A program made the position numbers and the translations under genes. The notes under the pieces were generated by a model. That model was not told the origin of the DNA. It searched no databases and worked only from the letters and a program-made list of their open reading frames with translations. Below, in pieces: positions 1 to 64,000 of a stretch of DNA of 64,000 nt. The stretch's first letter is position 1; each line of letters opens with the position of its first letter. Origin of the DNA: Vermamoeba vermiformis (Eukaryota); contig JBEWZL010000075.1 of assembly GCA_045837725.1 (NCBI GenBank), forward strand, positions 1-64,000. The letters run 5' to 3'.

Positions 1-184
1 TACCATTGTAGCGGCAATGATATCACCACCGTTCTACGAGTACAAAAAGTCCTCTAATTGACAGAACAATGAAAATAAACAAACGTTTGAGAGGTATATC
101 ACAGTCTCCGTTATGAAATTAACGCTGATTTTGACACGTGAAAAATATTTCAAGTGACACGTGTCATTCAAAAGTGTCAAAGTG

Positions 185-1408
185 TCACTCTGCACCCTCA
201 TTATCCTTGCCATCTTGATTCGCATCGTTGTCCAATTTCAATCCAGCCCAGAACTCTCGACCGACATCTCCATATTTGGCAATCAGCTCTTCATGAAACT
301 CTTTCAAGAACTTGAGATATTCCACTCTCAAATCTTCGATCAAAAATTCAATATTTTGCCACTTAGCGTGTGGTCCTCCGCCACAAATTCCTGCAATAAT
401 ATCGTTATTATAAATTATTCTTATAATATAATGTTACAAGCATAAGCCAACATTGCTCATGTTTATTACATGCGTATTCGTGGAGTACCTTCAACGATCG
501 AAAGCTTGCAGATCGGACCTTCTTTAATGAACTGAAAAGCAGGCATGCCTTGATCGCAAAAGTCCCAAAAATGATCGTTGATGCCCTATAATATATTATT
601 ATTATATTATTAATAGCTCTCGATTTTAACTGCAAAGAATTGTATCGCGATCTGCCTTACATCATCGAAACGGCTAAAAAGTGGTTGAAAAACGTCTACT
701 ATCCAGTCACTAAATAGTAAAAGTTAATATGTTACTATACAATCACTTTTGGCATATTTGACTACTCAAGAGGCAAGATCTAGGTCTAGAAAATTGACGA
801 AACAGAAACGAACCTGTAGCAAACGTCGTTCGCTCCGAAATAACCCATATAAGGCAATAAATTGTCATTAACTAGCAATTCTAATGTTCTATGAATATGA
901 CCAGACTCGGCTAAGTCCTCGACGGTCGGATCCAATTCGAAATTAATTTTAACATTTCCGAGCAGATCTGCGGCAAATTGAAATTAAATTTCGTTATTTA
1001 TTATGGCCGTTAATGATTGACTTACGTCTGTATCGCTCAAAATCAAAGCCGTAGATTTTTATTTTCTTTTTTATTTCCTTTTTCCAATCTGTTGCGTTTG
1101 CGTCCTAAAATTACAGTTTAAATATGAAAAATCTGAAATTATTTTAAAATCATTGCTTACTGGCTTTGGATTGAAATCAGCAAAATTATTGAAGTACATC
1201 TGCTTCCAAATTCGATTATCCTTCAAGCACCCGTGCCATATTTTTGCTATAAATATTTCCAAATAAATTTAACGCTAATTAAATCTACATTCAACTTACA
1301 TATTTGACTCAACCGGATGGCGGTGTGCAGATCGCACAACGACAAAATAAACACACGAATGTCATTAGGCACTCTATCAAATACTTCACTCGTGTTGTTA
1401 TGCTCCAT
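185..1408 (-). CDS. F-box-like protein, multi-exon (paralogue A of tandem pair)
   Basis: ATG at 1408 gives MEHNNTSEVFDRVPNDIRVFILSLCDLHTAIRLSQ (F-box-like). Last exon GICGGGPHAKWQNIEFLIEDLRVEYLKF...EGAE* stops at 185-187. Colinear DNA similarity with 1743-2959. Internal exon boundaries are approximate. Confidence 0.6.
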
Positions 1409-1742
1409 CACCGTAACTAAAAGACTCAATCGTTGGACAAAAACACAATCACGAAGAAATTTCGTCGCATCTACTTGTTCGAACCAATACTTAAAATTCA
1501 ATTCAATAACATTACATACTCTTTTTATTAATAGCACTTATTGAAGTACATATATCTCTCCGATCGATTTTGGCACGCATTTAAGATCGTTTTGTTTTAT
1601 GTTGGACTTACATCCAACCAACTGCCTAATGTACGCACTAATTAAGCTTGTTATTTTAATGAACGAAGTGTCAAAGTGTCAAAGTGTCATAATATGTCAT
1701 AATAAATAGATAGATAGTCATTAGGTGGTCGGTCTCGCGCTT

Positions 1743-2959
1743 TTACGTTCTTTTTTTCTTTTTGTTCTTTTTGCCTTGCTTGATTTTCAAAGAGTCCCAG
1801 AACGCTTGTCCAACATCTCCATATTTGGAAATAAGCTCTTCGTACAATTCTTCCAAGAATTTAATGTACTCAGCTCTTAAATCTTCGATTAAAAATTCAA
1901 CGTTTTGCCAATCTTGCCACTCCTGATCTGCCCCGCTGCTACAAATACCTGAAAACAATTACATTAATATTGCATAATAATATGACTGTAATATCATGTA
2001 CTCGCCGTACCTTCAACGATCGAAAGCTTGCAGATCTGACCTTCTTTGACAAAATCAAACGCGGGCATGCCTTGATCGCAAAAATCCCAAGAGTGACTAG
2101 TATTGCCCTATATATTAATTTGTTATTATTGTTGGTGCTAATAATGGAATAAATTTGCCAAGCAAAGATGAATTATTAACGAAAAAATTTGTAGCGATCT
2201 AAGACTTACCAAATCAAAGGTTTCAAATAGTGGCTCAAAGACCTCTCTAATCCAATCACTAAATATACCATGTTAATATATTGTTATTCGACATCTAACA
2301 GGTTGGTCTAGATCCGTTTCGTTTTTTTTGTTAAAATTCGGTACGTACCCGAAGCAAACGTCGGTGGGCCCAAAATAACCCATGCAAGGTAATAAATTGC
2401 CGTTGACTTCTAATTTCAGCGTTCTATGAAGATGATTGGCTTTTTCTTTCAAGTCAATCGGCGGATCGATATTGAACGAAATTTTAACGTTGCCGAGCAG
2501 ATCTGTAGCCTTGATTGAATATACGGGCCTTTCAGATATAACTATTCGCTTAGTTCTATTACTTACGTCTGAACTTTTCAAAATCAAGACCGTACATATT
2601 AATTTTCATTTTGATCTCTTCTTTCCAGTCTTTGCTCTCCTAAACAGCATATTAATATATAAAATATTTCCAGCACCATTATAAATTTAGTATGATGTTT
2701 ATATCCTTCACATACCGGTTTTGGATTGAATTCAGCAAAAGTGCTTAAGTAAATCTGCTTCCAAACGTGAGTTATCTTCGAGCATTCATACCACGCCTTG
2801 GCTATTTAATAAATTTTTTATTAATTTATCATATTGATTAAGACCGCTCTTACTTGTTTGCATTAAGCGGATGGCGCTTTGAAAATCGCAATAAGACAGA
2901 ATCAACAAGCGTAGCTCCTTTACCAAATTATCCATTGGCGTATCTATATCACGTTCCAT
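1743..2959 (-). CDS. F-box-like protein, multi-exon (paralogue B of tandem pair)
   Basis: MERDIDTPMDNLVKELRLLILSYCDFQSAIRLMQTSK N-terminus (F-box-like). ORFs 2273-2587 and 1743-1958 match the corresponding parts of paralogue A (for example the shared ccttcaacgatcgaaagcttgcagatc at about 488 and 2010). Confidence 0.6.
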
Positions 2960-3666
2960 TATATTTTTAATCAAAAGTACGTGTGGTGTTGCTTCAGAAC
3001 TGATATTTGAACATTAGATTTTTTTGCAAAGCAGATTAGCACACACGTGACTTCTTGTCCCGTTGTACTTCGTAATAATCATTATAATACCTAAATAATA
3101 ATAAATCACGAGATCAAAGATGAGTCTGTACGTACAGAGCAAAATCCGTACGGATTAATTATTAATAATTCAATATTCAATATTTAAATAGCCTACTAAT
3201 TCATTACTATTTAATATATATGTAAGATTCAGCTAATTTTAAGATTTTAAAGATGTGGAATTTTCGTTATCAGCAGACGGATCCACGATTGATTTCCTCT
3301 GTTAACGGAAGGACAGAACGATGTTAATATAAATTCTACGCGCTAAACCTCGATATGGGAGCTCGAAAGCGATGTAGAATTAATACGAATTAGTTGCGGC
3401 TGGAGAGAATGGAAATCAAGACGTGGAAAGTGGATCAAGGCGATTTCCTTGCAGAGCAGTAGCTCTCTCGCAATGCACCGCAAGTTACTTACCTGCATCA
3501 AAAATGCTCACGAACACGACTGCCTCTAGTAGGCAGCTAAGGTGTGTTTCGTCAGTGACAGAGAACAGACCCTTTAAATGCGTGAAGTACTGTACAGTCC
3601 TCGCTGCCTGAGAACGGTTGTCAGTTGGACAATGACGTGCTTCACTACCTGGCAACAAATTCCTCA

Positions 3667-3908
3667 TAACACACTGCTTATAGAGCGTAAAGTACGGTGC
3701 TGGCAACAAGTCTCTCATTGCCTACGCCTCCACTCGTGACTACAACACTGAAGTTTTTGCCGATCCTTTCAACGCCTACAGACCTTTGCAAAAAGTTACT
3801 GCTGTCGTCAATAAGGCTCCCACTAACGACCGCATCATCCTCGCCGTGACTTCAGGCTTCCGTCAAAAGAAGGGTCTCTCAGAACTCGCTGCTAACGCCA
3901 TCATCACC
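3667..3908 (+). repeat. Inverted 242-bp duplicate of an RRP5 intron-end/exon fragment (source 49639-49880)
   Basis: Aligns without gaps to the reverse complement of 49639-49880 with about 10 substitutions (hand count) and includes the intronic acceptor ctgcttatag. Confidence 0.95.
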
Positions 3909-4591
3909 GTAGAGCGATGAAAACAATTAACTGCAAGTAGTGTGTTTGGCTTTGAATGTATGTCTAAGAGAGCGTAACATATCTAACGTTGACTAAGCTC
4001 GGTGGAGTAGCTCAGGCTACGCGGTTTGGTTGAACAGATGAGCAGGCCTAAACTCTTAAACTAAAAGTCTTGTCAATTTGCGGGCGTTATGTCGCACTCG
4101 TACGTAAGAAAGCTGTTCCAATAGCCTTCTCCGTTGCCCTGAGAGCTTTAGACCTCTTTCTAAGGTACCAAGGCGGATCCCGTTACTGAACGGCACACCA
4201 CATTCATGAACAAAAATAGCCCCATAGCGTGATCGTGAAGTCAGTGAGTTCATTCGTCTAAAAGATCACGCTATCTGGCGATCAGTAGAGTTCCAAACTT
4301 TAACGTAAACTGGATCAAATCCGGTCAAAATAAACTGCTTCTAAACCTTTTAACCCGGCGTTATTAATCCGATGATTGTTGCCCAATTAGCAGTGCCATT
4401 AAAGATATAAATTCGGAATTTATAATCGAGCGTGCGGTCACCTGATACACTAATTTTTAACCATAAAAGGCAAAAAATCGGACTAATTTTGCTGACGATG
4501 CACGATAATCTCCGGAACACGAGTAGCTTAGTTTAAGTTCGCAGGGGTTTGTTTTTATTATGTACATACTATATTTACAAAATTGTTGGTT

Positions 4592-5481
4592 TTAAATGAA
4601 GCTTAAGTTCGGATTCATTGTATCCATAATGTTTAAACCGCCAGGAAGATTGGCAAAAATGTTAGGGTTCCATAGTGACATATCCTTAGGTAGAGCACCT
4701 GATAGATTCAGCATTCCATTATTATGCTCGAAAGGCTGGAACGGAATTTGAGCGGCGTTACCTTCAGGCATGTTGGGTGGAGGAGAACCCAAGTTCAAAA
4801 TGTGCGGCAGCTCGTTAGAGTTCTCTACCTTGACTTGAGTCGGTAGAGGCTGTTGATCAGCAGGTACAGAAGATTCGCACAAGATAAAATTTAAGTTGTC
4901 GATCTTTTGTCTCTTGGCTGCTGGTTCGCCTGAAAGGGAAGATAAGCGCACTGACGATAAGACGGTGAATGCTATTATGTAGTACCTTTAGCACCCAACT
5001 GCGCTCGATACTTGGAGTTCTCGCCCTCAAGTCGCTCGATGATCTTCAAAAGCTTTTTGTTCTCGCGTTCCAAGACGCCGTTGACTTGCATAATTTGGTT
5101 GTGCATCTGTACGTATTTGTCGAGCGTCCTTGCAGCGCATGAGAGAATTGAAGCCTTGTTGCATTCAACATCTCGGCACTCGGGGAGAAGTGTCTTCAAA
5201 AACATAATCTGGTCGTTAATCTTTTGTCTGCCCTTTTGCGAAATTAAATTGTGGCGTTTTCTCATATCTTCAGTTCGCCTAGTGGGAGAAACAATTGATT
5301 AGATTCGAATCCGGGTACGCAACACTTCACAGGATGCAATAAACACAAGCGCCACTTACTTTCTCTTTCCGGGTCCTGAGGGTCCAGGCACATAACCAGC
5401 GGCAGGTGCGGTAGGCAAGTCCTGGTTCGAAGAGGACGAAGAAGAATCTGGGTAGTGTTGCAAACTAATGTTAGGGTCCAT
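4592..5481 (-). CDS. bHLH-leucine zipper transcription factor (USF/MiT/Max-like fold, atypical basic region), 3 exons
   Basis: ATG 5481 MDPNISLQHY...GKRK|RTEDMRKRHNLISQKGRQKINDQIMFLKTLLP...NKASILSCAARTL followed by a heptad zipper. GT-AG introns at about 5279-5360 and 4930-4986. Confidence 0.8.
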
Positions 5482-5954
5482 TTAATCGTTGACAAAGGCC
5501 AAGTTTCTGTTAAAATTCGAAATTGAATGAGCGGTGGTTGTGTTGACCTGTCTCGCGCTAGAAATTGAAATGACCAAAAGTGAAGTTTTCGTTTTTATGC
5601 TCGAGATCCAAAAATAGCAAAAACCCACTTCTTTTGCAAATCTCAATGAAATCGGGGTCCAAAGCGAATGAAATTTGCTATAGAGTTTGAATCTTTTCGC
5701 GTCGATTTGTTCACAAAATTATGCATTAACCCATAAATCGCGCGACTTCACCGGAAATTTCTTCCAAATTCGGCGAGCTATGGTAAAAAAGGCTATTGTG
5801 TTTGCTGCTCGCATGATTTCGGCCCTTTTTTATATGTAATTCGGCCATTATATTTGCCGGGCGTTGATGAATCAATAAAAGCGTTTTTATTTGGTTTGAA
5901 GTTTGGGATCAGATCCAAATTGATTCTCCACATTCTTTACAAAAAATAACTAAT

Positions 5955-8610
5955 TTAAAGCAAAATCTCGTCGATAAAGTCACCTGAGAGCTCCTTATGA
6001 GGCATAACAATACAATTGCGAACAATAATCTCAGATCCAGCAGCAACTCCGAAGCCTAAGGAAACTTGGGTTAGCATTGCAATACACAAAGCCCTCAAAC
6101 TCTAAAACTATGCAATAATTTCGTAGAATTTATCGAGACCCTGCGCAAAATTCTTACCAAACACGGTAATTCCAGTGCGCGACTTCAAGTGCTCCATGCC
6201 ACCCGTGAATGGGTCGCCTGTATGTGTGCCTTCTAAACGAGTCCAGAATCCAACTGTAGACTCAGCGCTCAATATAGTGTACAAAATACAAGCGTGGTCC
6301 TGACAAAACACGAGATCAGCAAAAAGTTGCAGAGCGCGTGTTTGATGGCTTGTTTTACCTTAATAGTAACGTTGTTTAAGATAATCGAGTTGTGAATACG
6401 AACGCCCTTGCCGACTACAGTGTTAGGACCGATATAGACATTGGGACCAATCTGATGCAAACGAGTTTTTGTTAGATCAAGATCCGTTCATGAAAAACTT
6501 TTCGACTACCAACGTACCTTTGCTGTCGGATCGACTTTAGCGGTAGGATCGACGATAACCGGTCCTACAACTTCAAATTTAACGCTTGAAGGTCGAGTCA
6601 AATTCTCAGGAACTTTCTGCTCGAAGTATTTGAGATACTGGTAATTGCAGTACACGGCAGATCTAGTTTGCAATAACATTAGTATTAGGGTTGTATATTC
6701 ATCGATTCGCAGTATACTACTTACCCTGCGTTCTTAACACAACGCCAGAAGTCTTTGTACGAGTAAGCAAAGATTTCGCCCTTAGAAGCCAAGTACGGCA
6801 ACACATCTATTTCCATGCTCAAGTAATAAGGCTTATCGCCGAATGAGTGGCTAAAAACGAGACGTTAGCATATCAGTAGCGTATAATAACATTATTGCAA
6901 TCGTATGAAAGCAATTAAAGTTGTCCAGATCCAACGTCGCAAACTTCGGTAATCCGCCGCGAAATCACCGGTGATAAGAAAGAAAGAAATATTATTTGTG
7001 GTACCAAGCACGCGCGACTGTGGACAAAATCGAAATATCTTTAAATCTTGCGGAAAATTGAAAGTAAATTTAGGGATCAGAGAGCTGCGACAGAATTAGC
7101 TGAGTTTTCCAGCAGTAAAGTTGTTCCGGTTGACAGCTTTCGACATAGCTCTTGGGTGTGCAATTACATAGCAAATACGACGATAATATAAGTTCACGTA
7201 AGGCAGATCCGATCCGTTACAAAATTTTCAAAAAGCAGATGTACCGCATAAACTCCGAAAATAAATTTGTAATTTCATCGATTATCCTCAAACAAAACGA
7301 AGATATTTATAAGATTAATCTCGAAATCAAATAAGCGCTACTTACCCGGACATTGTAAGCGTGTCCTCGAACAAATCCATCTTTGAAGGAGTTCGCTTGA
7401 CCGGCTGATGGAATACTGCGCAATCGAATACGTAGACTCCAGCATTGATAGTGTTAGAAATGAATTCTTCGGGCTTTTCGACGTAATGGAGCATCTTATT
7501 CGTCTTTTCGTCTGGATAATAAAAGTTCGGGTTAGATCTGCCTTAAAATATGCCTCATTTGCTAAAGTATAAAGACATGTGGAGATATATCATGAATTTC
7601 CTATAAGAATAATCCCGTTTATATTAGCCGAGTTAAATATGAAAGTTGCTCGAGTTAGTTTCTAAAACTCGATTGTATTCGCTTGGCTTACGATTATTAG
7701 GGATATCTATTGCTAATGATCTATATTATGCGCTATTATCATGATAAGATGCTGATAAATTACTTGCTAAGTCAAGGTACATCCGTTACAAAAATTTGAG
7801 CTTCGAGATACTAAGGTCTTATACTATTCTATATATGACTCATTACCTGCTACATAGCATCCAAAACTCTTAGCAATGTCGTTGGGCACAGTAGTTCCCA
7901 TCATTGTAGCGAGCTGGCCGTGACCACGATGGAACTCCAAGATCTCCTTCAAAGGGAATGTGCAGCAGATGTCTGAGTGCAAGACGATCAAATGACGAGT
8001 ATTAGGTCCTTCGAACTTCTCTTTAAAATAGACTAAGCCTCCTGCAGTACCCATCGGATGTGTTTCGCGCAGGTAACTGTTCGAAAAACAGTAAAAATTA
8101 ATTATGATGCTGTAATAAATATAAAAATATCGTAATATATCTTCGTATTGCGTTAAATTATGAAACCTTATTAAATAAACAAATGAAATATTTCCGACGT
8201 GGCATCCAAACTTGTTTTAAGGACGCGTATCTTTTAAATTAACAAAAATAAGTAATATAATAATTTTAATATTAAATTTGAGCATAAATAAATGCTGAAA
8301 ACAATTGTAATTATTTTTCTAACGGATCCTGAAATAATCAAAATAATTGAAATTACCTGACTGGAAAATTGAACTTCGTGGACATATCCTTTGCATAGTC
8401 ATCGAAATATTTTTCTTCAAATGATCCTAATATCACGACCTCCTCTAATTTCTCCAATTGCTGACAAGCACGGATGTGATGCGTGATCATCGGCGAACCT
8501 CCCACGGGGAACAATGGTTTGGGCACATGAAGTGATAGTGGTCTGAATCTCGTCGCGCGCTTCTCACCGCCGACTAAGATGATGACTTTAATGCCTTGTC
8601 GTTCAGCCAT
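5955..8610 (-). CDS. GMPPA: Mannose-1-phosphate guanylyltransferase alpha-type subunit, multi-exon
   Basis: IILVGGEKRATRFRPLSLHVPKPLFPVGG, MGTAGGL, SDICCTFPL, and C-terminal hexapeptide repeats (IGPNVYIGPNTVVGKGVRI) ending EILL*. Confidence 0.88.
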
Positions 8611-8847
8611 TTGTAACGTATTTGGAATGTTTTGAAAAACGGACTCAATTCATAAACGACACCAAGGCTAATAACCTCTAATATTCGTACTTGATGCACT
8701 TTATAGGACGTGCCTTTAACATTTATGGATTGATTATCGTGAAGTTATCAATGGTACGGATCTTTTGACTTTATTTTTTGTTCGTTCAAAAGATCTGCAA
8801 CACAACTTGTATTTTATGTATAATTCTGTATAATAGCATATACCACT

Positions 8848-11068
8848 ATGAATAGATTCATACCTGCGACGTCATCGTCGCTATTAGTCAAGCATATTCC
8901 GGTAGTCCTTTCAGATGGAGCGCTGCAAGAATTTTTTCAGCATTTTGGCGCCAAAGAAATTCAATTAATGAAGGGAAAGATGGTACGATAATAATAACGA
9001 CTTCTACTACGAGCATTCAATTGCTAGAAGGTCCTGTAAATTTTAAATGATTTTTTGTCGGATCCGGATCTTTTGTTTGACCTTCACGATCGCTAATTAC
9101 TTATACAATAGCATGGCACTGCTCTTTTAAAATTTAATGAACCAAATGCAGCACGAAAAGCTCTTAGCGATCTGAACAACTTGAAACTGTTAAACAAACA
9201 ACTCGTAGTCGACTTTGCAGAGGAAGAAAAACCGTAAGAAATAATTAACTATATTCTCATAACAATAATATTGCATTACCTATAGCATAAGTACTCGATT
9301 GAACCAAATTAACGTTTAGTTCTTTCCTCGTTTGTTGACACTCGTGGATCAGCTTAACTACCAACTATTTTATTGCTACTCATATTTATATTGACTTTGT
9401 TATTGTTATAGAGCCAAAAAATCAATTGTTGAGTCAGTACCTGCATCATCTAACGAACAACAAGCAAAACAAACCGAGATCGGCTTTCCAATCGCGAAAA
9501 ACTTAGGGTACGCAATACTATACTAACAAATACTCTAAATATAGCCATATTCATTAATATTTCTATTTTTAGCATTGACTGGCCGTCACCACCATATTTG
9601 GAATACAGCTATCCACCGCCAAGCCGCGACATTGCCGAGAATATAGTTCGTCTATTATTCCACGTGCCTAAATTCTACGAACAAGTGCTGCATTTGATGA
9701 ACAAAATGAATTTGCCGCCACCATTTGGACCTGCTTTTCCTATGGCTAATCGCGTAAAGAAAAACGTACGTAACAAAAGGAAGCTTAAAATTAACTCTTT
9801 ATTTCGCTCAAATACGTAGCTTATTTAACGATATACTAAATTAAGATTCAGTTTTTTTGTCGACAAGATCCGCTACAAAAAAAAACCATTTTTAACTAGT
9901 TTTATTTTAGTTGGATCCGACGAGAAAAAGAAAGAGAACCCCAGAAAATTTAAATAATACAGTAGAAGAGTTCGAATCGGAGTCGAGTGAGTCAGATCTG
10001 GATGAAGACGAACAAAATAGGGACAAAAAACGAGCGAGAAAGACGAGTGAAGCAGAGCAAGAAGAAGGTGCTAGACACATTCCTATTGACCAACAACCAC
10101 CAGTATCGAGTATATTAGGCCCTTCTATTCGCGCCCAAGGCACCGCCAAGCCGTTACAAATTAATTTGAAGACCACGTCAGTCACGCAACTTCAGCCACC
10201 ACTCGCCAACACACCAATGATGCAACAAGGCCCTGGACGGCCGATAATGGCCACAGGTCCCGGCCCTAACTATATGATACCTAATATGGGTCATATGCCT
10301 CCCAACATGATGGGCCAGTTCAATCCGTACATGCCGCCCAACACCGGATCCAACATGCAAATCGAGTATATTCAAGGACAAGGTATGTATTTAAACTATA
10401 TTAACCATGTTTTCTATATGAAATATCAGTATTAATATGTACTATCAGCAACACCTGGTCAAGTTGTCGGAGCGGATGTGCGCAACGTTATTACTTTGCA
10501 ACAATTAATGGCCAACAGACAAACTGTGGATGGTAAATCCATTTTATATACATTCGTATATTAGTATGTATTTACGTTTCCGTATTATATAGAGATCAGA
10601 ATGATGGAGAAGTTCAAAAATTATGCACCAGGAGAACCGTCAGAAAAACTTTTTGTTCGAAATCTCGAGAAACGTGTGACAGTTGAAGATTTGAAGTTCA
10701 TATTTGGACGATATATACCTGCTGATGACGATATGGATAAGTAAGCCTGCCTTAGTATTTAATTGGATCTAACGGATCCATGTGGATCTGAGAAACTATT
10801 CGCAACTTTAGTCATGATATTCCCGACTTATATATTATATTATAGGGAACTAGATATCAAGCTAATGACTACAGGCCGGTTAAAAGGCCAAGCATTTGTC
10901 ACCTTCACGAACATTCAACGCGCACAACAAGCACTCAACGAAGTCAACGGTTACGTGCTGTATGACAGGCCACTCGTTATAGTAAGTTACAATACGATAC
11001 TAGTATACCTTATTTGAATATATATCTCATCGTAAAATGTGCAGGAATTTGGTCGTAAGAAAGAATAA
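8848..11068 (+). CDS. RNPC3: U11/U12 snRNP 65 kDa protein (two RRMs), multi-exon
   Basis: N-terminal RRM (LLVKHIP...FFQHFGA), the family block YSYPPP...PKFYEQVLHLMNKMNLPPPF, and a C-terminal RRM (NYAPGEPSEKLFVRNL...GRLKGQAFVTF...EFGRKKE*). Confidence 0.9.
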
Positions 11069-11103
11069 GGTGCATATTGGATCTGATCTCGAAGCCAATA
11101 AAA

Positions 11104-11182
11104 GTATCCTTTTAAGGAGATATAATACGAGTATTACTATAGACTATGCGCTTGGCTGTCCTTAACTCTTATTACGTAATAG
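11104..11182 (+). promoter_or_regulatory. Putative U12-type GT-AG intron / U11-U12 binding element in the RNPC3 3' UTR, abutting AATAAA (11097-11102)
   Basis: 5' splice site GTATCCTTTT at 11104, branch point TCCTTAAC at 11159-11166, TAG ending at 11182. Confidence 0.7.
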
Positions 11183-11341
11183 CAGATGACACGACAAGAG
11201 CGGCCAAGTGTCAAACTGAAGTGTCAAAAAGAGGTTGATCGGAGGTGATTGGCACTAGTTTATTTGACACTTATATACAGTGTGTACGCACAAGCGAGGA
11301 GGAGGAGCATAAGAAAGTCAGAAACAACGAGCAACTTTTTG

Positions 11342-12870
11342 CTACTTGTGCTCTTCCACAGTGTTGTTGTAGGGCTTCTTGTTCACGGATTTGATCACAC
11401 CGACAGCCACTGTTAGCCTCATGTCACGCACTGCAAATAGGCCCAAAGGAGCGAATTCAGTGAACGCTTCAACGACCATTGGCCTTATGGGCTCCAAGCG
11501 GACCAAGGCCGAGTCACCCTTCTTGAGCACTTTGACGTTGGGTGCAGACTCGATCTCTTTGCCAGTGCGCTTGTCGAACTTGGCCAACAGCTCTGAGAAC
11601 TTGCAGGCCACATGACTGGTGTGACATTCGATTACAGGTGTGTAGCCTTCACGGATCTCACCAGGGTGGTTGATGATGACTGCAAAGATAGATTATTAGT
11701 GCACTGCAAATAGTAAGTGTCACATATTATTATTGATGCTTACTGATTTGGGCCACAAAGTCAATGACTTGAGCGGGAGGCTCGTTCTTGGCGTGACCAA
11801 TCACAGAACCACGACGCAAATCTTTCACTGAAAGGCCACGCACATTGATGCCGATGTTGTCACCAGGAGTGGCCTCAGTGACTGATTGGTGGTGCATTTC
11901 AATGGTCTTGACTTCGCTGGTCAAGTTGCCAGGTGCCACCAAGATCTGGTCGTTGATCTTGAGCACACCAGTCTCGACGCGTCCAATGAGCACTGTGCCG
12001 ATACCACCAATCTCGAACACGGCTTGCACTGGGATACGCAATGGAAGGTCTTTGGGACGCTTGGGCTTCTTCAAGGCATCGAGTGCTTCCAAGAGCGTGG
12101 GACCCTTGTACCAGGGCAACTTGTCGGACTTCTTGAGCAAGTTGTCACCGGTCCAGCCACTCACTGGCATGAAGGTAATCATCTCGGGCTTGATCTAACA
12201 TAGAATGCAGTACTTGACACCAGGAAAATTGACACGTGTCATCAAACATTTTTTGAAACGAATGACCTACCCAACCTTGCCCAAGTAAGCGGAGATCTCA
12301 CGCTTGACCTCTTCGTAGCGCTCTTGGCTGTAGTTGGTGGTGGTCGAGTCCATCTTGTTGATCAACACGAGCATTTGTCTGATGCCCAAAGTGTACGCCA
12401 ACAGTGCGTGCTCACGAGTCTGGCCTTGCTCGGAGATACCTGCCTCGAACTCTCCCTTGGCAGAAGACACGACCAACAAAGCAACATCGGCTTGCGCATC
12501 AATCATGTTCTTAACCACGTTGTTGCGATATTGACTAGGGTCGGAGAATTGCTTGTTTGATCGCTCCAATTTTTGCCATCATCCCTAGGCCTGTACTGTC
12601 TATAGAAACCTTGCCCAAGCTACGAGTCTTTTCGATTGTTTATTCTTTTGTTTTTTTTATTTTTTTGCTTTATTTCTAAGCATCTTACTACTCTAATGCC
12701 AAGATGTTCTCTTGTATTATATTTTGATCCAGCAAAGAGTTTGATTCTAAGAACCTACCCATCATACGCTGGTCGATACAGCCAAACAGTACATCAAATG
12801 ACCTACGATGGTTGATTTGCCACAGTCGACGTGACAAGAACGGCGAGGTAACGCACGGCGATTTTATCCG
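11342..12870 (-). pseudogene. Translation elongation factor 1-alpha paralogue with a frameshifted and deleted G domain
   Basis: Domains II and III are open and recognisable (GRVETG, PGDNIG, FAVRDM). The 5' part has apparent 1-nt frameshifts around (G)HVDCGKST and FGCIDQR, and lacks ERERGITI and DAPGH. The 5' end is approximate. Confidence 0.75.
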
Positions 12871-13147
12871 ATTTAATTTTACTATTCTATAGGCCGATGG
12901 TGCTCGTTCGCTACGGAGAGCATTGTATGTCAATCACGAATAAATACAGAATAATCATGGTCGAAACTTCCGTTTTTGTTGGGTAATTGAGAAATCAAGC
13001 CGAAATCACCCCCTGAGATTAGAGACCTCAGCAATTCAGTGCAAACTTGGAGAAAAACTTGAACACGCTGTTCACAGAATCCACTTAATTTTCGCCACTT
13101 GACAACACAAGCCAGCATAAATAACGCCTATATTCTAACAATTAAAA

Positions 13148-14571
13148 ATGACCACATCTCTCGTTGTCTATGATTACAACTACGAACAAGTCGTGCCAGA
13201 TGCGACCAAACCTTTCAGACCAGCTATTATCACTCCAGGTAATTATAATAAATTTTCGGCGCATATTTATGCAATTCTATGTCACTATAAGGTCAAACAT
13301 CAACGGGGATCTAATTAATTTATTTTTAGGTGATGAAGTCGTTTGGGGTGAAAGAAATAACGACAACCAGCGATGGTTATTACAATATCCTTATTAAATA
13401 TTTGATATTTCTTATTTTTGGATCATTTAAAATTATTCAAGACTGCCGATCGAATCCACTAGAAGGTCAACTGACTTATGAAATTCCATACGATAGAAGG
13501 TTCCTTAACGACCTAAAATACATATTTATATCAACAAGGTGTCGCCTGCGATGTCGCTATTAGTGTCCCCGATGATATTGATGTCATAGCTCAATGGGTC
13601 AAAATGACGAAAGTACGTTCAAACAAAAGATCCGGAAATAGATCTGACCTTCAATATCATATTTAGGACGCAGGATACTATCCTATATTCGTAGTTGGAG
13701 GTCTAGGAGGTACTCACGATGATTGCACGCGTGAAGGTGTTGCGAAGGCGTTGGGTCGGGATCTAGTCCAACACGAAGGCTGTAACTTGATCTTATCGCA
13801 TAAATATGGAGAACAAGGATATACTACTGAGAGAAGGCGTATGGCTATGTTAGCTCACGGCGCAGGATTGATTAAGGTACGTCTTATAACCAATACAATA
13901 CTTCGCCAAAACCATCCTGAGCGCGGATCCATGAAACTCAAAAATACACGTGCAATAATTATGAGTACATGATTTAGCTGTTTAATACATCATAATAGTT
14001 GGTATATGTGTGCCGTATCAATCTGACGTTGTTTTTCAGAATCCTATTGGTGCCCCAGGATTTTTCATTGATGGTGTCTTTGCGTTACCGGGCTTTCCTT
14101 CAATGAACCGACCAATGTTCCAAGAGCTCATTAACATGTACGTAAAGGGACCCATATGCATACACTATCAAACTGTGTCGTATTGAATCCATTACATCAG
14201 AAATTTTGTTATCGAAACTAGGCTAGATCCAGCAATTTTTTTCGGCGTAGATAAGATCCTAGTTATTAACTATATATTTTACCAGATTAATGCCAGCTTC
14301 TTTGAAATCAGAGTTATTGATTAAAGAATACACCTTGCCTGTAGGCGAAGCAGTTATCGCGACTGAAATGGAAGAGTTTTATACCAAATATCCGGGCGTG
14401 AAGATTGGACTTTATCCGAGCAACGAGAAGTTTGGAAAAGAAGTTTTAGTGCGCTTTAGATGCAGAAAGAACGATACGCAGACATTAGCGGATTTTGAAG
14501 CCTTAATGGTCAACCTTAGTAATAGAATAGGCACCAACACTACTGTAGTCAAAGTTGATACGCTTGTTTGA
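13148..14571 (+). CDS. CinA/molybdopterin-binding-domain protein (FAD hydrolase-like), multi-exon with an AT-AC intron
   Basis: IITPGDEVVWGE...N..WL...VPDDID, VGGLGGTHDDCTREGVAKA, NPIGAPGFFIDGVFALPGFP. The frame stays open only if 13385-13521 is spliced out. Confidence 0.85.
13385..13521 (+). other. U12-type AT-AC intron
   Basis: 5' ATATCCTT, branch point TTCCTTAAC at 13501-13509, terminal AC at 13520-13521. Removal restores the reading ...WLLQYLYQQGVACDVAISVPDD. Confidence 0.93.
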
Positions 14572-14967
14572 CTGAGCAACAGTAATACTATTAGTATGCA
14601 TTCCTCGTTGTAGATAAACTTTGTGTGGAGTCAACATACAACTCCGATCCAGATCCTCAACGCGTTGTCTTATCATGACCTAGTCAGTATTTTTGCAAAA
14701 TAACATGACAAAGCGGATCCGCTAGCGTCTATTTTTAGAAACGGATTGAAATCCAGGTGCTAGCCTTAAAATAGCGCGTTGTGAATGACATGTCGCCTGT
14801 TGTGATTCTCCAGGTTCAAACGGCTAATACTAGCATTGCAATATACTATCATAATTGCTGTATGATGCTCATTACTGTTAATCGCGATTGGTGGTTTATT
14901 ATTTTATCATTCTACTATTACAATTATGCACAAATGGGTTTTCTTATTAATATTGCTGTTACGGGAT

Positions 14968-17385
14968 CTACTCCGATGATGACGCGGCCTCGGGGTGTGA
15001 TTCCGACTCGGATTTTGAAGGCCGATCCGAAGACGAAGAGGACGATGAAGATTCTGAGTCTTCATTTTCGTTAGATCTCGAAATCAAATCTGATCCAGAG
15101 GTCTTTTCATCAGTAGTAGCGCTATCCGACCCTTTATCTTCTCTTGCTGACTCATTTTCACTCTTTTCAGTTTCATTTACGAGCGGATTCGTCGTGGTCA
15201 ACGAAGGTACTCCAAGTTCAGCTCTAACGACTTCTTCTATTATAGATGATGCTGAATCATCGCTCGAATCATCACTTGACTCATCGGACTCCCTATCATT
15301 CAAATTTTCCTTGCTTGAAGTCTTCAATACGACGTCTTGCGTGGGCGGAGATCTGGTCGTTGAAATTGTAATGGGCGATTGCAAGTTAACTTCAGCTCCT
15401 GACTTCTCGTCATTACCTATACTCTATATTAGCTTCGTTGCTTACCATATTATTACGATAAACGTACCGCTGTCAATCGTTGAGGATCTCTCGTCCTTTT
15501 CAGTACTAGATCCAACAGCGCTCTTATGAGTTGTTGTAGTGGATGAAGTACGCTCTCTAGCGACTATAAGGGCATATTGTTAGATATATATCGGCAATTA
15601 TAAGTACTCAAATAAGGCTCTTACGTCTTTGGCCAACTTTGATGACTTGTTTCTGGTAGTGGATCAGAATAAAAGCAGCGCCAGTAACTCCGATATGGAA
15701 GAATATCTCTAATATGATCAATCCCTAAATTGCATACGCATTAATAAGCATTCAATGTTTAGAAATGGATACGGTCCTGACACTTACCCACCAATCTCCT
15801 TCTGAGATTGAGAAATGCGTCTTAGCGTGGAAATAGTCGGTCAAGAAGATATAGAGAATGGCTGAATAGCTGCACCAAGCCGCTTTTTGATAACGAGGTG
15901 CAATACGGTTCGCAATTCTAATGCCCATCAAAATGGCAAACGCAGCGCCAATTCCGAAGGTAATCGCAGCGACGACCTAGCGATAGGTTATACATTAGTA
16001 AAAGGTCTATAATCATATTTAATTGCATCGTCGGATGTTTCTAGAAATCGTACCTCAATCGTTGTAATGAGGGCGCTTTGAACTTCATTCGGCTGGCCAG
16101 GGGTAGGAAATACTCTAAAATAGACGTAAATGGGATTGCCTCGTAATACAGAGCCGTAATATAAGTAGTTACGAGAATTCTTGCTAGCGAATTTTTGGCT
16201 GTCAAAATTTTAATTTTGCTCGTCAAAAATCCGCCAAAATAAGCTAATGTCTCCAAAAGCAATGTGATTCGATTTACTAGTAAACGCCATAGTTATTCCT
16301 AAGACTATTAAACGTACCTTCTAACACCAAAGAATAAAACGATGAAAAAGCAAATCACTATCGCAATCGCTTGAACTTTGATGTTGCCGAAGAACTTCCT
16401 TGCTGGGCTCTTAGGCTTCGGAGTTTCAGGACCGAGAACATCTTTAATTGGCTCGCCTTTTTCTAATCTCGCTAGGTTCATTTTCGTTTTTGTCAGCCTA
16501 TCAAAGTGGATGAAATTAGGTTCGGTTGTATGTGGTCATATTATAGAAGATATTCTTACGCCATGCATAACAGCATAATGCTAAATTGATAGTATGCTAG
16601 AACGCTGAGAGCTGCCAAGTTGACCCAATGAAATGACATTTCCAGGCCGATCAGCGGATTCAGGGCCAGTCCGAAATACCGGTCTATAAAAACGATATCT
16701 TAAATAATGATCTCTCATCGATATTTCAGAAATATGAGATACTAGCTTTGCAAGGTATGAAAAGGATCACAAAAGAGAAAAAAACTGACAGAGATCTACG
16801 TACGCAGCTGTGTATGAGGGAACCAATGCACCATATACCAACAGATGCATATATATACTAATAATAACCTTCTTTTTCATCTTGGGAGGTGCGTTCGACA
16901 AAAAGCGACCATAATGAATCATAAATGTGATGCCCGCTGCTGTAACCGCTGCTTCGCTGACTGTTATAATGTTCAAGAATATAACTTGAGCTGTAATACA
17001 TCATATTAGTATCGTTGGATATCGTAACGGGTTGATATTTTGCAACTAAATTTGGTTTGCAAAAATCGGGCAAGCATAATTAGCAAATTGACGCGTCGTT
17101 AGTATCAGTATTAGGTAATGTATTGTATGATATTGTGAATAGCATCAATTTCACATCAAGATTTTGCAAGATTTTCATGTTTTAATTCTAGTTACCGAGG
17201 TCTGGCGGTGCGATCCCTGCTGAAACAGGGGCACTTGGAATGAAAAAATACGCGACGCAAAATAGAAGTCCTATCAGCGCTATAGTGATGATAACTCGGG
17301 CCGCAAACCATTTAGTGCATCGAAACTTCTTCTTCTGAGGGACAGATCCCACGTTCAGCGTTGAGTGCGTAGATTTTCGTTGCAT
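14968..17385 (-). CDS. Multi-pass membrane protein of unknown family with an acidic Ser-rich C-tail, multi-exon
   Basis: Several hydrophobic exons (RVIITIALIGLLFCVAYFF; IISIYMHLLVYGALV; GLIILEIFFHIGVTGAAFILI) with GT-AG boundaries; terminal ORF 14968-15384. Exon structure is only partly resolved. Confidence 0.6.
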
Positions 17386-17880
17386 GGTATAATATATGTT
17401 GCACCTTACAATGGGCGTTGTGGTGCTTCGTTCGTTTCACTTTCAGGACTATCGGAAAAACGATTGTGTAATCTTGCGCAGTTGATGATTTGACAGTTTA
17501 GAGTGTTTGGTTGGGCCGTCCAACTTTCAGCAATTAATCGAACCTATTCAATAATCCATTAATATGATTGAATTAGCCGATTTTGCACGAGCGCAATCAA
17601 TTAAATTCCCTAAATTTATCGGCAGGGATTGAATCAACAACTGACACACGATCTCGTAAAAAAGTACCGGCAAATAAGCAATGATATATGACTAATATAT
17701 CCGGCGGTATATACAGTTGCACCGTAGTAGCAGTTTGACGGAACATTACCTTGAAAAAGAGCGTAACGAATTAGTTCTAATTATAACTTTATTTACATTA
17801 TAAACAACGCACCAATCGATTCAATCAACTTCTGTGCGTCGACCATGAAGCTACATCACAATACAAAGCTCGCCGCCAGT

Positions 17881-19545
<1,665 letters not shown>

Positions 19546-19803
19546 CGTTTTAACAGTGCTATCACCAGTTTGAACAATAGGTTCTACAATAGCGGCCATT
19601 AGCAATAAGAAATGAGGTCGTAGTGTTGAAAAATTTAAACTTGAATGGAAAAGTTCTCGATTTAAATTTCCGCATTGTAACGGTCAAATTTTTTCGAGCG
19701 GGAAGTACGCGGACACAAAATTTCTTGTCCCGCACAGTTCCTATCACACCATAAATAGCATCAAAGCTGAAGACCACATTCTATCATTACATTCAATAGG
19801 AAG
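19546..19803. promoter_or_regulatory. Bidirectional TS/DHFR promoter with E2F-like motifs
   Basis: 258 bp between divergent ATGs, containing GCGGGAA (19698-19704), TCCCGC (19728-19733) and TTTCCGC (about 19667). Confidence 0.55.
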
Positions 19804-20598
19804 ATGAACGGATTTGCGTTGGTTGTGGCCGTCACTAAGACGATGGGGATTGGAAACAAAGGAGGACTTCCTTGGCCCTCAATTAAAGGGGATATGAATT
19901 TCTTCAAGTAAGTATAATTGTTATTTGATCATGCACGTGCCCGACACACGTTCTATTAGAGAGATATCAAAGATCTAAGAATGTTTTTTTTAAATTCACT
20001 TCTTCGAAGCTAGTATTGAAACGAGTCGCATAATATTTTTTATCGAATATTTGAATTATTATTGGTATATTAATATTATTTTCAAAGGAAAATTACTTCA
20101 GAAACAAAAGATGCAGCAAAACAAAATGCTGTAATCATGGGAAGGAAGACTTACGTTGGAATTCCGCCTAAATTCAGACCACTCGTGAACAGAGTGAATA
20201 TCGTGATATCGACCAATGCTAATCTTCGCAAGTATGTTCGATCGCTAGACCGCGATGGCGAAATACCGAGAAACACGAGCTCACTTTTGTATTTTAGGGA
20301 GGAGAATATTCCAGAATCAGTACATATTGTCGATAGCTTCGATTCAGCAGTATCAAAGGCTTACAGCTTGCCTAACATCGAAAACGTATTTGTTATTGGC
20401 GGATCGTCGGTCTACGCGGAGGCAATGAAGCACCCTCAATGCAAAACAATCTACTATACAAACATCCTTACTCCCGATTTTACATGCGATACATTCTTCC
20501 CTAAAATCGACGATAATCTATTCAAAGTTACTTCGCGATCGGATCTTCAACAAGAAGGCGAGACTAGCTACGAGTTCTTGACGTATTCTAGGATATAA
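19804..20598 (+). CDS. DHFR: Dihydrofolate reductase (monofunctional), 3 exons
   Basis: MNGFALVVAV...GIGNKGGLPWP..KGDMNFF, NAVIMGRKTY, RPLVNRVNIVIS, FVIGGSSVY, CDTFFP. Confidence 0.96.
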
Positions 20599-21080
20599 AC
20601 TACTCTAAAAGAGATTAAAAACAAAGAGTTGACCGCTAGGACGTATCTTATTGCCGGAGAAATGGTCCGACTGGATCCGAAGAGCTTCAGCAGCCAACAA
20701 CGGTCAATACTATGACCTAGCTATTCATGTACGTACCAATAGATGACTATCAATATTGATACCGTTATATGCTTAATATCGACGCGAATAAACGACAAAT
20801 TGGCGAAATTGAATTCTCAATTTAACTCGGATCCCCGCGATCTGCTTTTGATTACTATTTGGATTCCTTTAGTATCGAAATTATTATAGTTCAGAATCTT
20901 AATTTGGCGCCAATGCGGCTAAAAGTAGTTCAGCGATCACGTGCGCGAGTAAAGAACAAAAAAAATTGTGGTCCGGTACGCGACTGCTCAATTTAGCCTT
21001 AAATTGCTACAATCGACTACAAATCGACTAATATAACTTAGGAAACTTGAATATATCTAGCTAAATCATAGTCTTTTGAA

Positions 21081-22611
21081 ATGGCGCAGGCATTCATGGA
21101 TCTGGAGCAGTTGGCCGAGTTGACTAGCCGCCTGGTGTTGGAGAACTCAGCTTGGAGCGCGTTCGTCGACACTGTTGTCGAGAAGATATTCGCAAGGTAC
21201 GATAAATGCTTTATTTAGCTCGATCTGACGTTTCGTTCAAAGACATGACGTAATGGAGATTGACAAGCTCTTAGAGACAATGCAGAAATTCGTTAGACAA
21301 GAAATTACGTATAAAGAGTGCATATCTCAGGTAATATTTTAATTAGAGGTCAAAGGGCACCAATTTTAATGCCAAGTTTAGGTCGATCAGCCGATCGCAG
21401 AAATTCTTAATGAGGCTGTCTCCGTCTATAAGCGAGTATGCCATAAAGAGACCCCCGAAAAGCGAGTTAGCAGAGTAATACTCAAGAAGCCCACCAAGCC
21501 TACTAAGTTGGCGCTAGCGTACGCGACTCAGACTAAATTAGCGCTTAGATCTAACCTTTAGCTTCAGAGAAAAAGAGCCTAAAGCTCTTCGTACCACTAC
21601 AGTAAGGAGTACCTAACTATTGTTTAATATTTTAATTATTGACGTTGCTGCTTTATTATAGAAAGGTACTCAAAGAGTTCGTCGTCCAGCCAAGTTGTGG
21701 ACTCCAGAAGAGTCTGAAATGCTGCGCTCCATTATGGCTCAACAACACATCGAGAAGATTGAATGGACTGCCGTAGCAACGCAGTTAGGAACTGGTCGTA
21801 CATCCGCTCAATGTGGTACGTTACTTATTATCCGGTTTAAATGCGCTATTCAGATAAAGCTTATCATTCATATTATTATAGCGCAGCATTGGTATCGCGT
21901 TCTAAATCCTGACCTCCAAAAGAACGATTGGAGAATTGGTACGTAAAGAGCTGTTACGTTGGTTGGATGCCGAGTCTTAAAACTGATTCGGCTCATATAG
22001 ATGAAGATGGCGACCTATTGGATCTATACGAAGTTCATCAGACCAAATGGTCAGTCATTGCGTCGCTCATCAAAGGCAGATCTGGTGCGTACTGGAAATC
22101 TCAGTGCGAGTAACAAACACCTCGGAAATTGATCGAATCTTTTAGATACTCAGTGTCGCAATCGATATCTCAAGCTTAAGACGGCTCTTAAGGTACGTAC
22201 TAGCGTAATCCTAATGCTCCATAGAATATTGATCTGAATCCATCCTTCAATTTGTAGGAACATTGGCTTGAGACCGAAGATGCCTTACTATTCACGTATC
22301 GAGAACAAAAAATGTCTTGGGAACAGGCAAGTAGTCGCACGTGATTTGATGGCAAAGGGACTCGTGTCTCAGTACGCGAGTGTAGCGAGATCTAATTAGT
22401 GTTATTGCGTTACCAGATATCAGAGCGCTTGACGACCACTTCGCAAACGAAAAACACCCACTGTCGTTATCCTATCGTATGCAAGATGCGTTACACAACT
22501 CTAACTGGCATCGACACTGATTACGAAGAGATCGGGATCGGCACGAGAAACAGAGCAGCTCAGCCAGATGTAGAGATGAGTGCTAGCGACGTACCGCTCA
22601 ACAAATGCTAA
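21081..22611 (+). CDS. Multi-repeat Myb-domain protein, many exons including one GC-AG intron (22327-22416)
   Basis: WTPEESEML...W..VA..LGTGRTSAQC..HW, KWSVIASLIKGRS..QCRNRY, HWLETEDALL..MSWEQ|ISERL. Confidence 0.8.
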
Positions 22612-22815
22612 TTAGGACTGAGCACCCTTAGCTGAAACGCCACGTGTAATCTCCTCACTCGAGATTTTTTTGAATCTGGATGTTCAATCCAAAGTAATAA
22701 ACTTGTGAGCTTTTGCCACATCCATTTATATTGTTAATATATTCATGCTATCTATTTTGCTGTATTATTTAAAAAAACAGCACTTTTGGCGCAATTTGGA
22801 GACAACCAAAAAATC

Positions 22816-22943
22816 GGGAGGCTACTTGACCTACATTAAAGCCTCGCCGCGCGGGGTTTTGATCAGGCAGAGCCCCGCCATCCTCGGGGGCCACGACCCG
22901 CGCCATATGTGGTTTTTCGACCGACGGAACTTATACGCCTCCC
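22816..22943. mobile_element. MITE-like insertion, 128 bp, 7-bp TIR GGGAGGC/GCCTCCC, 8-bp TSD AAAAAATC
   Basis: AAAAAATC at 22808-22815 and 22944-22951 flanks a GC-rich island with inverted ends inside AT-rich intergenic DNA. Confidence 0.7.
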
Positions 22944-23086
22944 AAAAAATCTTTGGTCCAAAATCCTGCGTGACGTGGTTGTTTAGTTTTATCATCCACA
23001 ATAATTCTAGAGAACACTTTAGGCAATAGTAATATAGCGCCTTTTCTCTTATTTATTAGTATACATAATTTTGACAACCTCACAAC

Positions 23087-24626
23087 ATGACAGATGTAAG
23101 CTACAAGCAGATCTACGCTTTTTATTGCTTGAAATAAATAATATATAAACATGTTAATAATGTACATTAATTTTTTGGTTAACTACTGCAGATTCAGGAA
23201 AGCAAAAATAATATCTTTTCGAACCTAAAAAATTTAAAAATATTCTCTTATTTGTCATTTTGAATTAGGCAGGAGAAGATTTAAAGGCACAATTGGACCA
23301 CCAATATACCCTTAATGAAGAGCTCAGCGAGCAAGTCCAGAGCCAGTTTGAACAAATTAAAAAATTGAAAGAGCAAAATTTAGAAGAGGTCACCGAATTA
23401 AATCAAAAAATTGATGAATTAAAAGAGCGCGTTTCAGACTTAACTCAAAGGACATTTACCTTGGAAGATCAGCTCGAGCGCAAAAACAACGAGATTAAGA
23501 CACTGAAAGCACAATTAGAGGTACGTGACGTAGTACTTGGTTACAAAAAAATATAAAATTAATATTGTGCAAGGGTGCTTCTGCTGCTACTTCAACGGGT
23601 GGAGATTCAGATGAAAAAGTCCAACAGCTCCAAGCCGAAGTTGAGGACCTGAAGCGAGAGCTTGGTAATGCTCAACGTAAATTGGAGTCTAAGAATGCTG
23701 AAGTCGAGGATTTGAAGGAAAAGGCTCAACATAATTCTGAGGTAAGCATCCATCTGCCAAAATTATTGCAATTTTTATTACTTAAGCATTGAAAGTGACG
23801 AGAAAAGTAAATTTTGAAACAAGTTAATGAAAAGATAACGCTTAACTTTGTATTCGTACTGTCTGATTCAAATTAATTGCAATTTCGTTTTGGATCCTCC
23901 CAATTCTCCTTTTACTAATTGTTATTAGAATGGCACTAATGGCGTTGCTAAAGAAGAACATAATGATAACAGCGATGAGGTAATTAATGCGAATTTTTGC
24001 AACACTTAGTTTGGAAATAAGCTAATTTTGTCAAGAAGATCGCCGCACTTCGAGCTCAGATCGAGAAACTTCAACTCGAGAATGAAGCTTTGAAGAAGGA
24101 ACAATCAGAAAAGCCTGCTGCCACAACCAAGCCTGCAGCAGATAAGCCTAAAACACCCACCACTACCTCCAAACCCACCGCCAAAACACCCACATCCACT
24201 AAGCCTAAAACCACCGGTACGCGTTACATCTACTTGTATAGCACTTCTAACCTAACAATAGATGCCAAGCCGACGGGAGCTACTAAGCCTAAGACTCCTA
24301 CAGCCACAACTACGAAGCCTAAGCCTGCTGAAAAGCCCGCAGAGAAGCCCGCGACCTCACCCGCTAAAAAGCCCGCTACAACCACTACAGCTGCTAAACC
24401 TAAGCCCGTTGCCGCTGCTACAGCTAAGACTACCACTCCTCCTAAACCTGCAGCTACAAAGAAGACTCCGACTGCTACCGCCAAGACCACAACTAAATCT
24501 GTACCTACGAAAGAAGGAACGAAGGCGGCGAAGACGGAGGAAAAGAAGGAGACTCCGGTTAAAGAGGCCGCTGAAGAGAAAGAAGCAGCACCTGCGCAGG
24601 AGACTAACGAAGATGCAAGCTTTTAA
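23087..24626 (+). CDS. Coiled-coil protein with a Lys/Pro/Thr/Ala-rich tail (possibly cytoskeletal), multi-exon
   Basis: 9-nt first coding exon (MTD), heptad-rich exons 23269-23741, and KPATT-type low-complexity C-terminus. Confidence 0.7.
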
Positions 24627-25354
24627 TTAATAATTATTTAATATGTAATAAACCAAATATGGTAATTAAGATCCACCGCGAGCTCAAATTCGAGCTTAAA
24701 CTTAGGAATGTACATCTCGTTAATAAATAATAAAGTATCGCGCAGGAGTTTAATCCAAGCAAGCATAGGAGAATTATTCCAGATTAAATTACATGCGAAT
24801 TCCATCACAGCCGGATCTGCAATATAACTGGGTTTAATTATACTATAATGATGTCTTTTACGGAGATCAACTGAGTCGAGATGCCGGTTCGCTCCGTGCC
24901 CGCGAGATTATCGAGCTCTTTGAAGGAAATTTCATGGGAGCATAATTATTTTAATTAATAATTTGATGTCCTTTTATGTCTGTTCAAGAGTAAGCGTCGA
25001 GCAACAACAAAGAGAAGCTTATTGTAGTTAGATTAGCTTGCTGGATATTATTTGGTATATCACTGATAGAAACAACGTTAACGGATTTAATCTGAACCTT
25101 GAAAGAGTTACCAAGCGACAATTAGGACTAATAAAACAGACATATATTACGGGTATGTTTTTACAATTATTAATGGCTGTACATACACTGAAGGAGTAGC
25201 ATACTTCGAGTTTACAAGGATGTGTCCTTCTAAAATTTACTTTGTGCTTTCGTTTGAAATTCACGAGCGTACCTGCGTGGGAGCTACGATTAATATTAAC
25301 CCAATTTAATGCATATTAAATCAAGTTCTTAACGTCTTTTTTTTTGTATTTTAG

Positions 25355-27686
25355 ATGTCCCAACCACTGCCAGTGAATTCTCCTAGGCGGAAACGAGCCA
25401 ATACAGAATACTCGTTAAACCAGCTTGTAAGTTGATATTACTGCGCGCAATAATAATAATCACGCATTTGAATTAAGTAATTACCTGATCGAATCTAATT
25501 TTTCCATTCCAGATCGTCACTTTTGAAAATAGTTATATCAAAAATTCAAAGGACGCGAATGCAAATATATCAGAGAACGAATGGAACGAGTTGTTAGTAA
25601 AAGAGACATTGAGAATGAAGAAAAAACCTGCTAAAAGGAAAGCGGGCGATGTCTTTACTTCAGAAAGCTCCGAATTGACTACAGACAATTTCCTTAGTCT
25701 TGACCTAGCGAAAAAGAACAGAAGGATTGAACAGTTGTTGTCGAAAAAAGCGGATTTGAAAGAGGAATTGGAAGAGAAAATTTTGGAAACGATTCCAGAG
25801 CCTAAAACTCTGAAGGTAAGTGTCAAATCATCTTTAGTGTAGTTACTCCGACATATATATTGCAAATTTGTGCCAACACAACAATTTATTTTCAACTTTT
25901 TTGAGCGGCGGGGTTTCAATCCGGATCAAAAGTTTATTCGAGGTCATATATGATTCATCATGATAAATATGGCGCACCTAAACACAAATGCCGTAATATT
26001 TCATATTTTTGTGATACACAAACAGAATCTTTCGATTACGGCCTCCGTTCGAATGTACAATTTTAATTGGTTGCTAATTTGTTCGCTATAATAGGACTAT
26101 GACCTCAAGTCTATGGGCGAGCTTATTATAAAGACTAAGGATGAAGATTGCTTGCTTGAATTAGGCGATTTTGAAACAAATTTTGGCAAACAAGTAGCAG
26201 CGCTGATTATTGAAGTGCCACGCAAGGAGCTGTCAAAATATTATTCTACATTTATCTACGACCAGACTAGTACGTATATAATAGTATTTATAGCTCGTTA
26301 AAAATGCAATATACTGAAATTTATCTTTTTTTTAGACGAGCCGATGATTTTCCTCGGATCTGGCGATAAAACTGGACCAGTTGTCGTGTCTATCGAGGCA
26401 TTAGCAAAAGCAAAGTCAAAAGCACATCTTAGAGCCTTTGTTAGGTCAAAAATGGTAAGAGAACACAACGCAACGTCGGAACCTTTAAACCGGATGTCCA
26501 ACCAGCAGGATTTTTAATTAATCGCTTTTTTTTCAATATTATAGTATGATAAATGGGTATTTATTCCGACGTCAAATAAGAACACGAAAGATATCATCAC
26601 GGCGTTGAAAGAACAAGCGCCTGATTTAGTCGATGTCAAATTTGAAAAGGCTAGAGACTCGCAAATAGGCACAAAATTGTTGAAGCTCGAAGAAGTTTTG
26701 AACGAACGGCCTATGATGAAAGTAGGCGTCATATATATAGCCAAGGGACAGACTAGCGAAGATGAATTTTACGGCAACGGTAAGTTAGATTGTTTGACAC
26801 TCACGCTTGATTTATGAATGAGGACAGTGCACGCTTTAAATTTTGCCTAATATGGAAGGTCAATAACGTTGTCTATTTATAGAACGGGGATCGCCAGCGT
26901 TTGACGAATTTTTGGACTTTTTGGGCGAGAAGATCCAGTTGAAGGGTTGGAACAAGTTTGCTGGCGGTCTGGATACTCAAGGTATATTATATATACTACA
27001 GTTATATTATAGGTGCCTAATATGATCTTCGCAGAAAATCTTACGGGCATTAACTCGTATTTTACTGAGTTCGCGCACTTCCAAATCATGTTCCACGTGT
27101 CAACTTTGTTGCCCTGGAGTAAACTAGATACGCAACAGGTACGTCATAATAGGCACCTATATTCATATACTTATCGGGTATGATAAATAGGTCGAAAAGA
27201 AGCGACATATTGGCAATGACATTGTGACGATTGTGTTCGTGGATCCGGGCCATTATTTCGATCCCTCGTGGATTGTATCAGACTTTTTGCATATATTCCT
27301 CGTTATATCGCCACTGATGGACGAGAAAGACAAAAACAAAGTGATTGGATATCGGTAAGTGAACGTGATATTGAATGGATTGAACGAGAACTAATTGTTC
27401 CGCTTTGTCAATTTGTAGAATGTCAGTTGCAACTAGACCTAACGTGCGACCTTTCGGCCCTCGAGTTCCGTTCCCCAACACATTTGTTAAGAATGATGAC
27501 TTCCGAAATTTCTTATTGACTAAAGGTACGTTGAGAAAGATCCGATCTGCTTGAAGAAATTGTTCTAACGCGATTTTATTAGTGATCAACTCTGAAGCAG
27601 CTGCTTTGCAGGCTCCTGCGTTCAAAGAGAAGATTAAGCGAACCAAAGACGCATTTTTGAAAGAGCTGATCAAGGCTAACAAATAA
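25355..27686 (+). CDS. Rap/Ran-GAP domain protein, multi-exon
   Basis: KVGVIYIAKGQTSEDEFYGN, FDEFLDFLG, IMFHVSTLLP, KKRHIGNDIVTIVF. Confidence 0.9.
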
Positions 27687-27911
27687 TAAGAAATTTTTTT
27701 GCTTGGCTGTTATTTAATATCTCCTTATTGTATTTGTAATTGTAACATAGTATCACTACCTCGTCAACGACAAATAAAGGTGTCTTTTATTCGTACCGTG
27801 GCTTAACAACAGCGTGACTTAACCACATCCAAAACTGAAATTGTTCGCGAATTTGATTTATTTGTGTATTCCATGTGCAAAGGCGAATGTAGAGCAAAAA
27901 AATTATAACAG

Positions 27912-30710
27912 ATGAATAGAGTCAAAGATGAGAAAGGACTCGAAAATAAGCCTGGGCAGAATAACTGTTTTCTCAACGTTGTAATCCAAAGTTTGTGGCA
28001 TATTGAAGAACTCCGGAGTTTGATCAACCAAACGGATCAACATAGCCACAATAAGATTTGCATATTGTGCTCGTTGAAGGTAAGGGGATTGTTCTCGATC
28101 CCGTTTATTCGAAATAACACAATAAATATTGCAAATTCGATTTTTGAGCTTACAATCGTATATAAAATTGAAATTATGATATTATAATCATTATAAGAAT
28201 TATTTATGCATTAATTAGTACTTTTAAATCTATTCTAGCTTTTTTTTGAGGCAAATTTCCATTAATTTTTGATCTCTACTTTTTCTAGACAATATTCGTT
28301 GAATTCGAGCACCTAGAAGACGAAACATTATCACCCAGCTGCTTAAGAAAATCTTTAAATGATGCATTTGCAGAAACCGGTCGATTCAAACTTGGTAGTC
28401 TTGTAAGCAGATCTGCTTGTACCTCAAAACTCCAAACGACGCAAATTCTAACCAATCTTATTTGAATAATTATAGGACGATGCAACAGAGGCCTACGTAA
28501 GTGAATTAGGAAATTTGGAAATTCTGATAGTGGATTCGATCAAAAACCACGCCGTGAACTCACCGTTGATTTAGGTTGAAATAATGAATAGTATTCACGG
28601 GGCTCGTCTCCGATTGGCGAGAGGATTGCGATCCGCCTTGTCCCGTACATTCTACGTGCGGTCTAACGACGATTTCGCAGGTACGATCTAAATCCAAATT
28701 GAACTCGAAATTTCCTGGGGTGGTAGAAAAATCCAGAGAGTGTCGATTTATATTTATGATATTTTAATGATATTTTTACTACTATTACCAACCAAGGACA
28801 AAGTTTTTTTCACGAGTTTTCCAGTCTTACAAAGGCAAAAAACAACTCCTAATTATTTAATTTCCCTCCCATTAATTCCTTAATTTTATTTTATAGATCA
28901 ACTGCTTAAAAACAACGTGCGGAACATCTTCAGAACCTGCTGTAGAAAAATCATTGGTTTATTATGCTTACGCGGCTGCTTTAAGGTAAGCCAGTAACAT
29001 TACAAGCTATATTATAATATTATAGAGAATAATTTACTTATTCTTGTTGTTATTTTTGCAGGAAATGCCATGAAGCTTATCCTCGTTACGCTTTTGATAA
29101 ATTACTCAAAAAGAGTAACGAAGACCAGCGGGCTTGTACGAACGAGGTAGGCTTTCCTTTTGAATATAAGCATCTATATATATCTTTATATTAATATTTC
29201 ACGCAGGCATGTCGAGCAATGACCTACGTGTCAAAGTACGCGGTCAGTCAGCCGAGTGTTTTGGCCATTGCGCTGGCTTGGGACAGTGCGCAGCCAGCAC
29301 CGCAAGAAATCACGGACATTTTGAATTTGATTCAAATCGAAGTCAATTTACGACACATGTTCTCGCGGACAGAGGACTGCACTTATCGATTGAAGGGACT
29401 GATTTGTTACTATGGCTTGCATTACGCTGCTTATTTTTACAACAGTTCTATCAAGAAGTGGATTTATCTCGACGACACCATCGTCAAAGAGGTAAGCACG
29501 AGTTATAATAAGATTATCTATTGTTATAATAGTCACGTAAAGTGTCATGATGGCGAGCTTCGTTTTGACACTTTTTGACACGTAGGTCGGATCCCTTTGG
29601 AAAGATGTCAAAGAGAAGTGCAAGGCGGGTCATTTCCAACCGAGCATGTTGTTCTACGAGAAATTCAATCCCGCGCGTGAAGACATGTTCTATCAGCCCT
29701 CGGAGACGGATTTTCTCGAGATCTCGCAACTGAATGGTAACTTGTCGCGCAGCAAGGTGTTCATCAACGAGATTCAACGACAACCATTCTATCCGCCCTC
29801 GCAGCCAGTAGCCGCTGCCGAACATCCCAAGTTCCAGCCACGTGATGTCTTTGCGACTATTCAGAATCAAATGGCTTTTGCGCGCAGTCCTGAGCAGCAA
29901 TTGACGAACGGACACGCTAACGGCCATTCAATGAACAGCAATGCCGAGCGACGCGGAATTAAACGGCGGCGAAGATATTCCGACGAGTACACGCACATCC
30001 CGCTTGACGAGTACAAAGAGCACGCGTTGAATGGCAGTTCCACGCTAGGCGAGTCTGAGGGCGGAATATTATCGTTCTTGGATTCTCCGACTGCTTCAGT
30101 GAACGGCACCAATGGCGTTTCTAATGGCACGAACGGGACCAATCACGAATTGGATCTGTCAAAGAGCACGCCAAGCCACACGTTCAATGGCCTCGTGTCG
30201 GTCACAGGGGCCACTAGCAATCTCAGTCAATCGACTATTCCTGATTTCGTGAACATTAACAATCCATTCGACTTCACGCCAAATTTGGAAAATTTCTCGA
30301 GATCTGTCATTGACACGACGAATCACGAGTCATTTTCTATTTGGAGGCCGTTGAAGGCGTTCAAAAGGTTCTTGTTCCAAACACCTGGCTCAACTGTGGA
30401 TCGAGCTAATGGCACCGATAAGAACGGCCATGCGAATGGTCATTCGAACGGATCCACGAATGGCGAGTACTTTATGGACACGGAGAAAACGGACAATAAT
30501 GGATATTTGCCCGAAGACTCGAATTTCAATAAGAAGATGGAGGGATCGCCTACTACAAACAATTTTGAATTCTTTCGAGACCGTCAGAATTCACCGAATA
30601 AGCCACTGGACAAGTCGTTTTATGGCACGCACACATTTCACTCGGGTTTGGGACGACGGAAAAGTCAGTTCTTGTCGCCGCAGGCTTATGCACAAGTCAA
30701 CGAAGACTAA
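27912..30710 (+). CDS. USP53/USP54-like ubiquitin C-terminal hydrolase with a disordered tail, multi-exon
   Basis: KGLENKPGQNNCFLNVVIQSLWH, GLICYYGLHYAAYF, WIYLDD, FQPSMLFYE. Confidence 0.88.
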
Positions 30711-30855
30711 GCGAATGTAATATAGTACCTTCAAAATAACCTCTTGTTAATAGTTGTTGTACAAAGTTTGTAAATTAAACAGATCTGGTTTGTGACGAAA
30801 GAAAAAAAAAAAACAAACCAACTTGTTTATAACTCAAAAGCGTCGTCTTTTTTAT

Positions 30856-32671
30856 TCAAAATAACGTCTTATTTAGCCCTCTATATGTCTCTAATCGTTC
30901 AGCTATTCTCTTGTTGTCCCAAACTAAATAATGATTGAATCTCTCGGCAATCTCGCCAGCTAAAGCAAAGTTATTTTCTTGTTAGAGCGTTCGAATATGA
31001 AGGTTTAAGGCGTACCTTTAGCAGGTCTTAATAGCACAACGTCACCAATATCAAGTTGCACTGATGCATTCACTTTGAGCGGTGTTTGAACTTCACCAAA
31101 GCCCTCGTCTGGATACGTCTTCAAGCCGCGAGGTAAGAATGCTTGCGGTAACTTGTCGGGGCTAGCAGGACCACTATAAAAAATATTATTGTTAAAATTA
31201 TCATAGAAGTAAATCGTGCCTACCTTGCTACAAAGCCGCCACTTTGACAGACCACGACATCATTCTCAGGAATTCTCGTTACGCGCAGCGCATAAGCAAA
31301 GGCGGGGAGGCACTTGTTATTGCGATAATAATCAAATAGTGTGCTTTGTAAGAACCCTGACCCCGCTGTAACCTATCGCATGAAAGTCAAATAAATGTTA
31401 TTGACACGTGACATTTGACACTTACCTCAGTAATCCAGGGCTCTTGACTGGTCGATATCAACGAGCCAGTACCGCCTCCGTTAAATATTTCAAGCTTTAC
31501 ATTCTCTCTTTGCAAGTACGAGGCTATCAATCGTCTTTTTCGTGCGCTCATGTAGATCGATAACTTCTTGACGGCCCAGATTCCAATCGCAAATATTTTT
31601 GACACGAAAGGTGTTTTGTCGGGCAGTCCTGCAACTTGTGCCTATTTCTCGGTTAAAATGATACCGCGGAAGTTGTTATCATTCACGTACTTCGTAGCCC
31701 ATGACACCTGTCAATTGACAGTGTTTCGAGTACTTTATGATAAAGTCAGCGACAGATCTAAAGTCTCTGAATGATCTGATCGGCGATCGATGCACACCTA
31801 AGTCATATTTAGCTGTTTTTAAGTGATATAAAGTAGACTAGCCTTACCCAGGTGAATGCAATCAAACACGCGCAATGACATGTCAACGTCCAAGCACAGT
31901 TTGATCTTATTGGTGAGTTGTTTGTCCGGATAAAGATTGTTCCATTCATCGTACGCGTGATCAATCATGTGCACGTGCTCTTCACTGTCAATCATCAAAG
32001 TGATATTTTGGGTCTTGTGACCGAGTTCGAAGAATTCAAAAAGTTCAGCTGAGGGTTAAATGTCGTTAGTTTTTGACACTTTGACAGGTGTCACTGGTTA
32101 ATAATGTCACGTGCCTTTCTCAGCAGTTGGATAGCCCATCAAAATATCGTTGAATTTGTACTCTTTAACGAGCCAGCAAGCCTCTCTGAGATTGTAGCAC
32201 ATGAGGCCTTGAAATCTCGTGCCAAGTTCTTTGGCGATCAGTTGCATCAAACCAGGAACTCGAACTGACTACATGTAATAAGTTACATATTAATAAAGCT
32301 CATAATGTTTTTGTAGCAGTACCTTGGAAGCTAATCGAAGTTTTTTGTTGTATTTTTCACAAATGGATCTAATGATACCAATGTTATGCACTAGGTTTGA
32401 CTTATGTACAACCATAGCTGGTAATATTTCTTCTGATAATTGAATGGCTAAATATAGATCTCTCAGATTCCAGTTGTCACTTTCGTAAGGAGTCTGAAAA
32501 TTAAAAAATTAATTAACCAAAAATCAAACAAAGCAGAGACTCTCGTAGCAATATATAACCGACCTTTAGTCTTCTCGAAAATATATTCCTGAATTTTTGG
32601 AGAAAGAACGAGAGTAAAATGATCCCAAGCGAAACGGATCTGTAGACCAGCTGCAAGAATACAGAAAACAT
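30856..32671 (-). CDS. Fold-III PLP enzyme (D-serine dehydratase / D-threonine aldolase / alanine-racemase-like) with a hydrophobic N-terminus, multi-exon
   Basis: Spliced motifs LRLASK|SVRVP, DILMGYP, HLGVHRSP, GVMGYE|AQVAGLPD, FNGGGTGS, GFGEVQTP, GEIAERF, TYRG. Confidence 0.85.
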
Positions 32672-32800
32672 GATGATAATTATATATTACAATATTAGAT
32701 GTACATGAGGCATTGTGGTCAAAATATACAAGTTGTTAATGAATACCAAAAAAGATTTATTCTGTGAACAGCATTCTTGTCAATAAAACATCCGTAATAT

Positions 32801-33406
32801 TCAGTAAATAAGCAGGTCGTATTTGCATTGGTTCTCTGTATTGAACCAATCATCCTCTATTGAATCAGAAAGGAAGGAAAGATCAGGCAGATCTGGTTCC
32901 GGTTCAGGTGGTGCAGTGGATCGAGGCGGAGCAATCAAAAGCAGCGAGTAGACAGTGTCGCTTGCCATAGTCTTTTGTTTAGGACCAACAAAGTACTCGT
33001 ACATACATATGTTTAGGGGCCTGAATTCCTTCTTAGCGCTGTAGATGATTTTTTGATCCCCAATGCCAGATGTGACGTGCTTTTGGTGACCAGAGCAGTT
33101 CTCGAACGGAAATATACGACCTCCTTGTTTTTTAAACATCACGGATGTCTTTTTGACATAGAACCCAGGGCGTGTATTGTTGTTGTAGGCCAAATCCACG
33201 GACAGTCGCGGACCAAACAGTTGCACAGCCCTAGCAAGGTCTTTCAGAATATGTTCGTTATCTTTGTTGAACTGCGTTGGATCGGCATTGCGAAGGGTGT
33301 ACAACAGCTGGGCATACATTTCCTCTAGATCAAGGCTTTTGTCCGGGACTACTTAAAAAGTAAGAAAAGATCCATACACCAATTCAAAACCCTTACCAGG
33401 CTCCAT
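32801..33406 (-). CDS. Hypothetical protein of about 185 aa, 2 exons, acidic C-tail
   Basis: 10-nt first exon (ATGGAGCCTG|gtaag) splices in frame to ORF 32801-33319. No family recognised. Confidence 0.55.
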
Positions 33407-33670
33407 ACAAGCAAGAGTAATAAGATAATGAAATTGTTATTTTGTGATATGTTCTTTTGCGGCGGTGATTGGTAATAATAGCGCATGGTTTCATCGCTTT
33501 TTATGTCGTTCTTTTGGAAATTTTATCAAGTTTATGCGGTCCGCGGACGGATTACTAAATTTAGAAAAGAATCTGTGCAATGATGACGAAGTTTCGAGTT
33601 TATATACAACATTAATTATTATTCACACTTACAGTTTCTCATTGAGCCAAAATGATATATTTTCGCGTTC

Positions 33671-36600
33671 TTATTTGACTCTATTAACAAAAAAGTTGAT
33701 GCATGTCACGTGATAGAGCTCATCCTGTTGCATCCAATGACACGTTCGCGAGTCATACGCATTGACACGTGTCATACATAAACGGCAGAATCGCTCGCTA
33801 TTCGGTGCGTGTAGCTCATCATCCGCGGACAATTTTTCACCAGGGACCACAATCTATTCAGTGAATATGCATTAGATCAATAAGACCTTCATAAGCACCA
33901 GTCAATACGTACTTGATCGAGGCCAAGGGACTTTGCCTTCTCGCACAAACTCTTCCATTTGTGCGGAGTTTGATCGATCAAAAATGGCAATGAAGCGGCC
34001 ATAGGACTCGCCATAGTGTTGTACTTGTTGGTGTCCTTGGCAATCGTGCGAAGTATGCGCGAGATGACGGTGTAGATCTGATTCAAGGCTGCAAAGTAAG
34101 TCTTGATCTTTTCAGTCTTCATCACCTTGTTCAGAATGTCGAGTTCTTTGGCGGCTTCGTGCTGCTTGTTGACATTTTCCAGGAACTCTGTCGCACGACT
34201 GAACTCCTCGTTAGCTTTCTCAAGACTTTGTTGCCATCTAGCATAGATTAGTTATTGAAAAAGCTCAAAAATGACACGTGTCAAACTTACTTGTAGACGT
34301 CACCAGCAGTGACCGTAGGTTGCTTGACTTGAACTTTAGGCTCTTCAGTACTGCTAGTTTTCTCGCTCGTCTCAAGTCCAAGGGAGAATGATGCTGTTGT
34401 TGAGGAGGTCTTAGGACCCTCGAAGAATAAATGAGCTGACAGCTGCGAAGAGGAGCTGAACGGCAATTCAACGCGTGGCACTGACGGACTCGACTTTGGT
34501 GCCTCTTCAACAGGTGCTGCCGGCGTTTCTTCGGTCTTAGGTGCAGTCGGGTCGTAAAACGCGAGGAAAGTGCTCTTGGTGAGGGGTTCAGGCTTGGCTG
34601 TCCTGAAGTCAGAGAACTCAAATTCATCGCCAAAAGTGCCGTTCGCTTTCTTCTCCGTGCTTCCGTTCAAGCTCTCCGGAAGAGGGATCGGTGCTTGTGA
34701 CGAGAAAATGTCCAGCAAACTCTTTGGTGGCGGTTGTGCGCTGTCATTTGGTGAGGCTTTGGGCAGTTCCATCAGCAATGACGAGTCACCTTTCTTTGCA
34801 GCAGCAGTGGGTGGATTGGATGGCGTGTTGGAACCGTTGAAGGAGCCAAAGAAATCATCGGCCCCAGCTGAGGACTTCAAATTGCCAGTGTTTGATGGAC
34901 CAGGAATTGTGCCCATAATTGTCGAGCCTCGCTTTGAGCCCGCTCCTTCTTTGACAGCCGTTGTCTTAGTACCATTAGCTGCACCTGTAGTCGCAGCAGT
35001 TTTAGCTGCTGGCACACCTCTTGTGGGCAATGTCGGGGTCTTGGAAATGGTTGGTGTGGACTTGGTGCCGAGTGGTGCCTTGGGCTGTTGTTTGGTTGAC
35101 TGTTGCTTGGTTGGCTGTTGCTTGGTTGGCTGTTGCTTGGTGGTTTGTTGCTTTGTGGTGGCTGTTGTCTTGCTTGACGAGGGACCAATGCCTTGCATCA
35201 CCTTCTTACCACTCGCGGGGGCTGGGGCTTGTGTCTTGCTCGGCTCAGCAGGAATCTTGCCCATGATCACTGTACCACGCTTTGGGTGTGGTCCATCACG
35301 TGGGACCGTGTGCGAAGGTGACTGAGGCGATACTAATCGCGGGGACTCGCCAGACTTCTTCAAGCCGATTATACTCGCGAACAGATCTTCAGTGACTTGC
35401 AAGCCCTTAGTTGATGTGCCCGAAGCAGCTTGTTGAGTAGGAGGACTCGTGTTCGTCGAAGGAATTGAAATGTCGGTCATTGTCGGCCCTGTAGGGAAGT
35501 CCCAGTCTTCAACAGTCGTTGGAGTCACTGCAGCTGGTGTCATTTGAGGCGGGAACATGGGCGTGAGAGGCAACATGACAGGTGTCAATCCAACACCCGT
35601 GGGAAGTGGCTGTGGAGTTGTGCCTGCTGAAACAAAATCGCCCATGTCCTCGTCATCAAACGTCAGCTCTGTCTTTGCTGCCACGGGCGTGGGAGTCTGT
35701 AGTGTGGCTTGTTGCTCGGGCTTGTTATTCTGCGCATCAATCACTTGATACAACAAGTTCATCGAGTCATTCAACATTTCTTCAAGCTGCACGGGCTTAT
35801 CAGATTGAGGCTTCTTCTGCGACTTAATCGACTCGTAGATCGAGAAAAGACTGGATCCAACCGGCGTTGTGCTTGCAGCTTCTACAGGTGTCGAAGGTGT
35901 CAAAGAAACGACAGGTGTCAACGTGGGGGTTGGGAGCGGTGAGTCTTGAGAGCCGGGTGTCAAATTCAATGACACTGTAGCCGTCGCTAATGGCGTTGAC
36001 AATGAGATATTCGGTGATTCTCCTCCGTTGACCTGCAATGTACCAAGAGGCGTAGTTACGTCCAAAGGAACACTCTCGCCAAATCCTGTTGGAGTTGACG
36101 TAGCTGGAACAGAGGGCAATTGGAAACTGGAAAAGAACGAGTCTGCAAGAGCTTGAATATTCAGTGGCATGTCGGTTGATGTATTGGCAACGGATATGGC
36201 AGGCACGGAAGGTGTGAGGCTTTGACTGCTCGATGCGGAGGAAGTGTCATTTGTGCTAAACGGAGAGCTCTGTGGTGATTCCTGAGCCAACATTGTCAGA
36301 GGGTTGTGCGGCTTGAACATTGAGGCATCGCTCTGCGGTGCCATGGTGACAGGTGTCAATGAGCCAGAACTGACAGGAGTATGTGGCTGCTCTGGCATTG
36401 TGAAACCAGCGTGAGGACTTGCATTGTCGGTATGCGACTGATTGTTTGGCATTGAAGGTGATTGGTTAACGGCAGGTTGTTCAATCGGCTTCGAGGCAAT
36501 GGTGTTGACAGCGTTGAGCTCCATCACTGGTGTGACAGGCGTGATTGAAGTCATGACAAGCATAGAAGTAGCCACAGAGGTGTTAGTATGGACAGCAGCT

Positions 36601-38552
36601 TGGTCTGGAGTTGAGGCAGCAGGAGTAGAAATCGCTGCTTGAAACGCGTCCTCGAGTGAAACGTTGTTGTGAGAAGGCGTGAGTGAAGGAGCAGGAGTGA
36701 CTGGAATGTCAACAGGGGAAGTCAACATGACAGGCATTGTCGATGTAGTCAACGGCATGCTTTGTACAACTTCAGAAGTGTGCGGGGCCAACGTAGGAAA
36801 CGAGTTCGTTTGCATTGGGCTATTCGTTGGTGGTGTGTTGCTGGATTGCTGTTTACCAAGTTCAGTGAAAAAATTGTCAAGTCCTTGATTGCTCGTGGGT
36901 GCATTTGTCGGTGTAGTCGTGGGAGCATTCATGGCAGCGAGGACATTTGAAACATTGAACGCCTCGAACTTATCTTTCGAGCTCGTCCTCTTCGCTGCAT
37001 TTGTGTCGTTAGTGTTGAGCGGGCTCGACTCCACTGATTGCGTTGGCGTGACTTTTGTCGATGTTGTCAATTTGACCATGGATGGCGGGATATTTCCAAC
37101 AGATCCACGGCGACTGTGACTGCCACTCGAAGTTTCATTCGATTTGTTCGTGCTGGTAGGCGTCTCGACGACTGCTTGGCCGAAAGGCGAGGGCTTGGGT
37201 TGTTCGGGTTGAAGAGGCATCGCAAAGGGTGACGTCGTCGGTGTAGTAGGAGATATGGTATTGAAGACATTAGTTGGAGGTGTACTTGCGGGGAAATTGA
37301 AGTTTGTAGGTGTTGAGGTGTTAGTCGTAGGAGTTGTTGGTACGCCAGACAAATTCGCGAAGAACTGATCCGCGACCGATTGAATGTTGGTACTGGTGCT
37401 AGGTGTACTGCCAATGTTGCTAAATGGCGTTGTATTGGCTGGTTGAGGGTTTGTATTGAAGTGCTGAGGCATTGTCGTGGGTGTTGGCTCTGGCTTGGTT
37501 GTTTGGAAAGTCGTGGCTGACGCGAAAAAGTCATCGTCATCACCCGATGCTGAAGGTTGAGTATTGATAGGTGTCATCATCGGCATTGTACTCGGCATTG
37601 TGGGTGTTAAGGTTGGTATCATAGGTGTAACGGGTGTTATGGTATGTGGTACTGGGTTAGTTGTTTGTGTCACAGGCGTTGGATTGGCGTTGTTCGGTAG
37701 ACCTCCGAGGGACGCAAAGAACTGACTAGCCAAGTCTTGTATCTCAGCTGGTGATTGCGTGCTCGTGTTTGGCATTTGTGGTGGTGTATTCATGGGCTGT
37801 GGCGTCATCGGTTGAGGTGCCATGTTGAACCCTCCACCGTTCTGCATAAAGAAAGTATTTTGGGGTGGCATCATGATATTCGTGGCAGGGGTGGGGTTGG
37901 TATATGTAGGCATAGTATTGTTAACGGCTATTGAATCAATGGCTGAACCCAACAAGTCGTCAAGTGGCTCGTTCATCATTTGTTTGACACTCTTTTTCTA
38001 TATACAATAATTTAGTATAAATATTTAAATAGTATAAATATTGAGTGACGTACTTCTAGAGCGGATCCCAATGCAGGTTGAGTCTGAGTATAATTTGGTT
38101 GATTAAAAAATCCGTTTTGATTGCCTGGCGTCATCGTCATTGGTTGTGTCATCATCATGGGAGCCTGTTGAAATCCTTGCTGCATAAACATTTGATTTTG
38201 CATCATTGGATCCACCTGCATCATTGGAAAACCAAAGTTCATTTGCGTAGGCTGCATCCCATTCCCGATCGTCCCATTTTGTTGCGGAGCTGAATTTTTA
38301 ATTATTATATGAAGAAGTCGTGAAAATAAATAAAATTACACGTTAAATCAAGTTAAATATATGGTAGGAAAAGTAAATAATAATTTCAATCACGAAATTA
38401 ATAAATTAGCCAGATCAAAGTTTGTCTATTTGACACAACCCTTTAAATGCAAAATTATCGGCTAAACATGCGTATATATCATTATACTTACTGCCATTAA
38501 ACTGCCCTTGCATAGGCAGCCCAAATCCGTTATTTCCATAATAGTAGGCCAT
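33671..38552 (-). CDS. Synergin-gamma-like AP-1/clathrin accessory protein with a ~3.7-kb low-complexity exon
   Basis: C-terminal WQQSLEKA...YFAALNQIY...CRLC...YHVTCINFFVNRV* resembles the synergin-gamma C-terminus. Acidic-Phe motifs DMGDFVSA and FEFSDF match GAE-binding motifs. Confidence 0.7.
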
Positions 38553-38813
38553 CTACGGTCCTTTCAAGCTGCAGAATATGAATATAATTTACAAGTACAT
38601 ATATATGTTGCTACTCTACGCCCACGTCTTGTAGTAATGACGGCAAGCGCGGGTTGTCTTATTTTGGCTGAAAAAGCTTCGGAAAAACCGTCGATAAGAA
38701 AATTATCGTAGATCGCGCTCATTTTAGCTCATCTTGATCATTTGAGCCACGAGAAGGTTCTTTTAAGGACGTGATTACTACACTTGATTATTATATACTA
38801 TAATTAACAAACA

Positions 38814-40190
38814 ATGGTTCGTCTTACAGCAGAACTCATCTCCAAATCTCCCGCGTTTATAAATCCGTTGAAACAGTACGAATTGGATTTGCGAGGTAAG
38901 TTAAATATATTAATAATATGTGCAAATAATTATAGGGCAGTATTAATTCAATTTTTGCAAGCTGTAATTTTATAATAATTATTTAGATATTTTTTGTTGC
39001 TTGCTACTATGAACGCGAAATTAAATTTTGTTTGTATAGGAAATAAAATTCCAATTATTGAAAATCTTGGTGCTACAGAGGTACGTAGTAGATTAATTTT
39101 AATCGAGAGCGAATGCAAAATTTTTTTGTTGAATCTTCTTAGAGTTCGCTCTCGTGTCACATTCACATTATGCATCGCTTCGACGATATATATTAATCGC
39201 ACGACTATAGGATCGATACGAGACAATTGATCTGTCAGACAACGAGATTAGCAAAATTGAAGGATTTCCTCTCTTGCAACGATTGACCTGCTTGATATTC
39301 AACAATAACAAAATCGCTCGTATCTCAAAGGGTACGTACATAACACAAATATCACTATAATCAATAGTAGCGAAGAACTTACGCAAAGGCGGGATCGTCG
39401 AACGGAATTTCTAAAATATTGTTTGTTAGGCTTGGGCGAGCTGATTCCTAATGTGGACACAATAGTATTGACAAACAATCGCATTCAAGATCTAGCAGAT
39501 TTGGAACCGCTTTCAGAATTGAAAAATATTACGATGCTTTCGCTCATGTCAAATCCAGTCACCAAAAAACAACACTACAGATTATTTTTGATTCATATTC
39601 TGCCAAAATTGAGAGTACTCGACTTTGTTAAAGTGAAGGCAAAGGTACGTCTTGATATTGATCACATACAACCGATATTAAGTGTCACGATCCAGTTGCT
39701 GTAACGCGATTTATTTTTAGGAACGAGAAGAGGCAGCTAAATTATTTGGTGGCGAAGCAGGACAAAAATTACAAGTAAGTGCAGGATTATATGATAGTAT
39801 CATTATTAGAGTTATGCTGTAGATTTTACTGAGCGGATTTGGTGAATACTTTTGTACCACTGCAGCACTAACCTTGTTTGCTCTAATAGGAAAAATTGTC
39901 AACTACACGAACATTTATCCCCGGTGAAGTCGATAAGCAAGGCGGCAGTACTATTTCAAGCGAACAACGCACGAAAATTTTGGTAAGTACATCTCGATCG
40001 CTGACGTCAGTAGTAAGACTTACAAGAGCTAATTTAATTCTTTTACGAAAATTAGGACGCTATCAACAAGGCACAATCGATCGAAGAAATTAACAGATTG
40101 GAATTGGCTTTACAAACTGGAAAATTACCGAAAGATCTGTTCCCGGATGCTAGCAATGATGTAGCCATGGCTGAAGCTAAGAATCCTTAA
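38814..40190 (+). CDS. SNRPA1: U2 snRNP protein A' (LRR), multi-exon
   Basis: MVRLTAELI...ELDLRGNKIPIIENLGAT..DQ(R)YETIDLSDNEI, NPVTKKQHYRLFLI, LRVLDF. Confidence 0.93.
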
Positions 40191-40555
40191 TGAATAATTA
40201 CAGTGTTGATTGCTCGAGAATATTGTTAAAATAAAAACGAAAAATCGTTAAAAAGCTTCAAATGTGAGAACGGATGGTTACCGTTACGTGCTGCCGATTG
40301 TAAAACTACAACATCGTTGATTGCAAGAATACTTCTTGTTTTACTGTAACGCTGGCATTCAAAGCAAATGGTCGTTGATATTTTCTTTCTTGTTTTTCGA
40401 TTGCTTCGTGTAATCTGTTTTCAAGTAAAACTGAAAAATGAGACAAAAAGGCAAACTCGTCCCTTTTCAACCATTTTCATACAAATCAAGACACAAGACA
40501 ACGCGTCATATATTTGATAGCGATAAATAACCAAAAGCTTAAAGCTACAGCAAGT

Positions 40556-41514
40556 ATGAGCAAGACTGCTACTGCCGCTAAATCCGACACTTCCGCTTTA
40601 TTCAAGCGTGAAAATCCTGTTACAGAGGCTCCTAGAGAGTAAGTATAATAATTATTAACAGTTTTCAATATTCCGCGAGCGATGCTAATCGTACTTTCTT
40701 AGATTGACTGTCGATGAGCGCATTCAACAAGCCAAGGAGCAAGAACGCGAATCTCGTCGTGCCGCATTGGTAAATATTATTATACACCTATAAATATTAT
40801 TTAATATTAGCATTTTCGTATTAATTTTCCCACGTACTAATATTTTGCCTGTAGCGCACTTTGAACGAGACTAAGGCCACCGCCGTGCAAACCAATAGCG
40901 ACTTGACCGCTCAAGGAGGTACGTATATATTCATATTTCGTAGTATTACGAGTTGAAGCTAATCGCCTTTCTTCTCATCTGCAGAACGAATTAAGAAAAT
41001 GCAAGACTCCACTGCTCAGATCCACGACGACATGAACGTCTCTGAGAAGTTCTTGCGCAGCATTGGCTCTATTTGGGGAGCTCTTTCTAACAAGTTCCGC
41101 GATGACAATTCAAATGAACACAAATCCGCTCGCGCTGATTACGAGACTCAATTCGCAGCCAACAAGGCAAACGAAGAGGCCAACAATAATCCCAATAAGC
41201 CCGCCGAGAAGCCTGCTAAGCCCGTCAAGGTCAAAATTGATATTAAGAGCTTTGAAGCCAGTATGAAGGAGGTAGATGTGCCCCATGAAATCACCGATCC
41301 CGACTTGAAGAAGGAGTACGATGAATTTATTCGTGAATCTGATGCCGACCTTGACGAGTTGTTGAACGGTACGAAGGAATTGAAGGGCATTGCTTACGGC
41401 ATGAACGACCAGATCCGCGATCACAATCGTCGTTTGACGGATTTGCAAAGCGACGTCGAATTGGCCAATGCTCGTATTAAGGCCGGTACTCTTAAGGCCA
41501 AGAAGTTGACATAA
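40556..41514 (+). CDS. SNAP-25-like Qbc-SNARE, 4 exons
   Basis: Two SNARE coils (LTAQG|ERI...EKFLRSIGSIWG; LKGIAYGMNDQIRDHNRRL) and no transmembrane segment. Confidence 0.85.
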
Positions 41515-41937
41515 GGTGCATAGTCTTATAGTCAATACAACGCCTTAAAAACCCTGTACAATTTTGTAAATAAACCCTGCGAATTTATATCATACACTCC
41601 TACCCTTATAATTAATACTTTCTCCTATCATATACGTGTAGTACACGCATTACTAATATGTAATAGGAATATAGCATGGTTTGTCTTCATCACAGCAAAG
41701 CGCGACCTCGTAATGACTACAGATCTGATCCGTCTTTGTACTGACTTCGAATCGGCGCACTGTTCAAGCAATTGATGCCTACCAACTGATTAGCAGCACA
41801 AGATACTTTAAAACAGAGTACTAAGCGAGAGATATTAATCAAAAGCAGGCACTGTATCGGGTATAATACAAGGTTTTAATTGGTACTATTTTACAAGAGA
41901 AAGTTGTTGTTTCGCTAGAGTTCGCGTTGTAATTCGT

Positions 41938-42876
<939 letters not shown>

Positions 42877-43295
42877 TTAGCTGAATCCGGATTCGAAATT
42901 TCGTTGGTAATTTTTTTGGAGGCGTCCGAAAGCCCCAGCCTAGATATCTAAGGCCTGTAATATGATATAACGGCCGCTGAGATTATTAACGAATTACTGC
43001 GGTTAGTATCAATGCTCCTCTAACTGCACGGAGAGCCGCATAAATCTCCTCGTTTGTGTAAGGATCTGTTCTTCGTCGTGTCATTATTTACGGCTGAATG
43101 TGATTGTTTGGCCTTTTCTTAGTTAGGTGGACGAGAACTCAGTCAAATTGATGTAAAACCGGACAAATTTCAAATTTGGAAGTCTAATCCAGCAATTTAC
43201 CAGGTCGGTCTCGTGCGTTTTAGTTCTTAACCTTATCCTGACATACCTGTACATATTACATACGGAATTGACCTGTACCGACCCGAAATAACGAG

Positions 43296-44384
43296 ATGGA
43301 CGAGTATGAGATGGTGGATGTCATAACGAGAGAGTGCGACAATTGCTCCATTAGCTCTAATTTCCAGACTAACATCACTCATGCATCTACGAACATTTTT
43401 AAGAAAAGAATTTACAGCCAGTCGGGCATAGAAGACGAACAGAATGCTTTTCAGGCAAAGAAACTCCGGATTGCGCAAAATTTTCAGAATATTGACTGCC
43501 CAAATTTGCTTCCTGAATTGCTGATTAATCACATCATCCCATATACCGCGAAAGATTGGCTTTGCGTCTCAAAAGACTGGGGAAAAGTGGCGTATGATAA
43601 ATTAAATTTCGATCCACGAGTAAAACTCAATTGGAGGAGCTTGGAACGAGCTATTTTTTGCCACTCAGTCTCTGGAGTATCAAAGCATATTAATCCCACA
43701 ACAATGAGACAGCATTCAATTTCAGTGTGGTACGTCCTGGATGTAGCAATCGAGAACGACAGCAGTATTATCGCAAAACACATTCTTGGCGATCCTCGAA
43801 TGGCAGATTGCAACACTTTAAGCGAGAAGCTGTGGAAGGCAGTGCGATGGGGCCGCTCAGAGATTGTCGCCATGATGTTGCAACATCCAAGCATCGATCC
43901 CATCCAATGCGGTGCTCGAGCTGTGTCTCTGGCTATTAACCTCTGTAGATATACCGTTTTGGACACTCTTCGACGCGATGAACGAGTTAGACAGTCTGAG
44001 GCAGCCTCTGCACTTGCTACACCGTGGGTCATGCCTCCTCAACCATGGATGCAGATCAGCTCTTTCAACGGACCTTTTTTCAGCACGACAAGCAGACCGA
44101 CAACCTTAACCCATTCAAGACCTTTGCCAAGACCGAATCCTACCCCAATAGAAGTCAGTACGCCGGCTAATACTCGTCACGAATTGCTGTTGGCAGTTGT
44201 AATGAACGATGAACAACGCGTCAAAACGTTGCTCAGAGAAGAGTGTGATTCGATCCCGCTGGACACGTTGCAAGAAGCAGCCAACGAAGCCATCACCAAC
44301 ATGCAATTCAAGCTCACGAATATGATCCAGCAAGCCATTAATCGTCGCGCCAAAGGTGACGTCAGCGAGCCTAAAGTTTTGTAA
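43296..44384 (+). CDS. Intronless ankyrin-repeat-like protein with a degenerate F-box-like motif
   Basis: 362-aa ORF with LLPELLINHII...WLCVSKDW followed by ankyrin-like units (AVRWGRSEIVAMMLQHPSIDP). Confidence 0.6.
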   Translation: MDEYEMVDVITRECDNCSISSNFQTNITHASTNIFKKRIYSQSGIEDEQNAFQAKKLRIAQNFQNIDCPNLLPELLINHIIPYTAKDWLCVSKDWGKVAYDKLNFDPRVKLNWRSLERAIFCHSVSGVSKHINPTTMRQHSISVWYVLDVAIENDSSIIAKHILGDPRMADCNTLSEKLWKAVRWGRSEIVAMMLQHPSIDPIQCGARAVSLAINLCRYTVLDTLRRDERVRQSEAASALATPWVMPPQPWMQISSFNGPFFSTTSRPTTLTHSRPLPRPNPTPIEVSTPANTRHELLLAVVMNDEQRVKTLLREECDSIPLDTLQEAANEAITNMQFKLTNMIQQAINRRAKGDVSEPKVL

Positions 44385-44503
44385 ATTTTGTTTAATTTAA
44401 TGTTTGTTTAGCTTGTATATAGATTGGGTAAATGGTTTTCGTTTAATTTTAACATATTGGAAGTTTATTCAATTAGCGCGTATCGAGTACAACAGCAAAT
44501 GTT

Positions 44504-45506
44504 TTAATAAGGAGTGCCACCGTTGACGTGGATGACTTGGCCAGTAATGTAAGTGGATTCAGGGCTGGCCAAAAAGACGTAAGAAGGAGAGACTTCTTCG
44601 GGTTGACCAGGGCGGCCAATAGGAGTGTTTTTGCCGAACTCAGAAATGTGGTCAGGATCGAAGCTGGCGGGGATCAAAGGAGTCCAAATAGGACCAGGAG
44701 CGACCATATTAACTCTGATCTTTTGCTTAACGAGGTTTTGAGACAGAGCACGAGTGAAGGCAACAATAGCGCCCTTAGTGGTCGTGTAGTCCAACAAGTT
44801 CGAGTGACCTTTCCACGAGTTGATGGAAGTAGTGTTGATAATACTGGCATTAGGACTTTGAGACAAATAGCCAATGGCTGCTTGGACCATGAAGAATCTG
44901 TCAAATTGGAGTGTCAATAAAAGTGACACTTCGTAACGCGTGTCAAATGAAGTTCGAAACTTACTGAGAGTAAATGTTGGTACGGAACACATCATCTAAC
45001 TGCTGTTCAGTGATTTCTTCAATTTTGTCTTTGGTGAATTGAATGGCAGCGTTGTTGACCAGAATATCGAGTCTCTTGAACTCATTGAAAGCCTTTTCAA
45101 CAGCTGAAGTGCAGAACTGCTTGCTCTTAATGTCACCCTTGATGCAGAGGCACTTGCGACCCTCCTTTTCTACAAGTTTCTTAGTCTCGTCAGCGTCTTC
45201 GTCGTTAGAGTGGTAAACAATTGCCACATCTGCGCCTTCACGAGCCTGGAAAACTATTGGTCAGCATCACGTGGCTTGCGGATCCAATAGAAATCATCTT
45301 ACGTAAAGTACTGCGACGGATCTGCCAATGCCACTGTCACCACCAGTGATGATAGCAGCGTAGTCTTTCAACTTGTCGGATCCCTTGTACCAATCCAAAG
45401 TGTAGAAAGGTTTGGGAGTCATTTGATGCTCGGTACCGTGCGAGTCATTTTGTTGGTCTTGCTTAGGGATTTCAGCGGGGTATCTGTCCATAGCCTTGGT
45501 CGACAT
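44504..45506 (-). CDS. Short-chain dehydrogenase/reductase (YdaD/YghA general-stress type), 3 exons
   Basis: YKGSDKL, ITGGDSGIGRSVA, LVNNAAIQ, YTTTKGAI, VAPGPIWTPL. Confidence 0.92.
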
Positions 45507-46046
45507 TGTTGTTGCGGATGTTGTTGAAAACAATTTTCTGTTGGTGTGTAGTTGCTCTACAAGAATAATGGTTAAAAAAGTATTCGAATAGGTATAAATG
45601 CCTTGCAAACATGCATTACGATGGCATTTGCAAAAATTAAGGAGAGATCTCCTTGAAAGCGACCAGAAATCTTTTTGGATCGCGCAAAGGCCTGCCTTAG
45701 GACCTAAAAATACGTATTGCTTTAAACTTACTTTTCCTATTACTAGATGAGCTCTGAAAAATTCCTTTTGAGACTTGAAAAACTTTCTGCGGTACATTGC
45801 GCGATCCAAAAATCATCTTTGATGCTCTTCGAATAGCAAACATAACGGTCTTGTGAAATAGGTATACGTGTATGGTACTACGAATAGAGTAGATTGCAAA
45901 ATGAAAGGTGTCGCAGCTAATCGAGATTTCAAGAACGATGAATTTGAAATGTGTTTGCCATTAGATAAATGTACCATTATGCAATTAATCAAATTGAGAT
46001 AGTATTATAAAACATGATTCGCTATTATTTATTAAAATTTTCGCAA

Positions 46047-49000
46047 TTATTTTTGAGATCGACTTTCGACGTACTCGGTGGCGCGCTGTTTAACGTGCTC
46101 TTGTTGCTTAACAGTTCCATGGTCCTTTTCGAACTGCAACCACTTCTTGAATATGAACCTCATCTTCTTGGAAGACAAATTCAGTGTAGCAACACGTTCA
46201 AAAACAGATCGAGCCTTGTCGTAAGCTTGGGCCACTACCTCCATATCAATATACACTGACCATAAGTCCAATCGCTTGGGGTAGGTGCTCAAGATGTTCT
46301 CAAAGATAGTACGGCCGCGTTCAATAGCACCGTGCTTATATTCGTATTGAGCAAACTTCGAGATCACCTCAAGATCTGTTCGGGTTTCAATTAGTTTTGT
46401 TACATTAATAATAATAAGTAAGAGTACTTACGCTTTCGCTTGGCCAAGGACTTCAAAGAGCGATCCAAGATGTTACGAGCAGCTTCAGGTTGGCCTTGCT
46501 TGAACTTGAAGAGACCGTACTTCATCCATACTCGCTTAGAATCCTTATATTTCTTAACGAGGGTCTTGTACAACTCGCTAGCAAGCTATAGATTGAACGC
46601 TTAGTATTGTCCTCGAAATTAAAAGTTCCAGATCTGACTTACCTCAGCATTGCCGGAGTTAGTGTGGATCTTGATAAGTTCCAAGTGCACGCGCTTAGGA
46701 TCGTTGTAAGTGCAAGCACGTTGGAAGACTTCAGCGAGACTCTGAGGAGTGCCGTAAGTATTCTCCAAGTTCATGTACGCGATCCAGACGTTCAACTTCT
46801 CGTCGCTCAAACGAGCTTCAATGCGCTTCAAAGCACGTTCAGCTACTTCTCTGGCCTTGTCGACTTCAGTCACACCAAGCTGAATGTAATGATATATTAG
46901 ACCTTGTCAATGACATCTCTAAAAAGTTGTTCAAACATACCCAGTAAGCAATGAATCGGATCCACAAGTAAGAGCTGTTGGGGTTAGCAAACAAAGCCTT
47001 CTCGAAGTCCTCGGCCGTGTTCAAACCATCACCGTCGGTCTCCTCGGATTGAGGCTTAGCAACAACTGGCTTCTTCTTGCTAGTAGTCTCCTCGTCATCG
47101 CTGTCCTCGTCGTTCTCTTCGTTGTCACCAGCGCCGTTCCAGTCAAATCCAACTGAAATGCCTTCAGCCTTGGGCTGTTTCTTCGAGCTCTTTTTAACTT
47201 CTTGCTCGCTCTCTTCGTCTTGCTCGACTTCCATGGCCTCTTCCTCATTGTCATTCTCTTCCTCATCATTGTCGCCGCTGTTGTCTTCATCGTCATCAGC
47301 TTCGGCCATTTCTTCGTCGTCGTCGTCACTGCGCATTTGTTCGGCGAGCTTAGAGACGTAGTTCTCGTCGTCGCTGTCGCTCATGTGACCCTCGTCGAAA
47401 GCGTAGCCTGAAGGAGTCAAGATACGTTGGCTCAAGTCCTTCTTCTTGGTCTCCTTCTTGTTCTTTTGAGGCTTGACTTCCTCGCTAGACTCTTCTTCCT
47501 CTTGTTCGTCTTCATTGTCCTCGTCCTCATCTTCATTGTCTTGTTCCATCTCGTCGCTATCGTCTTCGTCCTGATCTCTGGCTTCGTTCAAAATTGCGTC
47601 ATCATCGCTATCGTCGCCATCGACAGGCATCAAAACTTTAGCCTTCTTGCTCTTCTTGTCAGACTCTTTTTCTTTCTTGGTCTTCTTAGTCTCTTCAACC
47701 TCTTCGACTTCCTCGTCACTTTCTTCGTCGCTTTCTTTAGAGCTCTCGCTGTCCTCGACACCTTCAAGCTTGGACGGCTTCAAGGTGAGAGAAATTTGCT
47801 TCTTGTCAGTGTTGAGACGAATGATGCGGGCCTTCACGGAGTCCTTGATCTTGAATCGATTCTTGAGATCTTCAGGTTTGACGTATTCGTCATCAACTTC
47901 TGACAAGTGGCACAAGCCGACGAGACCGCAGTCTTTGATAGTCACGAAGACACCAAACTTGGGGTCAAGTCTCTTGACAAAGCCCTTAACGACTTGGTCG
48001 ACCTTCAAGTCCTCGAAGACCATGCGCTTTTGTTGCACATCAGACTTCTTCAGCGACAAGTCAATGAACTCGTCAGTGATACTAATGACACGACCAGTTA
48101 CGAGCTTGCCGATCGGGTACATCTTGCTAGGGTTCTTGATGAACTTGTTGCTCAAGTTCTTGAAGAAGACACGACCAGTGACATTGCGGGACAAAGCGAC
48201 GTAGAGCGTGTTGTTGGCAGTGTGCTTGACGTAGCCTTGGACAATGATACCAGGAGTAACGTCTTTCATGGACGAGATCTCGGGGTACTTGACTTCTTGA
48301 CGCAAGGCAGGGTTGACACGCGAGGGACGCAATGACACGTCAATTTGGTTGTCGTCCTTGTTGACGTCCAAAACGCAGCAATTAACGATCTCTCCTTCCT
48401 TTGAGACGAATTCTAGCGGAGGTACATTAGTACGAGTACGCAAAAAAAAAGTAAAAAGAAATTTCTGAATTGGATGATTAGTTCAGTTCCCTTTGTTATC
48501 ATGGACAGCCAGTTGATTAGGCCGGCTGACACTCTTAAGGTGTCCCAATGGGTTGATTAAGCATCATTCTAATCATTTTCAAACGATGTGTAACTTTGTG
48601 AAACTTTGACTCGACCAACTTAACCGGTCAAAAAATATTATGGTACTGGTTGACTTACCTGCGATGGGGTCTTTGACGTAATTATCGAACAAATCGGTGA
48701 TATAAGCACGTCCGTAAGTATGGGCAAACAATTGGACGGTGACTGACTCGTTCAACTTGACACGCAAAATTCTTGCGGGAAGAATCATGCCGGCCTTGAT
48801 CTTGTCGGGTGTAGCAGCCTTGTTGGTCTCGTTTGTAAGAGCCTTGATAGACAGATCAAGAGCTTGTCTGTCAACATCAATGCTGAGGACCTTGCAGCGA
48901 ACTCCTTGGCATGGCTTGAAGTGTTCTGCAAAATTGTTAGTGACACGTGTCAAAAGGGAGTTTCGACACTTACCAGCCATGTTTCGGAGAACGTTAATAT

Positions 49001-52000
49001 CGTTAGAAGCGTCCAAAATGAAAACTCTTCCACGGACAGTTGAGCTCAGGTAGACCCAGATGCCGTCAGGTGTCAACTTGTGCACCCAACCGTTGACAAT
49101 TTGGCCCTTTTGCAAGGTGTCAAGCGAGGGCAAAAGGTTCGGCTTGTCGTTCCATTGCTTGACAACGGAAGGTCTCAAAGAAACTTCGACAACTTTCATG
49201 TCACCAGCGTCTTGATGGGTGATGGGCAAGTACTTGTTGGACTTGCGCGCCGAGAACTAGAATTACAAAGGATTAGAAACCGCATTTCACAGAAGGACAT
49301 TGGGTTAAATTTTGTTAGGTGATAGTCATAGACTTGTTAGAATCATTTAAATTCATTAACACGGACCAATAAAGTGGTTATTAATCATGCTATCTTCCAA
49401 TTTCTAACGAATAATATAATAAAACAAGGGTTTAAACACTTACCGAGACAACACGAGCCTCTTCGATGACTTGACCAACTGAGAACTTGGAGAAAGGGTT
49501 GGATTCAGTAATGTCGTCAGTCACTTCGGTGATGTGCACACGACCTTGCACATGCATGCCAACTGTAACGGTCATTTGGTTGTCGTAGATGCGCTTAACT
49601 TGCACCTTGACAAGTGAGCCAATCTCAACGTCATCAATGGTGTTGATGGCGTTAGCAGCGAGTTCTGAAAGACCCTTCTTTTGACGGAAGCCTGAAGTCA
49701 CGGCGAGGATGATGCGGTCGTTAGTGGGAGCCTTCTTGACGACAGCAGTAACCTTTTGCAAAGGTCTGTAGGCGTTGAAAGGATCGGCAAACACTTCAGT
49801 GTTGTAGTCACGGGTGGAGGCGTAGGCAATGAGGGACTTGTTGCCAGCACCGTGCTTTCCGCTCTATAAGCAGTTTGTTAGCTACATTAATAACTTGATA
49901 ATAAGACACGTACCAAGCTCAAAATCAAGTAGTTGGCCTTGATGAGTTCGACAACAGCATCGACTTGTTTGTCCTTCTTCAACGGCTCAACAGCCTTGCC
50001 TGAGTCGTTGCCACGGACTTGATTGATCAATTCAGTGCGCAAAGACACGTCAACAATGCTCTTGAACTTGTCAATATCGAGAACAACGCATTCGACTTCA
50101 GATCCAGCTTGAACTTTGCCCTACAAGAAGTTGTGAGTCCCACTTGTAATGTTTCTTTTTCCAGAGACAAAACTTACTGCAACTTGCTTGACATGAGCGA
50201 AGCCCTTAATTTTAGCGTCGAGGCTCAAGATGACACCATAATCAGCGACGTCAGTGACAGTGCCCTTGACAATGGTGCCGACCTTGTACTTGTTCCAATC
50301 AATGCCAGTCTTGGGCTTTTCCAAACCAGCCTCCTCAGTGAAGTATGAGTCGATGAACTCGGAGTCTTGCGAGGCAGCAAATGATTGGCGGAGAGTGAAA
50401 GAGAATTGCGAAGTTTCAGGAATGACTTCAGTGATGTGCGCACGGACTGTTTGACCGACGTAGAAGAATTCTTCGGGGTTGGAGATGAAGACATCGGCCA
50501 AGTTCATTCTCAAGGACAAACCTTGAATTTGGTTCATGAATCTGACGATGACACCGAAGCTAGTGATCTTCTTGATGACACCGAAGTAAGTCTCGTCCTT
50601 CTTGACTTCCTCGAATGACTTGGGGATCTTGTTGGCCTTGGCGGCAGCTTTCAAAGACGGCTTCAAGGTAAGACCCTAAATACCGAGTTAGTACCGAAGG
50701 TCATTTTGACATAGACTCTACTCTACTTACGATGTATTTCTTTTGAGGGCGAACACGAAGTACCAACATGTCGGTGACTTTTTCGCCGACCTTGAATCGC
50801 TTGGCCAACAGTGCAAAGTGTGCACGGTGATCAGACAAGTGATAAGCGGGGATGAACGCTTCAACTTGACCGCCAATCTTGACGTCGATACCACGCTCTG
50901 AGGCTTGAGTGACAACTCCATCAATGAACTGTCCGGTCTTGATTGAGTCAAAGACACGAGTCCATTCTTCAGTTTGTTGCTCGTTCTCCTTGTCCATCAA
51001 GAAGCTGACAATCAAGCGTCTTTGCTTGGGAGTCACTGAGACGATACGGCACTTCTTGACAAGACCAGGTTGGAACATTTTGACAGGATCGTGCACGTAA
51101 CCAGCGCTCAATTCTGAAATTGGTGCGAGGGCAGTAACGTCGCCGTAGAAGCGGAGTCTGCAACCGAATGGCTAAAAGAGTTATTAGCATCTAGTTGAGC
51201 AAATTATCGCCGATGAAACTTACGCCAACAGCAACAATGGTACCGTGAACGACCATATCTTCTTTGGCGTCGTCGTATGAAGCAAGAACAGGCAAGTCAC
51301 TGCTGATGAGAGCACGTTTGTGAGTGACGATCAAACGCTTTTTGTGAGGATCAACCATCAAGGCTCTGCAGGCAATCTTGCCGCCAACAGAGAAGCGAGC
51401 TTGGAAGTTTTCGATGGTGATATCAGCAGCGTGGAACTTGGGCAAGTAGGCGCGAATAAACTCGGTGATCTTCAAGAGGATACCCTTGTCGGTAATCTTG
51501 CTAACTGTGGCAGTCAATTGTTGACCGGGCTTGATGTCTTCGTAGCGCAAGAACTTTTGTTCAATGTCGCTCTTTCTCAAAGAGACGTTGACGAGTTCGT
51601 CAATGTAGTTGAAGCTCAGCACACGGCATTGAACTTTCTCGCCAACTGTCATTGTCTTGAACACTTTCTCGAAGTTGCCGTCAGTCAATTTGGAGGCCTG
51701 CAAATGCGGTTAATTAATTGTACTTCAGTGCTTGGCAGTATTAGTGTCTTACGTGAGCATAACCCAAGATAGGTTCACCGTCTTCAGTGGACTTGACCTC
51801 CAACAAGACACCAATAGGAGCATCAATGCGGCGAATAACGGCCTCATCGAAGATGTCACCGACTTCGATTTCGTCAAAAGCAAAAGGTTGCATTTGAATG
51901 ATGCTCTTCTTCATCGACAAGCTGACTGATTTGTTTTCAGGATCGACGTGCATAATACGAGCAGGAACCTTTTGTCCGTTCTTGAAGGTCTTAGCAAGCT

Positions 52001-53851
52001 CTTCGCTAGTGTATGTCTTGTCCAAGTGATACATGCTAATGCCACCAGCAAAGTAGCCCAAGAACTTAACCCAAAGACCGTCGGCCAAGACAGCTTGAAT
52101 ATAAGCTTGGACCAACATACCGGGCTTGAGGGTCTCCAAGGTCAAGCCGCTGACTTCCTTAGTCTGCAAAAGGATTAATCGATTGCTTGTACAATGAAAG
52201 ATCTCAATAGTACTTACAACTTTAGTCGCGACACGATCTTGGTTGGGGTTGATGAAGATGGTCTTAGACTCCTTCTTCACCTCAGATACCAAGCCGTCAA
52301 TCAATTGACCAACGATCAACTTGGTCTCCTCGGGCTCTTCCTCTTCACCTTCCTTCTTTTTCTTGGTCAAGAACTTCTTGGGGATAAAGGCATTAGTGCC
52401 CTCAACACCCAAACTGACAACATAACCGTGATCTTCCACGCTCTTCACGCTACCGTACACGGGCTAGAAAAGAGGTCTGTCAGTCATCAGCGCTACAACA
52501 GTCATTGGGTATAACGTACCATGCCGGGAGTGATTGCATCAAGGGTCAAACTGGCGTTGAGAACTGATTCACGGAGTGTCAAGTCAATCTTCTTCTGATG
52601 AACTTTGTGCACGGCGCACTTGACGAATTGACCGACTTTAAATAACGAGAACAAGCTGGGGACTGTGTCTTCGTTCTAACGATGAAATAAACGATTAATA
52701 ATTGAATATAAAAAGAGTAAAGTGATTAATTGCATTAATGATTATTCAGTAAAAAGGTTCTGTCACTAGACGTCGAAGACATCCATCAGATTAAATCAGT
52801 TATTACCATCATTATAATATTTGCGTATGTCATATTGATATAAAGGTCATTACTTACCGTATCCTCTTCGTTAGCCTCACGCTCCAACAAAATGTTGAGC
52901 GAGTCAGAGACTTCAGTAATGCTGACTGAGCCCTTCAAGTTGTTGGGCAAGGAAATATTTAAATATAAATCGTTGATTTCGCGAATGCAGCCATAAAGCA
53001 TCACTCCTTCAACCAAGCTCTGGAAACGTTACAAAATTAGATCCGGATCATCAGCAGGCGACGTGTATCGCTTGAAATTATTATTTCTGATTATACTTAC
53101 CGAAGGCTTTAATAATTCAATGCGCTTAGGTGGCTTTGTAGCTTCAGTAACAAGTCCTTCGATTTCCTCTTCCTCATCTTCGTCGAGTTGCATGTCATCG
53201 AATAACTCATCGTCTGCTTTCTTTTCTTTTTTGCCCTTTGATCTTCTTCTCTTCTTTTTGCTGTTTTCTTTCTCTTCTAATTGCTCTTCGAGTCGCTTCG
53301 AATCAAAAAGCAAATCTCGATCTTGCTTTTTCTTTGTGGGTAATACGACTGATTCTCTGTCTCCCTTTGTTCTTTTCTTTTCACCACGCGGAAAAGTAAT
53401 AATTTCGCTCGGAGTAGATCCTGATCTGCGATGCGATCGGGATTAGTTGTCAGTTGGCATGTAAAAATACGAATTACTCAATAATAACATACCCATTAAC
53501 ACCCTTTCCATTTTCTTCCGAGTGCGCGGATGCCTTGAATTTTTTGGGTTTGGGCCTAGATCGTAAAAAAATGAGATCAGATTAACGCAACAGAGTCATT
53601 ATTAAATTTAATAAGCATCAATAATTCATTATAAAAATTAATACACGATAGTATTTAGGCTCAACCATGGTTAATAAATTATTTCAAAATAGTTTGGATT
53701 TGTTAGATCGCATCCGGATTTGTTGCGACCGCCATCTGATCTTTTCTCTAGAGATACATCGCGATGCCATGGTAATCATTATACTAATAACCACTTACCC
53801 GTCAGTTGAGCCAAGATCCTGATGCGATCGCTTTTTGCTATTCTTATCCAT
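46047..53851 (-). CDS. RRP5: rRNA biogenesis protein RRP5 (S1 repeats plus C-terminal HAT repeats), many exons
   Basis: N-terminal FPRG, tandem S1 domains, NPNSSYLWI, EKLNVWIAYMNLE, YPKRLDLWSVYIDME. First exon MDKNSKKRSHQDLGSTDG inferred from splice phase. Confidence 0.93.
48474..48576 (-). ncRNA. Box C/D snoRNA in an RRP5 intron (U58-like LSU guide)
   Basis: Perfect 8-bp terminal stem ATGATTAG/CTAATCAT, C ATGATGC, D CTGA, and guide TTGGGACACCT complementary to the conserved LSU AGGUGUCCUAA. Confidence 0.8.
49321..49394 (-). ncRNA. SNORD18: U18/SNORD18-family box C/D snoRNA in an RRP5 intron
   Basis: CCACTTTATTGGTCCGTGTT closely matches recalled U18 (CCACTTCATTGGTCCGTGTTT) and is antisense to LSU AACACGGACCAA. 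Stem GATAG/CTATC, C ATGATTA, D' and D both ATGA. Confidence 0.88.
52741..52818 (-). ncRNA. Box C/D snoRNA in an RRP5 intron (18S 5'-domain guide)
   Basis: Stem ATTAT/ATAAT, C ATGATGG, guide ATAACTGATTTAAT before CTGA (antisense to 18S AUUAAAUCAGUUAU), terminal D CTGA. Confidence 0.8.
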
Positions 53852-54103
53852 GACTGCAGTGAAGGGTTAATATGCTATGCCTAGAATGGTACGTGCTTGT
53901 AAACCTATTACTTACTCTGCTGTGTTGCAAGGCGAAAAAAATAATGCTGGAATGCTAGCCAATTTTATTTGCCATTTTGTCAACGCCAAGAGAGAATAGG
54001 GCAACATGAAGGGCGTGTTTCGCAATAAATAAAACATTTTATTTACATGATTGGTTCCGTACGACTTTGCGTACGAGGTTGTTTTTTTGAATTGAGTTGT
54101 TGA

Positions 54104-55740
54104 TTATTTGTTTTCTTTCAGCTTCGGTTGCTTAGGACTCTTCGGCGTTGTCCTAGCTGGTTTCATGCAGCACAAAATGAATGAAATGAAGGCCGCAATA
54201 ACGGCGATACCAGCAGGAGCCGCGACAGAAGCGTACAGAAGGAACGGCGTGCTCAAGGTCACTTGGCAGTACTCAGTCTTCAGACCAGCGTCAGCATTGC
54301 CTGATTGAGGATCGAGGAACCAAGCGCCAATCGCTAGAGCAGCCTGTTTGGGCTTCACGCAGCGCATAAGAGCGATGGTCTCGTAGTGCTCGAACAAGCC
54401 CATAATTTCAACGCTCACCGCGTCAGAAACCCATTCCGTGAGGTTGGCAGCATCGCTAGTTTTGCGACCACAGCTAGTCTAAAAGGATAACAAAATTAGA
54501 ACAAAGCTTATTTATAATTTAATGAAATTTAGTATGGATCTAGCGGCCGAAGAAATGTAAACTTTCAGACTCGGCGGAATTGCGAGTCAATTTCCCACTG
54601 ATCGCGTTCAATGAATCGGGCTAATATTTACCTGCAACCAAGAGTTCACATCGGGGCAAGTAGCAGAGGGATCTCCGTAGACGTACTTCTCGTCTTCAGC
54701 CATGTGATAAACGTCGGCGTAGGAGAAGACGGAAGAACCCAAAATAGTGTTGTTTTTATCCTATTGCGTGATATGGTTAGCTTACTATTACCCAAGAAAG
54801 ATATTGCACGAAAGTTAATTTACCTGGTCAGCAAGATCTTGCGTAATGAACTTTCTCAAAATTTGAAGCTTAGTCGATTGATCTCCTTGGTCTTCCTTAT
54901 TCTGTAAGGTATTATAACTATCCCAGCCGTAAATAATGAAGGCTTGTTTGAGGATTGCTAAAAAAGGAAAGTCGCGTTAGAACAATTCTAAATATCACAG
55001 GTTTATAACAAAGATTTTAACGTACTTGCTGAACCCAAGTGATCCACGTAGTTCTTAATCTCGCCAGGAGTGTAGAGATGCGTGACCCAAGCGTCAAAAC
55101 TGGCAGAGTTCCATTGCGTAAGCTGAGTCTCAATGTCTTTGTCTTCCAAGCTGATGTCTGAGACCCAAGGCACGAGAAGAGGCACGTTAAAGCCGAGCAG
55201 ATTCATCCAAAATTTGACTTTGTTGACGAATTGGAAGAAATACGAGGCTGTTTCACCGGTGAGGTTGTACTGGATCGAGATGCCCTTCAACAACTTTGCG
55301 GCGTCGGGATTGGCAGCCAATTCATCGGCCAATACGTACATGCCTTCTTGAAAATTCTTCTCGCCTCCGCGCTGCTCGATCTGATAAATGTCCGTGCGCA
55401 AGCTGACAATGAAGTGCATATTGAGGTTGACGAATGTCTTGAGAATTTCTGAGTGGTCAACAAGCTCTTTAGTAGACCACGGACATAGGAGGTGAACAGT
55501 GTTCGTGCCCATTGCTGCCATAATTTCAAGGTCGCGATTAAATTCGTCTTTGTAGATGCTCAAATTGCAATCATCGTCTGATCTGAGGCCCATCCGCGGC
55601 AGTGAGTAGGTGATAATATTGTGCTTCGCGGCAATAGTGTCGAAGAGAGCAGCTGTGTCGGCCGCAACATTCCAGGCCAGTGCTAGCACGATTGCGATCG
55701 CCAAAATTGCATTGAACCTAGGTAGTATTGACCGGCTCAT
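54104..55740 (-). CDS. Secreted/type-I membrane glycoside-hydrolase-like (clan GH-A TIM-barrel-like) protein, 4 exons
   Basis: Signal peptide, FNRDLEIMAAMGTNTVHL (GH72/GH5-like RD....MG.N motif), C-terminal transmembrane segment and basic tail. Confidence 0.55.
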
Positions 55741-56453
55741 TATTAATATTTACAAGTGTTATCGGTTTCTGTGGTCTCTTCGTTGTTACAATAACAAATA
55801 ATGGTGCACCAACTATTAAAAGCAACACAGCAAAGGTGGATCTCGTGGAAATTACAAAGAATTTTGTGTTCATTTGAAGAAAGAGATTTTACGTAAACGG
55901 TGAACGTGTTTTAGTAGAGATTTCTACCTATTACTTGGTTACTTGTCAAAGCCTTGAGATTTCACCACGTTTTGTTGTCTCCCCGATCGTGGCTGAAAAT
56001 GTTAGCCAAAACAGAACCAACACAAAAAATTACTGCGATAATGTAACATTGCAGTAAAAAATTTATGTGTCGCGATTGCAAAACGCTGAATCAAAAGGCG
56101 TTGGAAGAATAGATCACACATCTAATGTTACGTAACGTTTCTATTTAATACTTACCTTCGCCCGGCTTACGTATGATTGCCATTTAATTACTCAGTTGCT
56201 ATTGACACAAATGTAAGGGGTCTGAAAGTTGCGGTCTGCTTTGCAGTTTGGGAGGTAAAATAAAATAAATTTGTTGCTGATTTTTATCTGTTCCCCTGCC
56301 TTTTGCGACCACAAAGCTCTACTTTTCAAGTTCTACAAGGGTTCTCGTGTCTCTACTGCTTGTGGTGACTTGAAATTAGTGCAGACAAGATCTCATCGAG
56401 CTTTACAAAAAGTTAAAATTCAAAAAATATTTTAAAAAACCTCAAAAATTAAA

Positions 56454-56697
56454 ATGGACAAAGAAAATATTAATCCCGTCACTGGTACACGATATACTGC
56501 CCCTAGAAGACCCTTAGATCGCCAAAGAGAGCCACTGGCTGATATAACTACGGTAAGTGCAAAAAATGGATTCAGTAAGCCAATTAATTAGACGCTAACA
56601 ACCGTCAATATAGACTCTCAAATATTCATCCAGTACCTTCCAACCCTCCGTTTTGGGTTTTGTCTCGCCCAACCGAAGGATCCTCTTTTTGCGCTAA
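56454..56697 (+). CDS. 60-aa KEN-box / D-box / LR-tail microprotein (putative APC/C inhibitor), 2 exons
   Basis: Exon 1 56454-56552 MDKENINP...REPLADITT, canonical intron 56553-56613, exon 2 ending SPNRRILFLR*, then AATAAA at about 56727. Confidence 0.75.
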
Positions 56698-56902
56698 GAT
56701 CTTGCCAGATACCATTTTGTACATATAATAAAGCCTCGATCGAACTCAATTATAAGCTTAACTTTATATTGGCCTTATTAAGGCGCCCCAGGATTAAAAG
56801 ATTGTTTCCCCAACTGTCGGGCAATTTTAAATTTTTGTATTTGATACTCATACACACTCAAGACTATGGAACTCATTATCCAATAAGGGGCATATATATA
56901 CA

Positions 56903-59900
56903 ATGTCGAGCGTATTAACATTTGGACGTAAAGTTAAACAGCGCACTCAAGCGCCCAAGATCGAGGAGACGCCCGAATCTAAACGCGTTCGGGAGTTAAT
57001 GGAGGTACGAAGTTATATTAGGGCAGTATGCTCATATTTGATTGCTAATGTGTGGTTAATAATGCAGGAAGTTGAGGACAGCGAAAGGTTCTTCTCGATC
57101 ATGCTATCCAACTTGCAAAAATCAATATCGCTCAGCAAAAGTACGAATATTTAATTTTAATTTATATTTTGATAATATTTATTAATACTGTCGCCTTACG
57201 CGCTTCGTAATTTTAATTTTGTATTTCTGGCGTTACTAATTGATTGAATTGAAAGATACCTAAATGAATTAACTGTCACCAAAATCCTGTTTTAAAACAA
57301 ATGTCGCGTATTATTTTATGCTATAGCTCACATTTTAACGCGATTTTCTCAACGCAGATGAGATTGAAGGAGATCTTCAATTTTTTGAAATGCTCAAGAC
57401 ACAAGGCGATGAGTGGAAAAAAGAAGATTTCGAAATAGGTAATTATCTATGCCAAAATTTGGATTAAGACACAGAAAAACTGCTTAAACAGGGAATTAAT
57501 TTTTTCGAGATCTCATGAAATTTTGATTGGCAAACCCTTCGTTACTTTGAAAATTGCATTTTACATTGCCAAATGGATTTTTATGTGATTGATTGGCCGT
57601 TATACGCAATACACACTTTAAAATGCCAATATATTTCATTTATTTATTGGTTTATTTGTTCGTCAGCTCGAAGGGCCTTTATGTTACGACAATATAATAA
57701 GAATTTGATTAATTAATTTAAATAATGACTCATTTATTTTAGGTGCATTTATGAGCAAAGTGTCTTTAGTTGGCTGCTTAGTCGAGAATATGAAAAGCAA
57801 ATACGTAAGATTTATTTATCATAGATTTGATTCTTTTATGAATTAATAGACAAAAGACCATTTATTTGACTATTATATATGAGTCTATGGGTTTGTTAAT
57901 CCCGATGTTGACAGCTTTTATTTTTAGAACGAACAATTGACGCTCAAATTGTGCGACAGAATGAGCAATTTTATCAACGTAGAAGTGCCAGAGGCTCGCG
58001 TAAGTTAAATATAATACAATTGCTATTAAAAGGTATATTTTAATAATATAATTCTTTTTTAGCTCATGCAAAAGAAGTACGAGAAGATGCACTTGATTTA
58101 TCAGCACTCGATTGACAAAGTGAAAATGATCAATCAAAGCAGCAAGGTCGTGTTGTCTAAACTGCAAGAGGTACGTCACATTAATTGCACAGGCTCATTA
58201 AGTGTTGATTCTGATTGACATATTCATATCTGCTAGGCTGAAGCACAACGCGATCAACTGAAAGAAATGTTCGAGAAGACAGGCAAGATGACAATGCACC
58301 ACTTGACGATGACCATTGAAAAGAGCAAATGTGACTTGATGAGCGAACTGGCCGAGTTGATGGAGGCAATGATGGAGTTCCACAACAAAGCCAGCAAAAC
58401 ACTCGAAAAAATGATTTCTGACGTGCAGACTAGCCGCACTTACGCTGAAAAGGTAGGCTAAGGTTCGAGTTCTGCACCGAACTAATTCTTTTGACAGAAA
58501 CGAGATCAATTGAAGAAGCTGGAAGAAGGCGTGCCAGTGAGTCTACCAGTAATTTGTTCCTCTTAGAGAGCAACTGTATCTAACCTCTATTCAGGAAATG
58601 ATGAGCAAGAAGCAGTGGACGCGTGTTTCAGCAAAGCCAGGTGTTGTGGCCGCTAGACCAGCGAGTCTCACACGCGCTGTTGGAGCCCCCTCACTCTCCG
58701 CTGTTGCACCCATCGAGTACGTACTACATGCACCCGTGTCACATTTAACTTTACTAACCATACGTTTGTAGAGCCTCTGCAATGGACATAGTAAGTGACC
58801 CGATGGAATCTTGTAAATTAACGCAATCTAACCGTCCTGTTAGCCCGAGGTGTTCAAATTCGAAGTCACAAAGAGCGGCAGAAAGCCTGAACGACAAACA
58901 TTTACCTTGGATGTCGAACGGAGGATATTGAGCGTTCACACGGATAAGACCGGAGAGAAGTACGATTATCCTCTCGACAAACTATTACAACTCGTGCCAT
59001 CACGAAGACAACCGCGTCAAACCAAGTTGAGATGGCAAGGCCGCGAAGAGAAGTTAGACCGATACAACTTCTTGTCCATTCTCGACAGAGACAGATTCCA
59101 CGAGGCGTTTTGGTTCGCCAAGTTGAGACACGTCCGCGTAAGTAGAACAAAAAAACAAACTAATGCAACAGATGTTGCTAATAACTCGGTGTTCAGGAGG
59201 TTGTGCTGTCAACGAGACAGCCAGTAGTGTCGCGTGATCTCAAAGTATTCTGCGGCACGTGGAATGCTGGTGACGCACCACCGCCATACGATGTGCCACT
59301 TGACAGCTGGATCCCAAAAGATCAATGTGACATTTACGCCGTGGCATTCCAAGTGAGTAATTCTTGTTCAAAGCACCCGGTGACATTCGTTCTAACGCAC
59401 TTTTAGGAATGTGATTACTCACCGCGCGAGTCATATATCTCTTGCGAAGACGATTGTTTCTCGTGGATTGGTTCGCACTTGGGCGGTAATTATTTGAAGC
59501 TCGCTGGTGTGTCGTTGTGGAGCATCAGAATTGTCGTGTTTGTGCGTCGTGAGCTCTACTATTATGTCACCAGGTTAAAGGTACGTGCAGCACCGATACA
59601 CTCTTGCATTTATTGACCACTTCGTTAGACTTCAACCGTGGCCACTGGTCTTGCAAAAGTTATCGGCAACAAAGGAGGTTCTGGCGTTGCGTTTGACTTG
59701 TTTGACACGCGTTTGTGCTTCATTGGCTCGCATTTGGCAGCGCGTATTGATCGTCGTAGAATGGAGCTGCGTAATCAACATTACAGAGATATCATGAAAG
59801 ATCTCAACTTTAGCGACAACGGCGACAATCACCACGAATTCGATCACGTGTTTTGGATGGGCGACTTGAACTATCGCATTGAAATGCCGCGTGACACTAT

Positions 59901-61998
59901 CATCAAGTTGTGCGAGCAAAAAGACTGGCCCACTTTGTTGAAGGTAAGTAGCACCTCGTTAAAAATAACATGTTAATAATCTTGTTTATTAGCACGACCA
60001 ATTGAACAACGAGCGAGCAGCAGAGAACAGTTTCTTGGACTTTGAAGAACAGCCCATTCAGTTCTTGCCGACGTACAGATTCAATCGTGGTGACCGCACG
60101 TGGAGCGAAGAAAAAATGCGTGAACCTGCGTGGTGTGATCGTGTCTTGTGGAAGTCAGTGCAAAAAGGCCGTGTGAAGGGCTTAGAATACAACTGCTGCA
60201 ATGATATTATGACCAGCGATCACTCACCGGTCTACGCGATTCTCAGCTTGTCCATTGATTACCCGTACATGCCACACGTGCGCGAGGCCTGCAAGATCGT
60301 TGTGACCAATTTGCGAGGATTTGAACTGAAGGGCAGTCCTTACGTCACATTCCAAGCCAACTTCTTGGAGAGCAGTGCTAGCACACCTTGCGTCGAGCGG
60401 GTAAGTTTGACTTGAGACTTGCACCTGGATGATTAATACTAACAATGTTCAGACCATTAACCCGATATGGTTCGACGCTGATGTTCCAATGCTGGTCCCA
60501 ACAAAGACGAGCCGTGATTTCCTGATGCGGCAATGGATCCGCATTGTTGTGCGTGACAAGGGTGATGGCTCGGCACTAGGTCAAGGTGTGATTTACTTGG
60601 AGAACGCTTGTGCCGCTGAACCTGCTTTCTTCTCAACGAGACTCGTCGACAGAGTAAGTCGAGACTAGCACTGCTTAATTTTCTTGAGTTCAACGCTAAC
60701 TTTTTCTTTCACAGGGTCGTGTCAGTGGTCGCATTGAAGGTCGTATTCAAATTCAATGGCCCGACCGTACTCCAGACACCTCGTTGACAGCTGTCTATGG
60801 TCGTCCTGGCTTATTGTCTTCGCTCTCCAACATCGAGAAAGGTCGTTCAGTCACACTCCTTGACGCGAACACGTCACAAGACAATGACCCTAGCAAGGTC
60901 CACAAGCGAATCATTACACCGCCCAAGATCGCACCACTGGGCCTCACACGCACCACGACTGATCCTCCAACCTCTGGATCACCACAAACTAGTCCAACAA
61001 CTTCTCCGCGAACAGCGTCGAGTCCTCGTCCAGTCTTGAGTCACAATACCAACCCTGACAGCCCGAGAAATCGTATTGGTACGCGAGGCATTGGATTGAG
61101 TCCTCCTACGCAAACTGTTGACGGAATGTCAACTAGCCCGAGAAGTCCTAGGGATGTAGCACAGCTGGGTCCTCCTTCGAATCCAGAGACGCCAACACTT
61201 AGTCCGAAAGCCAGCCTCGCACCACGACCATCGTTGACTAACCTCGCTGAGAACGTGTTAAGCTCCGATAACATTGACGAGATCGACGCACTTGTTGAGG
61301 GCGAGAGTGAAATGTCACGTGGTTTTGATGAAGATTTGGACTACGCCTCGATCATTGACAGCATTGACGAGCTTGTCACAAAGTCACCCGCATTTACCGG
61401 CACACAGACTCAATTTGAAATGACGAACAGTGTCGACATCCCAGTCACCAACAACAACACGAATGTCATTAGCTCTGTTGATCCTGTGGCCAGCAGTCCG
61501 AGCATTGAAGACGATGACGACGAAGTGATTGAAGTCATTCCAGCCTCGAAGCGAACTTACACCATTAGTCTGAACAACAGTGCTGGCTCGGGCAACAACA
61601 CGCCCTTGTCCAGCACACCCGTGACAGTCAGTCACTCACTGCCTATCCCTGGTGCTGAAGAACGTCGTGTGTCCGTCAACAGAGCCACGAGCATGCAGTT
61701 CTCTTCACCGCCATCAGCTGAATCGCCGAGCTCGCCTGATCAAACGACCAAGTCACCGCTCACCAAGTCACAGAGCCAGAAGTCCTTGCCTCGCTCGATC
61801 ATTGGCCACACGCCTTCAAACAGTACACCGGTGAATCCGGTAGCGAGTAGCGACAATGGCAGCAATAACAGCAGCACGACTAACTCACCTTCAACACCGC
61901 AAACTGGTCGATTAGTGCTGGGTCGACAGCGCGACAGACCGTCCATTGCTGTGCATCCACCGGGCCCTGGTCAGCCACAAAACGGTAACACGCAATAA
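56903..61998 (+). CDS. Inositol polyphosphate 5-phosphatase with an N-terminal BAR-like domain, PH-like and C2-like regions, and an S/T/P tail; many exons
   Basis: VFCGTWNAG, GNKGG, FIGSHLAA, FWMGDLNYR, PTYR, PAWCDRVLW, TSDHSPV. Helical N-terminal exons end ...LMEAMMEFHNKASKTLE (BAR-like). Confidence 0.85.
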
Positions 61999-62261
61999 CG
62001 AAGCTATTATTTAATTCTTTTTGATTGTACTGCTAGCTAATGTTTAATGTAAATAACGTTCATCTCATCACGCGCAATCAATCAAAATCAAATTGACACG
62101 TGTGAAAGGGACAAAAATGGTGCGAAAAATTTGGGAAGATCGAGATGCGAAATTGAATTTGACACTCAAAGTTCAGATTTTTGACAGACAAAAATTTCAA
62201 ACTACATACAAAATGTCGGTGCACGTGTCTCATTTATTAGATATTTTCGTAACAATTAAGA

Positions 62262-63952
62262 ATGCGAATAGTGCTGTTAAGTACTGGTAGTCGCGGCGAT
62301 GTGCAGCCACTAATAGCACTCGCGCTTGGTTTAATCAAAGCCGGGCACCAAGTGTCAATCTGCGCCTCTCCGAACCACGAAAAGATGGTTGTTAAATACG
62401 GAATCGAGTTTCATCCCATCGGAGTGGACACGCAGAAGCTATTAGAACAATTTAAAACAGGCAAGGGCGAGTAAGTAGCCAGCAAAAGTTGCGATATTTA
62501 GAACACATTTTAAATAATTTTTATTGTATATAGCGTTGGCAAGTTGCTTCTGGATTATCATATCAAAACGGATCAAGACGCGGTGGAGGTTTGTTTAAAA
62601 ATCAAACCCGAGTTTATCATGTTCCATCAAGCGATTACGACGGGCCATTTAATTGCTGAAAAATTGGGCATTCAAGCTATCGAAGTATGTGGTGCATAAT
62701 TTGTGCGTCTGATCTTGGCTAACTGGCGATCTGACAGATGTGCTTTGCCTATTGGTACCCTTTTGAAGAATATGCATCATACATGCCTGAAAAACATCCG
62801 CATAACAATCCGTATTACGAACATTTATACGCACTTCGTGGGAATTGAAGGTGCAGATCGAAGAAATTTCAAGTCAGACAGCGAAGAGTATCGAAAGCAC
62901 CAATCAAATATAGAAATCCCTTTAGTCGGGCAATGGTACGTAAAAAGGCAATATATGGTAAGAAACCTTGGTCCAGGAATACCAATACTTACTCATATCA
63001 GATCCCACTTGCTACTGAGCATCACCACCGAAGCAGTTACTCGGCCTAGTTTATGGAATGAACCGAACATGTACTTTGTAAACAACTGGTTTTTAGACGC
63101 AGAGGATGATAAGGATTGGAAACCAGATCCAGTACGCGATTTTCATTCGTACAAATTACGCGACGTACTAACCTTCAATCAGGCTCTCGAACGGTTCCTG
63201 TCAAACGGTCCTGCACCAATCTATATCGGCTTCGGTAGCATGTTCGCAGAGGACAGCAAACAAGTCTTCGAATCCGTCATGGCCGCAGTCGATCGCACTA
63301 AACAACGTGCTATTGTCTCGTCTGGCTGGTCAAACTTTGTCAACGAGGCACATACCAGCCCTGACCAAGTACATGTAGTCGGAGACGTGCCTCACAGCTG
63401 GCTATTCAAACATTGTGCTGCAATAGTACACCACGGAGGCGCTGGATCTGTTGCAGCTGGTAAACGAGGTTTTCGATGCTACTTAGTTCTCCTTATCAAC
63501 CGATTGTATAGGCCTTCGAGCAGGAAAGCCATCAATTATTGTCCCCCATATCGTGGATCAGCACTTCTGGGGCAAACAAATTGAAGAGATTGGCGTTGGT
63601 CCCTCAGGCATTCCAATTGGAGAATTAACCAGCGATAAACTGGTTGCTGCATTCGAAGTACGTTAGTATACTACTAATAGGTCCTTTATAACGCAGTTCA
63701 AAGGCTATTCGAGATCCAGTAATGCAACAAAAAGCCGCAGAAATGGGAATTAAAGTCCGACAGCATAATGGTGTCCAAGAAACAATAGAAATAATCCAAC
63801 GCATCACTTCAACACCTCGTGATTGGTCCCAGCCTCAATTCCTCAAACAGAAGTTCGCTGCGTTGTATCAAAGTGATGCTAATGACCCTTCAAAGCCGAG
63901 TCCTGCAGGCCTATTATCGAATGGCGCAAGAATTCCACGAACAAAAGCTTGA
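62262..63952 (+). CDS. Sterol 3-beta-glucosyltransferase-like GT1 glycosyltransferase, multi-exon
   Basis: STGSRGDVQPLIALALGL, PIYIGFGSM, DVPHSWLF, VHHGGAGS, PHIVDQHFWG. Confidence 0.9.
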
Positions 63953-64000
63953 CAAGCACGTGATTGCGTGGGCTTATTATGCGCTTGAACAACAATCGAG

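What the first reader, a model, noticed from the sequence alone, without database searches (positions are those of the whole stretch)
11097..11182. Complete U12-type intron signals glued to the poly(A) signal of the minor-spliceosome gene RNPC3: candidate autoregulatory switch
Seen: 28 nt after the RNPC3 stop (11068) lies AATAAA (11097-11102). One base later is a perfect minor 5' splice site, GTATCCTTTT (11104), then a minor branch point TCCTTAAC (11159-11166) and TAG (11182), forming a 79-nt U12-type intron. All coding introns I read in this gene are U2-type. Known: RNPC3/65K bridges U11 and U12 snRNPs, and animal 65K mRNA is feedback-regulated through U11-binding tandem 5' splice sites (USSE) in its 3' UTR. 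Inference: a differently built circuit in which U11/U12 binding or splicing competes with cleavage, since the cleavage site would fall inside the intron. 65K mRNA 3'-end choice would then read out minor-spliceosome abundance.
Basis: partly seen in the sequence, partly recalled or inferred. Interest (0 to 1): 0.85.

Follow-up and report, generated by a model that had tools for sequence, protein, structure and literature searches.

The report
Minor-intron signals behind RNPC3 poly(A) signal
Right behind the gene for a core protein of the rare "minor" splicing machine sits a full set of the signals that this machine recognises, touching the signal that normally ends the message, so the gene may sense the level of its own machine, but no RNA data or related genome yet shows that it does.

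Summary
The RNPC3/65K stop is at 11066-68 and AATAAA at 11097-11102. One base later comes GTATCCTTTT (11104-13), then TCCTTAAC (11159-66) and TAG/CAG (11180-85).

These are the only U12-like 5' splice site and branch motifs in the gene region 8600-11345. Such a pair is expected 0.0275 times per 64 kb; two are seen. The other pair is an AT-AC intron at 13385-13521, spliced in 4 of 4 laid runs, so the organism has working minor splicing.

Function is not shown:
- No read or contig joins 11103 to 11183/11186.
- The one near-identical RNA-derived contig runs to G11104 and stops.
- Nothing covers 11105-11367, but RNPC3 depth is only about 4-8.
- The one syntenic relative, L001, keeps the AT-AC intron but has no U12 motif behind RNPC3.

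Best reading (0.35): a lineage-specific U11/U12 sensor competing with 3'-end cleavage. It is a new variant of the known USSE feedback on 65K, not a USSE. A neutral or bypassed young intron is nearly as likely (0.3).

The parts
8848..11068 (+). RNPC3 (U11/U12-65K) coding region in nine exons. Approximate exons: 8848-8982, 9112-9233, 9412-9512, 9573-9765, 9911-10375, 10448-10531, 10593-10742, 10847-10981, 11045-11068. All eight introns are U2-type GT..AG.
   Evidence: Sequence reading and ORF table. Exon 4 hits named RNPC3/65K proteins. RRM_1 matches in exons 2 and 8. P0023 aligns to 9664-11065. The X1 contig skips 10532-10591.
11066..11068 (+). RNPC3 stop codon TAA
   Evidence: The relative P0023 ends at the same residues, EFGRKKE.
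11097..11102 (+). AATAAA, the presumed poly(A) signal of RNPC3. It is the only one on the + strand between 9907 and 12938.
   Evidence: AATAAA is modestly enriched in the window (107 seen, 83.7 expected, 0 of 100 shuffles reach 107). Its use as a signal is inferred, not mapped.
11104..11113 (+). U12-type 5' splice site consensus GTATCCTTTT (predicted U11 snRNA binding site)
   Evidence: It is the only such motif in 8600-11345.
11159..11166 (+). U12-type branch-point consensus TCCTTAAC (predicted U12 snRNA binding site), branch A at 11164 or 11165
11170..11181 (+). 12-nt perfect palindrome TATTACGTAATA between the branch point and the 3' AG
   Evidence: Self-hit on the opposite strand; sequence. 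Meaning unknown.
11180..11185 (+). Candidate 3' splice sites TAG (intron 11104-11182, 79 nt) and CAG (intron 11104-11185, 82 nt), 17 and 20 nt after branch A 11165
   Evidence: Use not shown: no joint was listed and depth in 11177-11287 was zero in 4 of 4 runs.
11206..11272 (.). Inverted repeat in the spacer: AAGTGTCAAA twice (11206-15, 11219-28) against TTTGACACTT (11263-72). It overlaps the AATAAA of the convergent gene.
   Evidence: Also the right-hand stem of the fold (whole fold z -1.34, not significant).
11259..11264 (-). AATAAA on the minus strand, presumed poly(A) signal of the convergent EF-1alpha-like gene, 77 nt after its stop
   Evidence: sequence.
11342..12578 (-). Convergent, highly expressed EF-1alpha-like gene (stop TAG at 11342-11344). 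A read-through RNPC3 transcript would run antisense to it.
   Evidence: ORFs. Hits named elongation factor 1-alpha. Depth is tens to about 200 in X11-X13, against under 2 for RNPC3.

Best explanation
**What it is.** The 11104-11185 stretch is a genuine recognition unit for the U11/U12 di-snRNP: a U12-type 5' splice site, branch point and AG. It arose in this lineage in the 3' flank of RNPC3.

**How it most likely works.** It acts as a negative-feedback sensor for the particle that the 65K protein holds together.
- The 5' splice site starts one base after the only AATAAA, and the branch point lies 55 nt further on. A bound di-snRNP would therefore sit on the zone where cleavage and its downstream element are expected (about 11112-11160).
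- When U11/U12 is scarce, the message is cleaved and polyadenylated just behind AATAAA and is productive.
- When U11/U12 is plentiful, it binds the nascent RNA, and perhaps splices 11104-11182/5. This blocks or bypasses cleavage.
- The transcript then runs on with no further AATAAA for about 1.8 kb, antisense into the strongly expressed EF-1alpha-like gene, and is lost.

**Shown:** the motifs, their placement, their non-randomness, the gene identity, and working U12 splicing in this organism.

**Inferred:** U11/U12 binding here, use of AATAAA, the competition, and the fate of read-through RNA.
For: - **Motifs.** Perfect 5' splice site and branch-point consensus at an intron-like spacing of 55 nt, and the only such motifs in the gene region.
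- **Chance.** A pair is expected 0.0275 times per 64 kb, about 6e-5 for this spacer.
- **Uniqueness.** It is the only one of 136 RTATCCT sites, in the window plus 80 loci, with both an upstream poly(A)-type hexamer and a downstream branch motif.
- **Working machinery.** The minor spliceosome works here: the AT-AC joint 13384->13522 is seen in 4 of 4 runs.
- **Poly(A) signals.** There is one AATAAA per strand in the 273-nt spacer, and the next on the + strand is at 12939. In L001 the two convergent genes also carry AATAAA and, read from the sequence, ATTAAA behind their stops.
- **RNA.** In X1, 90% of the laid RNPC3 coding bases and 11069-11104 are covered, but 0 of the 263 bases 11105-11367 (my arithmetic, tables 2 and 8). 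This fits a short 3' UTR as the main form.
- **Precedent for the gene.** 65K mRNA in animals and plants is controlled by U11 bound to U12 5' splice sites in its 3' UTR, together with cleavage and polyadenylation signals (PMC5473595 abstract and passages; PMC3584512 passages).
[quoted passage not shown] For both I saw only titles in the reference list of PMC5473595.
Against: - **No splicing seen.** No junction 11103->11183/11186 appears in any of 4 runs. Depth in 11177-11287 is zero in all four. The only contig over the site includes G11104, so it is not spliced there.
- **Weak power of that test.** X1 depth is 3.8-8.4 with a 39-nt hole inside exon 7. X11-X13 are a 90-95% alike relative with under 2x on RNPC3. 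28 joints were not shown.
- **Not conserved.** L001 has third-codon identity of 58-77% in RNPC3 exons. Its RNPC3-EF1A spacer is 199 nt and has no U12 motif. The neighbouring AT-AC intron is kept there with both motifs.
- **Branch distance.** The branch-to-AG distance is 17 or 20 nt, against an optimum of 11-13.
- **Unmapped basics.** The poly(A) site is not mapped and AATAAA use in this organism is only inferred.
- **Timing.** If cleavage is fast and lies upstream of the branch point, the branch point and AG never meet the mature message.
Confidence: 0.35

Rival explanations
1. A real but regulation-free U12 signal set. It would be a young 3'-UTR minor intron, or one bypassed since an AATAAA arose in front of it. 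It is spliced or ignored with no effect on 65K level, and is turning over neutrally.
For: - It is absent from the only readable relative, L001, while the coding-region AT-AC intron next door is conserved.
- The spacer is 74 nt longer than in L001 (273 against 199 nt). That is close to the 79-nt intron and is compatible with a recent gain.
- The branch-to-AG distance is sub-optimal (PMC3584512 passage).
- X1 cover stops at 11104, so the branch point and AG may lie outside the mature mRNA.
Against: - Landing by neutral gain in the 3' flank of one of the few minor-spliceosome-specific genes, one base from its poly(A) hexamer, is a large coincidence.
- It is the very gene whose 3' UTR carries U11 sites in animals and plants.
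- Both motifs are perfect consensus, which is not expected of a decaying relic.
- No copy of the element occurs elsewhere in the window or the 80 loci, so there is no sign of a mobile 'introner'.
Confidence: 0.3
2. A feedback element that works by another route than poly(A)-site competition. One option is a U11 site kept at the very 3' end of the message that holds it in the nucleus, as U11 does for the long human 65K isoform. Another is a USSE-like enhancer that helps define the 59-nt last exon and its weak upstream U2-type 3' splice site. A third is a spliced 3'-UTR intron that marks the mRNA for decay.
For: - U11 binding is required for nuclear retention of long-3'UTR 65K mRNA in human cells (PMC5473595 abstract).
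- If cleavage falls 10-30 nt after AATAAA, GTATCCTTTT stays in the mRNA.
- The last U2-type 3' splice site (11044/11045) lies 59 nt upstream of the U12 5' splice site. It has the poorest pyrimidine tract of the eight introns.
Against: - There is a single 5' splice site, not a tandem one.
- There is no alternative pyrimidine-tract-AG between the stop and the element.
- L001 has the same weak last 3' splice site without any U12 element.
- The junction would lie 35 nt after the stop, which is under the roughly 50-nt rule for decay known from animals (recalled).
- No spliced form was seen.
Confidence: 0.2
3. A chance co-occurrence of short motifs with no binding of U11/U12.
For: - Each motif alone is at background frequency in the window.
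- 4 of 6 RTATCCTT sites are evidently chance.
Against: - The joint expectation is 0.0275 per window and about 6e-5 for this spacer.
- The 5' splice site match extends to 10 bases.
- The order, strand and spacing are those of an intron of this genome's size class.
- The other such pair in the window is a proven intron.
Confidence: 0.07

Closest known systems
[quoted passage not shown] Verbeeren et al. 2010 was not held and is known to me only through citing texts. I read the abstract and passages of PMC5473595, and passages of PMC3584512 and PMC8329584.
   Same: - U12-type 5' splice site consensus in non-coding RNA behind the 65K coding region.
- Predicted U11 binding.
- The logic of a spliceosome component sensing its own particle.
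- In human cells the outcome also depends on cleavage and polyadenylation signals.
   Different: - A USSE is a tandem pair of 5' splice sites that are not used as donors and that activate an upstream alternative U2-type 3' splice site.
- Here there is one 5' splice site, with a consensus branch point and AG behind it (a complete intron). There is no alternative upstream 3' splice site, and the element touches AATAAA.
- The organism is neither animal nor plant.
- A textbook tandem USSE, for contrast, lies behind an RNPC3 homologue in L031, L032 and L060.
Suppression of a poly(A) site by an snRNP bound at a nearby 5' splice site. Examples are the HIV-1 5' LTR site silenced by the downstream major donor, U1 inhibition of cleavage, and the conserved U1 site in human 65K. 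I saw the titles in the reference list and passages of PMC5473595.
   Same: A 5' splice site close to a poly(A) signal. The predicted result is less cleavage and more read-through when the snRNP is bound.
   Different: - The snRNP would be U11/U12, not U1.
- The site is 1 nt from the hexamer.
- A branch point is present, so the whole di-snRNP could clamp the cleavage zone.
- None of this has been tested.
Minor-intron-coupled isoform switches: the SRSF10 minor intron against a poly(A) signal in exon 3, and the Drosophila Urp decay-targeting U12 intron (passages of PMC8329584 and PMC3584512).
   Same: Splicing by the minor spliceosome competes with another processing choice, so the output tracks minor-spliceosome activity.
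   Different: Those introns lie in coding or exon-skipping contexts. Here the intron lies wholly behind the stop codon and overlaps the 3'-end processing zone of a di-snRNP component's own gene.

Membership tests
U12-type (minor) intron, GT-AG subtype | 5' splice site consensus RTATCCTT at the first intron base | tested here: met
   GTATCCTTTT at 11104-11113.
U12-type (minor) intron, GT-AG subtype | Branch-point consensus TCCTTRAY | tested here: met
   TCCTTAAC at 11159-11166.
U12-type (minor) intron, GT-AG subtype | Short branch-to-3' splice site distance (optimum 11-13 nt; PMC3584512 passage) | tested here: inconclusive
   17 nt to TAG and 20 nt to CAG from A11165. The proven AT-AC intron at 13385-13521 has 13 nt.
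U12-type (minor) intron, GT-AG subtype | The host has a working minor spliceosome | tested here: met
   AT..AC joint 13384->13522 in 4 of 4 runs. The RNPC3 gene itself is present.
U12-type (minor) intron, GT-AG subtype | The intron is removed from RNA | tested here: inconclusive
   No joint was listed and depth in 11177-11287 was zero in 4 of 4 runs. However, RNPC3 depth was only 3.8-8.4 in X1 and under 2 in X11-X13, and 28 joints were not shown.
[quoted passage not shown] | Lies in a non-coding part of RNPC3 or SNRNP48 | tested here: met
   36 nt after the RNPC3 stop.
[quoted passage not shown] | Tandem repeat of U12-type 5' splice sites | tested here: not met
   One site only in 8600-11345. 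Compare the tandem pair 27 nt apart in L031, L032 and L060.
[quoted passage not shown] | Activates an alternative U2-type 3' splice site a short way upstream (25-50 nt; this figure is recalled from Niemela et al. 2015, which was not held) | tested here: not met
   There is no pyrimidine-tract-AG between the stop and the element. The only upstream 3' splice site is the constitutive one, 59 nt away.
[quoted passage not shown] | Conserved among related species | tested here: not met
   Absent from L001:1-1965, the only relative with a readable 3' flank.
snRNP-mediated poly(A)-site suppression | A 5' splice site within reach of the poly(A) signal | tested here: met
   1 nt separates AATAAA from GTATCC.
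snRNP-mediated poly(A)-site suppression | snRNP binding lowers cleavage at that site | not testable with these tools
   Needs 3'-end mapping under U11/U12 perturbation.

The most novel reading that the evidence does not exclude
The U11/U12 di-snRNP, held together by the 65K protein, clamps its own subunit's pre-mRNA. U11 binds one base behind AAUAAA and U12 binds 55 nt further on. Together they veto cleavage and polyadenylation. This would be a telescripting-like control run by the minor spliceosome. It would have been invented independently of the tandem USSE, in a protist lineage outside animals and plants. It would read out the assembled di-snRNP rather than U11 alone.
Probability: 0.25. 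Interest if true: 0.8.

Novelty: new variant of a known kind. Interest (0 to 1): 0.55.

Why it matters
[quoted passage not shown] The 2021 review PMC8329584 (passage) calls SNRNP48 and RNPC3 the only known cases of regulatory cooperation between the two spliceosomes.

A second, differently built U12-signal element behind RNPC3 in a third eukaryotic lineage would matter in three ways:
- It would show that selection repeatedly wires this gene to its own particle.
- It would give a first functional case for a minor intron in a UTR. [quoted passage not shown]
- It would open the question of whether U11/U12 can police poly(A) sites as U1 does.

If the element is instead neutral, it is a rare snapshot of minor-intron gain or loss in a UTR.

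Tried and rejected
- **RNA holders.** No RNA holder was listed for 9900-11340. All 10 holders had small shares (0.05-0.12) and 3 raw RNA runs were added by species label.
- **Laid reads.** X11-X13 turned out to be a relative (most reads 90-95% alike) with almost no RNPC3 cover. X1 is near-identical but thin.
- **Whole genome.** None is held, so U11/U12 snRNA genes, other minor-spliceosome genes (such as 48K) and a genome-wide U12 census could not be examined.
- **Rfam.** At gathering scores it finds only a 5S rRNA in the window.
- **Earlier notes of this scan.** Nothing on this genome, on look-alikes, or on RNPC3, 65K or USSE.
- **P0023.** This close cDNA-like relative sits on a 2538-nt contig that should run about 1.6 kb past the stop. 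It was not among the 80 loci returned and its DNA could not be reached.
- **Survey behind RNPC3 homologues.** I used 71 of the 80 loci. I dropped 9 whose match does not reach the C-terminal RRM: L065, L069-L072, L074, L075, L078, L079. Of the 71, 69 have at least 100 nt downstream. RTATCCT occurs 13 times on the sense strand in 8 loci and 5 times on the antisense strand in 5 loci. Only the L031, L032 and L060 tandem looks like a USSE, and none resembles the window's arrangement.
- **Mobile-element idea.** No second copy of 11069-11340 occurs in the window or the loci.
- **RNA structure.** The fold of 11069-11290 is not unusual (z -1.34, 20 of 200 shuffles as good).
- **Literature.** Searches found no paper describing a complete U12 intron at the RNPC3 poly(A) signal or a USSE in amoebae. 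In one search none of the 10 listed papers held the USSE phrase.
- **Papers not seen.** Verbeeren 2010 and Niemela 2015 were not held. I opened no supplements. The species tables of those two papers and the intron tables of PMC10639083 could list such a case.

Full report
**1. Is it there?**

Yes. One search shows the last coding exon of a plus-strand gene (11045-11068, EFGRKKE) ending in TAA at 11066-68. After 28 nt comes AATAAA (11097-11102), then one A. GTATCCTTTT follows at 11104-13, TCCTTAAC at 11159-66, TAG at 11180-82 and CAG at 11183-85. The implied intron is 79 nt, or 82 nt with CAG.

The gene is RNPC3 (U11/U12-65K):
- Its exon 4 (9574-9765) found 136 proteins at E<=0.001 among 149 candidates. 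The named ones are RNPC3, RNA-binding protein 40 or the U11/U12 65 kDa protein.
- Exons 2 and 8 match Pfam RRM_1.
- A spliced, cDNA-like relative (P0023, 315 aa) is colinear over exons 4-9 and ends at the same EFGRKKE.

The eight coding introns start GTACGA, GTAAGA, GTACGC, GTACGT, GTATGT, GTAAAT, GTAAGC and GTAAGT. No other U12-like 5' splice site or branch motif occurs in 8600-11345.

**2. Is it more than chance?**

Each motif alone is at background. RTATCCTT occurs 6 times against 4.07 expected, and 25 of 100 shuffles reach 6. TCCTTAAC occurs 2 times against 1.71 expected.

The ordered pair on one strand within 30-300 nt is another matter. It is expected 0.0275 times per 64-kb window (2000 order-0 random windows), and two are seen.

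The second pair (ATATCCTT at 13385, TCCTTAAC at 13502) is an AT-AC intron in a FAD-synthase-like gene (Pfam MoCF_biosynth and FLAD1_M). Reads or contigs of all 4 laid runs skip it exactly (13384->13522, ends AT..AC). The organism therefore has working minor splicing, and this motif pair predicts it well.

The other four RTATCCTT sites have no branch motif. Scaling the pair rate to the 273-nt spacer behind RNPC3 gives about 6e-5. Among 136 RTATCCT sites in the window and 80 fetched loci, only 11104 has both an A[AT]TAAA within 40 nt upstream and a branch motif downstream.

**3. Surroundings**

RNPC3 converges on a strongly expressed EF-1alpha-like gene on the minus strand (stop at 11342-44). 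Its depth in the RNA runs is tens to about 200, against under 2 for RNPC3.

The 273-nt spacer holds exactly one AATAAA per strand: plus at 11097 and minus at 11259-64. The next AATAAA on the plus strand is at 12939.

If each gene is cleaved 10-30 nt behind its hexamer, the branch point and AG lie in the roughly 100 nt between the two 3' ends. This spacing rule is general knowledge and was not tested here. A transcript that passes the first site has no canonical signal before it has crossed the whole EF-1alpha-like gene in antisense.

The spacer also holds an inverted repeat (11206-28 against 11263-72). A 12-nt palindrome lies just before the AG. The fold as a whole is unremarkable (z -1.34).

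**4. RNA evidence**

No RNA holder of the stretch was listed.

X11-X13 proved to be a relative: most reads are 90-95% alike, and RNPC3 depth is under 2. They say nothing about the UTR.

X1 is near-identical, with 1 and 2 differences in pieces of 85 and 135 bases. Its contigs skip introns, so it holds RNA. From tables 2 and 8 I worked out the following:
- Its 245-nt contig covers the end of exon 7, then exon 8, then 11045-11104, and stops there.
- It therefore includes G11104, the first intron base, and is not spliced at that point.
- About 90% of the laid RNPC3 coding bases are covered, 36 of 36 bases of 11069-11104, and 0 of 263 bases of 11105-11367.

This mildly favours a short 3' UTR ending near the AATAAA and speaks against a constitutively spliced long UTR. 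The test is weak, however. Depth is only 3.8-8.4, there is a 39-nt hole inside exon 7, contigs drop rare forms, and 28 joints were not displayed. Splicing is neither shown nor excluded.

**5. Relatives**

A scan of metagenome contigs with P0023 gave 115 relatives, of which 80 were kept.

L001 is a genomic contig of a related species:
- It has the same exon structure. Exon 8 is 100% identical in protein and 84% in DNA, with third-position identity of 58-77% across exons.
- It has the same synteny: RNPC3, then the EF-1alpha-like gene on the opposite strand, then the FAD-synthase-like gene.
- Its AT-AC intron keeps both U12 motifs and even a 15-nt identical internal block.
- Its RNPC3 flank has no U12 motif at all in 1-1965.
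- Its AATAAA lies 105 nt after the stop.
- Its spacer is 199 nt, which is 74 nt shorter than in the window.

L002 ends inside exon 8. The contig that encodes P0023 was not returned.

The element is therefore lineage-specific: gained here or lost there.

I also surveyed the flank behind other RNPC3 homologues. Of 71 loci used (9 of the 80 were dropped because the match does not reach the C-terminal RRM), 69 have at least 100 nt downstream. Only L031, L032 and L060 (one sequence context) carry a textbook tandem USSE, with ATATCCTTTT and GTATCCTTTT 27 nt apart. None has the window's layout.

**6. What is known**

I read the abstract and passages of PMC5473595, and passages of PMC3584512, PMC8329584 and PMC10639083. 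They say the following:
- The 48K and 65K mRNAs are feedback-controlled by a USSE. This is a tandem pair of U12 5' splice sites that bind U11, are not used as donors, and activate an upstream U2-type 3' splice site.
- For human 65K the choice also depends on a U1 site and on cleavage and polyadenylation signals. U11 binding retains the long isoform in the nucleus.
- The USSE is reported from animals and plants.
[quoted passage not shown]"

Searches found no description of a complete U12 intron at the RNPC3 poly(A) signal, nor of a USSE in amoebae. Verbeeren 2010 and Niemela 2015 were not held, and I opened no supplements. Their species tables could bear on the novelty claim.

**7. Reading**

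The motif set is very probably a real U11/U12 recognition unit (about 0.9). It fails two defining features of a USSE: it is not tandem, and it has no alternative upstream 3' splice site. It should therefore not be filed as one. It may still work like one, as a sensor of the particle that 65K builds.

The placement is one base behind the only AATAAA, with the branch point 55 nt on. This makes competition with 3'-end cleavage the most economical mechanism. Read-through into an antisense, signal-free stretch would be the non-productive outcome (0.35).

Feedback by another route (retention, exon definition or decay) gets 0.2. A neutral or bypassed young intron gets 0.3, because of L001 and the long branch-to-AG distance. 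Pure chance gets 0.07.

**8. Organism**

It is unidentified. The nearest named hits of the EF-1alpha-like protein are a Physarum transcript (64%) and Balamuthia (61%). The top RNPC3 hits are unnamed. 'Amoeba' is a weak guess.

**9. Verdict**

It is a new variant of a known kind, with moderate interest until RNA 3'-end and junction data or closer relatives are read.

Noticed in passing
window 13385-13521 (+); L001 4220-4340: AT-AC U12-type intron (ATATCCTTAT ... TTCCTTAAC, then 13 nt to AC) in a FAD-synthase-like gene. It is spliced in 4 of 4 laid runs. L001 keeps it with both motifs and a 15-nt identical block inside the intron (CGAATCCACTAGAAG).
   Followed up: partly
L031 2617-2680 (same in L032 3293-, L060 3168-): Textbook tandem USSE about 330 nt behind an RNPC3 homologue of an unidentified organism. 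A pyrimidine-tract-AG lies about 34 nt upstream. A branch-point-like CCTTAAC lies only 8 nt behind the second 5' splice site.
   Followed up: partly
window 11206-11272: AAGTGTCAAA occurs twice in tandem and its exact complement lies 34-47 nt on. They sit between the two convergent genes and overlap the minus-strand AATAAA. This may be a hairpin tied to 3'-end formation of the EF-1alpha-like gene.
   Followed up: no
window 11170-11181: Perfect 12-nt palindrome TATTACGTAATA between the U12 branch point and the candidate AG. It could shorten the effective branch-to-AG distance if it folds.
   Followed up: no
window 11342-12578 (-): The highly expressed EF-1alpha-like gene is unusually divergent: 55-64% identity to named EF-1alpha proteins over a 154-aa exon, and 88% to one unnamed metatranscriptome protein.
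   Followed up: partly
window 18577-18695 (-): A 5S rRNA gene (Rfam RF00001, 104.7 bits) standing alone among protein genes.
   Followed up: no
window 34001-38000: A 4-kb block with GC 0.49-0.51 (elsewhere in the window 0.35-0.51, mostly about 0.40), strong positive GC skew (0.13-0.30) and negative AT skew. It is compositionally unlike most of the window.
   Followed up: no
window 8353-8649 (-): Judging by its sequence only, the gene upstream of RNPC3 on the opposite strand looks like a nucleotidyl-transferase of the mannose-1-phosphate guanylyltransferase type. The two genes would be divergently arranged about 200 nt apart.
   Followed up: no
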